Virus record (IMG/VR): IMGVR_UViG_3300025009_000896
Span: 1-64,000 of that record
Reading direction: 5' to 3' (one strand)
Length of the DNA: 64,000 nucleotides
Source: a virus
The notes below the pieces were generated by a model. It saw only the letters and a list, made by a program, of their open reading frames with translations. It made no database searches and had not been told where the DNA came from. The number at the start of each line of letters is the position of its first letter. The stretch's first letter is position 1. A program made the translations under genes and the position numbers. Positions 1 to 64,000 of this stretch are shown here, piece by piece.

Positions 1-1209
1 ATTTCAGAACTTAACCGATTAGTTGGTGTAACATCTGGAATACAGACACAGATAAACCTTAAGGCTAATATAACATCTCCTACATTCCTTACATCTGTAA
101 TTCTTCCCGCCACTACTTACTTCCCTGCATTGGGAGTGATGAGTTTTAACTCCGGTGACGTTACCTTAACTCATGGGTCTAACCTACTTACCTTAGACGG
201 GGGCGACCTTGCCTTGGGAACAAATAATATCACCCTCACGGGCTCCCTGGGCGCAACCGGGGGCAGAATACTGAAGGGGTGGATGACTAACTTAGAGATT
301 ACCAACCTGCCTACTATAAACGGGGGCACTCTTGCAACTGCACTTGGACTTAATGTGTCTAATTGGAATACGGCATATAGTTGGGTAAGCACCAATGGGG
401 CTAATGCTGTTACCGCATACGGGTGGGGCGACCATGCGGGTCTTTACCTCCCACTTGCAGGTACCGCTGCTGCGGTTACGGGTTTTACCCCCGCATCGGG
501 GTCGTTAACGTTATCGGGGGCAGATGCTATTACCCTTTCAACTACGGCTGTTACAAGCGTTACCCTTCCCACATCGGGAACACTGGCTACAACCCAAAAC
601 ATAAACGATAGCTTAGATGTTTATATGGCTGCCGCCGCTACGGGGGTGGCTTTGGAAGATAGCACAACTGTATATGTTACTCCGACACAGTTAAGCGACA
701 GCCTTGCATTAATCTCATCAGTAACCGGATATGAGCCTGATAGTATCATTGTTAGCACAGGTGATGCTATATTGTATAGTGGGCCAGATACATTAAATCC
801 ATACATACCCTATGCTGACAGGGAGTTAGGGTTAGCCCTTGCCGATTCTACGGGGACAACATCGGGCACCTATGCTACGGGTAGTGACTATTTAAGAGGC
901 ATTTATTCTACCAAAAATACTGGTACGGTGACGGATAACGTTGGTATTACGGCAGCCATGTTACATAGGTTTATATGTTACTCTGAGGCTGCTGCTACGG
1001 ACATTACCGCTGATCCGCAGATAGCCAATGGAACACAAGGACAAATTATAACCATTATAGGATTCTCTGATGCTAACTCTCTTACATTAGATGATGGTGC
1101 AGGGCTACGGCTGTCCGGGCAAATGGTGTTAGGGATTAGTGATAGTATTACATTAATGTATGAGACTACGATAGGGGACTGGATAGAAATTTCGAGGACA
1201 AACAACTGA
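1..1209 (+). CDS. Tail fibre / tail-associated protein, 5'-truncated by the window
   Basis: Frame is open from base 1 (ISELNRLVGVTSGIQTQINLKANITSPTF, a typical fibre motif) and continues into ORF 130..1209; Thr/Gly/Ala-rich. Confidence 0.65.
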   Translation: MSELNRLVGVTSGIQTQINLKANITSPTFLTSVILPATTYFPALGVMSFNSGDVTLTHGSNLLTLDGGDLALGTNNITLTGSLGATGGRILKGWMTNLEITNLPTINGGTLATALGLNVSNWNTAYSWVSTNGANAVTAYGWGDHAGLYLPLAGTAAAVTGFTPASGSLTLSGADAITLSTTAVTSVTLPTSGTLATTQNINDSLDVYMAAAATGVALEDSTTVYVTPTQLSDSLALISSVTGYEPDSIIVSTGDAILYSGPDTLNPYIPYADRELGLALADSTGTTSGTYATGSDYLRGIYSTKNTGTVTDNVGITAAMLHRFICYSEAAATDITADPQIANGTQGQIITIIGFSDANSLTLDDGAGLRLSGQMVLGISDSITLMYETTIGDWIEISRTNN

Positions 1210-1211
1210 GG

Positions 1212-3527
1212 ATGAAAAATATACTAACCACGCTTTTACTATGTATTTCCCTTGTTGTTGGGGCTGCCACCCGATATGTGGCCACAACGGGAAGTGACGC
1301 AGCGGCAGGAACAATAGATGCACCGTGGGCAACGTGGCAATATGGGTTCAGTCACATAGTGGCAGGTGATACGTTATATATCAGAGGTGGCACCTATCAA
1401 CCCACAGGCACATCGGCAGGAACACCGTTCAGTACCGAGTATTGGGGTGGAGTGGCAATTAGGAACACTGACGGCACGGCCTTGAATAGAATTGTGGTAA
1501 TGAACTATCCGAGTGAAAAGCCCATACTTGATGGAACAAACATAACGGCGGCACAAGGCTCCATTGGTAGCAGATTTGGAATCATAATGCGCAACTGTGA
1601 GTATTGGCACATTAAGGGACTTGAGGTAACGGGGGTGTTGCAATTCCCAACTGAGCTTGGCGTTGGGGGAATAAGGCTCATGGAGGACTGTAACCATAAT
1701 ATTCTTGAACAGATAGTATCTCACGATAACGGGGGTTCTGGAATTACGTTAGTTTATGACTGTACCGATAATCTTATCTTAAATTGTGACAGCTATAATA
1801 ACATAGACCCATATTCAACCCCTACCGCATATAATAATAGCGACGGCATAGAAATAGCCGAGATAGCAGTGGGCATGACAAATACCGTTAGGGGCTGTAG
1901 GATGTGGGGAAACTGTGATGACGGTATGGACTTGTTTGATAACGAGGGCATTGTGGTCATTGATAGTTGTTGGGCATTTTATAATAGTAAGCCCGCAGGC
2001 CCATACGACGCCAACGGCTTTAAGTTGGGAAGAACCAACAATACACATGGAACCGTACGAAGGGTTATTACTAACTCGATAGCGGTAGGCAATCAGGCTG
2101 ATGGGTTTACCACCGGGGGTGATGCTTATTGTGATATGGATATGTTTAACAATACAGCAATAGCTAATAAGTATGGGTTTATGTTTTATTTAACAACCCC
2201 TGCCGACTGTGGTACCATTACAGTTAGAAATAACATAGGATATAATAATGTTGACAACTTCAGGCATAAGTATGCCCCGATGGTTGTTGACCACAATAGT
2301 TACGATAGCGACTTTCAGACCGATGGGCCCGGGATATCTGCTGCCGACTTTGTTACCGTAGATACTCTTGGATTAAGATACTCAAGAAAGTCCGGTGGAT
2401 ACCTGCCGGACATTTCCTTCGCAACATTGGATGCTACATCCGACATGATAAATGCTGGAGTAGACGTGGGGATAGCCTACGACAGTGATGCACCCGACCT
2501 TGGCTATATAGAATATGTGTCAGAGGCACCGCCTGCATCTCCCCTTGTTTCAACAACCACGCCATATAATGTAAGCATAAGAAATGGCACAGGAGGGGGA
2601 ACTGTCACCTATGACGGAGGGGGAAGTATAACAGACAGGGGGATTTGTTGGAGTACTTCTGCTGATCCCGAAACAACCGATAATAGCATAAGTAGTGGGA
2701 CGGGATTGGGATCGTTTACCGCAGCCATAACCGGATTAGCAGCCAATACCACGTATCACATAAGAGCCTTTGCTACCAATGAAGTGGCAACATCTTATGG
2801 TGCAGATGTGGAGTTTACAACGCCTGTATCTGCAAGCTACCGATCAGTTGGAGGTAAGATTTTGTTTATCGGACATAAAGTTTCGAGTAATGTGGCGAGG
2901 ATACCCGTTTTTCCACAGATACTTACGGGTACAACGGATGGATATGTTACCAATGTGGGAAGCGTAGCCGTTACAATGCCCACGGGGGTTGCGGCAGGGG
3001 ACTTGATACTGGTCTTTATTGGCAACAGATATGGCTCAGTATTAGCAGTCAACACGGGGGTGAGTGGAAACAACTGGAATATAGAACATCAGACCGTTGC
3101 AACGGACAATCCTACGGCTGCTATAATATGGAAGATAGCCGAGGCATCTAACGCACTAACGCTTACTATTACCCCAAACGGAAACTGCAACTATGTAGCA
3201 TATAGAATATCAGATTTTAACGCCGCAGACCCACTAACCGTTACGGCAGGAGAGATAACCGTAGCGACCAATTTTGACCCTCCGGCTAATCAGGGCGCAT
3301 ACGGAACCCTTAAATATCTATGGATGGGCTGTGCCTATTCTGCTAACGCCTCAGCAACAGTAGCCCCCACTGACTTTGGTGATCTATACGTCAATGACTA
3401 TAATGGTGACAGTCAAAGTGTGGCATGGAGGGAGTACGAATATGGTAGCAGTTATGATCCGGGGGCGTTTACGTCACCCGGGGGAACGTACATTGCTCTC
3501 ACCTGTATAATTAACCCTATCGAATGA
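1212..3527 (+). CDS. Right-handed beta-helix (PL9 pectate-lyase-like) protein with signal peptide and FN3-like domain; depolymerase/receptor-binding candidate
   Basis: MKNILTTLLLCISLVVGA|ATRYVATTGSD..GT..PWAT, GDTLYIRGGTY, N.DDG.D, NGFKLG, APDLGY motifs; RGICWST...YHIRAFATN FN3-like repeat. Confidence 0.75.
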   Translation: MKNILTTLLLCISLVVGAATRYVATTGSDAAAGTIDAPWATWQYGFSHIVAGDTLYIRGGTYQPTGTSAGTPFSTEYWGGVAIRNTDGTALNRIVVMNYPSEKPILDGTNITAAQGSIGSRFGIIMRNCEYWHIKGLEVTGVLQFPTELGVGGIRLMEDCNHNILEQIVSHDNGGSGITLVYDCTDNLILNCDSYNNIDPYSTPTAYNNSDGIEIAEIAVGMTNTVRGCRMWGNCDDGMDLFDNEGIVVIDSCWAFYNSKPAGPYDANGFKLGRTNNTHGTVRRVITNSIAVGNQADGFTTGGDAYCDMDMFNNTAIANKYGFMFYLTTPADCGTITVRNNIGYNNVDNFRHKYAPMVVDHNSYDSDFQTDGPGISAADFVTVDTLGLRYSRKSGGYLPDISFATLDATSDMINAGVDVGIAYDSDAPDLGYIEYVSEAPPASPLVSTTTPYNVSIRNGTGGGTVTYDGGGSITDRGICWSTSADPETTDNSISSGTGLGSFTAAITGLAANTTYHIRAFATNEVATSYGADVEFTTPVSASYRSVGGKILFIGHKVSSNVARIPVFPQILTGTTDGYVTNVGSVAVTMPTGVAAGDLILVFIGNRYGSVLAVNTGVSGNNWNIEHQTVATDNPTAAIIWKIAEASNALTLTITPNGNCNYVAYRISDFNAADPLTVTAGEITVATNFDPPANQGAYGTLKYLWMGCAYSANASATVAPTDFGDLYVNDYNGDSQSVAWREYEYGSSYDPGAFTSPGGTYIALTCIINPIE

Positions 3528-5938
3528 AGAAGCTAATTACTATACTATTATTTATGTCCCTTGGATTTGCCGTAGCAGCACAGGCGGTGGTTACAATCGA
3601 GGGGAAGGACACCACCATAACCGGAGCCGGGGGCTATGCTATTACACGAACGTCGGCTATACTCCTTAGGTTCTTAAATAACATAGTCCTATACACCTAC
3701 ACAGAAGACCCTATAGTTAACTGTGGAACGAACGACTACACCATAGGGCAATCCACAAACCTAAACGATGCCGTTATTAAGGGCAATAGGGTTACGTGGA
3801 CATCTGCAACTGAGACGGGAAGCACGCATGGTCTGATGGCGGGGTATAACACTGGCTATGATATTGCATACAACTATATTGACTCAACTCAGTATGGAGT
3901 GACACACGAAGGTGGATATCCCAACCACACGTCAATGGACAACTCCACGGGAGGTATCTATTACAACATATTTAAAAACAATAACTTCAGCGTCATTGAA
4001 AAGGGGTATGCAGGTACACGTATTTATAATAACACCTTCTACACCAATAAGAACGAGTTTTCAACGTTTATAGGGATTAAGGAGTCAGATACAGGGGGTA
4101 TAACAGAACCATATCCGGTAACCAGTGGCACTAAAGTCTTTAACAACATCTTCTATAATGATGGCACAACTGCATTTCACGCCATATCAGTGGGCGAAGC
4201 CACAGACGACACCCCAGAGGAGATGGATACGGTTGGGCTTGAAATTGATTACAACATTTATTTTTATGAAAATAGCGCTAATAACGAGCCAACCTTCGAG
4301 TTTAACGGAGACAGTAAGACGTGGACGGAATGGAGGGCGTTAGGCTATGACGAACACTCTGTTATACTTGATCCTCAGTTTGTAGACTTCATAGACCTTG
4401 TTCCTGCATCCAAAGACCTAATTGATATAGGCACTAACTTGGGCACTGAGTTTGATGATGGTCTTTCGACTACAGCAACGTGGGTTGCAGGCGTTACCCC
4501 TACGACTGAAGTTCAGGGTGACTTATGGCAAGTGGGGGCAAGGGTATATGAAACAGACGTAATATACTCAGCAACCTATTATGTGTCAACCACGGGGAGC
4601 GACGATAACCCCGGCACCTACGCACTACCATGGGCTACTTGGGGCGAGGCATTCAACTCTGCCTCGGTACAACCCGGAGATACCGTTTACTTCAGGGGCG
4701 GTGTTTACTCAATGACATCCGATAACCTTGCCTATCCTTATAGTGAAGGATCGGGGTATAACGTAGGTCGTGACGGCACAATAGGGGACACCATAAGGTA
4801 TTGGGCCTACCCGGGCGAAACACCTATATTAGACTGTGACAACATTAGCTTAGCAAGTGGGTCTAATAGGGGCATTAACGGTAACGATATAAACTATGTT
4901 CACTTTAAAGGACTAACGGTTAGGAACGTTAATCAATCTGCGGCAGGGAATAGCACCTATGGGTGGATAATAAACGGGGACAACTTAAAGGTTGAAAACT
5001 GTGAGGTATATAATACCGGAGGTAGGGGGTTTTACTCTACGGGTCATGAGGTATATTACCTAAACTGTGACTCACATCATAACTGCGACTCACTCACAGC
5101 GGCACTCCCGGGTAATGATGGTGTGGGATTTCAGAACACCGACCTTACAAATGCTGATGGCAGTATTTACTATTGGAATTGCAGGGCATGGATGAATGGT
5201 GACCAAGGCTTTTCTGCTGTTTCAATAGGCTACTTAGAGTTTGACGGATGTTGGTCGTTTAATAATGGACTTTATCAGGGTGAGGGACATGGGTTTAAAA
5301 TGGGTGCTGTAGGGCTTGAGGGTGAACAGCCTGAGTTTGGCCCGCTGAAGAGAAAGTATACAAACAACGTTGCCGCATTCAATAGGGCTAATGGATGGAC
5401 AACCAACGACAACACAAGCTATCTGGCCAGAACCATGTATGTCTATAACAACATTGCTTACCACAATGGCTACCCTACGGGATGGGGAGGATTGGCTGCG
5501 GGGTTTGTTATTTACAATACGGCTTCGATTGATGCCGAAGAGTTAGACCGCACCTACCACAATAACATTGCCTACGGCAACGAAGATGGCGACACCTTTA
5601 TTCCCGCCGGGGCTTTATATACCCACTCCAACAACTCATGGGACTTAAGCGTAACCGTTTCTGACGCTGACTTTGTGTCAGTGGACAGTACGGGAATAAC
5701 AGCAGCAAGACAAGCAGATGGGTCACTCCCTGCTAATGATTGTTTTACTGACTTTCTGCAATTAGCTACTGGTAGCGAGCTAATTGACGTTGGGGTTAAC
5801 GTTTCTATACCCTACAACGGCGTAGCCCCCGACCTTGGCCCGTTCGAGACTACTGATGCAGGCACCCCAACAAGCATAACGCCATTAAAATATGGCAATA
5901 AGTTCCTAAAAAGTGGAGAAATATTCTTAAAGAGATGA
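3524..5938 (+). CDS. Two-domain right-handed beta-helix (PL9-like) protein with signal peptide
   Basis: Hydrophobic N-terminus MKKLITILLFMSLGFAVAA; YNNTF/FNNIF repeats; second domain YYVSTTGSDDNPGT..PW, GDTVYFRGGVY, GHGFKMG, APDLGPFE. Confidence 0.75.
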   Translation: MKKLITILLFMSLGFAVAAQAVVTIEGKDTTITGAGGYAITRTSAILLRFLNNIVLYTYTEDPIVNCGTNDYTIGQSTNLNDAVIKGNRVTWTSATETGSTHGLMAGYNTGYDIAYNYIDSTQYGVTHEGGYPNHTSMDNSTGGIYYNIFKNNNFSVIEKGYAGTRIYNNTFYTNKNEFSTFIGIKESDTGGITEPYPVTSGTKVFNNIFYNDGTTAFHAISVGEATDDTPEEMDTVGLEIDYNIYFYENSANNEPTFEFNGDSKTWTEWRALGYDEHSVILDPQFVDFIDLVPASKDLIDIGTNLGTEFDDGLSTTATWVAGVTPTTEVQGDLWQVGARVYETDVIYSATYYVSTTGSDDNPGTYALPWATWGEAFNSASVQPGDTVYFRGGVYSMTSDNLAYPYSEGSGYNVGRDGTIGDTIRYWAYPGETPILDCDNISLASGSNRGINGNDINYVHFKGLTVRNVNQSAAGNSTYGWIINGDNLKVENCEVYNTGGRGFYSTGHEVYYLNCDSHHNCDSLTAALPGNDGVGFQNTDLTNADGSIYYWNCRAWMNGDQGFSAVSIGYLEFDGCWSFNNGLYQGEGHGFKMGAVGLEGEQPEFGPLKRKYTNNVAAFNRANGWTTNDNTSYLARTMYVYNNIAYHNGYPTGWGGLAAGFVIYNTASIDAEELDRTYHNNIAYGNEDGDTFIPAGALYTHSNNSWDLSVTVSDADFVSVDSTGITAARQADGSLPANDCFTDFLQLATGSELIDVGVNVSIPYNGVAPDLGPFETTDAGTPTSITPLKYGNKFLKSGEIFLKR

Positions 5939-6213
5939 GAAAACACTGGATGTTGATAGTATCATTTTTCTGTTTAAGTTTGTTGGTTTGGTCACAAAAG
6001 ATTAACTATGACAGAATAGTCATGTATCCTAACCCATGCCATGACTACCTAAATGTCAAGTCTGACACACTTTTACCCGCTATCCTTGAAATTTATACCT
6101 TTGAGGGAAAGTTAGTAATGATAAAAAAGATAGAAGAGGGACAGATGGAAGTGAGAATTGATGTTACTACCTTAAAGCCGGGATCATATATAATAACATT
6201 TAAAAATAAATAA
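5935..6213 (+). CDS. Stand-alone type IX secretion (Por) type-A C-terminal sorting domain with signal peptide
   Basis: MYPNP...LNV...LEIYTFEGKLV...IDVTTLKPGSYIITF matches the T9SS CTD consensus; hydrophobic N-terminus. Confidence 0.8.
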   Translation: MRKHWMLIVSFFCLSLLVWSQKINYDRIVMYPNPCHDYLNVKSDTLLPAILEIYTFEGKLVMIKKIEEGQMEVRIDVTTLKPGSYIITFKNK

Positions 6214-6215
6214 TA

Positions 6216-6599
6216 ATGGAACACTACTCACTTTTACTTGGATACATCCCCGCTACGATGTTTATCGCAATGGTATTATTCGCAGCGATTGGGGTTAGCA
6301 TTAGGCTACTGATTGATGCTGTTGGCAGGAACCAAAACTCCCCTGCTACTCCTTATAAGTTTTCCATTCTATTTCTGCTTAGGGATAACTGGAAGACCAT
6401 TCTCCTGACCTTCATTGCAATACTTGTTGTGCTGAGGTTTGCAGCTTCAATCTTTGATGAGCAGTTTACTGCCGAAAACTTAGACCTGCCCGCCACGAAG
6501 GAGAAGTGGCTGTTTGGTAGCCTTATGGTAGGCATAGCCTTCAACCACGTAATTCAGATATTAAAAGAAAAGTCTGACTTGCTGAAGGTTAAAAGATGA
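6216..6599 (+). CDS. Putative holin (about 3 TM helices)
   Basis: Small, three hydrophobic segments, basic C-terminus, upstream of a lysin candidate. Confidence 0.55.
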   Translation: MEHYSLLLGYIPATMFIAMVLFAAIGVSIRLLIDAVGRNQNSPATPYKFSILFLLRDNWKTILLTFIAILVVLRFAASIFDEQFTAENLDLPATKEKWLFGSLMVGIAFNHVIQILKEKSDLLKVKR

Positions 6600-6976
6600 A
6601 GGGTCTCTTTAAATACATGGGGTACTTTCTCTCTGCCTGTGCAGTAGTGACTGTTATATTTACGTGGGGCGTAAACCATGAACGTAAAGTAGTAAAAGAC
6701 ACATCTGTTTCTAATAAGGTAGACAGGCTAATCGAGTCCGACTCTCTCCGTAATGTTCAGATGATATACTTTCAGGCGTCGGTAATGGATAGTATATCAC
6801 ACATATCCCACCAACTAAGGAGACAGAAAGATGAGTTTCAAAAGACAAAGGTATCCTTAGACAACCTGAGAATTTATATGATAAACAATGCTGCCACTAA
6901 AGAGGATATGGTGGAGGTGTTAAACATCTGGGACATAAAAAAAAACTTGAATTTCAACGGGACAGCATTAAGGTAG
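6596..6976 (+). CDS. Membrane-anchored coiled-coil protein of the lysis region; possible -1 frameshift extension to 7035
   Basis: One N-terminal TM helix; A9 run at 6937-6945. Confidence 0.5.
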   Translation: MKGLFKYMGYFLSACAVVTVIFTWGVNHERKVVKDTSVSNKVDRLIESDSLRNVQMIYFQASVMDSISHISHQLRRQKDEFQKTKVSLDNLRIYMINNAATKEDMVEVLNIWDIKKNLNFNGTALR

Positions 6977-7027
6977 TAGAATTTTTAAAGCAATATAATC
7001 CATCCATATCAGTCAAAAAAATAAAAG

Positions 7028-7357
7028 ATGAGTAGGATAACATTAGAGAAGATACTTAGCGGGAATTTCAAAAGCTATAAAGTAGACACGGGCAACATGA
7101 ACCTCACCATTGATGATTTGGTGACAATAAAGAGAATAATGGATCGCAACTCGGAGTCCGATGCAGAGGAAAGGGAGAAGGAAAGAGACGACCTGATAAA
7201 ACAATTAGTAGAGGTACTAAAGCCGTTCTTTACTAAGTTTGAGGATATGCAGATTGATATTGATAAAGTCAAATCTAAGTCTAACGACCATGAGGATAGG
7301 CTTACTATTATAGAGGGTAAGGTAGAAAATATCGAAAAGATTTTGAAAGTTGCATAG
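7028..7357 (+). CDS. Coiled-coil hypothetical protein
   Basis: ORF track; heptad-like C-terminus; tightly packed. Confidence 0.6.
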   Translation: MSRITLEKILSGNFKSYKVDTGNMNLTIDDLVTIKRIMDRNSESDAEEREKERDDLIKQLVEVLKPFFTKFEDMQIDIDKVKSKSNDHEDRLTIIEGKVENIEKILKVA

Positions 7358-7397
7358 GAATACCTATCTTTGTAGCTGAAACCAACAAACATAAAAG

Positions 7398-7637
7398 ATG
7401 AAAGAAAGAATTAAATTGTGGTTCGCAAAGCAGAAGGCTGCAATAGGTCTATGGTTTACAAACGTAGGGCTGAAGATAACAGACCTTTTCGACACGCCTC
7501 TCTTCACGGGCTTTATGACGCTACTCATAGCCCTGTTCTGCCTCGGTGCTCCGGGTTATGGTGCGTTTTTGGCATTTGTTTACTTCGCTCTGTGGGTGTT
7601 CCTTGCAGACAAGAGGAGTTTTGATAAACGACTGTAA
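7398..7637 (+). CDS. Small membrane protein
   Basis: Two hydrophobic segments; preceded by TATCTTTG promoter at ~7365 and AAACCAAC leader. Confidence 0.55.
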   Translation: MKERIKLWFAKQKAAIGLWFTNVGLKITDLFDTPLFTGFMTLLIALFCLGAPGYGAFLAFVYFALWVFLADKRSFDKRL

Positions 7638-7726
7638 AAATGGGCGCGCGATAAACCTTATTATGACACTGGTGATAGTCCTTGGGTTGTTAGTACTCGG
7701 GACTTCGCTATTTAAAGAGGATAAGT

Positions 7727-8164
7727 ATGAGTAGAGAGCTATTGCTTGAGAGAAAGTTTATGAAAGATGCCTACACAATAGGCAAACTTTCCGTTGATGA
7801 CGAGCCGTACTGTGACACCTTAGAGGATAAGGTCAGGGATTTTAATCATGACGGAGACCTCAATGATGAAGGAGAGAAGAAGGTATATGGTGAAACAGCC
7901 ATACCCTTTGGCAGGTATCGCATAACGGTAACATACAGCCCTAAGTTTAAGCGCAAGGTGCCACTATTGATGAGCGTGCCTCACTTTGAGGGCATAAGGA
8001 TTCATGCTGCAAATTGGCCCACTCAGTTAAGCGGGTGCATAGCTGTAGGAGAAAACAAGGTCAAGGGAGGGTTGATTAACAGCCGTCAATATGAGAGAGA
8101 ACTAACGGGGTGGTTGGATATGTGGCAGTCTGCCGGAGAAGATTTATTCATAACAATTATTTGA
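7727..8164 (+). CDS. DUF5675-family putative endolysin/peptidase
   Basis: YTIGKL...CDTLED...GETAIP.GRY...SPKF...FEGIRIH.AN...GCIAVG, family signature common in Bacteroidetes phage lysis modules. Confidence 0.75.
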   Translation: MSRELLLERKFMKDAYTIGKLSVDDEPYCDTLEDKVRDFNHDGDLNDEGEKKVYGETAIPFGRYRITVTYSPKFKRKVPLLMSVPHFEGIRIHAANWPTQLSGCIAVGENKVKGGLINSRQYERELTGWLDMWQSAGEDLFITII

Positions 8165-8165
8165 G

Positions 8166-8855
8166 ATGGAACTAAAGATTAAGAAAGTATATGTTTTTGT
8201 GGCTCTATTAGCCATATTTGCCCTTATCTTTATCGGGGGCAGGATAAGCGTCACCCGGCAGTTAAGAGCGGCTAATGCGGTACTTAGTGCAGCCGAAACG
8301 ACGATTCAACAGTATGAGGTAACTATTGCGGGACAAAAACAGCAGGTTACTGAGTTAAAACAGATAGTAACGGATAAGCAGACAGCCATAGAACTTAACC
8401 TAATAGAGAAGGATAAGTGGAAGAAACTCTACTATAAGACTATTGAGAGTAACACCGAACTAACTGCTCGGGTGTCTATCTTAATAGACTCTATAAAGGC
8501 TATCAAACCCGAGATCATTTACATTACCACTGATCCCGAGGTAGATTCTATTCCCTGTGTGGTTATACCTTATGATTGGGTTTACTCTGACAAGTATGTT
8601 AAGGCCGTTGGTCACGTGGATCGTCAGGCGCAAACTTCTTTGAGTTTAGAGATGCCCGTAGACTTCGATGTAGTAATAGGTAATAAGAAGAAAGGGGGCA
8701 TCCCAACAGTTAGTATATTGGAGGATAACCCCTATCTATATGTTACTAAGATTAAATCGGTAAAGGTCGTAGACAATAAATGGTATCAAAGCCGTTGGGT
8801 GCCCTTTATTGCAGGATTCGGCGGTGCTATGGCTGTGTTTTTTCTGTTGAAGTAA
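8166..8855 (+). CDS. Spanin-like protein (N-terminal TM, coiled coil, C-terminal hydrophobic tail)
   Basis: Architecture and position directly after the lysin candidate. Confidence 0.5.
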   Translation: MELKIKKVYVFVALLAIFALIFIGGRISVTRQLRAANAVLSAAETTIQQYEVTIAGQKQQVTELKQIVTDKQTAIELNLIEKDKWKKLYYKTIESNTELTARVSILIDSIKAIKPEIIYITTDPEVDSIPCVVIPYDWVYSDKYVKAVGHVDRQAQTSLSLEMPVDFDVVIGNKKKGGIPTVSILEDNPYLYVTKIKSVKVVDNKWYQSRWVPFIAGFGGAMAVFFLLK

Positions 8856-9871
8856 ACATCTCTGAAAAATCGTTTTCTGGTATCTCTATTGACCTTACAT
8901 CGGCCCCGCATACGGGGCAATGATTAACTCGTATCCTTTGTTCCTCATTGTCATATAAACATGGCATCAAAAATACCTTTCCTCCCTTACCATCAAGGTA
9001 AGAAAACCATGCGAACCGAATCGCTATCTTTGGGAAATAATTACAGCAGTATTTCATTTTTCTCGTGTGCTAAATTCCATTGTTTCATGTGTCTTAGATA
9101 ATCGGAATATCATTATATCCCACTCCTCCTTGCCTAATCTCACAGTAGCGAATAGCTCACGTGGAGATAGTCTAACTATATAAACCAAGCAGCTATTTCT
9201 ATGACCCACATCAAGTCTGGCAATATCACCCACTTTTAGGTTTTGTTTATTGTATTCCATTTTTCTTCTATTTACGGCTTTTAATTAAAAGCTAAGCCAC
9301 CCTCGCATTCTCTGATGTTTGATATAATGTATCTATGACGATTAGCAATTCATCCATTTTCCCGAGGTCTCTTTCAAGTTCCTCCTCTGCTAATTGTTTT
9401 ACCCAAGCCTTAGCCTCTTTTTTATTATTTGCATGTATAATAAAACTATAGGTTTCATAAGCTCTCCAAGGTGTTCCCCCAGAATTGTCCGTGAAATTAA
9501 CCGTGCATACGGCATAATAAGTTCTCATTTCTATTTTGCTTTAGTAATTATACCCCCGTTTCAGAGCTGTACCCCATAAGGCCAAACCTCTGATAGTAGA
9601 GGGTTGTGATAGCATCTACCCGATTACAGAACTCTGCATCTTCCATTACAGACTCAGCCCTTAGATGTTTGAGTTTTTGCTCTATGAATAGCTTTGCGCC
9701 CATATCAACGTCACAATCCTCTACAAGCCTTTCAAACTTACTCAGTTCTTTTAGCTTTACTTTCCGAAGCTGTCGGAACTCCAGTATCTTGTACTGATGG
9801 TAGACAACAAAGATTGCAAAGGCTAATAGAGCTAATAACTCTACCCACTGCCAAAATGATAATGTTTTCAT
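8827..9871 (-). other. Four small hypothetical CDSs (8827-9057, 9054-9260, 9292-9528, 9548-9871)
   Basis: Contiguous minus-strand ORFs downstream of a TATCTTTG promoter at ~9897-9904. Confidence 0.6.
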
Positions 9872-9949
9872 AGTTTATGTTTATTGGTTTCAGTGTCAAA
9901 GATAAACCAACTTTATGAGAAAGTCAAATAAATTGTGAATTATTTTAAA

Positions 9950-10187
9950 ATAAAAGAGGGAGAACTAACCCCCTCTTCAACCCTAAACACTATGAAAACA
10001 AAAGGCCGTTGGTGGGATTGGCTTGCGCTTTGCTACACCCACACTGTTTGTTCTACTACAAACAGGAAAAAAGTTGCTCATCCTATTCTCGCCTTTCGGC
10101 TACCCAGCAGATATCCATAAATGGAAGAAGTACTTGCGTCTCAATTTCCGCCACAACTGCCTTAAGAACGTTTACCCTCATTGGGTA
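9950..10187 (-). ncRNA. Candidate ~235-nt structured sRNA, possibly dual-function with a 32-aa ORF at 10083-10181
   Basis: TTTG...TATATTTG promoter at 10191-10222, several hairpins, anti-start-codon tract TTTTGTTTTCATAGT, terminator. Confidence 0.5.
9952..9978 (-). terminator. Intrinsic terminator
   Basis: AAGAGGG/CCCTCTT stem followed by a T-tract on the minus strand. Confidence 0.7.
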
Positions 10188-10223
10188 GTGCAAATATATA
10201 ACAAAGATTTGTAATATGCAAAC

Positions 10224-10940
10224 TTATCGCAACAATTTATGCAAAGTTCTTGTCTTTTCTACATCGTCCTTGCAGTAGTCGGCTATCTCCTGATACTTGC
10301 CCTCTAAATAATGGTCGTACACATTAGACCCTTCTATCTCTCCCTTGCCCTCCATGCCAAAGAACTTGCAGACATAATCCAATCCCACATATTTATCAAT
10401 AGTAAGCCTTGTGGTCATTAAGGACATTTCCATTATGTCCTCTATTCTGTCGTGATATTTACGGGTAGGCAAGACCTGTGTCAGCCATGATAGTTTATGT
10501 TTGATGGATTTGAGCCTTAACACAGAGTTATCAAAGTTGCGTAGATTAAATCCAACGAACGTAGACACTGACATTTTATCCACTATTTTCTTCTCATATC
10601 CCGTTTGTAGGGCGTCACTAAACTGTTCTAATAGTAGCTTTTCATCCAATCCCCATATAACCTTTATCTCCTCGTCCATTATTAGCCCCGACTCTTCAAT
10701 AGCCCACGCTATGCAGAACACTTGACACTCCCATGGATTTAAGGCTGTCTTACGGAACTCGTTTACTCTCTTCTGATAGATTTCTTCGAGTTCATCTTCA
10801 CGCTCTGGTGATGCCCACCATGCGTCAATAGTCTCCTGCTTTTTAAGTGTCTTAGGGCACTTAAGGTCTGCCGTTGTTGGTCTTGCTATCTCCCCGTAGT
10901 CGGGGTTGGGTAAACTCTCAAGATCAAGGTAGATAAACAT
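10224..10940 (-). CDS. PolB-type 3'-5' exonuclease (DEDDy)
   Basis: DLES, GFNLRNFD and YCKDDV motifs. Confidence 0.8.
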   Translation of the reverse strand: MFIYLDLESLPNPDYGEIARPTTADLKCPKTLKKQETIDAWWASPEREDELEEIYQKRVNEFRKTALNPWECQVFCIAWAIEESGLIMDEEIKVIWGLDEKLLLEQFSDALQTGYEKKIVDKMSVSTFVGFNLRNFDNSVLRLKSIKHKLSWLTQVLPTRKYHDRIEDIMEMSLMTTRLTIDKYVGLDYVCKFFGMEGKGEIEGSNVYDHYLEGKYQEIADYCKDDVEKTRTLHKLLR

Positions 10941-10943
10941 GGC

Positions 10944-11189
10944 TCAGTCGTTAAATTCAGTTCCCTTTTCACCGAAGTAGATAGCAAACTCACTTTTATC
11001 TTCTGCGTCAGCATATGCCAAAAAGACATCGCCATAATCTTCGTCATTGCCCAGAAATAATACCTCATCCATTTTATTGGGCTGAAGTGGCGCATCTATA
11101 ATTTCCAAATCGCTACTTACCATTAACCGAAAGACTGTTTTTACGGCCTTTAGTTTTTCTGTCTTGTCTAATGTCGTGTACTTTGTCAT
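10944..11189 (-). CDS. Hypothetical protein
   Basis: ORF track; operon packing. Confidence 0.55.
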   Translation of the reverse strand: MTKYTTLDKTEKLKAVKTVFRLMVSSDLEIIDAPLQPNKMDEVLFLGNDEDYGDVFLAYADAEDKSEFAIYFGEKGTEFND

Positions 11190-11190
11190 C

Positions 11191-11625
11191 TCATTCTTGT
11201 TTTAGTTGGTTTACTTTATCTTTATAGTATGCAATCTTCTCTTCTAACTCCGTCCTTGACCACTTGTAGCCGTGCTTCTTATAGTGTTCGGCCCTGTATT
11301 TAAGTATTAAGAAGTTCTCCTCTCCTATCTTCTCTCTCAGATGTTCTCCATACAATATAAGGTGTGCCTCATTAAAACAATTATCGTGGCTACATTCCCC
11401 ATTTACGTTAAGCTCATCAAACCTTAATCCATCATACCCCCCTGTCGGATAGTAATGTCCTGCTTGCAAAACCTTATACTCTAAACAGGTTATACATGGC
11501 AGCCCCGCATCCCTGAGCCTGATGAACTCATTGAATATCTTTTGGCAGTCAGCCTTTAGTTTCGGCAGAGACTTAGCTTTCGATCCTTTTTTTGATTTCT
11601 TCGTAGTCATATTTCCTTTCATCAA
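11191..11625 (-). CDS. NinG/Rap-like recombination endonuclease
   Basis: FNEFIRLRD..PCITC..AGHY...LRFDELN..GECSHDN. Confidence 0.8.
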   Translation of the reverse strand: MMKGNMTTKKSKKGSKAKSLPKLKADCQKIFNEFIRLRDAGLPCITCLEYKVLQAGHYYPTGGYDGLRFDELNVNGECSHDNCFNEAHLILYGEHLREKIGEENFLILKYRAEHYKKHGYKWSRTELEEKIAYYKDKVNQLKQE

Positions 11626-11995
11626 ATCCGTAGGCGTGTCCTGACAACACTTCTGTAAAGTTATTAAGGTGATGTCTTACCGTCCTATCACTGGTATATC
11701 CCAAGCAAGCCGCTATCTGCTTCTGTTTTATCTTAGGCACAAACTTATCCATAAGGGCAGCGGCTATTATCCTTCGGGGCACATAGTCACCTGCCCTCTT
11801 TACGTCAGTAAGGTCTTCAGGCTTTATCTTATAGTAGTCACATACTTCAGCAATCACTCTCTCTGTTGATATAGGATTAGGTTTGTTGGTTCCGGTTATC
11901 TCCGCCCTCGGTATGTTTAACTTACCAAGTACCCTATCAATGTCTCCAATGACATCAACCATCCTCTGCCTTAGTATGATGAGTTCTTCGGTCAT
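11573..11995 (-). CDS. DnaA C-terminal-like HTH DNA-binding protein
   Basis: VI.EVC.YY.I...DL....R....V.RR.I...L......IA..LG...TV.H pattern. Confidence 0.6.
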   Translation of the reverse strand: MTEELIILRQRMVDVIGDIDRVLGKLNIPRAEITGTNKPNPISTERVIAEVCDYYKIKPEDLTDVKRAGDYVPRRIIAAALMDKFVPKIKQKQIAACLGYTSDRTVRHHLNNFTEVLSGHAYGFDERKYDYEEIKKRIES

Positions 11996-12499
11996 CCCAT
12001 GCTAAGCGTCAGTAAGTGATACATACCCCTCAGTTCTTTCTCAGTGTACTCTACGTGTGACACCTCTGTCCATTCTCCATTAACCTTCTCGCAGACTACT
12101 ACATCCCACCACCCCGATCGCTTTCTCAGCTCGATCTTGGTTGTGTCAATTATCTCCGATGCACCCACTGATTCAGCGTTCACATCTAAAAAGAATTTCC
12201 TTGCCATAGTTTAGATTTTAGGTAGTTTGGGTTGGTTTGTGCCTATTCCTGAAGGCGGTGCGCACTTTTTGCTTGTAGTGCAATACCCTCTTATTCAGGT
12301 CGGTAATAGGGAACTCGATGGATTGGAACTTATAACCACCGTTTTTTTCGCCCTGATACTTCACTAAAATCGCTTTTTCTTTTACGGTTATTTCCACTTC
12401 GCTGTAATATTTTAGGAACCTCACGTAGATAGAAAGTAGCCTGTAAAGGTATGCGATTTTCTGCTGAAATTGTAAGTCTGTGCTTGTCATTTTTTCCAT
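11992..12499 (-). other. Two hypothetical CDSs (11992-12207, 12218-12499)
   Basis: ORF track; operon packing. Confidence 0.55.
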
Positions 12500-12816
12500 A
12501 GTAGTTCAAGTGGTAATAACTCTGCGTTTGATGGTTGGTCTGGTTCGGGAATGTAGATACCTAATTCCATAGAACTTGAAGCATAAACCTCCCATATATA
12601 TCTCTGCATTAACCCCTGTGATACTCCTGATATGCTGTCATACTCTAAATGCTTTTTAAACTCTTCGTGTAGCTGCATTATGTTGGAGTGTGTTACCGGA
12701 TATCCTAATTTGTCAAGGACATAGGGGTACACATGGCCAAACAGTAGGGCATACTGATCTTTATTTGCTTTCTCCAAGTTTGTCAATGGATTCGTCAAGC
12801 ATCTCGCAAAGCTCAA
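12487..12816 (-). CDS. NinB-like protein
   Basis: LG...LHEEFK...S...M..YI..V....ELGIYIPEP pattern; recombination-cluster context. Confidence 0.5.
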   Translation of the reverse strand: MSFARCLTNPLTNLEKANKDQYALLFGHVYPYVLDKLGYPVTHSNIMQLHEEFKKHLEYDSISGVSQGLMQRYIWEVYASSSMELGIYIPEPDQPSNAELLPLELLWKK

Positions 12817-13195
12817 GGAAGGTTATCTTAACCTCTGCATTATCCACGATCTTTGCTATGAACATATCAACCGCATACCTCAGTAACATTGTTCTGCTCT
12901 CCATCTTTATCTGGTGGGCAGACTTAGGTGCAAAAGACTTACCTCCGCCCTGTTGTGGGGGATATGCAGGCTTAGGTAGGCTTACCTTATTATACGTGCC
13001 AGTCCCGTCTCTTTTGGGCAGCGTCTCAAACACATAAAGTATGCTTTCACCGACCTTAAACTTGTCTGCATGATCGCTTTTTGTCCGGTAGAATCCCTCG
13101 TCCCCGTTGTCGAACTTTATAATGAACGAGTAATTACCGTTTGTGTCCTGTTTTTTTAGGTCTTTTACCTCTTTTACTACTGCTGTCTTTTCCAT
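12761..13195 (-). CDS. Putative ssDNA-binding (OB-fold) protein
   Basis: Beta-rich N-terminus (F.NGD.G..., F.VG), Gly/Pro linker, helical C-terminus; context. Confidence 0.5.
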   Translation of the reverse strand: MEKTAVVKEVKDLKKQDTNGNYSFIIKFDNGDEGFYRTKSDHADKFKVGESILYVFETLPKRDGTGTYNKVSLPKPAYPPQQGGGKSFAPKSAHQIKMESRTMLLRYAVDMFIAKIVDNAEVKITFLELCEMLDESIDKLGESK

Positions 13196-13218
13196 TGTTT
13201 TATTTATGTTCGTTGGTT

Positions 13219-13443
13219 TTAATCTTTATCAGAATTTGTATGGCTGCTTCTAAACAAAATCCCCGTCAATATATTAATGCTCAATGCCTGCCAAAAGTTT
13301 ATTTTGATAAGTCCAAAAACTACGGGCATAAGCCAATTCCATATTAACATTGTTGGGAGCGCTAAAAATACTGTCACTATAATTATCAGGGACAACATTA
13401 CTATAAACTTGCCAATTAATTCCATGATTTTGCTTTTTGTCAA
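13219..13443 (-). CDS. Small membrane protein
   Basis: M.IWNWLMP.VFGL..INFWQAL hydrophobic motif. Confidence 0.6.
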   Translation of the reverse strand: MTKSKIMELIGKFIVMLSLIIIVTVFLALPTMLIWNWLMPVVFGLIKINFWQALSINILTGILFRSSHTNSDKD

Positions 13444-13472
13444 AGTTAAACTATTCTTTTGATATCTCCAAA

Positions 13473-13625
13473 TTAATCTTCGTCTTCTTCTTCAATCTCG
13501 AAGATAGTAGCGGCCTCGTTTGCACACTTAAGGCAGTACGGCTCTTCAATGTCATCCTCATTAGGTAGGAATACCTCTGCGGGCTTGCCGCAAATCTTGC
13601 ATCTCTTGTTCTTTGGTGATTTCAT
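13473..13625 (-). CDS. 50-aa zinc-finger protein (below the ORF-track cutoff)
   Basis: MKSPKNKRCKICGKPA...YCLKCANE...EEEDED, read manually. Confidence 0.55.
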   Translation of the reverse strand: MKSPKNKRCKICGKPAEVFLPNEDDIEEPYCLKCANEAATIFEIEEEDED

Positions 13626-13636
13626 AGCTTTTAAGT

Positions 13637-14062
13637 TTAATGGTTTTGCCTTAATACTTTCCGGTAATATTTGATTGTCGTTTGCTTCTTCATGCCACTT
13701 GGGCCACCGTTATAAGTTCTGACAATCCTTTCTATCTCGGTGTGGTGATATTGTGAACAGTGCCACATAAAAACGCTTTTCGCCTTCGTTGTGTCATACA
13801 TCTCCGTTAGTTCGTAATGTATGCCCGTTCTTTGTTCGTAATCGTCAAGCCAAATCTGCCTTATCTGTGCTATTCCCACGGCCCCTTCTTTTTTGTTGTA
13901 GGCCATTGGATTGTTTTGTGACTCCACAGTACATATCGCTTTCCACAGTGTCTCATGCGGCCTTATTGGCTCCCCTGCCTCTATTGTAAGCCCTCCCACC
14001 GGAGGGCAGGCCGCCACCATCGTTGTAGCAAGGCGGATTATGAGTATAGTTAGTTTTTTCAT
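13637..14062 (-). CDS. Lysozyme-like (SLT/destabilase-type) protein with possible lipoprotein signal
   Basis: AICTVES.N...AVGIAQIR...YNGGP motifs; N-terminal ...MVAAC. Confidence 0.7.
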   Translation of the reverse strand: MKKLTILIIRLATTMVAACPPVGGLTIEAGEPIRPHETLWKAICTVESQNNPMAYNKKEGAVGIAQIRQIWLDDYEQRTGIHYELTEMYDTTKAKSVFMWHCSQYHHTEIERIVRTYNGGPSGMKKQTTIKYYRKVLRQNH

Positions 14063-14065
14063 GTC

Positions 14066-14734
14066 TCATTTGCCGGGGAGGCTCTTTTTGCTGTTATGAC
14101 GTTTTACCCGTGAGTTTTCCCTCATCTCATTTACCTGTGAGTTTCCCCTCATCTCATTTACCTGTGAGTTTCCCCTCATCACATTTACCTGTGAGTTTCC
14201 CCACATCTCATTTACCTGTGAGTTTCCCCTCATCTCATTTACCTGTGAGTTTCCCCACATCTCATTTACCTGTGAGTTTTCCCTCATCTCATTTACCTGT
14301 GAGTTTCCCCTCATCACATTTACCTGTGAGTTTCCCCACATCACATTTACCTGTGAGTTTTGCATATAAACAACAACGGCACACTTCATTCTATCAATGT
14401 GGCAGTCTTTTACAACATACAGACCCCCAGTGAGAAACTTTTGATCTGAGGTAATAATCCGTTTGGTGACAATATCTCTTAGTCTTTGTTCTACATACTC
14501 CTTGTGTTCTTCAAACCAATCGGGAATACTACCTTCATCCACCCTTAGCTTGTATTTCTCAATATAAGGCAAATCAGATGTTTCATCGGGAGTATATTCT
14601 ACCCTGATGAAATTGTCCCTAATAGAGTCATCTTTGAGGTTAAACAAGTCTATTATGTCCTCATGGGAAGAAAGGTGAACATCGTGTAGAATATCCCCAT
14701 TCTTCATTACGATTGCTGAATAAAATTTACACAT
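14066..14734 (-). CDS. Hypothetical protein with C-terminal 9-aa tandem repeats
   Basis: Nine NSQVN(E/V)M(R/W)(G/E) units. Confidence 0.75.
   Translation of the reverse strand: MCKFYSAIVMKNGDILHDVHLSSHEDIIDLFNLKDDSIRDNFIRVEYTPDETSDLPYIEKYKLRVDEGSIPDWFEEHKEYVEQRLRDIVTKRIITSDQKFLTGGLYVVKDCHIDRMKCAVVVYMQNSQVNVMWGNSQVNVMRGNSQVNEMRENSQVNEMWGNSQVNEMRGNSQVNEMWGNSQVNVMRGNSQVNEMRGNSQVNEMRENSRVKRHNSKKSLPGK
14103..14360. repeat. 27-bp coding tandem repeat, about 9.5 copies
   Basis: Unit TGAGTTTCCCCTCATCTCATTTACCTG with variation at three positions. Confidence 0.9.
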
Positions 14735-14745
14735 AGCTTTTAGTT

Positions 14746-17700
14746 TTAAGTTTCATTTATGTTATCAATATCTTTTTCTACTTTAATGCCCCAGAACCAA
14801 AGTATCTCGTCATCAACTTTCAAGGCCAAGGATAGCCACTCTTTCATTTGCTTGTTTCTTGTCCACTCCTTACTTGGAGGAGCAAATATAAAACGCTTTT
14901 TTGACATTAGCAAATCTTTTTTACTATAATGGCAGTCTTTGGGGTGAACGTCAATGATAATAACTTCGTCACCCTTCAATAGCTTAGTCTGCATTTGCCC
15001 ATTCTCTTTCTATGTGAAAGTCCTCGACCTTCATCAGTTCAGAACATTCGTAATCGAATTGTACCGAATCCATAGAACATAAACTATTGGCCACTTCTTT
15101 TGTGAATAGGGGTGAATAGACACATCCTATGTATTCAGGGCCGGGACTTGTTATTTGATAGATGATGTGATTGCCTAATGACCCTACCGATAATTGGTAA
15201 TTGGTTGTTTTGCGTATGGTTTCCATGATTTAAGTTATTTGGTTTTAATTATACACACCTCTCCAATTTTGCTATTACTAATTCGAGCGTACACTGAGCT
15301 GAATATGGGTCTTCGCTTTTTACCTCGCCCCGCCTGCGGTTAATGGTTGCTAATACAGTGCTGGCTATCTCGTCGGCAAGTTTATTACACTTCGGAAATA
15401 GTTCTTCTGCTGTTTTCGGCTTTTCAAGTTCTTTTGTTTTCATGACTCGTTAGTTTTGGTTGTTTGTATTGTTTTTTGCATTTGGCCACCTTCCACTTGG
15501 TTTCATATTGCGATATGCCTCCCATATTACAGCGCGTTCTTCTTTGGGCAGTCGCGCACATTCCATCCATCTCGCCAAGCTCACGCGCCTCCCCTTGTCC
15601 TTGCAATAGGTGTCGTTAGGGTGGACTCTCGACATAGCCCCGCCTATAACCCTTCCGTCTTGTTTAACGTTACATACCGTAACACTGCTAAATCCCTTTG
15701 CGGCAATACCATGCCTCCACGTAATCGAATAGTTCTTTGTTTTCATGATAGTTGATTTTAGTTTATAATCAGCAAAACTCCGCATTGCGATCAACGCGGT
15801 TTCTTTGGGAATATATATATCGCCTTCCGGTGTATAATATTCATGACCTACCGTATTTTTTAAAATTCTCTCCTCCATTTTCATGTTCTTTATATTTGTG
15901 GATTACTCCAAAGTTTCCCGTTATTCCTAACTATACATCCGTAAAACTTTTGTATTTTATTTGGCCCCCAATACCAATAAAAATTATCAAAAGTATATTT
16001 GTTCTCATTATCTGAATGGTATTCAGAAGAAAGAAACTCTAACAATTCATTAGATGGTTTTTTTGTTTTATATGTTCGTGTTTTCATTGTCTTAGCTTTA
16101 AATATGTTTCACCCATTCAATAGTTCCGATAATTGTCTCAAAGCCCTGAACCTCGACAACCCTGACAATATCGTCCAATACCTCTAACTTGTACCATTCG
16201 TAACTTGCCCTAAGATAGTCTTCAAGGTCTTTGTGATTATTAGCAATAACTTTTATATTATCGTTATAATCTCTTTCCAGTGTAAATAATAACTTGTTTG
16301 CCATTGCTTTAATTTATTAGTTTAACAATTAACTCATCTTCGCTTACTTCAATCAGGCTATAACGCCCCTGATCTATTAAATAGGGTATTGTCGTTTGAT
16401 AACATCTACCCTTAATATTTTTGAGTTTACGGCTGTCCCTATCGCTTAATCCAGCTAACATAAACACTATTTTATCCCATTCACACTTAACAGTTATCTC
16501 ATTATCAAATAGCTTGTTTTGTGTTACTATTGTCAGCCGTGAAGCCCCCAAATTCATAGGGGTAACTGTCACCCATTCTTTATTTTGTTTCATTACAGGG
16601 CATTTGTGTAAGTTTTACGTTGATATGTCCATTAGGCAATTCTTTTATATTATCTCCGTTGGTTTCATATTCTTCTTTGCCCAGCTTTATTATTTCAGCC
16701 ATTACGGGTACTGGCCTATTATAGTTTTCAGCCATTGCCGATACTGTTATCCACTCATTAACATACTCTAAATATATTTCCGAAAATGATCTTCTGCTAA
16801 GTGCTTTCATAATGCTTTTTGTTTATAGGTTATTAAACTCGATTAGTGATTTTATACATAATGACGGGTATGTATTTCCACAGTAAGATGACCGGATAAT
16901 AATCCGCTCGTGAATGTTCATATCAAGATACTTTTTTCTCATTGAGAGCAGGCAGAACCCGCTAAAGTATTCCAGATTTAGCGCACTATTGCGCCCTATT
17001 TGATCTTTTCGGTTATTCATGGTAGTTTATAATTTGTTTACTCTCGTATAAGAGGCAAGGAATTTAGTATAATCCTGCCGTCTTATGATTTTAAGATTGT
17101 AGCCTATGCTAATTAGTTCTGCTAACAGGCTTTCATATTCTTCAGGGCTTGCAGGAACGCTTTTTGTTATGCAGTGGTTATATTCTGCCGCTGAGTGCTG
17201 TCCAATGTGCTGATATGACATTACATTGCCATCTAAGGTGTCAACGCAGTGAGGGAATAACGCAAATACTCCGTTTTTGTCTTTTCTGAAAATTACTTCG
17301 GTTATTTCAATATCTGTTTCCATCTCGTTTAGTTTAAAATCCATTGAACCTAATTTAAAATAGCTGCTATAAACATAAGTAACAGCATCATTAACCCCAG
17401 TAAAAAGCCTCCTGCAATATCCTTTATAAACTCAGGGCTGTACACTTGCGGCCAGTCAAATGAATTTGACATAAACCGCTTAAATTGATTAATCGCTTTT
17501 TTCATCTGTTATATCCTCCCCGTTTACATAGCCTCCTTAAATACGTGAGGTCCTTAATTTTGGGATATGCAGCATTTCTGGTCGCATCAATTAGGGGCAT
17601 ATCTGCCGTTGTTGTTGTCCACTCCCTGCCGGTGTTCCGGCTCCGGAATGTTACTTTATAATGCCCGTAGCCTGACGGGACAAAATGAAAGTCGTAAACT

Positions 17701-19765
17701 GAAATTGATCTTTCCATGGTTTTATTTTTTAGTGTTAGTTGGGTTTTATTGCTCATCTGTTGTACGACTAATAATAAAATCGTCTAAAATTTCAGTTGTG
17801 TTATATATAATTTTATCGTCTGATTTTCTTATCCAATCACCTGCAAATGGTTTGTAATTTTCATTTATGAAATTGGTATATTCAAGAATATTAAATTCTA
17901 CCACCTCATATATTTTATCGGTGATACTTTGGGCATCCATTCCAGATACCCAAGCTTCATTTTCTATTATTTTTTTGATTTTGTTCTTCATGACTCTTTA
18001 CTTTTAAAATTATATTTTGTTATCCATAAATCCTTCATGTCAATCTTATTGTTGGTAAGATCGTTATTGATATAATTCCATTATAGGGGTAAACTTTTTC
18101 ACTTGCTTCATAAGTTGCCCTTATGCCATTATTACTTAACGTCATCACAACGAAGTTCTCAATGTCGGATAATATCGTTGCGTTGGGAATCTCCACAAAC
18201 ATACTTCGTGTTATTGGCTTGCCGCTTGATCCTTGATAGTTATCCCAAATCATTTCGATAAAATCCACTTTTACTTTCATCGCTATATTTGTTTTCATCT
18301 CCCTTGTAATTAATATTTATACCTTAATCCAAAGAACCTAAATAAAAAACTTACTGCATACAGCCACAATAAGGGCCATAACAATAAGAAATAAAAAGGT
18401 ACTCTGAATTTCTGTCTTCTGTGATTGTGTTAACGTTTTCATAATCTTAGTTATTAGTTAATATTTGCGGTCATTTACAGGCGGGTATTTATCCCGCAAC
18501 GTCATCATGCTTTAACGGACTTTGAACCGGCGCAAATTAGAGTATGGTAAATATTTCGTAGCCCCATGCCGTAAACTCCTCCTCAGTCTGCCCATTTGCG
18601 GGCCTTACAACTTTGGCCTCTACTCCTGCATTGTTAAAGCACTGCCATACGGCCTGAGAAAGTTTGTCATACCCGTAGCCGCCAGCCTTCCCGACATTGC
18701 CATAATTAAATTCCTTGCCTGTCTTGGGGTGCTTCATATCCTTTAACGGGCCTGCCCATAAGATAACGGAGGCTGAGCAAACTGTTCCTGCGGGATTGTC
18801 TGACCAATTAGCAATTAATCGGCCTGCGGGTTTACCTTCAAATAAAATTGCCTTAGCCGTTGATCCGGCACAATGTTTCATTTCGTTTACGTGTGTTTTC
18901 ATCTCTTTATAGTGTTTGGTTTATAATTGTGTTATTTTTACCCGCTTCTTTATAATCCTGTGCGGGTATGGTTCGTTTTCATTATAACATCTTAATTGTT
19001 CCCGTGCTTCTTTTCTTGTTTCTTCGGTGGTCACACATTCCCACCCCTGCCCGTAATTGCTCTGTACTTCGTACTCGTCAACTGTTTTTCTTTTGTATCT
19101 CATTTTATTAGTGTTTATAGGTTAATCCATAGAACATAAATCATTTAAAAATATCCGTATAACAACTGTCACAAACATAGTCCGAAGGGTGACTTTCAAT
19201 ACAAGCCTCAAACCTTGCCCATTTAGCCTTATTAGCATCTCTTAGGGCTGCTAAGGCTAGCAGACTGAGGAAGGTAAGAAGGATAACAGTAAATACCCTC
19301 TTTTCAAATCTGTTGTTTTCAGGTGCGGTCATTGTCTTGTCTATTAGTGAGTGATTAGATTAATTATAATTGGTTAATTAATTCAAACATATGTCCCTCC
19401 CGCCTGTAATGGTCTAGGTCGCTTTTATGACATACGGCGGTCAGCCCGGTTGAGGTAAATCTAATGGTATATAATTTTTCAAGGTTATACCTACCTGTAA
19501 ATTTATGCCCAACAGTGCCACCGTAGCCCCCTACGCGAACGCTAGCGGACTTAATAACAAAATGACAGTCTGATAAATAAATGAGGTCGCGGAACCCGTC
19601 GTTATTGGTTTTTACTCCCTCTTTTTTAGCCTGAGACAATAGCCATACCCGCTGCTTTTCACTTATATTGGCTACCTCGTTGCCCTTCAAAAATGCGGCT
19701 AAAATCTCTTGTGTGTTCATAGCTATTAGATTAATATGACAAAGTAAAACAATAGATGAACACAA
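14746..19765 (-). other. Early / host-takeover region: more than 20 tiny tandem minus-strand ORFs (35-145 aa)
   Basis: Densely packed small ORFs, many starting MKT; promoter-like TACTTTG element at ~19740. Confidence 0.7.
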
Positions 19766-19817
19766 AACAAGTAAAAAGCGATAAAAATGCAGAATTTTTG
19801 ACGAATATATGTTTTTC

Positions 19818-20324
19818 TTATGTCAATGACATAAGTTTGTACATGAACGGCAATGTTTCAATGATGTTTAAATAGGCAAATTCACCAAAATATTTCTTTG
19901 CAGCATCGTTATAAGCTAATGCGGCGGCCTCCTCTGTGCTAAACGTGCCCAAATTCATTCTTTTATTATTATATTGTATTTTGGCCTCGTATTTATTACC
20001 CGAAGCCCCTACACCTTTATATTTATATCCCTGATTAGGCTTACGATTCCGCCCGTTTTCGGCGTGGGTTGCGGTTCTTAAATTATATCTTTGGTTATTA
20101 AGCCCATTATGGTCTATGTGGTCAATCATTATGCCCTTATTTACCCCTAATATGACTCTGTGCATCCTTAGCGGCTCCGGGTGCCCGGGTATGTGTCCAT
20201 GTGAAACCGCATAATAACAATGTTTTTCATGCACACAATACCATCTAAACTGTGACAAATACTCATAATCTGCATCATCAACTAATGCAACCCTGTCTGA
20301 CTTTCTTAACTTAATTTCTTTCAT
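19818..20324 (-). CDS. HNH endonuclease with AP2 domain (homing type)
   Basis: ALVDDADY, MHRVIL, IDHIDHNGLNNQRYNLR, YKGV...LGTF...AA.AYN.AA..YFGEFA; likely start MKEIK at 20324. Confidence 0.9.
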   Translation of the reverse strand: MKEIKLRKSDRVALVDDADYEYLSQFRWYCVHEKHCYYAVSHGHIPGHPEPLRMHRVILGVNKGIMIDHIDHNGLNNQRYNLRTATHAENGRNRKPNQGYKYKGVGASGNKYEAKIQYNNKRMNLGTFSTEEAAALAYNDAAKKYFGEFAYLNIIETLPFMYKLMSLT

Positions 20325-20473
20325 TTCGCATAAATGTAAAAGCCCCAAGTGATGCGAGGCACTTAGGGCTATCTGGTTAACCTAATATCTTAACTGTTTA
20401 GTGTCCTCGCATTAACACGGCGTAAAGATAGTAAATTGTAATATATCAAAACCAGAGAACGTAAACTATTATA

Positions 20474-20971
20474 TCAAAGGGATATATTAAACTCACTTAT
20501 GAACTTTGCATGTATAGCATCATAGTCATTAAATAGCTCATTAATGATATCTAAGCCTGCATCCGATACTCTATAATATATATGTGTATTAGCTGTTCTG
20601 TGGTGCTCTATTAGTCCCCTATCGAGTAGCTTATTAAAATAGTATCTCATTCTCTGGTCATTGTAATACTTAACAAACCTTAATACAGCAGTGAACGTAA
20701 AATCAGCCTTAACAAGTAAGCTATATAGGTATATACCATTCAATACCAATAGATCAGTCCCAGATAACCCGTATTTCTTGCGTGAAGGCCTTAACTGCCT
20801 GAATAGATTATGATATATTAATTGTGTCCTTAGTCGTTCTTTGTCTAAGCTAATGTGTATAGTTAAGTGCGGGGAGGCTGTACTCACTTGTATCTTCCGT
20901 CTCTGTTTATGCCGCAAATATAACCAAAACTTCTGACTTTGAACCCTGAACAACAACCCAGAACAAACCAC
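20474..20971 (-). CDS. Winged-helix (MarR-like) DNA-binding protein; start uncertain
   Basis: L..L.DRGLIE......YYRVSDAG wing motif. Confidence 0.5.
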   Translation of the reverse strand: MVCSGLLFRVQSQKFWLYLRHKQRRKIQVSTASPHLTIHISLDKERLRTQLIYHNLFRQLRPSRKKYGLSGTDLLVLNGIYLYSLLVKADFTFTAVLRFVKYYNDQRMRYYFNKLLDRGLIEHHRTANTHIYYRVSDAGLDIINELFNDYDAIHAKFISEFNISL

Positions 20972-20974
20972 GTT

Positions 20975-21355
20975 CTATTAACCTATTCGTACTATATACT
21001 ATATATATGATAACAGCTATTTATTAACATGCTGATATACAATATAATATACATTACAACTATTCCCTATAATATTCACTATGATAACCACGAATAAGAC
21101 CACTACAATACAGGATCACACTATTAAGCCCTATATAACAGACTATATATGTCATTGCTTTTAATACTGGTGTGCAGTCATTGTATTGCTTTTCAGTGAG
21201 TTAAAAGAAAAACAATCCTTTGTTAAGGGGGTGGGGGGTTCTGATTTGGGTTTGGTCTGGGAGAGATGGCCCCCATAATGTATCGGTGACCCCTCGTATA
21301 ACTATACGTTCTATAAAAATAAACCCCAAAAGACTTGCATAATTCAAATCTATTA
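20975..21355. other. Non-coding AT-rich divergence region with G/C tracts; possible genome terminus, pac site or origin
   Basis: Longest gene-free stretch; strand switch; GGGGGTGGGGGG at 21226-21238 followed by GGCCCCC and GACCCCTC. Confidence 0.4.
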
Positions 21356-21362
21356 ACTACCT

Positions 21363-21626
21363 TTGCACAATACAATGTACACTTGTCGAAGACCGATGAA
21401 CAAAAAAACAGACATTTACATAGCAATAGACCTTTTTAAGTGGGAGGTGTATGCTACTTTAACCAAGGAAGACTTAGCGGGGTATGTGGGAGTCCATAGG
21501 AACACCATAAGGCTAACCGACAACAAGGCGATATTGGGTAAGTACCTTGTATTCAAGGGGAATATACTACTTAAGAACAACAATATGGTACGTGATTTTG
21601 AAAAGAACATCAGAAGGGACAGATGA
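21363..21626 (+). CDS. Small HTH protein
   Basis: DLAGYVGVHRNTI HTH; TACCTTTG promoter at ~21358. Confidence 0.55.
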   Translation: MHNTMYTCRRPMNKKTDIYIAIDLFKWEVYATLTKEDLAGYVGVHRNTIRLTDNKAILGKYLVFKGNILLKNNNMVRDFEKNIRRDR

Positions 21627-22135
21627 AAACCACCAAAGACAATATAGCTGAGATAGGGCTTTACTACGACATCTACCCTGACGGGAGGCTTTATTCTAAG
21701 AGAAGTCATAGATGGCTAAGACCGGCTATGAGTGGAGATGGGGGGCTAAACTACTCGATAACACTTGAGAAGAGAGCCATTCGGGTACCAGTGGCTCGAC
21801 TAGTGGCGTTAAAGTATGTTCCCTCTGTTGCGGGAAAGAGATATGTGGGGTTTAAAGATAAGAATAAGTATAACCACTGTGTAGATAACCTAGTATGGGA
21901 AAGTAATGAAGAGAAGTTTCATAGAGGGTATTATAGTAGGTTTAAGGGAGAATTTGATTTTATGTCCTCTGGTTTGAGGAGTAGGCTTGAAGGAGATGGC
22001 AGAGAGAGGTCGGTGTGCGTAGGTGGCGTTACCTACGAGACAGTAAAGGCAGCTTGTTTATCACTTAAGATAAGTAGAAGAGCATTTAACAGAAAGCATA
22101 ATTCACATAAAACCAAAAACAATGAAAAGCGATGA
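21623..22135 (+). CDS. NUMOD4/HNH-like endonuclease, probably degenerate
   Basis: VARLVA..YV...V.FKD.N..N..VDNL.W with the catalytic His residues replaced. Confidence 0.55.
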   Translation: MKTTKDNIAEIGLYYDIYPDGRLYSKRSHRWLRPAMSGDGGLNYSITLEKRAIRVPVARLVALKYVPSVAGKRYVGFKDKNKYNHCVDNLVWESNEEKFHRGYYSRFKGEFDFMSSGLRSRLEGDGRERSVCVGGVTYETVKAACLSLKISRRAFNRKHNSHKTKNNEKR

Positions 22136-22711
22136 CATCTATGAAGTGGTTACGGCATTAACGGGTAAGATAGCGCCAGTGGGCGAAAGTTCGGCTGATG
22201 AAATACGACTTGAAAATGCAAATAAGTTTATCGAGGTATTAGATATGATGTACATAACAATAGACGAGATTGCGAGAAGGCACAAAGATTCTCCTTATGC
22301 TTCAGAAAAGAGAATAGGGAAGCTATGCGCTGCAAAGATTAATAGTTTAAGTTCTATGGATAACCAATAACAGATAAGATGAAAAAGAACGTAAAGAACC
22401 TACCGGAGTTTAAGGCTCTGATTGAACGGTACAAGACAATACCGCTCGAAGAAATTAAAGGGGCGTTTAAATCTAACCGTATAACTTTTGATGTGAAGGC
22501 GAAATTAACGGGATTTGGCAAAACCACCTCATGTAGTTTATGTTTACCAATAACTAATCTATGGACATGTTATGGGTGTATTTATACCGGACCTACTGGA
22601 TGCACAAGGCATAAAACTTATGGGGGCATATCATCTGCACGTGACCCCGAATCCCTTTTGGCGGCCTATCGTGCCCGTGCTGCATACATGGAAACACTAA
22701 TTAAGTTATAG
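22122..22711 (+). other. Two hypothetical CDSs (22122-22370; 22379-22711, Cys-rich)
   Basis: ORF track. Confidence 0.55.
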
Positions 22712-22771
22712 GTGATATATATACTACACCGGAGATAATAGGTTAGGTTCGTTGGACTTAATATAAAAGAC

Positions 22772-23464
22772 ATGAAAAAAGAGAAACCAATTTTATTCAG
22801 CACCGAAATGGTACGTGCTATCATCGAAGGGCGGAAGAGCCAGACGAGAAGAGTAGTAAAACCACAAAGGGAAGCAGCATCTTTTAAGATAGCCGTAATG
22901 CCTGATGGAACTAAAATGCCATTTGGTATTGACGAAGAAGAGGCTATGCTTGATTACATCAAATGTCCTTACGGCCAGCCCGGAGATATGCTTTGGGTGA
23001 AAGAGATGTTTTATGCCTATGGTATGTGGGTTAAAAACGGGCGCACCAAGTCCGGCAAACAAAAGTGGGTATTTATTGACACGACTGCTGCCGGTGAATA
23101 TCGCTATTTTGATAACCCTCCCGCCGAAGTCTTACCCAACTCAGATAGAGAGACTATGGGATGGTTTAAGCGGAACTCTCTGTTTATGCCATATAAAGCC
23201 TGCCGGATAAAGCTGAAGGTAACGGATCGCAGGGTGGAGAGGTTGAATGACACCTCAGAAGAGGATGCGATTGCGGAGGGAGTGATTGGAGTACAGAGAG
23301 CCGGAGGATATGGGTATGGGTTAAGCAAAGATTGGGACTATAAATTCCCCATGCATGAACCAACTCGAATTATGGCTTATAAACGGCTTTGGGAATCCAT
23401 CAACGGCAAGGGATCGTGGGAAAAGAATGAGCGGGTGTGGGTTATCTCCTTTGAGAGATTATAG
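22772..23464 (+). CDS. ASCH/PUA-like phage protein
   Basis: PILFSTEMVRAI.EGRK.QTRR...CPYG.PGD.LWVKE...FMP..A.RI.L....RVERL.D.SEEDA.AEG...W..N..VWVI.F. Confidence 0.75.
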   Translation: MKKEKPILFSTEMVRAIIEGRKSQTRRVVKPQREAASFKIAVMPDGTKMPFGIDEEEAMLDYIKCPYGQPGDMLWVKEMFYAYGMWVKNGRTKSGKQKWVFIDTTAAGEYRYFDNPPAEVLPNSDRETMGWFKRNSLFMPYKACRIKLKVTDRRVERLNDTSEEDAIAEGVIGVQRAGGYGYGLSKDWDYKFPMHEPTRIMAYKRLWESINGKGSWEKNERVWVISFERL

Positions 23465-23581
23465 ATTAAGTCCGATGGATTAGCCCCAATCCCCTTAACG
23501 GGGAGATAATGGCTAAAACGGCACAATAGGGACATAAAAAACGGCAATTTAAGACTAATGTATAACTAAAACCAAAAAGAA

Positions 23582-24373
23582 ATGCAAAATGTAGTAGTAA
23601 TCCACGAAAAAGACCACGAAGACAATGATATTACCATTATAGGCGTGGCAAGTAGTTCAATAGAGGCGGAAAGGATGATTGATGAGTATTATGGCGGTAA
23701 GTTTAAGGTTATCGCATTTAGAGATGTGCGTGACAGCAATATCGAATGGCAAAAGACATTAGCAGTAGACAATCACAGGGGTGGCACCTATTATGTTACG
23801 GTGTGGTTAGAATGGTTTGAGATAGACGTAATTTAAACAACTAATACAAGAACGAATGAAAACAAGACCAATTAAAGAACTGCTGATCCTGTTAAGGGAT
23901 TATTTTCCAAAGTCACACGCAGATGGTCGGGATGCCCTTTGTTTTGCGATTCATGACCTATGGAAAGACCATAAAATTATTTCGTATAACGAAGCGAAAA
24001 AACTTGACAGGCATATTCATGCACATAGGCCTAATCCTAATTCTAAGGCGGCATATTTTTTCCCTCTGGGTGAGCTCACCCCACGTATGAAGTTTCTCAA
24101 CAAGTTAATATCTGAACTATGAAAGACCTCGCAGAATCATTTGACGGACGTGGGGAAACCAAGGGGTTTCACTTTAATCTACTACACAAAAGCGGTAGGG
24201 GATACCTATATGAGGTAAGAACTACACCTACGTCTCATCACTACGAAGTGTTCGAGAGAAGAGAGAACGAGAGGTACGGGTGTGTAACCTATCCTTCAAG
24301 TAAAGTATTCGGTAGGTATGCTTGGACATATAAAACGATCGAAAGGGCAATGGCAGAGTTTGGTAAATTATAG
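23582..24373 (+). other. Three hypothetical CDSs (23582-23836, 23856-24122, 24119-24373)
   Basis: ORF track; A-rich translation-initiation regions. Confidence 0.6.
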
Positions 24374-24404
24374 ATTAGGTTCACTGGATTTTAAATATGA
24401 GGCT

Positions 24405-24692
24405 ATGAAAATACAGCCACTTATGCCCAGGGAAAGCCGAGAGTTCGGGTTACTCGGAGAGCGAATAAAACTTGCAAGGCTACGGCGCAAGTATAGTGCA
24501 GAACAGGTGTCCGAAAGAGCGGGGATATCCTTAGACGCGTTATCATCCGTAGAGTCGGGCGATGTTGATGTCAGCATTGGCGTTTACTTCTCTGTTCTAA
24601 GATCATTAGGGTTAGGGGGGGCTATTTATAAGATCGCCGAGGACGACACATTAGGCAGAAAACTACAGGATATAGAATTATTAGGGCGATAA
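24405..24692 (+). CDS. XRE-family HTH, HipB-like antitoxin/regulator
   Basis: LGERIKLARLRR..S...V.ERAGIS...L..VE.G...VSIG.Y..VL..LGL...DD.LGRKLQD. Confidence 0.75.
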   Translation: MKIQPLMPRESREFGLLGERIKLARLRRKYSAEQVSERAGISLDALSSVESGDVDVSIGVYFSVLRSLGLGGAIYKIAEDDTLGRKLQDIELLGR

Positions 24693-24967
24693 TGCCCCTC
24701 TCCCTACTGCCATAGCGGTAATATTAGCTGAAAAGCACTTATATTCCATGAAAAACGCTTATAAGCAGCTATAATCATTATAAATGTCCCAATCTTGGTA
24801 GCCACGGTACTTAAATAGGAACATTTTTAATGATAAAGGTGATGGCAACACGTTAAAACCGCAAGACCCGGTACACATCTTGATGTATCGGGTCTCGAAA
24901 CTCCTTCTTCCGATTATGGAAAGATGAGCACCGCAAAGGTAATAAAAAATAAGCAGCAGCGTCTTAT

Positions 24968-26256
24968 TTAATCTAATTTACCTGTTTGCCTCCACTCGGC
25001 TATGTTACGATCATCATTAATAAAGTCGAGCCTGAAGGTATCTATTGTCTTCCCTCCAACCATTACATAACAAGTGGCCGGGGCCGAAATAAGAAGAGGC
25101 TTAACGTCGTCCTCCTCTCCGTGGAGTATAACCCACGAATACCAGAAATTTTGTGTTGTATCGGTATTTGTTAGCACACTCACCACGTAATCGGGCTTAA
25201 GTTGTGATACCACATCGTCAAAAGACTGCATGGGGTGTGTTACATCATTAAGTTTGCCCTCTCTGTGAGAGATTCGTTCTGCTACAAATAGGTCTGTCTT
25301 ATAGAACCCATCATTTTCTTGTGAAACTACTTTAAGTGTCATCATTTTTCTTCTTTTTTAAGTTATTACTACTACTTACTGCTGCTTATTGATGTAAAGG
25401 TAATAAAAAATCCCAAATACTATCGTACTCAGGATTAGTCGGGGTGCCGCCGAGTTCTTTACTCGACCCCTATTTTTGTTTAGGTTCTATGGTTTGATGA
25501 TGAAAGCCCGAAGCCCTTTCTGCCGGTTCAAACCTTCTCTTTAACGCTAACCAAATGTTCTCATCGTAGCCTATGTCTACCACATCCCCTGCGAAGTTTA
25601 CCCTTATGTAGTCCTCTAACATTGGGTAGGCATATCTTATACTTGGGTCTTGGGGGTCAAAGAGAAATTCAGATTCATACTCGTGTACTTTTTTTGATTT
25701 ACCTTTAGTGTAGCCGAGGGTTATCTTACCAATCATAAGGATGTTTTCTCAAAGATAGCTATAATTTAAGTTCTGTGGACTTAACCATCGGAGAAGTGTT
25801 TAGGTATGTGAAACAGAAATCCCGCTTTATACGCTTAACAGAACGGTGAAAGTGCTGGGATAACTTCTTAACGGCTATATTATACCATTCGTCGTGCTGC
25901 TCCTGAGTACACTGATAACGCTGATAGAAGTCACTTGCGTCCGTCCATGGGTTATCCTCAAAAGCCTTTTCAATGGTGATGCCGTGATAGGGAACCATCC
26001 ACCAATTGATTATATCCGCCTCTGTTAATTCTTTTTTCATAGTTTACGTTCCGTGGTTTATGGAATCCATACTTTCTATTACTCTGTGATGCTCTGAGTT
26101 TACGTTCACCGGTTTGACGGGCATCTTCTTGCCCTCATCGGTGTCTATCAGCTTTAAGGCACGGATGATGTCATCAATATCAACCTCTTCAAAGTCGGCA
26201 TTAGCGCAAGCCTGCCGTATTTGTTTTTCAGTCCACATCCCTGTTCTTGCTTTCAA
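24968..26256 (-). other. Four hypothetical CDSs (24968-25345, 25470-25736, 25759-26040, 26044-26256)
   Basis: ORF track; minus-strand promoters at ~25395 and ~26352. Confidence 0.55.
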
Positions 26257-26443
26257 ATCTTATTCCTAATACCATTCCTATTACAAAGATGGCGGCTACG
26301 CAGATAATGATTCCTAATGTGCTCATAATTTATGTTATTTGGTTTATAAAGCAAAGATATGCAATGTATTTGACAATTCCAAAAAAAGTTAATTATTTTG
26401 TTTATCTTTGTACCTGAATCAACCAACAGAAACTTTTTATAAT

Positions 26444-26710
26444 ATGAAAATTCTTCCTACACTACTCTTGGTCGAAGACCACAAAGAAGCAGAGACAAAA
26501 ACAGAATCAGGAATCTTTATCCCCGTAACAACCAAAACTAATCAGATGAAGGGTAAGGTTATGTTCTGTGGAAAAGGCACTTCAGAATTGGAGATGATCT
26601 ACGAAGTCGGGGACATGGTTATTTATAAACCCAACTCCGGCAGAGAGGTAGAAGTAGAAGACAAGAAACTAAGGCTCTTGGACATCAGAGAGATTCTCTT
26701 CGGGCTTTAA
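26444..26710 (+). CDS. groES: GroES co-chaperonin
   Basis: E.KTESGIFIP...G.V...GKG...VGD.V.Y...SG.EV......LL...EI; own TATCTTTG promoter at ~26403. Confidence 0.8.
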   Translation: MKILPTLLLVEDHKEAETKTESGIFIPVTTKTNQMKGKVMFCGKGTSELEMIYEVGDMVIYKPNSGREVEVEDKKLRLLDIREILFGL

Positions 26711-27098
26711 ACTCAAACCAACCAACCGACCCTCCAATTCTACCATCTCTCGTAGTATGCGCTGAGTAAGGTAGAATTGCGATTGAAGCTCCTTGTCAGG
26801 GTATGCACCTTCGGCAAGGAGTTTCTGTTGTTCGGCGGGCAAGGCGGTAAGCACCTTACTTTTTAGTAACTTACTGTTCCGTAACACTTCCAATCTCTTT
26901 ACTATGACCTTCTTAGCCCTGCGCTTCGCTGCTCTGTCCATTATCACCTATTCTGCAATTAACACACAAATCTTTGCCCGGCAACAATTTCCACATCCAC
27001 ACAAAAAACATTATCCCAGCATGGGCGTCCATTGCAACATTTTGCGTTCCGCATTTATCGCAAATAATTGTCACCAACCCGTCTTCTGTTTTTATCAT
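26669..27098 (-). other. Two hypothetical CDSs (26669-26947; 26913-27098, Zn-ribbon)
   Basis: ORF track. Confidence 0.45.
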
Positions 27099-28090
27099 AT
27101 CGTATAGTTAAACTCCTTTAAGTAATCGTTAATACTCCTTGTCGTCAATCTCTCGTTTCGCTCTCTGACCTCTTTTACGGCAGACATATTGACCTTGATG
27201 TAATGATTAGCAAGGTTATACTGCAACAACGGAAGGCCGTGAGCGTGAAAGTTATGTTCTATGTATTGTTTAAGTTCTTTGGTTTCCTCATATGGAAACA
27301 TTGTATAAAGCATAAACAGCTTATTCCACCACTTCATCTCTAACCTGCCCATCCTGTCTATCGGCCTACCAAAGACGTGCCCTGTTTCAAAGTCGGGCAA
27401 GATAAGGCTGTCACCCCCATACAGGTAGTTTTTGATAGACAGATAAGGCTCTAGGGCTCCCCAAATAGAGTGTCCTCTGAATCTTATGCCCTCTTTAGTG
27501 TCAAATCCACCTAACTTAAGATACCATTCTCTTGTAGTGAAGTAGAAGGCTCCGTGAAGGTTAGAGATAGGGGTTATGTCCGTTGGTTTGGTATTTCTCC
27601 ACTTGCTCTCTATAATGTCAAAATAAGCTGGCTTTTGACGTAGTGTGCTGTTGAGCGGCAAGCTGTCCTTATCCATCTTAAACACAAGGTCAGCACCATA
27701 ACGCCTTACATTAGCAGGGTCGTCAACCTCTAAGTTTTCGGGGCTCAAACCAACGCAAGTAGAACACAAGATTGAATTAGGATATTCAGATGCGTACTTA
27801 ACCACATAATCGAACCAATGTCCGTTCTTTACCATTACATCTGAAGCCGTCAAGACTAAGATATCCCCCGTTGCGTGTTCCGCAGCCCTGTCAAACGAAT
27901 ACCCTACACCCCTGTTGTGATTGTTGGTGATGAGTTTTATCCTTGGGTCTTTGTCTAACACCGGAGGATGGTAGGAGCCGTCATCAACGACTATGAACTC
28001 TACGTCATCGTTATGATACTCCCTAAGCCTCTTGAGTGTTATACCAAGATACTCGTGGTCGTTGTAGAATGGGAGGAGAACGCTTATCAT
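27095..28090 (-). CDS. Glycosyltransferase family 2
   Basis: ISVLLPFYND...EFIVVDDGS...NRGVG...ATGDIL; GAFYF...LGGFD. Confidence 0.85.
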   Translation of the reverse strand: MISVLLPFYNDHEYLGITLKRLREYHNDDVEFIVVDDGSYHPPVLDKDPRIKLITNNHNRGVGYSFDRAAEHATGDILVLTASDVMVKNGHWFDYVVKYASEYPNSILCSTCVGLSPENLEVDDPANVRRYGADLVFKMDKDSLPLNSTLRQKPAYFDIIESKWRNTKPTDITPISNLHGAFYFTTREWYLKLGGFDTKEGIRFRGHSIWGALEPYLSIKNYLYGGDSLILPDFETGHVFGRPIDRMGRLEMKWWNKLFMLYTMFPYEETKELKQYIEHNFHAHGLPLLQYNLANHYIKVNMSAVKEVRERNERLTTRSINDYLKEFNYTI

Positions 28091-28124
28091 ATCTGGAAAT
28101 TATGTGTAATACCAATTGCGATTT

Positions 28125-29162
28125 TTAGTGATTAGTAAATTCCCTTAGAAAAGACTCTTTTTGCTCAACAGACCAAGTACAACTATAATTAGTAAGAAGT
28201 TTTAATATTTCATCCAATGGCCTTGTCTTAAGGAAGCGCATCTGATATTCGTTTGGGAATTTTTCCCAATGGAGTGTTTTAAATTGGTTGTCGGACTGAA
28301 TCAAACCATATAAGAAGTCTAAGGTTTTATTATTAAAGTTCCTTAAGTTTTCAGAGATAAATTTATTAACTTCGTCATAGTTTAATATCCTTGTTTCCAT
28401 ACCAATTAGACACTCTCCCAACAAAATTAGCTGCTCGCTTGATATGTTTTTATTATGCTTTGGCAAAGCAAAAAGATAATAGTAATTAGGTGTTCTCCTT
28501 TTAATGCTACTGAGCAACATTTCAAAAACATCGTCTTGTAAAATACAAGGGCTTCTCATTATCAGATCATGTGGCATATTGGTTTTCCCCGCCCCATATT
28601 CAATCCAATATTGCCCTATTCCGAAAATACATCCATTTGTATTATAGTTGGGTTCTCTGACGTACTGTATTACCTCCTCTTTTGTATAATCAAAAGGCAT
28701 TTTAAACGATTCTATAAACAACACGTCCTTTGTACAATCAGACATTATAATTTTGAGTAAATTAACTACAACCTCTTTTTTTGAATAAAAGTTTACTGCT
28801 AAGTGTACGGCAAGGCTACCGTCGTTTCGGTTACAATACCATCCGTTAGCCTCTTTTTCAATATTAAAGATATTTAATAATATCCTTTCAATAAAAAGAA
28901 ACTGATTTTGCTGCTTACTTTTAAAGTATCCTTGGCCGTCATCTTCTGATCGTTTTATTTTAGCAAACTCAGCTCTTAAGTAATCAAGTAGTCCTATTGC
29001 TATTTTTGAGTTGTCTACCTGTTTTTTTAGAATAGACATTTCCTTATATTGTTCCGAGTTTATGTTTAGAGCGTCTATTAGCTCTCTTTCTAATGATCCA
29101 ATTTTTTCTGCAATTTGCTTAGACGCAAATTCGTTTAAATCAATTTCTAATAAATTATCCAT
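28125..29162 (-). CDS. Hypothetical protein, visibly AT-rich
   Basis: 345-aa ORF. Confidence 0.7.
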   Translation of the reverse strand: MDNLLEIDLNEFASKQIAEKIGSLERELIDALNINSEQYKEMSILKKQVDNSKIAIGLLDYLRAEFAKIKRSEDDGQGYFKSKQQNQFLFIERILLNIFNIEKEANGWYCNRNDGSLAVHLAVNFYSKKEVVVNLLKIIMSDCTKDVLFIESFKMPFDYTKEEVIQYVREPNYNTNGCIFGIGQYWIEYGAGKTNMPHDLIMRSPCILQDDVFEMLLSSIKRRTPNYYYLFALPKHNKNISSEQLILLGECLIGMETRILNYDEVNKFISENLRNFNNKTLDFLYGLIQSDNQFKTLHWEKFPNEYQMRFLKTRPLDEILKLLTNYSCTWSVEQKESFLREFTNH

Positions 29163-29173
29163 AACTTTATTTA

Positions 29174-29920
29174 TTAAATTACCATTGCTATAAACCTTCT
29201 CTGCACTGCGTAGTACAGCTTGCCGTTATCAAAGTGGGCGTTGTAGCCCTGCCGCTCTAAGGGAATAGGCTTCGTCCCCGGAAGGAACAATACCTCATCG
29301 CCCTCTTCTAAGTCTTCAAAGTCTGTCCAAGTCTTGTTCTCGTACTCAATATTACAGGAGCCACAGTATTTTATATGTCCTCTGGTTTCGTCTATCTTCG
29401 CCTCGGATAGCACATCCAAGGAACCTAAACTCTTCTGTTTAACTTTCTCTATTATGCAGTACCCGTTAAGACAGATAACATCCTCTACCCACTTACTATC
29501 GAACTTACTTACCCACCTCCTTCTTTTTGCCACGAACATATCGTCATATGGTATAAGCCTATAAACTGATTCCTCTGTTCTTATCTCTGCACAGTTGGTA
29601 GCAGCCATAGGGTTAAACCATACTAAGTCATCTTCTTTTATCTCTATGGTTGACCTCCATGACGGGGAGAACGAATCATTCCTTTTGAAATAAAACTTCT
29701 CAGGCACCTTGACTACCCTACCGTACACGTCTGCCACGTCTGCTATGTGGTTATCCTTACCCTCGGCATACTGTATGTCTTTGTTAAAGCCTACGATGAT
29801 GCCCGATACCGTCTTCTGCTCTTCTTTAGCCTGCGGTATCTCTACCAACACAAGGTTGTGATAAGGCATCTTAATGTTGGCAAGTTCTGCCTCGGTTAGG
29901 TTAGTCTTGTTGATTTCCAT
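29174..29920 (-). CDS. Tandem GroES-like domain protein
   Basis: NLVLVE...TVSGIIV...GRVVKVP...IKEDDLVWF, and a second repeat G.IKY.G...LEEGDEVLF. Confidence 0.6.
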   Translation of the reverse strand: MEINKTNLTEAELANIKMPYHNLVLVEIPQAKEEQKTVSGIIVGFNKDIQYAEGKDNHIADVADVYGRVVKVPEKFYFKRNDSFSPSWRSTIEIKEDDLVWFNPMAATNCAEIRTEESVYRLIPYDDMFVAKRRRWVSKFDSKWVEDVICLNGYCIIEKVKQKSLGSLDVLSEAKIDETRGHIKYCGSCNIEYENKTWTDFEDLEEGDEVLFLPGTKPIPLERQGYNAHFDNGKLYYAVQRRFIAMVI

Positions 29921-30791
29921 GAGGGAACCCCTTTAAGTTATCAGAGGCACGATACTTGATCTTTTTATCTATCGTAGCCTTCTCTATCATTTTTTCTAAG
30001 TCAGTGCCCTTGCAGTTCCAAAACAGAATAGCAGTTCCCGTTAGCCCCATGAAGCTCTCTTCCGTTAACCACATAGATGCAGTAGCTTCTCGTCCCGAAG
30101 ATTTTATGTTTTCAACCGCAAGTATATATCCTTCATCGTTTTCTAATGTAGATATGCTAACAATTCTATTGTCGGAAAACACCGCCTGTACAAAATCGGT
30201 TATAGCAATCTCCCTCTCGTTAGGAGAACCCGTTGCTACCGTTACGTGTCCATAGTTATTCTGCTCCATACAATACCTCCACGTCTTTTTCGTCTGACAC
30301 CCACAGGCTATAACCCTTCTCAAAGCTCACCAAGTACCCCTTGCCGTCCTCTATTATCTCCACCACCTTGTCGGCTGTATTCACCGGCAGGTGGACGGTC
30401 ATGCCCACAGCATAGGTTACGGTTATCTCAGTAGGGAACCTGTTGTCCTTATTGTACCCTGTTGTTTTTCTCTGATAGCTTATGGCCTCTATTTTTCTCA
30501 TTTAGGTTCGTTGGATTTGATGTTTAACCAATATTGATAAACGCCCTCAATGTCCCTTTCAGTCCCATCATCATCAAAAAACATGATCTTCCCAGCATCA
30601 TTTGGGGCACAACCCTCACAACCTATTTCATCTTGCCACATAAACCACTCGATAAACTCCATGACGTGAGCAGTAATAGCATCGGCAGACCATTCTGCGC
30701 CATCAGTAGTTTCTTCGTGTGCTTTGATAAGTTGCAGTATCTTTTCTCTCATAACTATCTGAATATCAAAACGGTAATTCACTGTTGTCAT
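29901..30791 (-). other. Three hypothetical CDSs (29901-~30254, 30256-30501, 30498-~30753)
   Basis: ORF track. Confidence 0.55.
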
Positions 30792-31179
30792 CCTCGGGTG
30801 GGTCTAATAGCCTCGTATCGCTGATGACCGCATCAATCTTCCCGTCCTTAGCCGGAGTCTTGGCGGGCGCATCTGCCACTTCCTTGGCCACGTCATAAGC
30901 CTTAAGCTCGGTGAAGTGCATAGTCTTATCCTTGCCCTTGAACTCATGCCCGGCCAAAGAGAATTTGACGGTCAGTTTATCTCCGGGACGAACCGAATCC
31001 AGCAAACTTATCTTATCATTAACAAGAATAAACTCTGGTGTCTCTAACCATGATGATGTTCCTGCATCTTCTCTTATTGCTAACCTAAAAGATATCTTCT
31101 TAAAGGTTGACGTTGTACTCTCGAACTTATTTCCTATCTCTAAGAGATGTCCTGTTACTTCTAATTTGTTGTTACTCAT
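30766..31179 (-). CDS. DUF3127-family ssDNA-binding protein
   Basis: FKK..F.....EF.LVNDK..LLD....GD...VKF.L.G.E.....F..L.A; acidic tail ending ELPF. Confidence 0.75.
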   Translation of the reverse strand: MSNNKLEVTGHLLEIGNKFESTTSTFKKISFRLAIREDAGTSSWLETPEFILVNDKISLLDSVRPGDKLTVKFSLAGHEFKGKDKTMHFTELKAYDVAKEVADAPAKTPAKDGKIDAVISDTRLLDPPEDDNSELPF

Positions 31180-31200
31180 TATTTATGTTTGTTGGTTTTA

Positions 31201-32052
31201 TTATATGATTGTTTTCTTGTAGTCTGCAAGATTAACAATGTTCATTCTGCTAATAATGTCGTTCTTTGCTGCACGGTATGCTTGATTAGCCTCATTGCGT
31301 TTTGACTCAATAGACTTAAGTTCGGACATGAGTAAGGCATTTTCTTCCTTCTGCAACATATATGACTTGATATCGTAATCTGATACCTGAATCTGCTCTC
31401 CATTTTTTTCAGCAATAAACCTGCCGTCTTTTCTTATACCGATGATTTTTAGTGGTAAGTATTCCCTACCATATTCTGCGGGGATGGGGACAACAACAAA
31501 TGGGATAAACCCCGTATTCGTCTTTTTATAGTCATCAATAAACTTCTTTACAGCAGTAAACGACGAACTCTCCTTCGTATTTTCATCAGTAACAATACAC
31601 TGAAATTTCTCATGGGTAGTATCGAACTCTATGTCAAACCCCCGGTAGTTTTCTATTAAAATTTTACTCATAATTTTATTTTTTACTCCTTTTGTTATCT
31701 AATAGCACGCCTATCCAAATCACAAGCAGCACTGTTGCCAAAAGTAATAAGTATTCTAACGTGTCGCTCATAGCCCACAGATTTTGCGGTCTTCGTTGTT
31801 CATGTACTCCACTCCATCAAGTAACTCCCCGCGCCACTCTTTCTTAAATGGGAACCACAGCCTTTGCATAGCATCCCAAAGGTCGTTGCCGCTAACCCAC
31901 TCACAAAATACCATATCCTGCACCCGCCCCTTCTCGTCATAATATGTTACACAATCGCATGAGTGGCTATGGTGACAATAAAGAACGTGTGTTTCCGTAC
32001 TCGCATAAGACCCTTCGGATTGGTAGGTGGTTTTTACTGTTGTGTGGCTCAT
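31201..32052 (-). other. Two hypothetical CDSs (31201-31671, 31768-32052)
   Basis: ORF track; promoter at ~32070. Confidence 0.6.
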
Positions 32053-32108
32053 AGTTTCTGTTTATTCAGCAAAGATATATATTCAATTCGAGATTTGCAA
32101 ATTTATTT

Positions 32109-32513
32109 TTAAGCTCCTTGGAGGTTAGGGTTTGCAAAGCCCCTATATGCGTTTCCCTTTCCCAACGCAGACCTAAATTCCTTTATGGTACGGTCTTGTA
32201 TATTTAATAATTGAGTTATATCAAACGTTTCCACATCTTCATTTTTTATTCTCATTACCTTAAGCCCACACTTTTTAACAAACCCGTCCCTACTACGATC
32301 ATATCGCTGTGCTAATTGGTGACATCCACCATCAATCTCTATATTTAACATTTTTAGCGGCAAAACAAAGTCTAAAATGTAAAAGCCCAATATCATTTGG
32401 CATTTATAATCTACCCCAATAGTTTTTAGTTTCCCCTCAAACAATCCCTCGGAGGGGGTCTTCTTCGTTATTAGTCTTCTCTTATGTTGTTTTAATTGTT
32501 TCGCAGTTTGCAT
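32109..32513 (-). CDS. DUF559 / Vsr-like PD-(D/E)XK endonuclease
   Basis: TPSE...Q...GFYILDF...L.IEIDGG.H...D..RD......G..V.RI.N. Confidence 0.8.
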   Translation of the reverse strand: MQTAKQLKQHKRRLITKKTPSEGLFEGKLKTIGVDYKCQMILGFYILDFVLPLKMLNIEIDGGCHQLAQRYDRSRDGFVKKCGLKVMRIKNEDVETFDITQLLNIQDRTIKEFRSALGKGNAYRGFANPNLQGA

Positions 32514-32680
32514 ATTTTATCATTTTGCGCCCGCCCCCGGCAAGCAATTCTCTCGTGTTTTTGGTGTTTAATGTAAAAAACTCAAAAAGCAGAAGCATTT
32601 TATTTACTTTTATTTCTTTTAATTTACTTTCATTTACTTTAATTGCATAGATATATGTATGCGTTCGCATCAAATGCCCA

Positions 32681-33046
32681 CTAATTGTCATTTAGCTGTT
32701 TTTTACGCTCTCTTTCCCACCTTTCCAGTGCAGCCTTCCTTGCCGCCTCAGATTTTTCTTTTCTTAGATCAAGTCTTTTCAGCACTGATTCACTATAAAA
32801 AATATCATCATCACATTTAAAAAGGCCGTAGTTCCGTATAATGCCACCTATGCGGTCGCATGATTCCTTGAAATCAACGGACATAAGTTTAACAAACTTT
32901 AATGGGAGATACCCGCCTTCCTCATAAAGCATTTCTATTAAACACCAATAAATTCCAAGGCCCACCATGCCCTCGTTAATAAACAAGTCCCTCATTTTTG
33001 GATCACTACGCGCATTGTAGTCGTGGGAAAAATACTCTTTACTCAT
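32681..33046 (-). CDS. DUF4373 / Lin1244-like replication-initiator N-terminal domain
   Basis: MSKEYFSHDYNARSDPK...G..G.GIYW.LIE.LYE..G...RW. Confidence 0.75.
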   Translation of the reverse strand: MSKEYFSHDYNARSDPKMRDLFINEGMVGLGIYWCLIEMLYEEGGYLPLKFVKLMSVDFKESCDRIGGIIRNYGLFKCDDDIFYSESVLKRLDLRKEKSEAARKAALERWERERKKQLNDN

Positions 33047-33275
33047 AACGTAAATATTAAAGCCCCCATAAAAGAGAACCATCGGGTGCTCAACAGACAA
33101 GATATGCCGTCTCCGATGGTAAACTCCTCTATGAGGGCTAATGATATTTCAGTTAATTTCAGCATATCTCTTTGTTGAGCACTTCAAAGATAGTAATAAT
33201 TATTTATATACGTTTTGTCAGGTTTAACCTGACTGTAAATCCCTAGAGCATACCTATGAAAATGTTATCTTTGTC

Positions 33276-33350
33276 TTCGAGGGCCACCGGCCAACCTACC
33301 TGAAGAATGGAATAGACTTGTTGACGTAGTGTTGGGGTGGCCCTTATTTT
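33276..33350 (+). ncRNA. Candidate ~70-nt stem-loop sRNA
   Basis: TATCTTTG at 33266-33273, then AGGGCCACC...GGTGGCCCT long stem and T-tract. Confidence 0.4.
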
Positions 33351-34176
33351 AACTTCTAAACAGCTTATTGCCATTAATTCTGAGGTTGATAACCTCGAAC
33401 TCTCCTGCATCATTAACCTCTACTCGGGCACATCCGTGATTCCAGTTATTTATGCGGGCATACTCGGGATGTTCCTCTCCTAAGTGACCTACCGACCATG
33501 TACTTATCAATTTTCCGTCAAGGGCGGTTTCATTGTGTTGTGAGGTACGATGAAGGTGACCACAGATAGCAGTCTTCTTTGTTTTAAGAAAAAGGGAGCG
33601 TGCGGGATTGACTGACACCCCCGCAAGGTGAACCTCGTGGCCGTGAAGAACGGGGAGGTGGCCTATATAGATAATACGTTGATCTTTTATGACTTCAATC
33701 TTACGTTCTCCACACTTTAATAGCGTTTCAAGCTCAAACTCTTCTATGCCCAAAAGCACTGGGGCATTGCGTATTAAGAGGCGCTCCAATCTCTCCTCGT
33801 GGTTGCCCAATTTGTAGAATGTTGGGGCTATTAGGCTACATATACTAAGGAACTGGCCGAAAGCGTCTATCTCCTCCTTCGTGTTCCTCTTACGGGGATC
33901 AGGGTTGAACTTACTTAATTGATAACAGTCCATACCGTCGCCGTTGATTAAAATGGCATCAATATTTTTCGCAATGCCATAGTTAAGCGTTTCCGTTATT
34001 GACCTTATGTTATGGTACGGAAAGTGGAGGTCTGATATTATGAGCCAATTCTTGTACTGTTTGGGTACGTTGTAATGCTCAAATGACTCCTCGAAACTTT
34101 CGGGGAGATTAAATGGGTTGTCTAACATACTTCTTATTTTTAAGTGATTGTAATCTTTTTGATCCCTGTACGCCAC
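33349..34176 (-). CDS. Calcineurin-like metallophosphoesterase
   Basis: SDLHFP, NGDGMD, GNHE, HGHE and GHLH motifs; real start probably MLDN at ~34128. Confidence 0.85.
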   Translation of the reverse strand: MAYRDQKDYNHLKIRSMLDNPFNLPESFEESFEHYNVPKQYKNWLIISDLHFPYHNIRSITETLNYGIAKNIDAILINGDGMDCYQLSKFNPDPRKRNTKEEIDAFGQFLSICSLIAPTFYKLGNHEERLERLLIRNAPVLLGIEEFELETLLKCGERKIEVIKDQRIIYIGHLPVLHGHEVHLAGVSVNPARSLFLKTKKTAICGHLHRTSQHNETALDGKLISTWSVGHLGEEHPEYARINNWNHGCARVEVNDAGEFEVINLRINGNKLFRS

Positions 34177-34587
34177 GATAGTATCTAACCCTCATGCGAG
34201 CACATTCAATATCGTGGAATAATTCGGGGTGTTCTTTTGCTAAAACTCGTGCTATTGTTCTATTACCGGCATCGGGAAACCTATCGAGGGTATCCCATAT
34301 TACCTGTTGCAACATTTTTTTATATCCGGCGTTCATTATTTTCTCTTGCCGCCATGTGTCCTATCATCAATCTCGGCATCAACTGCCTTCCATGACAATT
34401 CCAGAGAACTTAATCTCTTATCTCTGAAATCTTTTTCTTCTCTTCGTCTCTTTTCATAGCCTTCTTCGTGGGCTTTATGATACAGGTCTCTTAGTATCTT
34501 TTCTATTGCCTCTTCTGATATTGGCACCTTGGCAAGTTTGTGGGCTATTGTAGGGCACAAACCGATCTGCGATATAAACTTTTTCAT
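34109..34587 (-). other. Two hypothetical CDSs (34109-34336, 34336-34587)
   Basis: ORF track; promoter at ~34610. Confidence 0.55.
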
Positions 34588-34716
34588 ATGGGTTTGATTG
34601 ATTTGATTGCAAAGATAAACAAAGCCAACGAATTAAACAAGTAAAAGATAAAAAAAGTGAAATTTATTTTGAAATCTCGAAATAAAGAATTACCTTTGTG
34701 TGGTAAAATTGAAAGC

Positions 34717-35975
34717 ATGATTACATGGGATAACATAAAAGTAGGAAACATATATAGGGTGAAACAAGATGTGTTTGCTACTACTCCGTGGGTTCATCTA
34801 TTAAAAATAAGGATAACGGGAGTAGATTCAGACAAGAAACTTGTAACGTTTGAGCGATACACAACTGGCTCCATAGACCCCGGACTACAACATGTCTATT
34901 GTGATGATGTTGTTGGTATCAATAAACTCTTTACGGAAGACATGCGAACACACATTAAATATATAAACAAGCGGAGAACAACACAATTTAAGATAAGATG
35001 AGCGAAGAAAAGAAAGATGCCAAGTTTTTTGTTTATAAGTTTTGGCCTAAGTTAATAGAGCGACTGACGGTAGCAAAGGTAGCAATGGAGAACGGGATGG
35101 ACATAAGTGATAAAGACCTATCACTAATAAAAGCACAACACAAACTATACTATAATGGAGAAGTAGAGTTTGATGACAGTTTAAGTTCTGTGGATTCTGC
35201 CATTTCGACCACTCAGGGCGAATTATTCAACAATGTTGTCATGTCCGAGTGCGACGGCACAGGAGTTGTTAAGAACGATGCATAACCAAATAACTTAAAA
35301 AACAATGGCAAGAAAATTTTATTTCTCCGATTCGTTTTTCGATGATTTCATAGACATCTTTACTCTTAGCCCCGATTTAAAGGTTTATAACTCCAATGAG
35401 TATGAACTAAGGATCAAAGAGGGTGTAGTAGCTCGAAGAATCGCAGAAAAGGAGGAGTACATTAAGCGATTAGAGTTGCAAAGAGACATAGAGGCAAAAG
35501 GCTATGACAATCGTATTGCTGCCGTAAAAGACGAGATAGCACAACTAAAAAAGAAACTTTGAGTTGACATTTTACCGACCGACAGGAGAAGGGGAGAATA
35601 GTCTCCCCTTTTTGTTTAACTTAAATTTGGAATTGTCAAAACTAAATGCTACCTTTGCTAACCATGGAACATAAAGTAACAGCCAAAACCGAAAAGTGTC
35701 CTGAATGTGGGGTGTCTTGGGACGCCGGTAGCATCGTAGAGACGTTCAGACAACAAAGGGATAACGGAGAGAAGTGGTTAGGGGGGTGGTCTGACGAGAG
35801 AATTGAGGAGTATGTTAAGATGGCATACGCCCCTCCGTACAGATGGAGTAGGCTAATAGGCATAGAAGACCCTAAAATCTACGATGGCATAAGTTGGTGG
35901 AAGTGCCCTGAGTGTAAAACCATGTGGGATAGGTGGACGGGGAAGGTATGTAAACCCAAGAAGCGCAAGAAATGA
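34717..35975 (+). other. Four hypothetical CDSs (34717-35001, 34998-35285, 35305-35562, 35664-35975 Zn-ribbon)
   Basis: ORF track; TACCTTTG promoters at ~34691 and ~35650. Confidence 0.6.
35586..35613 (+). terminator. Intrinsic terminator
   Basis: AAGGGGAGA-ATAG-TCTCCCCTT followed by Ts. Confidence 0.75.
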
Positions 35976-36748
35976 TAAGTATAGTAATGGCTGCCCACAA
36001 TAGACGACAGCAGTTAATAAACACCTTAAATTCTATTGCTTATTACTACTCCGATCCTATTGAGGTTATCGTAATGGACAGCACTGATGATCCCAATGAG
36101 ACTATTGACGACCTTGCGTATGGATACCTATTTCCAGTGAACATAATCAAAAAGAACGTAGAGTGGGTCAACCCATGCGTAGCCTACAACATAGGCTTTG
36201 ATAAGGCTAAGGGAGACATAATAATAATCCAAAATGCTGAGAGTCTTCATGTAGGTAATATTCTTAAGTATGCAAAAGACAATGTTAGTGATGGGTTATA
36301 CATAACCTTCGGAGCATACTCACTTGACCGCTCACTTGGAGAGGTAGACTTTGTAAAACAGAAGGATAGTTTACGTTCTATGGTTTTGGGGGCTAAGGAT
36401 ACCTACCTTAACGTTCACTCAGGGTGGTACAACCACTCTAAATACAGACCCGTTAAATACCACTTTTGCGCAGCCATCACAAGGCACGACCTTGAAAGGA
36501 TCAATGGGTTTGACGAGAGATACGGAATGGGCGTTGCCCACGACGACTGCGAGATACTTGTAAGACTTGAAAATGCGGGGATAAAAACCACCATAGTTGA
36601 CGACCCCTTTGTCATACATCAGTGGCACAAGAGAACCAATGCTAAAAGGAGAGACCCACTGTGGCAAAAGAACTTTCAGCTATATAACGAATGTACTATG
36701 AAAGAGGGGCTGACCAAGGCTCCTGAAAACGTTTACTATGTCAGGTGA
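35972..36748 (+). CDS. Glycosyltransferase family 2
   Basis: ISIVMAAHNR, YNIG...AKGD, INGFDERY..G.AHDD.E, HQWH. Confidence 0.85.
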   Translation: MISIVMAAHNRRQQLINTLNSIAYYYSDPIEVIVMDSTDDPNETIDDLAYGYLFPVNIIKKNVEWVNPCVAYNIGFDKAKGDIIIIQNAESLHVGNILKYAKDNVSDGLYITFGAYSLDRSLGEVDFVKQKDSLRSMVLGAKDTYLNVHSGWYNHSKYRPVKYHFCAAITRHDLERINGFDERYGMGVAHDDCEILVRLENAGIKTTIVDDPFVIHQWHKRTNAKRRDPLWQKNFQLYNECTMKEGLTKAPENVYYVR

Positions 36749-37427
36749 AAATATAAATATGTTATTGTGGGTTACGAGTAAGTGTAACCTGAAATGTCGG
36801 TTTTGTGTTGTTAAGTACATACAGAAGCTACTCCCCGATTACGAGATGGGTATGGATGAGGTTAGAAACTTTATTCAGTCGTCTCTGAATCGCAACATAC
36901 ACTATCTGTGTATAACCTTTGCGGGCGGTGAGCCTGCAATGTGGCCATATCTGAAAAACGCAACCATGCTGATACTACAGAGCGGGATAACCGACAGAAT
37001 AGAGTTAGTGAGCAACGGCACAATACCTGAAAGGATATTAGCGATAAAGTCGGTGTTGTCTGCCTATGCGATAAGCACTACTCAATGCCCCCCTGAAAAC
37101 ATTGATAAGTTTGTGGGCACCAAGGTTGTCCTTAACAGTATGCCACATAAGCCACTACCATTAAGTCCCGTAGAAGATACACTCCCTGCGGATTGTTGCT
37201 CTAAGGTAGACCTGTTAGGTACTGAATCCAACCAACTTAACTACATAAACGGCAAGGTATATTATTGCTGTAATGCCCTATTGCAAAGTGAGCGTGTTGG
37301 TCTTACTGAAGACTTGGTATGTGATTTTAATGATGACTTTATTACTAAGTTTGCAGACAAAGCCTATGATAAAACTATATGTAAATACTGTTTATGTAAC
37401 TCGAAAGTATGGGAGAAACTAACATAA
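36738..37427 (+). CDS. Radical SAM protein
   Basis: CNLKCRFC (CxxxCxxC), GGEP, SNGT; C-terminal Cys cluster. Confidence 0.85.
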   Translation: MSGENINMLLWVTSKCNLKCRFCVVKYIQKLLPDYEMGMDEVRNFIQSSLNRNIHYLCITFAGGEPAMWPYLKNATMLILQSGITDRIELVSNGTIPERILAIKSVLSAYAISTTQCPPENIDKFVGTKVVLNSMPHKPLPLSPVEDTLPADCCSKVDLLGTESNQLNYINGKVYYCCNALLQSERVGLTEDLVCDFNDDFITKFADKAYDKTICKYCLCNSKVWEKLT

Positions 37428-38572
37428 AAGAAGCCTTTACACACATCTATGATACGAATGTGTGGGGATCAGACGAAAGCGCATCAGGAACAGGATCAGA
37501 AATGGGAAGCACAAGAGACATAAGAGAAAATCTGCCAATACTATTTGAAAAGTATAACATCAAAAGTCTATTAGACATTGGCTGTGGAGACTTTAATTGG
37601 ATGAGAACTATCGTAGGTGGCCTTGATAGCTACTTGGGGATAGATATTGTCTGCGGAATAGTACAGAGAGATAGGTCTCTATACGAGAGCGATAAGGTTA
37701 AGTTTATGTGCAAAAACCTTAACGACATCAGCGAAGAAGTGTATCAGGACTTTGATGCGGTAATTATAAGGGATGTTTTTGTTCACCTTCCCCTTGCCGA
37801 CGTTGCGGCTATGATTGACAAGCTAAGGTTAGGAAACATTCAGTATTTATTTTCGTCTACGTTCCTTGGTTGGGGCACGAATGTAGACATCAGCGCAGGA
37901 CGATGGAGGCCGATTAACTTACTTAAAGAACCATTTAACCTACCACATCCGATAGAGACTATCAACGGATACTCGGAGCCATACTCGATTACCGAAGGCG
38001 TTACGTTGACAGATAAGGCACTGCTTATGTGGAGGATGCCAAGGGTCTCAACCAACAAACATAATGTATTCTCCAACTATCATGCTCATAGGCAGATAAG
38101 AATGATAAGACCGATCTCTGCGACTGACGTGGGCACTGGTGATGGTTATTGGGGTAAGGCTTTGAGCCTTTTGTGTCCTGAGTGTGCCGTTACGGGGGTA
38201 GAACTATCATCTAAGTGGTACGACCACTCTGCCCCTTTGGGTGTTTACTCTACAATGATAAACGATACGATGGTCAATGCCATAAATCAGGTTAGCGGAG
38301 ACCTTATTATCTTCGGAGACGTGTTAGAACACGTACCGAAAGAAGATGCTATGGCTACCCTGTCTTTAGCTACGTCTCGATTTAGGTATGTGATTATTAA
38401 CACTCCGGTAGGGTTTGTGGCACAAGAGCACGAAGATACGGAGGAGATACACAGATGTGGGCTGACCCGTGAGGATATGAATGAGTTTGACGTTATGGAG
38501 TATCAGGAGTCTGATGGTAAAATTGAATATAAGGTGTTTAACTGCTTAATACGTGGCACTTATGGGGGTTAG
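37409..38572 (+). CDS. Double class I SAM-dependent methyltransferase
   Basis: SGTGS, LLDIGCGDFNW, RDVFVHL; second domain DVGTGDG.WG, DVLEHV. Confidence 0.8.
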   Translation: MGETNIKEAFTHIYDTNVWGSDESASGTGSEMGSTRDIRENLPILFEKYNIKSLLDIGCGDFNWMRTIVGGLDSYLGIDIVCGIVQRDRSLYESDKVKFMCKNLNDISEEVYQDFDAVIIRDVFVHLPLADVAAMIDKLRLGNIQYLFSSTFLGWGTNVDISAGRWRPINLLKEPFNLPHPIETINGYSEPYSITEGVTLTDKALLMWRMPRVSTNKHNVFSNYHAHRQIRMIRPISATDVGTGDGYWGKALSLLCPECAVTGVELSSKWYDHSAPLGVYSTMINDTMVNAINQVSGDLIIFGDVLEHVPKEDAMATLSLATSRFRYVIINTPVGFVAQEHEDTEEIHRCGLTREDMNEFDVMEYQESDGKIEYKVFNCLIRGTYGG

Positions 38573-39317
38573 TCTAATCCTATCTTCATTCAGACGGGCG
38601 CACTTGCTTGAGCGTAGCCTGTTCTCCATTGTCAGACAGAACGTGACCGACCTTGAAGTGGTAGTGGTTAATGACGGCATTGAGGACAGCACGGAGTCCG
38701 TTGTCAATCAGTATAGAGACAAGTTAGACATTAAATACCTCTTTAGTGGACACAGAAACGCCGATGGCGATAAGTGGAGGGTGTCGGGGTTTGCTCTGAA
38801 CATAGGCGTAAAACACTGCAAGTACGATAAGATAATACTGTCCTGTGCTGAAATTTACCACCTTAATAATGCAATATCGTATTTGACTGAGGCGTTGGCC
38901 GATCCCAAGGCGTTAGCTACCACCAAGATAATTTACTTTGATGCCGATGGTAGCTTCTTCTCTAATATCAAAACCACAGAACATAAACAATTATTTAAGA
39001 TAGACAACGAGGCTAAGGACTGTAGACTTATGCCCTTCTTTATGGGTATGTGGAAGAATCAGTTTGTAGATATAGGTGGTTATGACGAAGACTTCACCGG
39101 ATACGCTGCTGACGACAACGATCTTATCTTAAGACTTCAGGCTAATGGCTGTCATTACATATTTACCGATGCCGAGGTAGTTCACCTGTATCACGGCAAG
39201 AGATGTGACAGTCAGATACATTGGGAAGACCCTGCATGGGCATACAACAGAAAGTTATTTTTAGAGAGAAAAGATATAATCATTAGAAACCAAAACAGAG
39301 AGTGGGGCAAGATATGA
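38553..39317 (+). CDS. Glycosyltransferase family 2 (GT7C-like C-terminus)
   Basis: EVVVVNDG, NIGVK, IGGYDEDFTGYAADDND, HLYH. Confidence 0.85.
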   Translation: MALMGVSLILSSFRRAHLLERSLFSIVRQNVTDLEVVVVNDGIEDSTESVVNQYRDKLDIKYLFSGHRNADGDKWRVSGFALNIGVKHCKYDKIILSCAEIYHLNNAISYLTEALADPKALATTKIIYFDADGSFFSNIKTTEHKQLFKIDNEAKDCRLMPFFMGMWKNQFVDIGGYDEDFTGYAADDNDLILRLQANGCHYIFTDAEVVHLYHGKRCDSQIHWEDPAWAYNRKLFLERKDIIIRNQNREWGKI

Positions 39318-40153
39318 AGAACATACCCAATATTTGCCATCTGATGTGGGACAAGTCCCCGATGGCGTACCTACAAGTATTAACTGTGATATCATTTCAT
39401 CGGCTAAACCCCGATTGGAGGATTATAATATGGATACCCAAACAGGATGTGTCCGACCTTGGGAGTAATACCTACGTTCCTGATTATACCGGCCCCGATT
39501 ACTTTGGTATGATTACGTCTATGGATTACGTGGAGATCATAGAGGTAGACTTAAACGACTACGGCATAAGGACTGATGTTCATTTTATTCTCTGCTCCGA
39601 CCAACTCCGACTGCGGATGTTATATTCAATGGGCGGTGTCTATACAGACTTTGACGTTATATGGATAAGACCTATGGAGTCATTAGCGGGCATGGACTGT
39701 ATTGGCAACCCCGAAGATTTTGAGGCATCTATCTGCTATCACGAAGATACACGGGGATGGAGTAACATAGCTATTCTCATAGCAGAAAAAGAAAGTTTGT
39801 ATATTCTCGAATTGATAGAGGCACAGAAAAAGATCAAGCCCCCGTATAGCCATCAGATATATGGTACAGACCTGATTGATAGCCTATACCCTACCTTTGA
39901 AAAGGTAGAGGCTAAGTATCCTCGCATCCTTGGAGTGAGGTATAAAACCTTCTATCCATACGACATAAACAACCTTCGTATGTTGTATAAAGAGGATAAA
40001 CTCGACATGATACTTAATGATAACGTACTATGTCTGCATTGGTTCAACGGTCATGCCCGAAGTAAGAAGTACATCAACGATGAGGACTATAACAGACCGT
40101 GCAGCATAACCTCGGTTCTTAACTATCTGAAACTTAACAAAGGACAGCTATGA
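39314..40153 (+). CDS. GT32 / DXD-motif glycosyltransferase
   Basis: IP.I.H..W, SD.LRL..LY..GGVY.DFD, LHWF. Confidence 0.8.
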   Translation: MKNIPNICHLMWDKSPMAYLQVLTVISFHRLNPDWRIIIWIPKQDVSDLGSNTYVPDYTGPDYFGMITSMDYVEIIEVDLNDYGIRTDVHFILCSDQLRLRMLYSMGGVYTDFDVIWIRPMESLAGMDCIGNPEDFEASICYHEDTRGWSNIAILIAEKESLYILELIEAQKKIKPPYSHQIYGTDLIDSLYPTFEKVEAKYPRILGVRYKTFYPYDINNLRMLYKEDKLDMILNDNVLCLHWFNGHARSKKYINDEDYNRPCSITSVLNYLKLNKGQL

Positions 40154-41283
40154 AAGTAATTTCCATTTTAGGCACGAGACCAGAAATAATTAGAACGAGT
40201 CGTATCCTCCCCAAGTTGGATGCGCTTTGCGACCACACTATAATACATACGGCACAAAATTTTACTCATAATACCAAGGATTTGTTTTTTGAAGAACTTG
40301 GACTACGACAGCCTGATATTACGTTTTATACGAGCATGAATGATGGTAATACGCATACAGAGTTTGGATTGGGCCAACAGCTTGCGGATATGTTCCCTCA
40401 GGTTGAAAAGGCGTTTAAGGATATCAAGCCTGACAGGGTGTTTATCTTGGGGGACACCAATTCTGCCCTATGTGCTATTATGGCAGAGAGAATGGGCATT
40501 CCCGTGGGACATATGGAGTCGTCAAATAGAAGCTATAATAATAAAATTCCCGAAGAGGTTAATAGAAGACTACTCGATCACATTTGTTCTCGCAACTTAT
40601 TTTATACTCCGACCAATAGGCATACCCTACTTATGGAGGGACACGATCCCCGCAAAATATTTCAATGTGGGAACCCAACATTAGAGGTGCTGACCTACTA
40701 CAAAGACAAAATTAATCAGAGCAGAATATTGTGGGATTTGGGATTAATGCCACACGAATGGCCGGGGGTGGTAGACCCCCCAATACCTTATTTTCTTGTT
40801 GATATACACCGTTCAGAGAACGTAAGTAATATTGATAAATTAGATGGCATATTGGAGGGCATAAACCTTATTGCTGAACACTTTGGGTATCCGGTAATAT
40901 GTAGCGTTCACCCTAAGACAAGAGATAAATTAAAGACTTGCCGCACGGTTGTGCATGAGAAGGTTAAGCTATTAGATGCCTTTGGTTTTTTTGACTTTGT
41001 TAAGTTAGAGAAACATGCAAGGGTTGGACTTACAGACTCTGGACTATGTAGCGAAGAATATAACCTACTTAGAGTTCCCTGTGTGATAGTTCGTAATGAG
41101 ACCGAGCGTCCCGAGGTAGTAGAGGCGGGTGGTGCCATTATATCGGGGATAGATCCAAATAACATTATTAGGTGTACGGAAATAATGGATAGACTACAGC
41201 ATCGTACTTGGGAAACGCCGCAAGGATATGAGTATCTTGACGTATCGGACCGTGTAGTTAATTATATGTTAAGTGAATGGTAA
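40150..41283 (+). CDS. wecB: UDP-N-acetylglucosamine 2-epimerase (non-hydrolysing)
   Basis: GTRPEII, LGDTNSAL, PEEVNR, HRSENV, HPKT, TDSG, RNETERPE. Confidence 0.9.
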   Translation: MKVISILGTRPEIIRTSRILPKLDALCDHTIIHTAQNFTHNTKDLFFEELGLRQPDITFYTSMNDGNTHTEFGLGQQLADMFPQVEKAFKDIKPDRVFILGDTNSALCAIMAERMGIPVGHMESSNRSYNNKIPEEVNRRLLDHICSRNLFYTPTNRHTLLMEGHDPRKIFQCGNPTLEVLTYYKDKINQSRILWDLGLMPHEWPGVVDPPIPYFLVDIHRSENVSNIDKLDGILEGINLIAEHFGYPVICSVHPKTRDKLKTCRTVVHEKVKLLDAFGFFDFVKLEKHARVGLTDSGLCSEEYNLLRVPCVIVRNETERPEVVEAGGAIISGIDPNNIIRCTEIMDRLQHRTWETPQGYEYLDVSDRVVNYMLSEW

Positions 41284-41974
41284 TATGAGTGGAAAACGAA
41301 GAATATGGCTTTCTGCCGTAGCTGTTTTATCTGACTACGAAAAAACGCCGTCATTACGGATGTTGGCTAAAAAGTATGATGTCTCTGTTGTGACAATTAA
41401 GAAGTGTATCTTGGAGGCGGGGGGTGAATTAAACTTTAAGAAGGGCAGTAAGGATAACTACAGGCGAACACGAGGATGCTTTAGCCGTGGGCAGGTACCG
41501 TGGAATAAGGGCATGAATATGGGAGATAGCTTTAGTCAACGTCAGCGCGAGATAATGCTATCTAAGGTAAGGGATGGTACCTTTATACACCCCTTATCTT
41601 CTGAAGACGCACGAGCTAAGGGTAGCATGAGCAAACTTGGGGCAAATAATCCCATGTTTGGTATGGTGGGAGAGCTAAGCCCAGCGTGGTTCGGTGGACT
41701 AATGGGTATTCCATACCCTAAAGAGTTTAGTCGAGGGCTTAAAAAACAAATAAGGGAGCGGGATGGTTATGCGTGTGCAATATGTGGAGACTATGGCAAT
41801 GAGGTGCATCATGTTGATTACGACAAAAACAACAACACATACAACAATCTTATAACGCTTTGCAAGCACTGCCATCCTATAACAAACAGAAACAGGGAGG
41901 ATTGGACTAAGTATTTTGGGGAACATAAACATATTAGAGGGGATATGGCCTTATTAACAGGGGGAGGCCAATGA
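41273..41974 (+). CDS. HNH endonuclease with NUMOD3-like repeats
   Basis: PWNKG, NPMFG, RERDGY.C.ICG...VHHVDYDK.NN...NLITLC..CH. Confidence 0.85.
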   Translation: MNGNMSGKRRIWLSAVAVLSDYEKTPSLRMLAKKYDVSVVTIKKCILEAGGELNFKKGSKDNYRRTRGCFSRGQVPWNKGMNMGDSFSQRQREIMLSKVRDGTFIHPLSSEDARAKGSMSKLGANNPMFGMVGELSPAWFGGLMGIPYPKEFSRGLKKQIRERDGYACAICGDYGNEVHHVDYDKNNNTYNNLITLCKHCHPITNRNREDWTKYFGEHKHIRGDMALLTGGGQ

Positions 41975-42627
41975 TAAGCCTTGGCATAGCAACCCTCAAA
42001 GAGAGGGAGATGGGATTCAAAAAGGTATTGGAGTCTGTTTACCCACAGGTAGATGTTGTATATGCAGTCCTCAATAATTATTTGGAGGTACCTGATTGGT
42101 TAAGTTCTATGGATCGTGTGCAACCCATAGTCATGCAGAACCAACTTGGCGATGCCGGAAAGTTCATGTATGCGGGGATGTGTGAGGGAGACTATATATC
42201 GTGGGACGATGACCTGCTGATGCCCGAAGGAGCAGTGAGATACCTGCTGTCAGGCGTAAAGAAGTACAGAGGGCTTGTGGGATTCCACGGCAGAAAGTAT
42301 CTTCATCCTGTTATTAGCTTCAAGCAGTGGGCGGATAATTACCGATGTCTTAATACTGTTAGCGATGATGTTCACGTAAATTTGATAGGTAGCGGGTGTT
42401 GCGCGTATAACACCGAAACCATGGAACTTAAACTATCAGACTTTAAATTGCCTAATATGGCCGACCTTTATTTAAGTCGTGCCGCTGCTGTTCAGGGTGT
42501 ACCCATGGTTGTTCTAAAGCACAGACAAGGTTACCTGCAATACCTTAAGCCACAAGGAGAAACAATATGGCAGGCTACGAGGGATTTCACTGAGCATACA
42601 AATATTTTGCAGTCTTACGTGAAATAA
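41971..42627 (+). CDS. GT-A fold glycosyltransferase-like protein
   Basis: GIAT..ER...V.ES..PQVD, GDAGKF, WDDDL, G.G.CAY, NMAD. Confidence 0.65.
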   Translation: MISLGIATLKEREMGFKKVLESVYPQVDVVYAVLNNYLEVPDWLSSMDRVQPIVMQNQLGDAGKFMYAGMCEGDYISWDDDLLMPEGAVRYLLSGVKKYRGLVGFHGRKYLHPVISFKQWADNYRCLNTVSDDVHVNLIGSGCCAYNTETMELKLSDFKLPNMADLYLSRAAAVQGVPMVVLKHRQGYLQYLKPQGETIWQATRDFTEHTNILQSYVK

Positions 42628-42676
42628 ATTTGTTTTTCTCGTTTAATAGTTTTACATTTGGTGAAAATTAAGACAT

Positions 42677-43823
42677 ATGAAAACAGCATATCTTTGTATT
42701 GTTCTATGTATTATTGCCTCGGGAGTATTCATAACCTGTATGCCAACCGAGGAGATGCACCCTATGGACTGCTATGCAGTGACACTAATTGTAGACTCTA
42801 ATACTGGGGATGTCATAAAGGTTACGGGGTCACAGGAGTTTTTCACTGATCCGTTGACGATTGATGCTTGGATAAGTTCTGACGGAGCCGTTGACAGAGA
42901 CACGGTTAATCATGTGGTATTTATTGAGTTTAGGCAGTGTATAGAACCGGATAGAAAACTAAACGCACAAGAGAAATGAAGCCGATAGAATTTAACAACA
43001 ACAGCAAGATGCTAAAGGAGGCACTTATACCGATGGGGTGGACAGATTTAGATGAAGATGACGATGAAGTAATCCTTGATGAAAATTGTCCTAATTGTGG
43101 CAGAGAATATGACGAAATTGATTATGAATATCAGATTTGCCACATATGTGACCACATTAATAACCCATAAACAGAAACGAGATGAACGCAGAAAGAAAAC
43201 AGATCCACATTAAACCCGGAATGTACGCTTTACTTTTCTATGAACTCAAGGAGATGGCAAAGAATTATGGCTATAATCTTGTATTACATGGCAGTCTTAA
43301 CCGAGATATGGATTTAATCGCAATTCCGTGGACTGACGAACCGAGGGATGAGCAAGAAATGATTAAGGAGTTTCAGGCTTATTTAACCGGGCATACAATG
43401 ATAACACTTGACGGAAGCGTTCACTATACAATATTGCCGGGCAATAGACATTCTTATGTGATTGATCTGAACAGGGGCAGTACAAAGGGTGAGTGGATAA
43501 GGTATAGTGAGCCAGAGGATGACGAACAGTATTATCTGGACATATCAGTCGTTCAACCTGCCAAACCGGAGGTAGCTGATGCGATGCCGACAGAGGAAGA
43601 GATAGAGGTATGGGCCGAGAATTGTGCAGGCAATTCAGTGCAAGATAATGACCTGCGTATTCTGATAAAAGGAGCATTGATCTTGGGGTGTGATTGGTTT
43701 CGCAACCGCGTTAAAGGGGGAAGCATCCCTGACAGTTCACATAAATGTTGTGTTTGTCACGAGAATTATGTGGATAGTGATAATGGTTTTGATACTTGCC
43801 ATGACTGCTTAAGTAGAATTTAA
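42677..43823 (+). other. Three hypothetical CDSs (42677-42979; 42976-43170; 43182-43823, nucleotidyltransferase-like HGS..RD.D)
   Basis: ORF track; LHGSLNRDMDLIAIPW resembles a Pol-beta-type NTase motif. Confidence 0.55.
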
Positions 43824-43870
43824 AAGGAGACGGGGAATGAACGTTAAAATCCAACGAACTTAAACAATAG

Positions 43871-44557
43871 ATGAACTTCTGTATTATAACAGCTAATCAT
43901 AAACGACCGAAGGTATTTGCCCTGTGGTGTGAGTCAATGAGTAGACTACGAGAAGAGGTAGGCCATTTCCCGATAGTGGTAGTGTCAGATTTGTGCGATG
44001 CCGGAATGTGTAAAGAACATAACATCTATCACATAGTTATGGGTAACAGGCCCGTAAGCGCAAAGTTTAACAAGGCTTGTAGGTTTTCACAGACATTAGG
44101 TGTAGATTATGTTATGACAGTAGGGAGCGATGACATAATAAGCACAGAGACAATGAAGTTGTTTTTAAGTTCTATGGATAAGGGCTATGACATGATAACT
44201 CTTGATGACATCTATTTCTACGGTGCTTATGCTGAGTATAATGGGGTGCTTGTTCACTTTAAGGGCAAGAAAGAGTTGGGGTTATGCCGAACGGTTCATA
44301 AGTCTATATTGGACAAAATAGGGTGGATGCCGTGGCGTAAACAGAGGAGTTCGGGATTGGATATGTTAGCTCGTATGGCTTATGAGCCTCATATACGAAA
44401 TCCATATAACATAAACAATGCCAAGGTATTTGACGTTAAGACCGAGTTCAATATAAACAGATTCAGTTATTGGCTGAGAACCTGTGAAAGGGTAGATGCC
44501 AATATATTCTATAACATTCTGAGTGAAAGAGAAAAAGAGTTACTTAATAATATATGA
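43871..44557 (+). CDS. GT-A fold glycosyltransferase-like protein
   Basis: N.PVS.KFN, DYVM.VGSDDII, G..R, GLD, DVKT..NI. Confidence 0.6.
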   Translation: MNFCIITANHKRPKVFALWCESMSRLREEVGHFPIVVVSDLCDAGMCKEHNIYHIVMGNRPVSAKFNKACRFSQTLGVDYVMTVGSDDIISTETMKLFLSSMDKGYDMITLDDIYFYGAYAEYNGVLVHFKGKKELGLCRTVHKSILDKIGWMPWRKQRSSGLDMLARMAYEPHIRNPYNINNAKVFDVKTEFNINRFSYWLRTCERVDANIFYNILSEREKELLNNI

Positions 44558-44558
44558 A

Positions 44559-45619
44559 ATGGCAGGAAAGTATTGGATGCAGACAAAAAGATGTATCAAG
44601 TGCCTAAAAAAGGCAACCGTACATGGAGGACACGTAACCTCTAAAGAGTATAAGACAATCATTGCAGGATGGTGCGAGGAACACTCTGACACTCCATCTC
44701 CCGACTTGCTTAATAGGGTGGGGTGTTTTGGGCATTTCGATGAGAGGTACGGAATAGAGCCTTATTGGGCTAATCTTACAACCGAATAGACATGACAGCA
44801 GAAGAAATGCTAAGGCAGATAGTTGGCGAAACTAAATCGGGGTTCAAAAGGGATTTTGTTTGGTTTTCAGAAGCCATTGTTGCTATGGAGGCTTATGCCA
44901 CACGGGGGGAAGAGAGAGATGCAACAAAAGAATTACTTGCCGATATTATAAGTTGGGAAAAGGATTTGTCGGAATATCTGAGTCTTGAAACAATTCTCAA
45001 ACAGCGATACATTATTCGTAAACGCATTAAAGGAGAGTCGATATGAACGCTAAAGAGTGGCTCTTAATAAAACAATACATAGACTTGAAAATAGTTTATG
45101 AAATTGAAGATCGCATAGAGGACGAATCCGGCTATCATGGCAATGCTATAGATGAAAGAAAGTCCGTGGAAAAAGCCGAGAAAGATATTGACGAACATTT
45201 AGCGACTAATCCATAGAACCTAAACTATGAAATACTTAACCCTAAAATCAGACGATAACTTAGATAAGATATCAGAAGTCTTAGATGAGACAATAGATAC
45301 TACCACTAACTATCTTTTAAGAAGAATAGGAGAGGTAGACGGCTTCTTCCCTGATAGAAACTATGCCGGAGAGTTTGTCATTGACATCTTGGACTCCATG
45401 AGTATAGACGTAAAGGCCTTTGTTCACTCGATAGTTAAATCCGAAGCCTATAACTACTTCTGCCGACTGAGGTTTTGGGGCGAGGAATACGACTGTCCTA
45501 TTTGTGGATGCCCGATGGAGTTTTGGGACTATGCTACTGATGAAGAGGGACATGACATAGGCAAAGAGTTTAAGTGTATAAACTGTGGACAAAAAGAAAT
45601 ACGAGATGAGGAAAGTTGA
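44559..45619 (+). other. Small hypothetical CDSs (44559-44789, 44792-45046, 45043-45216, 45227-45619)
   Basis: ORF track and manual reading. Confidence 0.5.
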
Positions 45620-46016
45620 AGAGTTTTACGAACTGTGGCTAATTAATGAAAATTTTAATCTTTTAAGCCCCGAAGACTCCATGCACTTTGCTGATAGTTA
45701 CCATAAGTGGATGCTTGAACAGGCAAAGGAGGCATTTAGCATGGATGAGTTTGAAGACTTTTGGAGGATATACCACCAGCGGTCAGGCAGACCTAAGACA
45801 GATAGGGACGCTGCACTAAAGTATTGGAAACGGCTTACTAAGGCCGAAAGGCTTAAGGCTATATCACAGATAGGGGCATATTGCTCATCCATAGAAGATA
45901 AACGATTCATAAAAAAGGCTCGTACCTATTTAGAGGATAAAAACTTTAACGATGAGTTCGCCCCCCAACAGAGTTTTAGCATAGGCAGAAACGTATCAAT
46001 AGATAATCTTAAATAG
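45606..46016 (+). CDS. Replisome-organizer / initiator C-terminal-like protein
   Basis: FEDFWRIY.....K..A.K.W.RL...ER......TYL....F.DE; just upstream of DnaB. Confidence 0.55.
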   Translation: MRKVEEFYELWLINENFNLLSPEDSMHFADSYHKWMLEQAKEAFSMDEFEDFWRIYHQRSGRPKTDRDAALKYWKRLTKAERLKAISQIGAYCSSIEDKRFIKKARTYLEDKNFNDEFAPQQSFSIGRNVSIDNLK

Positions 46017-46023
46017 ACACAAT

Positions 46024-46359
46024 ATGAAATTTAAAGTAAGTAGGACGAGCACGTATGATGGCCAGCCATGCGATGAGGCATATCAGTCATACATAGAGTA
46101 TTGGCACATAAGATCATGCACGGAGTCCGAGTTTAATGAACGCTTCTCTGCAAGAGAGGGGATGTGGATGGCGAAGGGCAAAAATCATCATATTACAAAA
46201 GAGGGGTACATTAGTAGACAAGAGGAAGACAGAAGGGTTTGGTGCGTTGACTTGAATGGCCTCGATGATGTTTTGGCATTCGCTGAAAAGTATGGAAGCA
46301 TAATTATTGGTACGGGCGTTATTCCAGAGGTAGAGATTTATGACGACTACCGGGAATAA
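46024..46359 (+). CDS. Hypothetical protein
   Basis: MKF.V.RTS...EIYDDYRE; ORF track. Confidence 0.6.
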   Translation: MKFKVSRTSTYDGQPCDEAYQSYIEYWHIRSCTESEFNERFSAREGMWMAKGKNHHITKEGYISRQEEDRRVWCVDLNGLDDVLAFAEKYGSIIIGTGVIPEVEIYDDYRE

Positions 46360-47686
46360 ACTACCGCCATCAGCTATCGAGGCCGAAGAGGCAGTCCTCG
46401 GTGCTTGCTTCATTGAGGAGGATGCTTCAAGGGTAGCCGTAGGCATACTCAAACCTGATATGTTCTTTGTTCCCAATAACCAACACATATTCGCGTCTAT
46501 CTATGAGATGAGCCATAAGGGTAAACCGGTGGACATAATCACAGTAACATCCGACCTAAGACAAAAGGGAATATTAGAAGAAGTAGGAGGGGCTATTTAT
46601 GTTACTGAGTTAAGTTCTATGGTTGTCACTACCCACAACGTAGAGTCCTACTGTTTTATCATCAGGGAAAAATCAATTTTACGGCAGCATATCGCATTTG
46701 CTGCCAATCTTACAGAAAAGGCATACACAGATAACGTACTAAGTGTTAACGAGTTTGCGGAAAACGAGGTCTTTAAGATATCATCACAGGCTCAAACCAA
46801 GGAACCTAAACGAGTAGACTCCTGTGTAGATGACTTGCTTGTTAGTGTGTCTAAGGTTGTTAATAACCCCGGCATATTGGTAGGCATACCTTCGGGACTA
46901 AGTAGCATAGACAGAATAACGGGAGGGTTTCAAAACAGTGATCTTATCATAGTAGCTGGACGCCCAAGTCAAGGAAAATCAGCCTGTATGCTTACATTAG
47001 CAACCGGAGCGGCTAGGCTAGGCACGCCTGTTGCGATATTTTCCTTAGAGATGTCAACGGAGCAGTTAACGGCAAGAATGGTGTCAGGCGTTTCGGGATA
47101 CACTAATATGGAGATTCGCAATGGCAAGGTCAATATGGATACATTGGTCACCCAATCAGAGATAATAGCCAAACTGCCTGTTTACATAGACGATACTGCC
47201 CAAATAAGCATAGCCGAGCTAAGAAGCAAAACCAAAAAACTTATCCTAACAAAAGGGGTAAAGATGATTTTTGTGGACTACCTACAACTTATGCGGGGAT
47301 TGGGTGACTCCCGTGAGCAGGAGGTAGCCTCGATATCCAGAGGACTTAAAGCATTAGCAAAGGAAATGAATATCCCCGTTATTGCTCTGGCTCAGTTAAA
47401 CAGAGAGGTAGAGTCTACTTCTGACAAGCGGCCTCAGTTATCCCACCTTCGGGGTAGCGGTGAGATAGAACAGGATGCCGATATAGTTGCCTTTATCTAC
47501 CGCCCCAAGTCTTATCGAATAGACTCTATGAAGATCAACGGCGAGGAAATGAACACTAATTCTCTGATTTTATTTGACATACAGAAGCATCGTAACGGCG
47601 CCTTATATCCCGTGTGTCTGTATCATAACGAATCACTCACTCAGATAGTTGACGACCGAGAGAGTATTGGGATACCATTGTTTTAA
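46340..47686 (+). CDS. dnaB: Replicative DNA helicase
   Basis: PP.AIEAEEAVLG, AGRPSQGKS, FSLEMS, VDYLQL, AQLNREVE, LRGSGEIEQDAD, KHRNG. Confidence 0.95.
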   Translation: MTTTGNKLPPSAIEAEEAVLGACFIEEDASRVAVGILKPDMFFVPNNQHIFASIYEMSHKGKPVDIITVTSDLRQKGILEEVGGAIYVTELSSMVVTTHNVESYCFIIREKSILRQHIAFAANLTEKAYTDNVLSVNEFAENEVFKISSQAQTKEPKRVDSCVDDLLVSVSKVVNNPGILVGIPSGLSSIDRITGGFQNSDLIIVAGRPSQGKSACMLTLATGAARLGTPVAIFSLEMSTEQLTARMVSGVSGYTNMEIRNGKVNMDTLVTQSEIIAKLPVYIDDTAQISIAELRSKTKKLILTKGVKMIFVDYLQLMRGLGDSREQEVASISRGLKALAKEMNIPVIALAQLNREVESTSDKRPQLSHLRGSGEIEQDADIVAFIYRPKSYRIDSMKINGEEMNTNSLILFDIQKHRNGALYPVCLYHNESLTQIVDDRESIGIPLF

Positions 47687-47690
47687 GAAT

Positions 47691-48608
47691 ATGATAGAAA
47701 TAAACAAAATACACGAGGGAGATTGCACCGATGGGTTATCTAAATTACCCGATAAGTCTGTTAATTGTTGCGTAACGTCACCGCCTTATTACGGGCTAAG
47801 GGACTATGGCGTTGAGGGTCAGATGGGATTAGAGGCTACGCCAGAACAATATGTGGATAATATGGTTAAATTGTTTACTGAAGTTAAGCGTGCGTTAAGG
47901 GATGATGGCACATTGTGGCTTAACCTTGGGGATAGTTACGCGGGAAGCGGAGGTGCGGGGTATCAATTTGGAGACCCTAAAAAACCAAAAATAAGTCACT
48001 TTGATAACCCAAATAAGAAAATTAATGGGTATAAGTCTAAGGATTTAATAGGCATACCGTGGATGGTAGCCTTTGCCCTGCGCACTGACGGGTGGTATCT
48101 AAGACAAGACATAATATGGCACAAGCCTAACCCGATGCCAGAGAGCGTGACCGACAGGTGTACTAAGTCGCATGAGTATATTTTTTTGATGAGCAAGTCT
48201 CCGAAGTATTATTACGACAATGAGGCAATAGCAGAAGATACGGTAACGCAAGATAGTGGAGTCAGGGATAGGGATAATTCTCGGCTAAACAACACGCCGG
48301 GGAGGACACGTATGGGTGGGTTAACAACGAATGATTATGAAAGGCGTAATAAGCGCTCCGTTTGGACAGTTAATACTATGCCTTACTCAGAAGCCCACTT
48401 TGCCACCTTCCCCGAAAAACTAATAGTTGACATGATTAAGGCAGGTTGCCCCGAAGGGGGGACTGTTTTAGACCCGTTTATGGGGGCGGGTACGACAGCC
48501 GTTGTCGCCCGTAAGCTAAACCGCAACTATGTAGGATTTGAACTTAACCCTAAGTATATTGAGATAGCCGAGAAAAGGCTGTATGACGAGTTGGGGATGT
48601 ATCTATAA
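47691..48608 (+). CDS. DNA amino-methyltransferase (N4-C/N6-A, beta class)
   Basis: VTSPPYY; IIWHKPNPMPES; HFATFP; VLDPFMGAGTT. Confidence 0.9.
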   Translation: MIEINKIHEGDCTDGLSKLPDKSVNCCVTSPPYYGLRDYGVEGQMGLEATPEQYVDNMVKLFTEVKRALRDDGTLWLNLGDSYAGSGGAGYQFGDPKKPKISHFDNPNKKINGYKSKDLIGIPWMVAFALRTDGWYLRQDIIWHKPNPMPESVTDRCTKSHEYIFLMSKSPKYYYDNEAIAEDTVTQDSGVRDRDNSRLNNTPGRTRMGGLTTNDYERRNKRSVWTVNTMPYSEAHFATFPEKLIVDMIKAGCPEGGTVLDPFMGAGTTAVVARKLNRNYVGFELNPKYIEIAEKRLYDELGMYL

Positions 48609-48726
48609 ATACCATTGTTTTAGAATGATTATCTTTGAGGTGATATGTGCAGATGTCTAACAAAGTTTTATCCATAGGGAGTAGGGGCTGCACCTCCGAA
48701 ACCTGTGGATTTTTAATTTATGTATT

Positions 48727-49533
48727 ATGGAAAGAGTTAGTGGTATTTACAGAATTTGCTCAAAAGTTCACCCCGACAGGTTTTATTATGGCAGTGCCGT
48801 GTGTTTCTCTGAAAGATGGAGGCTTCATCTATTAAAACTCAGGAAGTATAAACATGAAAATGCCAAACTTCAAAATCACTACAACAAGTATGGCTCAGAT
48901 GATTTATTTTTTGAGGTGGTTGTAGAGTGTGACGTTGATTCCTTGCTTGCAATAGAAAATACTTATCTTAACCCCCTCCCGTTTTTCAATATATGTCCAA
49001 CGGCGGGGAGCAGTTTGGGTGTTAAGCGTACTGATGAGTATAAGGATAAGATGCGAAGGTCTAAAAAGAATCCCTCCCAAGAGCTAAGGGATAAAATAGG
49101 GATGTCCCTAAGGGGGAACATACCGTGGAATAAGGGTAAAAAATTATCAGAAGAGCATGTTAGGAAACTGAGCGAGTCTCATATGGGATACGTGCCCACG
49201 GATGAGCATCGTAAAAATCTCAGCAAGGCGAATATGGGGCGAAAAATGACTGATGAACAGCGGGAGCGGGTGAGATTGCGGATGATTGGAAACACAAACG
49301 CGGCGGGGCGGATTATATCTGACGAGACCCGAGAAAAACTGAGTAAAGCCCTTCGTGGGAAAAAGAGATCAGAGGCCGAGGCTAATAGACTAAGAACAAT
49401 AGGGATAGGTCGGCACCCAAACGAAGAAACGAGAAGAAAAATAAGTGAAGCGTCAAAGGAGATGTGGCGAAGGCGTAGGGAGGCGAAACTGTTAATGTTA
49501 GAGGAATCCCAAAACCATAGTTCTGAGGATTAA
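48727..49533 (+). CDS. GIY-YIG homing endonuclease with NUMOD3 repeats
   Basis: SGIYRI...YYGSA...RW..H...LQN.YNKYG...FNI...AGS.LG; repeated SEE.R.K.S. Confidence 0.9.
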   Translation: MERVSGIYRICSKVHPDRFYYGSAVCFSERWRLHLLKLRKYKHENAKLQNHYNKYGSDDLFFEVVVECDVDSLLAIENTYLNPLPFFNICPTAGSSLGVKRTDEYKDKMRRSKKNPSQELRDKIGMSLRGNIPWNKGKKLSEEHVRKLSESHMGYVPTDEHRKNLSKANMGRKMTDEQRERVRLRMIGNTNAAGRIISDETREKLSKALRGKKRSEAEANRLRTIGIGRHPNEETRRKISEASKEMWRRRREAKLLMLEESQNHSSED

Positions 49534-49581
49534 TTACCTTTGACCTGTATTAACCAATTAAACGCCGGTAAGGTCAAAAAA

Positions 49582-50055
49582 ATGTTGCTGAAAACCACGA
49601 TTACAAAGTGCGAACATTCGTTTCGCTACGGAGACATCCCCGCCACAGGCAAGGAGTTTCTTCTTAACACAAACCGTATAAATGCGGTAAGGGCCAGCGG
49701 AGCGGCAGGCTCGTCATTTTATTTTTCTGAGAATTTATTTAGTAATAGGGAGAGTCCTACATATATGGTATCCTCAAACTCCACTCCTGCGGCCATCGCT
49801 ACGGTTGCAGACCTTACGTTTGAGAACAACCTTATGGACATGACCCTTTGCACTGACAACCTGACTACGGGTGCACACATCGCCGAAAAAGTCAACGTCG
49901 AGAGTATTGCACTTGCTTGGGCACATGAGGAAGACAGTGATTATTCTTGGCTTGTATTTTTCCTCGGAGCGTTTTCGAGGAAACTCGTTCTTGTTGCTGC
50001 TCCACTCGAAGCGATCAAGGATTCCGCTGATACTGGTACAACCACCACGTGGTGA
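49582..50055 (+). CDS. Hypothetical protein, possibly structural
   Basis: Own TACCTTTG promoter at ~49535 and terminator. Confidence 0.6.
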   Translation: MLLKTTITKCEHSFRYGDIPATGKEFLLNTNRINAVRASGAAGSSFYFSENLFSNRESPTYMVSSNSTPAAIATVADLTFENNLMDMTLCTDNLTTGAHIAEKVNVESIALAWAHEEDSDYSWLVFFLGAFSRKLVLVAAPLEAIKDSADTGTTTTW

Positions 50056-50100
50056 GATAGTTAGCAAGTTTCTTTTTGTTTTCATAGTTTTAGTTTTTTT

Positions 50101-50128
50101 AAGGAGGGAGCGGTTCCCTCCTTTTTTA
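50101..50128 (+). terminator. Intrinsic terminator
   Basis: AAGGAGGGA-GCGGT-TCCCTCCTT followed by Ts. Confidence 0.8.
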
Positions 50129-50159
50129 TTACCTTTGCTGAAACCAACGGACATAATCT

Positions 50160-50846
50160 ATGCAATTAAAGGATATAGATGTTTCAAGACTATCATTCGA
50201 CATATTTGATAGCGACTTCACAACGACTATAAAAGAAAAGATACCTGAGTTCAACGAATACGAAGGAGTGATACCTGAGTTAGACGTATTCAGGTTTGTT
50301 GTTATAATGTGGGATATGAAGTCTCCTATGTTACGTGAGGTTGATGACTATTATGCACGTATGTATGCTACCGCATCAATGGTGGGGTTCCCAAGGACTA
50401 AAAACAACTTCAGCAAGGAGGCAGACGAGATAATCATAGGTAAGAATGAGAGCGTGAACAGGATGATAGTAGCCTATACTGCGTACATGGGCGTACCCGA
50501 GTATCAGTACCTAATGGCTTATCAGGCGCTGTTCGCAAGTGAATACGCTAAAGTTTTGAGGGGCAAGGGCGGCAAGGACAGCGACAAGATATTAGAGAAC
50601 GCAAGCGGGAAGGTCACTAAGTTCACGAGGGCTATCTTCGGGTCGGGAGACTACGATGAGTACTCTTTGAGGAGACAGGCGTTGTATCAGAAGATTGAGA
50701 AAGACAAATTAAGATTAAGACCCGAGCAGATCATCAGGGACTTAACGGATAACGGAGATTTGCCTGAAGACTTTAACCCCTACGGTGACTACTCTATCGA
50801 TATAAATAAGGATATTAAGTTCGTTGGTGATGGCAAAGAAGGTTGA
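50160..50846 (+). CDS. Hypothetical protein; terminase small subunit candidate
   Basis: Helical 228-aa ORF overlapping the TerL start. Confidence 0.45.
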   Translation: MQLKDIDVSRLSFDIFDSDFTTTIKEKIPEFNEYEGVIPELDVFRFVVIMWDMKSPMLREVDDYYARMYATASMVGFPRTKNNFSKEADEIIIGKNESVNRMIVAYTAYMGVPEYQYLMAYQALFASEYAKVLRGKGGKDSDKILENASGKVTKFTRAIFGSGDYDEYSLRRQALYQKIEKDKLRLRPEQIIRDLTDNGDLPEDFNPYGDYSIDINKDIKFVGDGKEG

Positions 50847-53166
50847 TTACACCGAACTTTACGTTCCGGCTGACACTGTTTTTGCAATTAATAACCTCGA
50901 TCCAGATCGAAAGACTATCGTTTTGTCTCTGCCCAAACCACCGAACGTAAACACTATTGATAATTTTGGCCTACACCCTGACGAACAGTATTTCAAACGG
51001 TGGAAGACACCTAAGAAGCTATTAACTATTGAAAAAGAGGTCTTAAGAGAACTTCAGGATATTCAAAAGGGCAACAGACAGGAGACTGTAACGGGGTATA
51101 AAATAATTGACAAGTTCTGGGATAAGGTAGAAGAAGAAAGGGACGACTTAGAGGCAGAGATAGACTTCATTAAGAAGCTGTGGTGGCATAGGATGAACGG
51201 CTATTGGTTCTACAACGACGGCAAACCAACGTACATAACCGGAAGGCACTTCATGTTCCTGAACTTCTTTTATCAACCCGATATAACTACTAACGACGGG
51301 TACCCTGAGTACAGAGACAGACACCGGAGGGAGTTTCTATTCAGAGAGTATCTGAGGCACGCTACCGAGACGTTTGCCAAGAGAGATGAAAGAGGGTGGG
51401 CTGTGCCTAATGCTGATGGTAGTTATGATATGATTGATGTGGGGTCGAGAGTAAGCTATGGAGACATACATCCTAAGTCCCGAAGGAACGGTTCTACAAT
51501 GATGGCATTGTGTGATATGATTGAAAGTTCGGAAAGGAGTTTTGGTATCTACTCTACTATAATTTCAAAAGACGGTGAGGCCACCGAGGAGCACTACAAC
51601 CTTAAGCTACTTCCTTCGTGGGTAATGAGGCCGTATTTTCTTAAACCCGTGTGGCAGGGATCGTCCCAACCAACGCAGATAAAATATTTTCCTCCTAAAA
51701 ACTACTACGGCAACGAAGCCCTGATGAGTGTCATTGACTACACCGTATCGGCCTCGGAGACTAAAAAAGATGGGTCTAAGTTTAATGGAGAACTCGTATG
51801 CGATGAGGAGGGCAAGGTTTCTGGATTAGGAGTCAACGTCTTACAGAGGTGGGACGTAAATAAGAACGCACTTGCCCTTGGTGACGGTACTAAGATATTA
51901 GGATACTCTACTCACATCTCAACGGTAGAAGACATCAATGCTGCGGGTATGGCCTTCTTGGATATGCTTGAACTCTCTGACTTTTATCAAAGGGGAGAGA
52001 GTGGGCAGACTACATCAGGTCTTATGGCTCACCTGTATCCTTCTTATGACGGTCAGGAAAACTTCATAGATCGGTATGGTATGTCAGTCATTGACACCCC
52101 CACAGACCGACAGTGCCGCTTATCTCATTCAGCAATCTTCGCTACGCTTAAAAAGGGAGCCAAGCAATATCAACAGGAAAAGAGAGATGACTTCTTAAAG
52201 AAGGGCACCCCTGCTGCTATGCAGTCTTATAGGGCTTATGTTAAGAAGTACCCGTGGAAGACAAGCGAACTCTATATGTCAACAGTCTCAGACATGGGCT
52301 TTGACTATGAGATACTTGACACCCGAATCATGGAGTTGAGGAAGATGAAGTCCTTGGGTAAGATGCCATATAAGGTCGGGAACTTCTACCGTGAGGGAGA
52401 CCCGTTAGAGGGTAGGGTATATTGGAAGACAGAACCCGAAGGGAAGTTTGAGTTATCCATGGAACTTAAGCCTGAAGAAGCAAATCTTAAACGTAAAACT
52501 TTGGTTTGGGATGGCACTAAGATGTCTATGGTGCCAGCTTGGGAGCCTGTTTATAAAACGAGGTTTACCGCAGGGGCTGATCCATTTCGTTTCAGGAACA
52601 GCAAAGACATCACCACTAATAAGCAATCTGATGGCGGAATAGCAGTATTATGGCACGATTTTTCTAAGCCCAATAAGTCAGAGAATAGGAAGTTTGTATT
52701 GTCATATAGGTATAGACCTCATACATTAGAAGAATACTGTGAGGACTGCATAAAAGTGTGTGAGTATTTTGGGGCTATGTGTTATCCCGAAAACAACCTC
52801 ACAGGAGTATATGAGCACTTCATTAAGAGGATGAGGGGCGGATATCTTAAGTACGATCAAGACTCGATCACGGGTCGAGCAAAGGATACCCCCGGATATT
52901 ACGCATCTCCGGGAACAATAAACGACGGGATGTCCCAAATTAAAGATTACATAGTCTTCAATGGAGCAGAAGAAAATCACTTAAGTTTTTTGGAAGAGGT
53001 GCGTGGCATGAGAAGTGTAGATGATTTAACTAATAACGATAGGTTTGCAGCGCACATGGCCAGCTTACTCGGCGCCCTCAGCAGCTACGGCAAGGCATCG
53101 GATTTTATGAATACTCAAACAATAGACCTCGGGAAAGTCTCTTGGTTACAAAAAAGATCATTTTAA
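50830..53166 (+). CDS. terL: Terminase large subunit (crAss-like type)
   Basis: GYWFYN.G.PTYITG.H, K.RR.GST Walker A, CDEEGK Walker B, GADP and ENN...ND nuclease motifs. Confidence 0.9.
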   Translation: MAKKVDYTELYVPADTVFAINNLDPDRKTIVLSLPKPPNVNTIDNFGLHPDEQYFKRWKTPKKLLTIEKEVLRELQDIQKGNRQETVTGYKIIDKFWDKVEEERDDLEAEIDFIKKLWWHRMNGYWFYNDGKPTYITGRHFMFLNFFYQPDITTNDGYPEYRDRHRREFLFREYLRHATETFAKRDERGWAVPNADGSYDMIDVGSRVSYGDIHPKSRRNGSTMMALCDMIESSERSFGIYSTIISKDGEATEEHYNLKLLPSWVMRPYFLKPVWQGSSQPTQIKYFPPKNYYGNEALMSVIDYTVSASETKKDGSKFNGELVCDEEGKVSGLGVNVLQRWDVNKNALALGDGTKILGYSTHISTVEDINAAGMAFLDMLELSDFYQRGESGQTTSGLMAHLYPSYDGQENFIDRYGMSVIDTPTDRQCRLSHSAIFATLKKGAKQYQQEKRDDFLKKGTPAAMQSYRAYVKKYPWKTSELYMSTVSDMGFDYEILDTRIMELRKMKSLGKMPYKVGNFYREGDPLEGRVYWKTEPEGKFELSMELKPEEANLKRKTLVWDGTKMSMVPAWEPVYKTRFTAGADPFRFRNSKDITTNKQSDGGIAVLWHDFSKPNKSENRKFVLSYRYRPHTLEEYCEDCIKVCEYFGAMCYPENNLTGVYEHFIKRMRGGYLKYDQDSITGRAKDTPGYYASPGTINDGMSQIKDYIVFNGAEENHLSFLEEVRGMRSVDDLTNNDRFAAHMASLLGALSSYGKASDFMNTQTIDLGKVSWLQKRSF

Positions 53167-53177
53167 TTTTTTATTAT

Positions 53178-53185
53178 TATCTTTG
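53178..53185 (+). promoter_or_regulatory. Bacteroidetes -7 promoter box of tRNA operon 1
   Basis: TATCTTTG. Confidence 0.8.
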
Positions 53186-53189
53186 TGAC

Positions 53190-53240
53190 ATGAGAATGAA
53201 TCAACATATAGAGCAGCCGATAAACTTACTTGGTGGGTGA
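53190..53240 (+). CDS. Attenuator leader peptide 1, MRMNQHIEQPINLLGG
   Basis: Near-leaderless ORF; CAA CAT ATA GAG CAG CCG ATA match the downstream Gln/His/Ile-UAU/Glu/Pro tRNAs. Confidence 0.8.
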   Translation: MRMNQHIEQPINLLGG

Positions 53241-53261
53241 GGTAACTCTATATTGTATATA

Positions 53262-53291
53262 GCCCTCCCCACAAGGAGGGTTTTTTGTTTT
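53262..53291 (+). terminator. Attenuator terminator 1
   Basis: GCCCTCC-CCACAA-GGAGGGT followed by Ts; competing strand GTGGGTGAGG at 53233-53242. Confidence 0.85.
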
Positions 53292-53292
53292 A

Positions 53293-53377
53293 CGGAGTGT
53301 AGGTCTGTAGCTGGTAGCAGTCCTGCCTTGGAAGCAGGTGGAGCAATCCCTCGTCGGTTCGATCCCGGCCACTCCGA
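53293..53377 (+). tRNA. tRNA-Pro(TGG) with an unusual long variable arm
   Basis: CGGAGTG/CACTCCG; CCTGC-CTTGGAA-GCAGG; GTCGG-TTCGATC-CCGGC. Confidence 0.85.
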
Positions 53378-53382
53378 CTTAT

Positions 53383-53453
53383 TGAGGCTTCGTTTAACGG
53401 TAGGACGCACGGCTTATACCCATGTAATCAGAGTCCAATTCTCTGAGCCTCAA
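53383..53453 (+). tRNA. tRNA-Ile(TAT)
   Basis: TGAGGCT/AGCCTCA; loop CTTATAC; resembles the Ile(GAT) gene at 53871. Confidence 0.8.
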
Positions 53454-53455
53454 CT

Positions 53456-53529
53456 GTGTCAGATGCTCGTATGGACAGAGTGACGGATTGTGACTCCGTT
53501 AGAAGCCAGTTCAAATCTGGTCTGACACC
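53456..53529 (+). tRNA. tRNA-His(GTG)
   Basis: GTGTCAG/CTGACAC, C73; ACGGA-TTGTGAC-TCCGT. Confidence 0.85.
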
Positions 53530-53533
53530 CTAT

Positions 53534-53604
53534 GTTCGGTTCGTCTATCGGTAGGACGGCGGGTTTTCATCCCGTAAAGGCGAGTTCGATTCTCGCACCG
53601 AATA
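53534..53604 (+). tRNA. tRNA-Glu(TTC)
   Basis: GTTCGGT/ACCGAAT; GCGGG-TTTTCAT-CCCGT. Confidence 0.9.
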
Positions 53605-53609
53605 CATAT

Positions 53610-53680
53610 TGCCCTGTCGTATAGAGGTGGTACACATGGCTTTGAACCATGCGGAGAAGGGTCAGTACCTTCCGGGGCAT
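53610..53680 (+). tRNA. tRNA-Gln(TTG)
   Basis: TGCCCTG/CGGGGCA; CATGG-CTTTGAA-CCATG; atypical T-loop GTCAGTA. Confidence 0.8.
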
Positions 53681-53689
53681 CAAAATAAA

Positions 53690-53720
53690 TTTGCATATTA
53701 AATTAAAAGTATTATCTTTG
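53690..53720 (+). promoter_or_regulatory. Bacteroidetes -33/-7 promoter of tRNA operon 2
   Basis: TTTG...TATCTTTG. Confidence 0.85.
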
Positions 53721-53739
53721 CAGTAATTAAGGCATAAGG

Positions 53740-53814
53740 ATGCAAATGGTAAGAAAAAATATGGTGAATATTGACCGCACAGGCGCAACCGTGCGAAAGG
53801 GTATCCCCATATAG
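53740..53814 (+). CDS. Attenuator leader peptide 2, MQMVRKNMVNIDRTGATVRKGIPI
   Basis: 22 of 24 residues are M/V/R/K/N/I/D/T/G/A, the amino acids of the 11 downstream tRNAs. Confidence 0.8.
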   Translation: MQMVRKNMVNIDRTGATVRKGIPI

Positions 53815-53839
53815 TTCTTTGAAAGGATTATTAAGGCGG

Positions 53840-53870
53840 ATGCCCTCACAAAATGGGGGCATTTTTATTT
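53840..53870 (+). terminator. Attenuator terminator 2
   Basis: ATGCCCTCA-CAAAA-TGGGGGCAT followed by Ts; competing AGGGTATCC at 53798-53806 pairs with GGATGCCCT. Confidence 0.85.
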
Positions 53871-53941
53871 TGGCTTATAGTTTAATGGTAGAACGCCTCG
53901 CTGATACCGAGGTAATTCAAGTCCGATTCTTGGTGAGCCAA
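53871..53941 (+). tRNA. tRNA-Ile(GAT)
   Basis: TGGCTTA/TGAGCCA; CCTCG-CTGATAC-CGAGG. Confidence 0.85.
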
Positions 53942-53947
53942 CAACAT

Positions 53948-54018
53948 TGTGGGGTAGAGTAACGGTAACTCGTGGGGCCCATAACCCCAAGCTGAGGGTT
54001 CAACTCCCCCTCCCGCAA
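53948..54018 (+). tRNA. tRNA-Met(CAT), initiator-like
   Basis: TGGGG-CCCATAA-CCCCA with consecutive G-C pairs in the anticodon stem. Confidence 0.8.
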
Positions 54019-54024
54019 CTAATT

Positions 54025-54098
54025 GGGAATGTAGCTCGTATGGAAGTAGCTACGGCCTGTTAAGCCGAAGGTAGAAGGTTCGAGTCCTTCCGTTCCCG
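54025..54098 (+). tRNA. tRNA-Asn(GTT)
   Basis: GGGAATG/CGTTCCC, G73; CGGC-CTGTTAA-GCCG. Confidence 0.85.
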
Positions 54099-54102
54099 CA
54101 AT

Positions 54103-54174
54103 GCTCTTATGGTGTAATGAACAGCACAGGGGTCTTCTAATCCCTTAGTTTGGGTTTGATTCCTAATAGGAGCA
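54103..54174 (+). tRNA. tRNA-Arg(TCT)
   Basis: GCTCTTA/TAGGAGC; loop CTTCTAA. Confidence 0.8.
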
Positions 54175-54179
54175 CAAAT

Positions 54180-54254
54180 GCCTTCGTCGGCCCCTTGGTG
54201 GGGAACCAGACTGTCACTCTGGTAAAACAGACGGATCGTAACCGTTCGGGGGCG
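54180..54254 (+). tRNA. tRNA-Asp(GTC)
   Basis: GCCTTCG/CGGGGGC, G73; CCAGA-CTGTCAC-TCTGG; atypical T-loop ATCGTAA. Confidence 0.75.
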
Positions 54255-54257
54255 CAA

Positions 54258-54332
54258 GGGCTGTTCGTATAGTGGCTATTACTTCTGTTTTGCAAGCAGG
54301 AAACGAGATTTCGATTATCTCACAGTCCACCA
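54258..54332 (+). tRNA. tRNA-Ala(TGC)
   Basis: G3:U70 identity pair; loop TTTGCAA; encoded CCA. Confidence 0.85.
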
Positions 54333-54334
54333 AT

Positions 54335-54406
54335 GCGGGATAGGTGTTGACACATACACAGGAGTCTTCCAAACTTCAGTAGACGGAGGGTTACCGTCAT
54401 CCCGCT
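54335..54406 (+). tRNA. tRNA-Gly(TCC)
   Basis: GCGGGAT/ATCCCGC, U73; loop CTTCCAA; atypical D-loop and T-loop. Confidence 0.75.
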
Positions 54407-54410
54407 CTAA

Positions 54411-54481
54411 GTGATCGTAGCAAATCGGTTATGCCCCGCCCTTTTAAGGCGGTGAGATTGGTTCGACTCCAATCGGTCACA
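54411..54481 (+). tRNA. tRNA-Lys(TTT)
   Basis: GTGATCG/CGGTCAC; CCGCC-CTTTTAA-GGCGG. Confidence 0.85.
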
Positions 54482-54486
54482 CAAAT

Positions 54487-54559
54487 GCGCTCATAGCATA
54501 ATGGAAAGTGTGCAAGGCTACGAACCTTGGCGGTTGGAGTTCGACTCTTCATGGGCGTA
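54487..54559 (+). tRNA. tRNA-Arg(ACG)
   Basis: GCGCTCA/TGGGCGT; CAAGG-CTACGAA-CCTTG. Confidence 0.9.
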
Positions 54560-54564
54560 CTAAT

Positions 54565-54636
54565 GCTCCATAAGCATTGATGGCGATGCGCTAGTCTTGT
54601 AAACTTGAAAGCAGGGTTCGATTCCTTGATGGAGCT
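54565..54636 (+). tRNA. tRNA-Thr(TGT)
   Basis: GCTCCAT/ATGGAGC; loop CTTGTAA. Confidence 0.85.
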
Positions 54637-54692
54637 CAGGTGGAATTTACAAACTATTTGGAGGTTACAAATCTTTTGTATATCTTTGTGTT

Positions 54693-55112
54693 ATGGAAAA
54701 GAAAAAAGAATGTCCTAAATGTGGAATTAAAAAAACAATAGATTATTTTACTAAGTCTAAATCGCGCAAGGATGGGTTTGGGTCTTTTTGCCTAGAGTGT
54801 GGAAGAAAATACGGGCGGCTTCATTATAAAAATAATAAAGCTGAATATATTAAAAGAATATCCTCTAACAAAGAAAGGGTTCGTGATCTTTATATAACTC
54901 TTAAAAAGTCATATGTATGCAGTAAGTGCGGGGACAATAGATGGTATGTGTTAGATTTTCATCACGAAGGAAATAAGGAATCTGACATAGCCCATATGGC
55001 ATCGGAGGGATATTCAATAGATTCCATTAAAAAAGAGATAGAAAAATGTATAGTGTTATGTTCTAATTGCCACAGAGAATTACATTACAAACAAAATGGG
55101 GGCATAGTTTAA
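54693..55112 (+). CDS. HNH endonuclease inserted in the tRNA array
   Basis: CxxC...CxxC, C.KCG...LDFHH...EIEKC.VLCSNCHRE.H; own TATCTTTG at 54681-54688. Confidence 0.85.
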   Translation: MEKKKECPKCGIKKTIDYFTKSKSRKDGFGSFCLECGRKYGRLHYKNNKAEYIKRISSNKERVRDLYITLKKSYVCSKCGDNRWYVLDFHHEGNKESDIAHMASEGYSIDSIKKEIEKCIVLCSNCHRELHYKQNGGIV

Positions 55113-55167
55113 TTGGCAAAACGTTTGTGTTACATACAAGTCATGACGTTCGAGTCGTCTGCCCCTA
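55098..55167 (+). tRNA. tRNA-Val(TAC)
   Basis: GGGGGCA/TGCCCCT; TTTGT-GTTACAT-ACAAG; 4-bp T-stem. Confidence 0.7.
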
Positions 55168-55175
55168 CTAATATT

Positions 55176-55199
55176 GTTCGATTCCAGTAGAGACTACAA
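55176..55199 (+). pseudogene. tRNA 3'-half remnant
   Basis: GTTCGATTCCAG-TAGAGACTA-CAA with no 5' half. Confidence 0.45.
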
Positions 55200-55204
55200 G
55201 TTTA

Positions 55205-55236
55205 TTTGCATATATTAAAAACAATGATTACCTTTG
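55205..55236 (+). promoter_or_regulatory. Bacteroidetes -33/-7 promoter of tRNA operon 3
   Basis: TTTG...TACCTTTG. Confidence 0.85.
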
Positions 55237-55243
55237 CCTTGAA

Positions 55244-55303
55244 ATGAGAAATTGTTGGTCATATAGTTCGTTTTTACTCTTGCTCTCAAAGCGAGGTAGA
55301 TGA
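55244..55303 (+). CDS. Attenuator leader peptide 3, MRNCWSYSSFLLLLSKRGR
   Basis: TCA TAT AGT TCG TTT TTA CTC TTG CTC TCA match the downstream Ser/Tyr/Leu tRNAs. Confidence 0.8.
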   Translation: MRNCWSYSSFLLLLSKRGR

Positions 55304-55325
55304 CCTATATATCCATATAGCATAG

Positions 55326-55356
55326 ACCTCGCCCATAAAGCGGGGTTTTTTATTTT
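55326..55356 (+). terminator. Attenuator terminator 3
   Basis: ACCTCGC-CCATAAA-GCGGGGT followed by Ts; competing GCGAGGT at 55291-55297. Confidence 0.85.
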
Positions 55357-55432
55357 GCTCCGGTAGCCCAATTGGTAGAATGGCAACGGGTTTAAGCCCC
55401 GTTCAGTGTCGGTTCGAATCCGACTCGGAGTA
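55357..55432 (+). tRNA. tRNA-Leu(TAA), short variable loop
   Basis: GCTCCGG/TCGGAGT; ACGGG-TTTAAGC-CCCGT. Confidence 0.85.
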
Positions 55433-55437
55433 CAAAT

Positions 55438-55513
55438 GCCGCAGTAGCAGAATTGGCACGTGCGTTAGTCTTAGAAACTAATAGTTATGTGAGTTCGAAT
55501 CTCACCTGCGGTA
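55438..55513 (+). tRNA. tRNA-Leu(TAG), short variable loop
   Basis: GCCGCAG/CTGCGGT; TTAGT-CTTAGAA-ACTAA. Confidence 0.85.
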
Positions 55514-55517
55514 CTAA

Positions 55518-55609
55518 GGATGGGTGAACCCCAGTTGGCCTAAGGGGGACGGTCTTGAAAACCGTAGGTCGCTCAAAACGGCGTGGGGGTTCGAGTCCCT
55601 CCCCATCCG
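55518..55609 (+). tRNA. tRNA-Ser(TGA)
   Basis: GGATGGG/CCCATCC, G73; ACGGT-CTTGAAA-ACCGT; long variable arm. Confidence 0.85.
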
Positions 55610-55615
55610 CAATAT

Positions 55616-55684
55616 GGGAGTAATTCTTTGGAGAAGACGGGTCTGTAACACCCCAAATAGAAAGTTCGATGCTTCCTACTCCCA
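55616..55684 (+). tRNA. tRNA-Tyr(GTA), minimal (short D-loop, no long arm)
   Basis: GGGAGTA/TACTCCC; GGGT-CTGTAAC-ACCC. Confidence 0.7.
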
Positions 55685-55689
55685 CTAAT

Positions 55690-55774
55690 GGAGGGCTGCT
55701 GTAATGGTATCAGAGCGGTTCGCTAAACCGTCCGTCAGCAATGGCGTGGCAGGGTTCGACTCCCCCGTCCTCCG
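55690..55774 (+). tRNA. tRNA-Ser(GCT)
   Basis: GGAGGGC/GTCCTCC, G73; loop TCGCTAA; long variable arm. Confidence 0.8.
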
Positions 55775-55823
55775 CACTGATTTCTCACATTCACTATCTT
55801 TGTGGATATAAAAATATCCGCAA

Positions 55824-58181
55824 GTGATTAGACTCGAAAAGTATATCGGCGGGATAAGCCCAAGTAGAGACATAGCCCCCGAGAAAAAGACAGAAGTATA
55901 TTGTAGAAAAAATGCCGAGTTTCTGTATGGTCTTTGGTGCGGATCGGCCACAGCTTGGGGCTATGACTCCCTCTCGTTTTTTAATGAGATGCGGCAGTAT
56001 AGCAATGGGGCTCAGGATACAAATCAATATAAAAGTTTTTTAACCAACTCGGGGGCAAATAACTCTGAGACTTTTAGTCTGTATGATAATGATGCAGGCA
56101 TAACGCAACGAGCAAAACGCGACGGATATTATAACCTGCTATGGCAGAATCTTTCTCCTGCGCCGAAGATTCTCAATGCATTACACGGGGCTTTGGGTTC
56201 TTATGATTACGATCTTTACTGCGATACCATAGATGCCAATTCGAGGGGATTGGTAGAGTTTGAAAAGTTTAAGAAGTTTCACGAGGCTCGTGATATAAAG
56301 TGGCAAACGGAATATAAAACTAAGGCAGGTATCCCCGTCGACGAAGACGCTAACTTTCCTAAGACACTTGAGGAATTAGAAGCCTTCTCCGCAAGGGAAG
56401 GGTTTAAACTGAATATAGCCCGTGCTATGCAGAAGGTGCTAAGGCATGGGTTTAATGTCAGCGATTGGGACGGGTCTATCAGGAAGAAGCTGTTAGACGA
56501 CCTTATTACTTTAGGCTACTGCGCCGCAGAAGACTTGTATGACGACGAAGATAGGCTGTTTAAAACACAATGGCTTGACCCCGCAAGGACTGTGATGCAA
56601 TTTTCCCACGAGAAAGATTATTCGGATGCAGAATATGGTGGGCACTTCTCAGAGTGGACAATCTCTAATGTAAGGCGTAAAAGACCTGATCTTACTGAAG
56701 ATGAGTTGTATGCTTTGGCTAAAAACAATAAGGGCAATTTTAACAACCCAACAATACAGTGGGGGGAGAGAACGAGTATGCTTGACATAACAAGTAACTC
56801 TTACCTTTATGATGACTTCAAGGTAGCAGTGTTTAAGGCTTATTGGATAGATACCGACACTTACAAGAGCCTCTACTATAACAACAACTCCGGTCGGGAG
56901 ATGGTCAAAGAGGTGGGGTATGATGAGAAGATAACCCCCTTAACCAAAAACCAAATAGCTAAAGGCAAAAAGCAAGAGGTAAAACAGACTAAAATCAGGG
57001 TTGTTTATCAGTGTTCATGGGTAGTGGGGTCTGAGATATGTTGGGATCATGGTAAGCTATTGATGGGTGCAAGGCCGCAGCCGTCTAAGCCTAAGATACC
57101 TATCCACGTTGAGCAGTTGCTACAACCTTCTATTGTCTACAGGCTTAAGCCTATCTTAGACTCAATAGCCTTGACGTGGCTACAGCATCAGAACTCTATG
57201 GCTAAGATGATAGAGAAGGGCTATGCCGTGAATATGAGCATGTTGATGAATGTAACGATGAATGGGAAGGATGCATTAGACCCTGCTGGTGTTTTAAATA
57301 TGTGGAAGCAGACGGGGATTCTACCTTATATGTATGGTGGGGCTAATGGGCAATACCCGGGTGGGGCCGCTATTCCCGTCACTCCTATTGACGGAGGATT
57401 AGGGAATAGAATACAGGAGACCGCTATGGCCTTAGAGACTAACTTCAAGCTAATTGAGGAGATAGTGGGGATAAACCCTGTTGCAATGGGGTCTACTCCT
57501 ACTAAAGACTCACAGGTAGGTACTACCGAGATGGCGATGCAGGCCACATCCAACGTGCTTAAACCTATAGTAGAGGGTATGTTCGAGATCAAGCAGAGTC
57601 TTGGTTCAAGTTTAATGTTAAGAACACAGATAGGTCTTAGGGTAGATAAAGACATAAGAGATGCCTATGCAGGTATTATCTCTCCTTCTGATATTAAGTC
57701 GTTGGTTTTGGCAGAACACAATAGTGTTCAGTATGGCATTAGCCTTAAGGCCAAGCCTGATGATAAACGTAAAGCTACGCTGCTTAACTTCATTACTCTT
57801 GAAGTAGAGAAGGGCACATTGGGTTCACCGGAAGGAATGTACTTTGCCGAAAGATTAGAATCGGGTGCAGACATGATAGAACTCCGTCAGGAGATAGCCT
57901 ATGCAATAGAAAAAGGACAGCAGCGTAAGATGCAAGAGTCGTTGGCTACTATCCAAGAGCAGAATAAGGGTATGCTTGAAAACGAACAGCTTAAGGGGCA
58001 GAACGAACAGGCTAAGATCAATGCCGAGGGACAGGTGAAGATGGCTGAAGAAGCCCTAAGAGGGGATATAAAGCATAAGTTACAGAGACAACAGAATAAT
58101 GCAGAATTAATGAGCAGACTCTTTGATGATGTGGCTGCTGAAAAAGAAATAAAGAATGACAACACCAGAAGACAGGCTTAA
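55824..58181 (+). CDS. Portal protein
   Basis: 785 aa, between TerL and scaffold/MCP; R.YS.G.QD..QYK, I.EIVGIN....GSTP, Gln-rich helical C-terminus; promoter at ~55796. Confidence 0.8.
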   Translation: MIRLEKYIGGISPSRDIAPEKKTEVYCRKNAEFLYGLWCGSATAWGYDSLSFFNEMRQYSNGAQDTNQYKSFLTNSGANNSETFSLYDNDAGITQRAKRDGYYNLLWQNLSPAPKILNALHGALGSYDYDLYCDTIDANSRGLVEFEKFKKFHEARDIKWQTEYKTKAGIPVDEDANFPKTLEELEAFSAREGFKLNIARAMQKVLRHGFNVSDWDGSIRKKLLDDLITLGYCAAEDLYDDEDRLFKTQWLDPARTVMQFSHEKDYSDAEYGGHFSEWTISNVRRKRPDLTEDELYALAKNNKGNFNNPTIQWGERTSMLDITSNSYLYDDFKVAVFKAYWIDTDTYKSLYYNNNSGREMVKEVGYDEKITPLTKNQIAKGKKQEVKQTKIRVVYQCSWVVGSEICWDHGKLLMGARPQPSKPKIPIHVEQLLQPSIVYRLKPILDSIALTWLQHQNSMAKMIEKGYAVNMSMLMNVTMNGKDALDPAGVLNMWKQTGILPYMYGGANGQYPGGAAIPVTPIDGGLGNRIQETAMALETNFKLIEEIVGINPVAMGSTPTKDSQVGTTEMAMQATSNVLKPIVEGMFEIKQSLGSSLMLRTQIGLRVDKDIRDAYAGIISPSDIKSLVLAEHNSVQYGISLKAKPDDKRKATLLNFITLEVEKGTLGSPEGMYFAERLESGADMIELRQEIAYAIEKGQQRKMQESLATIQEQNKGMLENEQLKGQNEQAKINAEGQVKMAEEALRGDIKHKLQRQQNNAELMSRLFDDVAAEKEIKNDNTRRQA

Positions 58182-58377
58182 GTGGGCGTTTAATATACTC
58201 GCTAAGGGTGGTTTAGATTCCGTGGATTTGTATGCAGAGTTAGGCAAGACCGAGGCTTTGGTGGGCGGTATGGGTCTTATGTCTCCACCTCCGATGGCTC
58301 CGTCAGTCAATTCCGGTATTTCCGAACAACCACCTGTTACGAAGAATCCACAGAACTTAAACAATTTAATGCAGTAA
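58156..58377 (+). CDS. Hypothetical protein
   Basis: ORF overlapping the portal end. Confidence 0.45.
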   Translation: MTTPEDRLKWAFNILAKGGLDSVDLYAELGKTEALVGGMGLMSPPPMAPSVNSGISEQPPVTKNPQNLNNLMQ

Positions 58378-58380
58378 GCC

Positions 58381-59391
58381 ATGCCGGGAATACGAATAGG
58401 GATTGGGGTTGATAGGAGTAGGCCCATTGGGGTTTCGTGGAATGCGTACTGGACTACACGAACCCCGACAGCGTTAATCTTAACGGCATTGTCTCCGACC
58501 TCAATCAGGGCAGCATGGACAAATGCGGGAACGGGCTTTGATGGTCATAGTATTGAGTTAAGCACAGACGGGGTAGCATTTACCGAGGAAGATACCGTGC
58601 TTATAGGAACCAATACTCTTGACATTACAGGGCTTGACTCAGGAACTCTTTACTATGTTAGGGTGCGGGCTTACAAGGAGACCGAATACAGTCCTTATTG
58701 TGATATTGTATCTGAAGAGACAATATCTCTGCCTAGTCAGATAGCTAACTTATATGCGTGGTATGATCCGTCACAACTAACGGGGTATAATGATGATGGG
58801 GCCGTAGCTCCGCTTTCCGACTTTGGTGGTAGTAATAGACATCTTGCGCAGACAACGGCTGGTTTAAAGGGTATTTACAAGACCAATGTGTTAAATGGAA
58901 AGCCATCAGTGCGCACTGATGGCTCAGATGATTATTGGCAGTTGTATGGAACTTTCCCATCTCAACCTTTTACAGCCTTTTTGGCAGTGAAAAGGTTGGC
59001 GGGGGTTGACTATAAATCAGCATTGGGGACAGGTGGTAGTACAGGGATTATAGCCTTTGCCAATGACACTGAGATAAGAATAGGCAATGGAACTGCATTG
59101 GCTAAGACAGGACTTGCCTCGCTATTAAACCGTGCAATTATTGTTAGTGCCGTAAATAACGGGGCTAATAGTGTGTTGGCTATCAATGGGGGCGAGCCTT
59201 CATCTGGAAATTCAGGTACTAGTAATGGAGATAGAATTTGCGTAGGTGACCTAGCTTCATCCGGGTCAACCAAGATTAATGCTGATTATTTTGATGCTAT
59301 AATATATACGGGGGCGTTTGACGCAACAGCAAGACGTAGGGTTGAAAAATACTTATCATGGAAATATGCTATTGAGTTAGAGCCTATATGA
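58381..59391 (+). CDS. FN3 + LamG/ConA-like virion decoration protein
   Basis: MPGIRIGIG start; PTAL.LTA.S.TSI..AW...GL.SGT.YYVRVRAY; LYAWYD...VEKYLSWKY. Confidence 0.65.
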   Translation: MPGIRIGIGVDRSRPIGVSWNAYWTTRTPTALILTALSPTSIRAAWTNAGTGFDGHSIELSTDGVAFTEEDTVLIGTNTLDITGLDSGTLYYVRVRAYKETEYSPYCDIVSEETISLPSQIANLYAWYDPSQLTGYNDDGAVAPLSDFGGSNRHLAQTTAGLKGIYKTNVLNGKPSVRTDGSDDYWQLYGTFPSQPFTAFLAVKRLAGVDYKSALGTGGSTGIIAFANDTEIRIGNGTALAKTGLASLLNRAIIVSAVNNGANSVLAINGGEPSSGNSGTSNGDRICVGDLASSGSTKINADYFDAIIYTGAFDATARRRVEKYLSWKYAIELEPI

Positions 59392-59448
59392 CCGGCAAGT
59401 GTATTCCTCCACAACGAGGCGAGTACTATCTACGTTAGCCCCGACGGA

Positions 59449-60621
59449 ATGGGAGATGGTAGTACAGTAGAAAATAGCACCGAATTACAGAATGCAATAG
59501 GTTCTTATAATCTATTGCCGGGTGACAGTATATTGATGAGTGGAGGAACATACAGCGGTAACTACTTGATGCCCAAAAATGGAACATCTGAATTACCTAT
59601 AACAATAAATGCCATTGATGGGGAAAGTCCAATCATAGACGGACGATTACTTTTGAATGGTAATTATGTAATTTGGAGCAAATGCGAATTTAAATATTCA
59701 GGTTGGCTAAAGCGTGAAACATTAATAGCCGGGCCATCCCCTTCGGACATTCCCTTAATGAGAGTTACTATCAATGGTCATGATTCTTATTTGGATGACT
59801 GTATTATTCATGATATGTACGAAGGGCCTGAAGTTTGGACAAATGCGATTAACTCCAAATTAAGAAGGTGTGTAATTTTTAATAATGGATGGCAGGGGCC
59901 TGATCGTGGTCATGGGCATTCTATTTATACTCAAAATGAAACGGGAACAAAGGTCATTGAGGATTGTATTTGGTTTCAATCATTTAGTACTGGGCTCAAA
60001 ATATATACAGCCGGTGGTCATGCACAGGGCTATATAGCGAGGAGGAATATTGGATTTAACTCTGGCATTCTTGCAACAATAGATGACGCTCAGTTTAATG
60101 AATGGGTACAAGACCCTAACCCCGGAACGGGTTACACTTTTGAGGATGAGCATACATATCATAGCGACCCCACATTTGACCCTGTAACAATAGGATTATA
60201 CAATGGAGTTAACGGGGTTATACTGAGAAATTGTTATTATCCTGATGGAATCGCAATACACGAGGACTGTGATATACTGGAAAACAGCGGGGGAACTTAT
60301 ACTAAACCCGAAAGTGGAGTATATGTGTATGTAAATGCCGTGACGGCAACAAAGGCTCACGTGGCTGCTTATAATTGGGACTTAGCGGATAGTGTAGTGG
60401 TGGATTTAAGTGCGGCAATAGGACTGAGTGTTGGCGATACGGTAAAGGTAAAAAATGTGCAGGATTTGTTTGTTGATATTGTCGAGTTGGTATTGGATGC
60501 AGACAAGAAAATAACAGTTGATATGAGGGCAATATCTCATACGGTGGCAGCACCTGTTTTGTGGGATGCTCCGGTAGCGACATTCCCTCAGTTCGGGTGC
60601 TTTATAATTGAATTAGTGTAG
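59449..60621 (+). CDS. Right-handed beta-helix protein, in frame with the upstream ORF across one TGA
   Basis: PGD.I.M.GGTY.G, IFNNGW...RGHGHSIYTQN; the motif TIYVSPDG lies upstream of the annotated ATG. Confidence 0.7.
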   Translation: MGDGSTVENSTELQNAIGSYNLLPGDSILMSGGTYSGNYLMPKNGTSELPITINAIDGESPIIDGRLLLNGNYVIWSKCEFKYSGWLKRETLIAGPSPSDIPLMRVTINGHDSYLDDCIIHDMYEGPEVWTNAINSKLRRCVIFNNGWQGPDRGHGHSIYTQNETGTKVIEDCIWFQSFSTGLKIYTAGGHAQGYIARRNIGFNSGILATIDDAQFNEWVQDPNPGTGYTFEDEHTYHSDPTFDPVTIGLYNGVNGVILRNCYYPDGIAIHEDCDILENSGGTYTKPESGVYVYVNAVTATKAHVAAYNWDLADSVVVDLSAAIGLSVGDTVKVKNVQDLFVDIVELVLDADKKITVDMRAISHTVAAPVLWDAPVATFPQFGCFIIELV

Positions 60622-60648
60622 TCGCTGTCAGTAGTTGATAAAAAAAAT

Positions 60649-61032
60649 ATGAAATATCTCACAATCTTACTGCTGTTTCTAACGCTGACAACTTCGGCGC
60701 AAATCCCTTATGATAAGAAACTTCACGCCGGAGCAGGGGTATTAATGGGTACGTGGGGAACCTTTGCCGGTAACTCTATGCTTTATAAACCCGAAAGGGC
60801 TGCTTTATTTGGGACGACTTCGGTAGCCGTGGCCGGATTAGGTAAGGAGATTTGGGATGAGGTTGAATACAGAGGGTTTGACGTTAAGGACTTAGGGGCC
60901 ACGATGATCGGTGGATTAATCGGAACGGGGCTAAGTTATGCGGGGCTGAAGATATTTTACCATTATAAGCCAAAAGTCTTTATCGCGACCGTAAACAACA
61001 ATGTAACGGTAGGATTTAGGGTCAAGTTTTAG
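60649..61032 (+). CDS. YfiM/DUF2279-like secreted or membrane protein
   Basis: Signal peptide; DK.LH...G; GLGKEIWD; FD.KDL.AT..GG. Confidence 0.6.
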   Translation: MKYLTILLLFLTLTTSAQIPYDKKLHAGAGVLMGTWGTFAGNSMLYKPERAALFGTTSVAVAGLGKEIWDEVEYRGFDVKDLGATMIGGLIGTGLSYAGLKIFYHYKPKVFIATVNNNVTVGFRVKF

Positions 61033-61093
61033 AGCTAAAATACCTATGTTATAGGAATGACTAAATTTGCATATTAAACCAACGAAACAGAAC

Positions 61094-62188
61094 ATGGAAT
61101 TAGATGAAATTTTTGCTAAGTCTCCCGAGGAGTTAGCGGCTAAGAACGGTGAAACCATAGAACCTAAAACCGAAGAAACCCCGGAAGCAGCAGAACAGCC
61201 TGAAAAGGTTATTGAAAAGTCCTCAACGGAGGCACAGGCCACATGGCTTGATGAAGTAAATAAGAGTTTGGGAACGCAGTTCAAGGTTAAGGAAGAAATC
61301 TTAACTCATATAGAGAAGGCCAAGAAGACCGACGAGTATGAGGAGAAGATAAAGACCTTCGGAGACTTTGAGAAGCGGGAACAAGATTATAAGCAGCGTT
61401 TGGAAGACGCTAAGAGTTCTTTGAATCCAATGAAATATTTTTCATCCCCCGATGCTTACAAGGCTGAACAGTTGCGGATGCAGTTTCCTGACAAGAACCC
61501 GATGTTGCTACAAGAGGTGGCTACTTCGGATTTAACTAAGATGGATAACGTGGAGATAATTATCAAGGGAGTCATGCTCGACAATAAAGACGTTAGTTAT
61601 GAGGACGCTCGTAATTATGTGTTAACAGAGTATGGCATTGCAGAGGTAGACCCAAGCGAGTGGTCGGCAGCAGCAAAGACTAAGATAAAGATCAAAGCAG
61701 GCGAGCAACGTAAGGCACTTACAGACCTCAAGGCGCAGATAAAGCTCCCCGAGGTAGAGACTGATGAACAAAAAGCAGCGACGGTAGCAGAACTCAGGAA
61801 GCAGAAAGAGACTGCCATTGAGCCCTATGCCGACACGTTTGCCAAGTTCGAGAAGTTCGTAAGCAAGATAGATGATGAGCGCACGTTTGAGTTTACAGCC
61901 CCTGATGAATATAAGGCTGCTCTCAAGGATATGTTTAAGGGTTATTTCCTTGACGGAGGCAACGAGGTCAATCCAGAGAACCTAAAGACTATTCAAAAGC
62001 TAAGAGATGCCATGCTACTGTATGACAACTTCCCCAAGGTCTACAAAGCCATAGAAGGCGAAGTAGGTCTGAAGTTTAAAGCAGAAGAAGACAAGAGACT
62101 TGGTAATGAGAAGCCTGAAAACAAAACACTGGCCACAGATCAAGGCGCACAGAAACCGGGAGGGATGGAGACGTTTCTTAATCAATAA
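61094..62188 (+). CDS. Putative capsid scaffolding protein
   Basis: Glu/Lys-rich coiled coil immediately before the MCP. Confidence 0.6.
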   Translation: MELDEIFAKSPEELAAKNGETIEPKTEETPEAAEQPEKVIEKSSTEAQATWLDEVNKSLGTQFKVKEEILTHIEKAKKTDEYEEKIKTFGDFEKREQDYKQRLEDAKSSLNPMKYFSSPDAYKAEQLRMQFPDKNPMLLQEVATSDLTKMDNVEIIIKGVMLDNKDVSYEDARNYVLTEYGIAEVDPSEWSAAAKTKIKIKAGEQRKALTDLKAQIKLPEVETDEQKAATVAELRKQKETAIEPYADTFAKFEKFVSKIDDERTFEFTAPDEYKAALKDMFKGYFLDGGNEVNPENLKTIQKLRDAMLLYDNFPKVYKAIEGEVGLKFKAEEDKRLGNEKPENKTLATDQGAQKPGGMETFLNQ

Positions 62189-62218
62189 AAATGTCTAACA
62201 TTCTAATATAAATATAAA

Positions 62219-63649
62219 ATGTCAACTCTTTCAACACAGGCAATTACCAGCAATACTCAGAAATTTGGGTACGATGCTACATGGAGTTCACTGTACGACT
62301 TCGCTCTTAAACCTCAGGTTTGGGGCACACTCATTAAAAAGTACGGCCCGTTAATGGAGATGTTCGAGTTCTTGCAGTTTGCAGGGGCCACTACTACCGT
62401 TAAAAGTCACACACAAGACGTTCAGATAGAAGGTTCTTATGAAAGGAGTATTACTCTTGGTGCTGAGGCTACTGCCGCAGCCGAGGGCGCAACTTTCACT
62501 TTCCAACTCAGTGCCGATGATTATGACACTACTACCTCACGTCCGTATCTTCTTGTAGATGACAAAATACTCATCCCCAAGACCTATGCAACACTTGATG
62601 GCGTAGCTGTTACCTATCCTATATGGTATCAGGTTCAGACAGTAGGTGTTTTTGGCGCAGACTGCACAGCGTTCCCTCTTGACAAAGACTATGGGATGTC
62701 AGCAAACATTCCTATCAGCACTGTCCTGATGGTATCCGGTGGTAACTACTCTCCCGGTTCAGACGGCCCCGGCTCGAAGAACAGCGGATGGTACGAAGAC
62801 ACCTTCTACACAGCCATTAAAAAGTCGGCTTTTGAAATCGAGGGTGGCGTACAGTCAACCGAGAGATACTATGACAACCTCATAGGTGGCGGACAGGGTA
62901 TGTTTAGCAAGGCTTCTATCGAGGCTGACCTCAGGCTGAACTCAGACATCAACGACGAGATTCTGCTTGGTCATGTGCCCGATAACACTAACCTCACAAT
63001 GGCTAACAGCAATAGCGTTAGTTCACTTGTTTACGGTACCAAGGGTATCCTTCCTCATCTTGAAGATGACGGTATGAGCCTCATTTATAACGGAACCTTC
63101 ACTATTCCCGACTTCGATCAGATCAAGACAGCGTTCTTGTCACAGGGTGTTACTGATACCCGTGCCAACTTCTTCTGCGGACCAACACTCCACAGATATG
63201 TTGAGAACTCCGGTCTTGAGTTCCTGAAAGAATACAGCGGTGGAACCGACCTGATGGAGAACTACTCAGAGATGGGTATCGAACTTCCGGCCATCCGTAA
63301 AAATGGTATTCTCACTGTCCTTCACGAACTGAAGAGCTTTGCTAATCCCGTTAAGTACGGTATTTCGTCTTATGACTTCGACACACTTGGCTTCATTCTT
63401 CCCGAGACTAACGTAAACGTTAAGATGGGCGGAGCAGGTGCTAAGATGCAGAACGTTGTTCTTGGCTATAAGAACTACAACGGAGAGAACAGAACAAGAA
63501 TCGTGAAACCCATCCCGGGTGTTAACGGCCATGCCTCTGCTCCTAACGTAGCGGTTAATAGCTATGATGAGTACAAGGTTCAGATGCTCTCAGAGTTCAT
63601 GCTGATGTTCTTCAAAGCAAATCAGGCTATCTTAGTTAAGAAAGCCTAA
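62219..63649 (+). CDS. Major capsid protein
   Basis: 476 aa, after scaffold, followed by a strong terminator; T.GI...L, C-terminal SE.......AN pattern of crAss-like MCPs. Confidence 0.8.
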   Translation: MSTLSTQAITSNTQKFGYDATWSSLYDFALKPQVWGTLIKKYGPLMEMFEFLQFAGATTTVKSHTQDVQIEGSYERSITLGAEATAAAEGATFTFQLSADDYDTTTSRPYLLVDDKILIPKTYATLDGVAVTYPIWYQVQTVGVFGADCTAFPLDKDYGMSANIPISTVLMVSGGNYSPGSDGPGSKNSGWYEDTFYTAIKKSAFEIEGGVQSTERYYDNLIGGGQGMFSKASIEADLRLNSDINDEILLGHVPDNTNLTMANSNSVSSLVYGTKGILPHLEDDGMSLIYNGTFTIPDFDQIKTAFLSQGVTDTRANFFCGPTLHRYVENSGLEFLKEYSGGTDLMENYSEMGIELPAIRKNGILTVLHELKSFANPVKYGISSYDFDTLGFILPETNVNVKMGGAGAKMQNVVLGYKNYNGENRTRIVKPIPGVNGHASAPNVAVNSYDEYKVQMLSEFMLMFFKANQAILVKKA

Positions 63650-63658
63650 GCTAATAAT

Positions 63659-63696
63659 GGGAGGGGATTCTAACCCAATCCTCTCCCTTTTATTTT
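63659..63696 (+). terminator. Intrinsic terminator after MCP
   Basis: GGGAGGGGATT...AATCCTCTCCC followed by Ts. Confidence 0.8.
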
Positions 63697-63717
63697 TAAA
63701 CCAACACAGACAGAAAT

Positions 63718-64000
63718 ATGTTACTTGTAAATCAGAAACCCTTGCCTACAACGGCCAACGTAGACAGGAACCATGAGATGTACGGCTATATAAAAGAGTA
63801 CGAGGATGGTATGAAGAAGCTCAGGACAGAGTTTCCTCTTGGCACAATCAAATTAAACAGAGTAGGTTACCCTAAGAAAAACAAAGGCGTAGCTAAACCT
63901 ATTCCTACCTTCATCTGCCCCCTTGAATGGATGGCAGAAGGTGCAACCGGATCGGCATTGTGGAGTTACTGTAAAGGCACTCCTAAGATTATGCCCAATG
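63718..64000 (+). CDS. Hypothetical protein, 3'-truncated by the window
   Basis: ATG TTA CTT GTA..., open to the window end. Confidence 0.6.
   Translation, partial: MLLVNQKPLPTTANVDRNHEMYGYIKEYEDGMKKLRTEFPLGTIKLNRVGYPKKNKGVAKPIPTFICPLEWMAEGATGSALWSYCKGTPKIMPN

Follow-up and report, generated by a model that had tools for sequence, protein, structure and literature searches.

A probable leader-peptide attenuator before tRNA genes of an uncultured Bacteroidota phage, with leader codons that may record lost tRNAs

We found that positions 55205-55356 of the window (the whole stretch of viral DNA analysed, 64,000 nucleotides long) probably constitute a transcription attenuator of the ribosome-dependent, leader-peptide kind, placed in control of the third tRNA operon in an uncultured Bacteroidota phage, and that its leader is likely to be a record of lost tRNAs. 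The leader (leader 3) retains Cys, Trp and Phe codons, although this genome has no matching tRNAs. The parts of the element and the genes behind it, located computationally, are as follows.

55205-55208 and 55229-55236, + strand: promoter-like elements of leader 3 (a -33-like element and a -7 box), read from the sequence
55244-55303, + strand: leader ORF 3, 19 codons plus stop, kept as an ORF among relatives
55253-55288, + strand: sensor core, 12 codons, only Cys, Trp, Ser, Tyr, Phe and Leu
55261-55284 pairing with 55290-55310, + strand: hairpin 1:2 (anti-antiterminator or pause hairpin), from the minimum-energy fold and RNAalifold
55291-55297 (last ORF codons) pairing with 55326-55332, + strand: antiterminator 2:3, from conservation and duplex energy
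55305-55310 pairing with 55315-55320, + strand: inner stem of the antiterminator, within 55291-55332
55324-55356, + strand: intrinsic terminator 3:4, a stem at 55324-55348 (9 pairs, loop of 7) followed by a T-run
55357-55433, + strand: tRNA-Leu (TAA), by ARAGORN at default settings and Rfam
55438-55514, + strand: tRNA-Leu (TAG), by ARAGORN at default settings and Rfam
55518-55610, + strand: tRNA-Ser (TGA), by ARAGORN at default settings and Rfam
55616-55685, + strand: tRNA-Tyr (GTA), a weak call (ARAGORN at lowered threshold only; Rfam 26.8 bits, cut-off 29)
55690-55775, + strand: tRNA-Ser (GCT), the last operon-3 gene here, by ARAGORN at default settings and Rfam
55776-55823, + strand: deletion junction, where relatives have Trp-CCA, Phe-GAA and Cys-GCA (alignment with L063)
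55795-55802, + strand: promoter box of the next gene, after the junction
55824-58181, + strand: portal ORF (PHROGs, E = 3e-51)

The -7 box lies 7 bases upstream of the leader 3 start codon and precedes every leader-3 variant, at a spacing of 4-7 bases to the ATG; the mRNA is near-leaderless. We assigned the box to the Bacteroidota type, whose consensus is TAnnTTTG; a sigma-70 scan is uninformative for promoters of this type. The ORF is intact in 8/8 peptide variants and in 13 DNA variants of relatives, with length changes in frame. All leader-3 variants also have an open frame of 30-41 codons on the minus strand, with no promoter or terminator of its own seen.

The ORF, its 12-codon core and the codons listed for it in the first-pass annotation, which was made from the sequence alone, are present as described. 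In simulations, a random peptide of the same length contained a 12-residue run drawn from the set of these six amino acids and covering all six in about 1 case in 1,000,000. Scored against the full operon-3 set, the in-set run of leader 3 is 12 residues and covers 6/6 amino acids, whereas against the reduced tRNA set of its own genome it is only 5 (p = 0.016, simulation). Among 894 small ATG ORFs of the genome, the three leaders alone pass the thresholds, and each stands before its matching operon. Changes in the core among leader-3 variants preserve composition (a Cys/Trp order swap and a Ser/Leu swap), and the Cys/Trp swap is compensated at alignment columns 22-77, which are U-A in seven sequences and G-C in two (RNAalifold alignment). 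The full operon set is covered by the peptide variants of all three leaders: 6/6 amino acids in 8/8 variants of leader 3, 5/5 in 7/7 of leader 1 and 10/10 in 9/9 of leader 2. Jointly the three cores do cover all 20 amino acids, as had been claimed, and only Ile occurs twice; its codons, ATA in leader 1 and ATT and ATC in leader 2, match Ile-TAT and Ile-GAT.

Both alternative RNA structures of leader 3 are conserved. The minimum-energy fold of the region has z = -3.9, and in the alignment hairpin 1:2 and the terminator together have 97.9% of cells paired, with compensatory changes at two 1:2 pairs. The two 1:2 pairings originally proposed can be drawn in this sequence, but are absent from both the minimum-energy fold and the RNAalifold structure of 10 variants, and the first of them is not conserved in the aligned sequences of relatives. 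The 2:3 pairing proposed alongside them, in contrast, is real and kept in 10/10 aligned variants: 97% of its cells are paired (10 variants), as compared with 25-59% when the partners are slid. Its duplex energy is -12.5 kcal/mol versus -4.6±1.7 for shuffled sequences, none of 500 being as good, and its 5′ strand falls under a ribosome positioned at the leader 3 stop codon. The terminator, 8 bases upstream of tRNA-Leu, has 100% of cells paired in the 10 variants.

Covariation support for these structures is thin, because the three sequences with most compensatory changes represent one lineage and each change is one event. Within 2:3, one pair changes from U-A to C-G in three sequences of a single lineage, and 170 of 500 shuffles reach the observed covariation score. 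Leader 3 has a per-column conservation of 84% in phages with 44-55% portal identity; judged from this high conservation relative to the portals, the leader-3 variants may share a recently exchanged cassette and hence may not be independent. Across 11 leaders, complementarity for an antiterminator was significant in six (p≤0.014), borderline in one and not significant in four.

In folding with a ribosome mask, the probability of the terminator was 0.95-1.0 without a ribosome or with one at the start or stop, versus 0.00-0.17 with a ribosome stalled at codons 6-12. Overall, stalls at codons 4-13 lowered it (0.70 down to 0.00), and stalls before or after these codons left it at 0.82 or higher. 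The codons constrained in composition coincide with those at which a masked stall opens the terminator. Under equilibrium folding, however, no clear window appeared in 3 of 10 leader-3 variants (minimum terminator probability 0.53, 0.23 and 0.90), and no sensitive window in five of eight leaders from cultured phages. Leader 2 of this genome was without a clear 1:2 hairpin in the folding model.

From these observations we infer that the leader is translated, that stalling leads to read-through, and that host-tRNA loss is the natural trigger. Transcription would start a few bases before the ATG, and a ribosome would translate the 19-codon leader. Reading smoothly to the stop, it would cover segment 2 (55291-55310), the terminator would form and the tRNA genes would stay off. 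If charged Cys, Trp, Ser, Tyr, Phe or Leu tRNA were short, the ribosome would stall in the core and break hairpin 1:2; segment 2 would then pair with segment 3, no terminator would form and RNA polymerase would enter the tRNA genes. Without a ribosome, 1:2 and 3:4 would both form, ending transcription. The trigger in nature would be the loss of host tRNAs through host shut-off or tRNA-cleaving defences. Since the sensor reads charged tRNA, amino-acid starvation would also open such an attenuator, uselessly. The leader would sample the ancestral operon-3 set of Leu, Ser, Tyr, Trp, Phe and Cys, and deletion of the Trp, Phe and Cys genes would have left three orphan types of sensor codon as the record of lost tRNAs. 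We found no RNA sequencing runs containing this stretch; run X18, labelled RNA, gave only tRNA-like pieces of relatives as contigs and is probably DNA.

The tRNA genes said to match the leader 3 codons (Leu-TAA, Leu-TAG, Ser-TGA, Ser-GCT and Tyr) were all called downstream of it, Tyr only weakly; over the Tyr gene, identity to the corresponding part of Tenacibaculum phage Gundel_1 is 82.9%. Equally, the array does lack Cys, Trp and Phe tRNAs, and none was found in the whole 83,188-bp contig, either by ARAGORN at three thresholds or by blastn with the Trp, Phe and Cys tRNAs of relatives. Low-threshold ARAGORN calls in the TerL and portal ORFs, and also inside the leaders, are probably false. 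Since the two ends of the contig share about 100 bases or more, the genome is apparently complete. PHROGs named TerL, portal and HNH, for none of which Pfam gave a family at E≤0.001. In runs X1 and X2 a contig of 41,753 bases spans the junction from Ser-GCT to the portal without any difference, at a depth of about 30, equal to that of the flanks; these runs are probably the source samples, and the bridging is not independent support. Immediately after Ser-GCT, a 13-base stretch is similar to the 3′ end of Phe tRNA in relatives (alignment with L063), but the match is too short to count as a relic of that gene.

A homologue of leader 3 is present in 18 distinct contigs: 17 of 25 metagenome matches to the DNA pattern, the other eight being chance, plus L038/L042. 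The same pattern gave four matches in GTDB genomes, all chance, and in viral contigs nothing beyond those already known; searching viral contigs by the portal protein alone yielded no confirmed relative. The portal alignment comprises 41 loci, only five of them with tRNAs near the portal, and the closest relatives by portal are P0002 and P0003 (69 and 67% identical). According to the first-pass annotation, operon 3 of relatives should hold tRNA-Cys, -Trp and -Phe, which this genome would have lost; the check it suggested was tRNAscan-SE/ARAGORN on the full genome and on relatives. In the relatives this was borne out. Trp-CCA lies behind Ser and Tyr, downstream of the leader-3 homologue, in all 15 contigs that extend far enough, and Phe-GAA is downstream of the homologue in 14 of the 14 that reach that far (some of the Trp and Phe calls were made only at the 80% threshold of ARAGORN). 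Cys-GCA directly follows Phe and has a reduced D arm; it was called by ordinary ARAGORN in L051, L053, L055 and L068 and in mitochondrial-type mode at 8 of 9 loci examined, L042 being recognized by alignment only, and its acceptor stem has compensatory changes between lineages. No relative had Trp, Phe or Cys tRNAs behind another leader. ARAGORN calls of 'Arg-TCT' and undetermined identity in L051, L065 and L063 are wrongly parsed Leu-TAG homologues. Because the Tyr/Ser operon of three cultured outgroup phages has likewise retained Trp, Phe and Cys, loss of the three genes in this genome is the parsimonious reading, and the Cys, Trp and Phe sensor codons would be orphaned by that deletion.

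Leaders of the same logic and unrelated sequence occur in cultured phages of Flavobacteriia: Cellulophaga phi38:1, Maribacter Panino and Tenacibaculum Gundel_1. They were found through the match at the tRNA level, not through leader DNA, and blastn of leaders 3 and 2 against GenBank phages gave no match. These phages partition the amino acids differently, grouping Leu and Arg-ACG with Pro/Glu/Gln/His, and Asn with Tyr/Ser/Trp/Phe/Cys. Nevertheless, in all 14 leader-operon pairs from five genomes the longest in-set run was that for the leader's own operon (5-20 residues for own operons and 0-5 for others). Several tRNA calls rest on lowered thresholds or on an anticodon loop read by eye. In phi38:1 (locus L078) the three leader terminators come after 208-285, 1669-1758 and 2912-3001. 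Two exceptions of detail are an Asn codon in phi38:1 leader 1, with the Asn-tRNA in another operon, and a His codon in Gundel_1 leader B without a His tRNA. Published accounts of Panino (PMC11590407), of Gundel (PMC8776804) and of the phi38:1 transcriptome (PMC5335546) give tRNA counts, and the word 'leader' is absent from the main text available to us; according to the last of these, transcriptomes of phi38:1 infection exist.

The leader could instead be translated, with codons matching the operon, before a terminator that is fixed and leaky and that insulates one operon from the next or sets dosage; the small ORF would then have another use, perhaps to help load ribosomes, or to use up or 'test' phage tRNAs, with no conditional read-through. 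The equilibrium model gives this some ground, in that the terminator stays closed at every ribosome position in five of eight cultured-phage leaders and in one leader-3 variant, as does the lack of significant antiterminator complementarity in 4 of the 11 leaders. A fixed stop would, however, need neither the strong, conserved 2:3 pairing, with its 5′ strand exactly under the terminating ribosome, nor the agreement between constrained codons and the codons at which a stall opens the terminator, and we consider it unlikely. Less credible still is an untranslated structured RNA, such as a small RNA or a signal by which the tRNA precursor is processed, of which the ORF and its composition would be by-products. 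Nucleotide conservation and the fold z-score would suit such an RNA, but the composition match at about 1e-6 and the three matched leaders in one genome would go unexplained, and in-frame length changes, composition-keeping swaps and unrelated leaders that track their own operons in three cultured phages (14/14 pairs) argue against it.

The ORF might also encode a small functional peptide, since its core is hydrophobic and trans-acting leader peptides are known in Sinorhizobium (from the part of that literature available to us). The order of residues nevertheless changes while composition is kept, which would not be expected if the peptide folded or sat in a membrane; leaders 1 and 2, which are hydrophilic, share the same design, and outgroup leaders are alike in composition and not in sequence; this is the least probable of the explanations that we weighed. 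Finally, the absence of the Trp, Phe and Cys genes could be an artefact or a minority variant of assembly, given that the genome is metagenomic and that the same samples contain another phage, related to this one, whose operon 3 has diverged (seen as a contig of 1,026 bases that differs at 28 positions). Against this, the bridging contig crosses the junction without differences in two runs (probably the source and not independent), and no remnant of the three genes was found elsewhere in the closed contig, making an artefact very improbable. We thus favour a ribosome-dependent attenuator with a leader that has outlived part of its operon.

The purpose of phage tRNA genes has been debated for fifty years. 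Codon compensation has been put forward, as has escape from tRNA-targeting defences, in the text available to us (PMC10264068, PMC11555353, PMC11464382). We lean, with only modest conviction, towards a wider reading, in which a widespread group of Flavobacteriia phages, the laboratory model phi38:1 among them, has a complete back-up set of tRNAs that regulates itself through two or three multivalent attenuators, which together sample all 20 amino acids. Each attenuator would switch on exactly the tRNAs whose codons are being read slowly, for instance upon host shut-off or under tRNA-cleaving defences, and orphan codons (Cys, Trp and Phe here; His in Gundel_1) would mark and roughly date losses. 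That orphan codons pointed to three tRNA genes which relatives do have, in the predicted operon, is new here and supports the view that the leaders turn on tRNA genes in response to a shortage of those tRNAs at the ribosome; also new are the co-variation of leader and operon content in unrelated leaders and the presence of the design in cultured phage-host pairs (phi38:1, Panino and Gundel_1), which are open to laboratory tests. If this is true, phage tRNA genes would be a demand-driven replacement for a failing host tRNA pool, and leader-peptide attenuation would extend from metabolic enzymes to the translation apparatus. Sensor and output being separate DNA, leaders would then retain a readable record of former operon content. 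Compact multivalent sensors of this kind could serve as reporters of tRNA supply.

Leader-peptide attenuators are familiar from the enterobacterial trp, his, leu and phe operons, and those of thr and ilvGMEDA sense more than one amino acid. The phage element resembles them in its short leader ORF with regulatory codons, its 1:2, 2:3 and 3:4 alternatives, a stop codon in segment 2 and an intrinsic terminator before the first structural gene. An ORF, codons cognate to the ancestral operon, a terminator, an antiterminator (with mixed results across the other leaders) and a 1:2 hairpin, all features expected of an attenuator, are present; read-through would in addition depend on translation of the leader and on charged tRNA. 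The enterobacterial systems, however, control biosynthetic enzymes and use runs of one codon, whereas the phage element controls tRNA genes; leader 3 samples six amino acids and leader 2 ten, mostly with 1-4 codons each. It further differs in being phage-borne and near-leaderless, with a Bacteroidota-type promoter, and in belonging to three leaders that jointly cover all 20 amino acids. The whole Rfam Trp_leader model (RF00513) scores 27.7 bits here (E = 0.0087) and 25-30 bits on five relatives, Leu_leader scores 25.6 bits on L055 and Phe_leader 27.9 bits on Gundel_1; these values lie below the respective gathering scores of 41, 50 and 55, so that the phage leaders are alike in shape and not members of the families.

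T-box leaders of Firmicutes bind tRNA directly and need no ribosome. They share with the phage element the sensing of tRNA charging and the choice between terminator and antiterminator; no T-box matched in Rfam at E≤1 in 52900-56000. Leader-peptide attenuation has been treated theoretically (PMC1183508, in the part available), and our literature search found no paper describing leader-peptide attenuators before tRNA genes. The stress-induced long tRNA array of Anabaena sp. PCC 7120, the trn operon (PMC8421152, PMC10272220), is similar, in the text available, in being an extra tRNA set that is normally silent and comes on when translation is impaired. It differs in being cellular and not phage-borne and in being controlled at the promoter, via direct repeats and the repressor TrcR; the available text of PMC8421152 does not contain 'leader peptide', 'attenuat' or 'terminator', nor that of PMC10272220 'leader', 'attenuat', 'uORF' or 'stall'. 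In mycobacteria, leaderless short ORFs encoding poly-cysteine are Cys-responsive attenuators (bioRxiv 10.1101/834739, as far as its available text goes). These respond to one amino acid and control protein-coding operons in another phylum, but, like leader 3, each is a short ORF, leaderless or nearly so, that would gauge supply through its codons and thereby control the genes downstream.

The phage genome is a single contig of 83,188 bp and is probably complete, because the contig ends overlap. In the window it carries 21 tRNA genes in three blocks between the large terminase and portal genes; ARAGORN called 18 of them at default settings, Gln-TTG and Tyr-GTA at a slightly lowered threshold, and Gly-TCC at an 80% threshold. 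The portal's nearest cultured relatives are from phages of Flavobacterium, Cellulophaga and Maribacter (~22% identity). Every block is headed by a promoter box that resembles the Bacteroidota type, a small ORF (leaders 1, 2 and 3) and an intrinsic terminator.

50824-53166, large terminase gene, named by PHROGs
54693-55112, HNH endonuclease ORF with its own promoter box, splitting operon 2 before Val-TAC
55244-55303, leader 3 ORF, heading tRNA block 3
55824-58181, portal gene, named by PHROGs

The tRNA-Leu pair at 55357-55514 is of unusual form, each gene having just 77 bases and seemingly lacking the long variable arm of the usual bacterial tRNA-Leu; Leu tRNAs of relatives have the same form (73-84 bases). 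The tRNA-Pro at 53293-53378 has 86 bases versus 72-76 in relatives, and may contain an insertion or have a wrongly called boundary.

In leaders 1 and 2, the sensor codons (core) match the amino-acid set of the block that each leader heads exactly (5/5 and 10/10). The 12-codon core of leader 3 (55253-55288) consists only of Cys, Trp, Ser, Tyr, Phe and Leu codons, and the block that follows comprises Leu-TAA, Leu-TAG, Ser-TGA, Tyr-GTA and Ser-GCT. Codon content confirmed the proposal of the first-pass annotation that the three cores jointly span all 20 amino acids. Ile alone occurs in two cores of the window: ATA precedes the block with Ile-TAT, and ATT/ATC precede the block with Ile-GAT. In simulations using the phage's own amino-acid usage, the chance probability was 1.8e-5 for leader 1, 1.7e-5 for leader 2 and ~1e-6 for leader 3 with the six-amino-acid set, versus just 0.016 for leader 3 with this genome's own Leu, Ser and Tyr. 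Among 894 small ATG ORFs of the genome, the only three passing the match thresholds were the leaders.

As first noted for the array, Cys, Trp and Phe tRNAs are absent, and none was found anywhere in the genome; the accompanying prediction was that relatives carry them in operon 3. A DNA pattern search with leader 3 returned 25 metagenome stretches, 17 of them true homologues with ORF, terminator and tRNAs; the other 8 were judged chance matches. With one further viral contig this gave 18 distinct contigs, whose operon 3 has the gene order Leu-TAA, Leu-CAA (in some), Leu-TAG, Ser-TGA, Tyr-GTA, Ser-GCT, Trp-CCA, Phe-GAA. The prediction held: Trp was called in 15/15 contigs extending far enough and Phe in 14/14 (some calls at the 80% threshold only), and directly 3′ of Phe lies a GCA-anticodon tRNA with a reduced D arm. 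Ordinary ARAGORN called the latter Cys in four contigs, and mitochondrial-type mode in 8 of the 9 loci examined, the ninth being recognized by alignment only; its acceptor stem carries compensatory changes. This tRNA-Cys, of ~68 bases and with an unusual T loop, follows Phe-GAA in L042, L044, L047, L050, L051, L055, L063, L065 and L068 (loci of relatives); ordinary ARAGORN and Rfam missed it in several lineages, between which the stem changes are compensatory.

Because Trp, Phe and Cys follow in relatives, the amino acids served by the full ancestral-type operon 3 are exactly the six found in the leader core. In the alignment this genome's array stops at Ser-GCT, with the next promoter box 20 bases on, and a 41,753-base contig spans this junction with 0 differences in two runs (probably source samples). 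Loss of the Trp, Phe and Cys genes is well supported, and leader 3 retains codons for three tRNA genes deleted from this genome. In relatives L045 and L066 operon 3 lacks its first Leu tRNA and the leader DNA is unchanged; here too a tRNA has been lost and the sensor retained. A second phage, related but diverged in operon 3, is present in the same groundwater samples; its 1,026-base contig shows 28 differences and has a similar depth.

55338-55693, match to the second-phage contig, runs X1 and X2

Three cultured phages were reached from a tRNA-level match: first Tenacibaculum phage Gundel_1 and, starting from it, Maribacter phage Panino and Cellulophaga phage phi38:1. All three combine a promoter box, a small ORF and a terminator with a tRNA block, and similarity of their leader DNA to the window is undetectable. 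Their codon-matched small ORFs, before tRNA blocks and with terminators, are as follows.

phi38:1, L078 (NC_021796), 208-285, 1669-1758, 2912-3001
Panino, L077 and L075 (PP540027), 522-602, 1543-1617 and 3529-3630
Gundel_1, L074 (NC_062747), 4880-4942, 5530-5601

Existing annotation lists some of them as hypothetical proteins (phi38:1 gp066, Panino CDS0063 and CDS0108) and omits the others. The blocks differ in make-up from those of the window: phi38:1 and Panino group Leu-TAG, Leu-TAA and Arg-ACG with Pro, Glu, Gln and His, and Asn with Tyr, Ser, Trp, Phe and Cys; Ile-TAT of phi38:1 lies in its large block. From coordinates and ARAGORN calls alone, we tabulated 14 leaders of this genome, relative L063 and the three cultured phages. 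In 14/14 the longest in-set run was for the leader's own operon (5-20, others 0-5), and in both phi38:1 and Panino the Tyr/Ser-type leader includes 6/6 of its set (Tyr, Ser, Asn, Trp, Phe, Cys). Two mismatches were seen: phi38:1 leader 1 has an Asn codon belonging to another operon, and Gundel_1 leader B a His codon without a His tRNA. Several tRNAs of these phages are visible at low thresholds only, some such calls in Panino's second block being probably false, and the Cys identity of the Gundel_1 tRNA at 5325-5398 (Rfam 42.3 bits) was read by eye. Panino's second block also contains a permuted tmRNA (L077 2791-2999, Rfam 62.2 bits), and a 49-codon hydrophobic ORF lies upstream of its leader on the same transcript.

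The minimum-energy fold of leader 3 (z = -3.9) pairs the sensor codons, 55261-55284, with 55290-55310 in a long hairpin, followed by the terminator, 55324-55348; RNAalifold on ten variants gave the same structure. The two upstream (1:2) pairings of the first-pass annotation can be drawn in the window, but the conserved pairing is this different one. The antiterminator (2:3) of that annotation stood: 55291-55297 pairs with 55326-55332, sequestering the 5′ arm of the terminator, and its own 5′ strand is the last codons of the ORF. Across the ten variants 97.9% of cells are paired for hairpin plus terminator and 97.0% for the alternative, versus 25-59% for slid partners. Compensatory changes affect four pairs, plus one that offsets the Cys/Trp order swap, mostly in one lineage; covariation of the 2:3 helix among the variants was not significant in a shuffle control (170/500 shuffles). 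Leader 3 belongs to no Rfam leader family (Trp_leader 27.7 bits, cut-off 41).

We also masked a 28-base ribosome footprint, codon by codon, in a crude equilibrium model. For leader 3, the model predicts a terminator probability of 0.95-1.0 with no ribosome and with one on the first codons or anywhere between codon 14 and the stop; for stalls at codons 6-12 it is 0.00-0.17. Within the model, then, the composition-constrained codons coincide with the positions at which stalling would open the terminator, and the variable flanking codons lie outside them. The model works for 7/10 leader-3 variants and is weak or failing for 3; among cultured-phage leaders 5/8 gave no sensitive window. A direct test of antiterminator complementarity in 11 leaders was significant for 6, borderline for 1 and not significant for 4.

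In most relatives the leader-plus-tRNA cassettes precede the terminase gene, but in this window they occupy the terminase-portal interval (L017, L044, L045, L055, L063 and L065 compared with the window, L038 and L051), and in L053 2.2 kb separates operon 3 from operons 1-2; the cassettes therefore move as units. Arrays of relatives carry 428-690-base insertions at places other than the window's HNH site, and homing endonucleases may drive tRNA gene loss and reshuffling.

We propose that the leader element would act as a trp-type attenuator, whose output would be the very tRNAs whose codons the leader samples. For conditional read-through at the terminator, the inference draws on anatomy, on conservation and on how leader and operon content vary together. 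Literature searches turned up no account of tRNA genes controlled by leader-peptide attenuation, and the main texts of the papers on Panino (PMC11590407), Gundel (PMC8776804) and the phi38:1 transcriptome (PMC5335546) do not mention the leaders. The nearest published idea that we found is the Anabaena trn array, which is induced under translational stress (PMC8421152, PMC10272220); as described there, its control is via promoter repeats and a repressor, unlike the leader attenuator proposed here.
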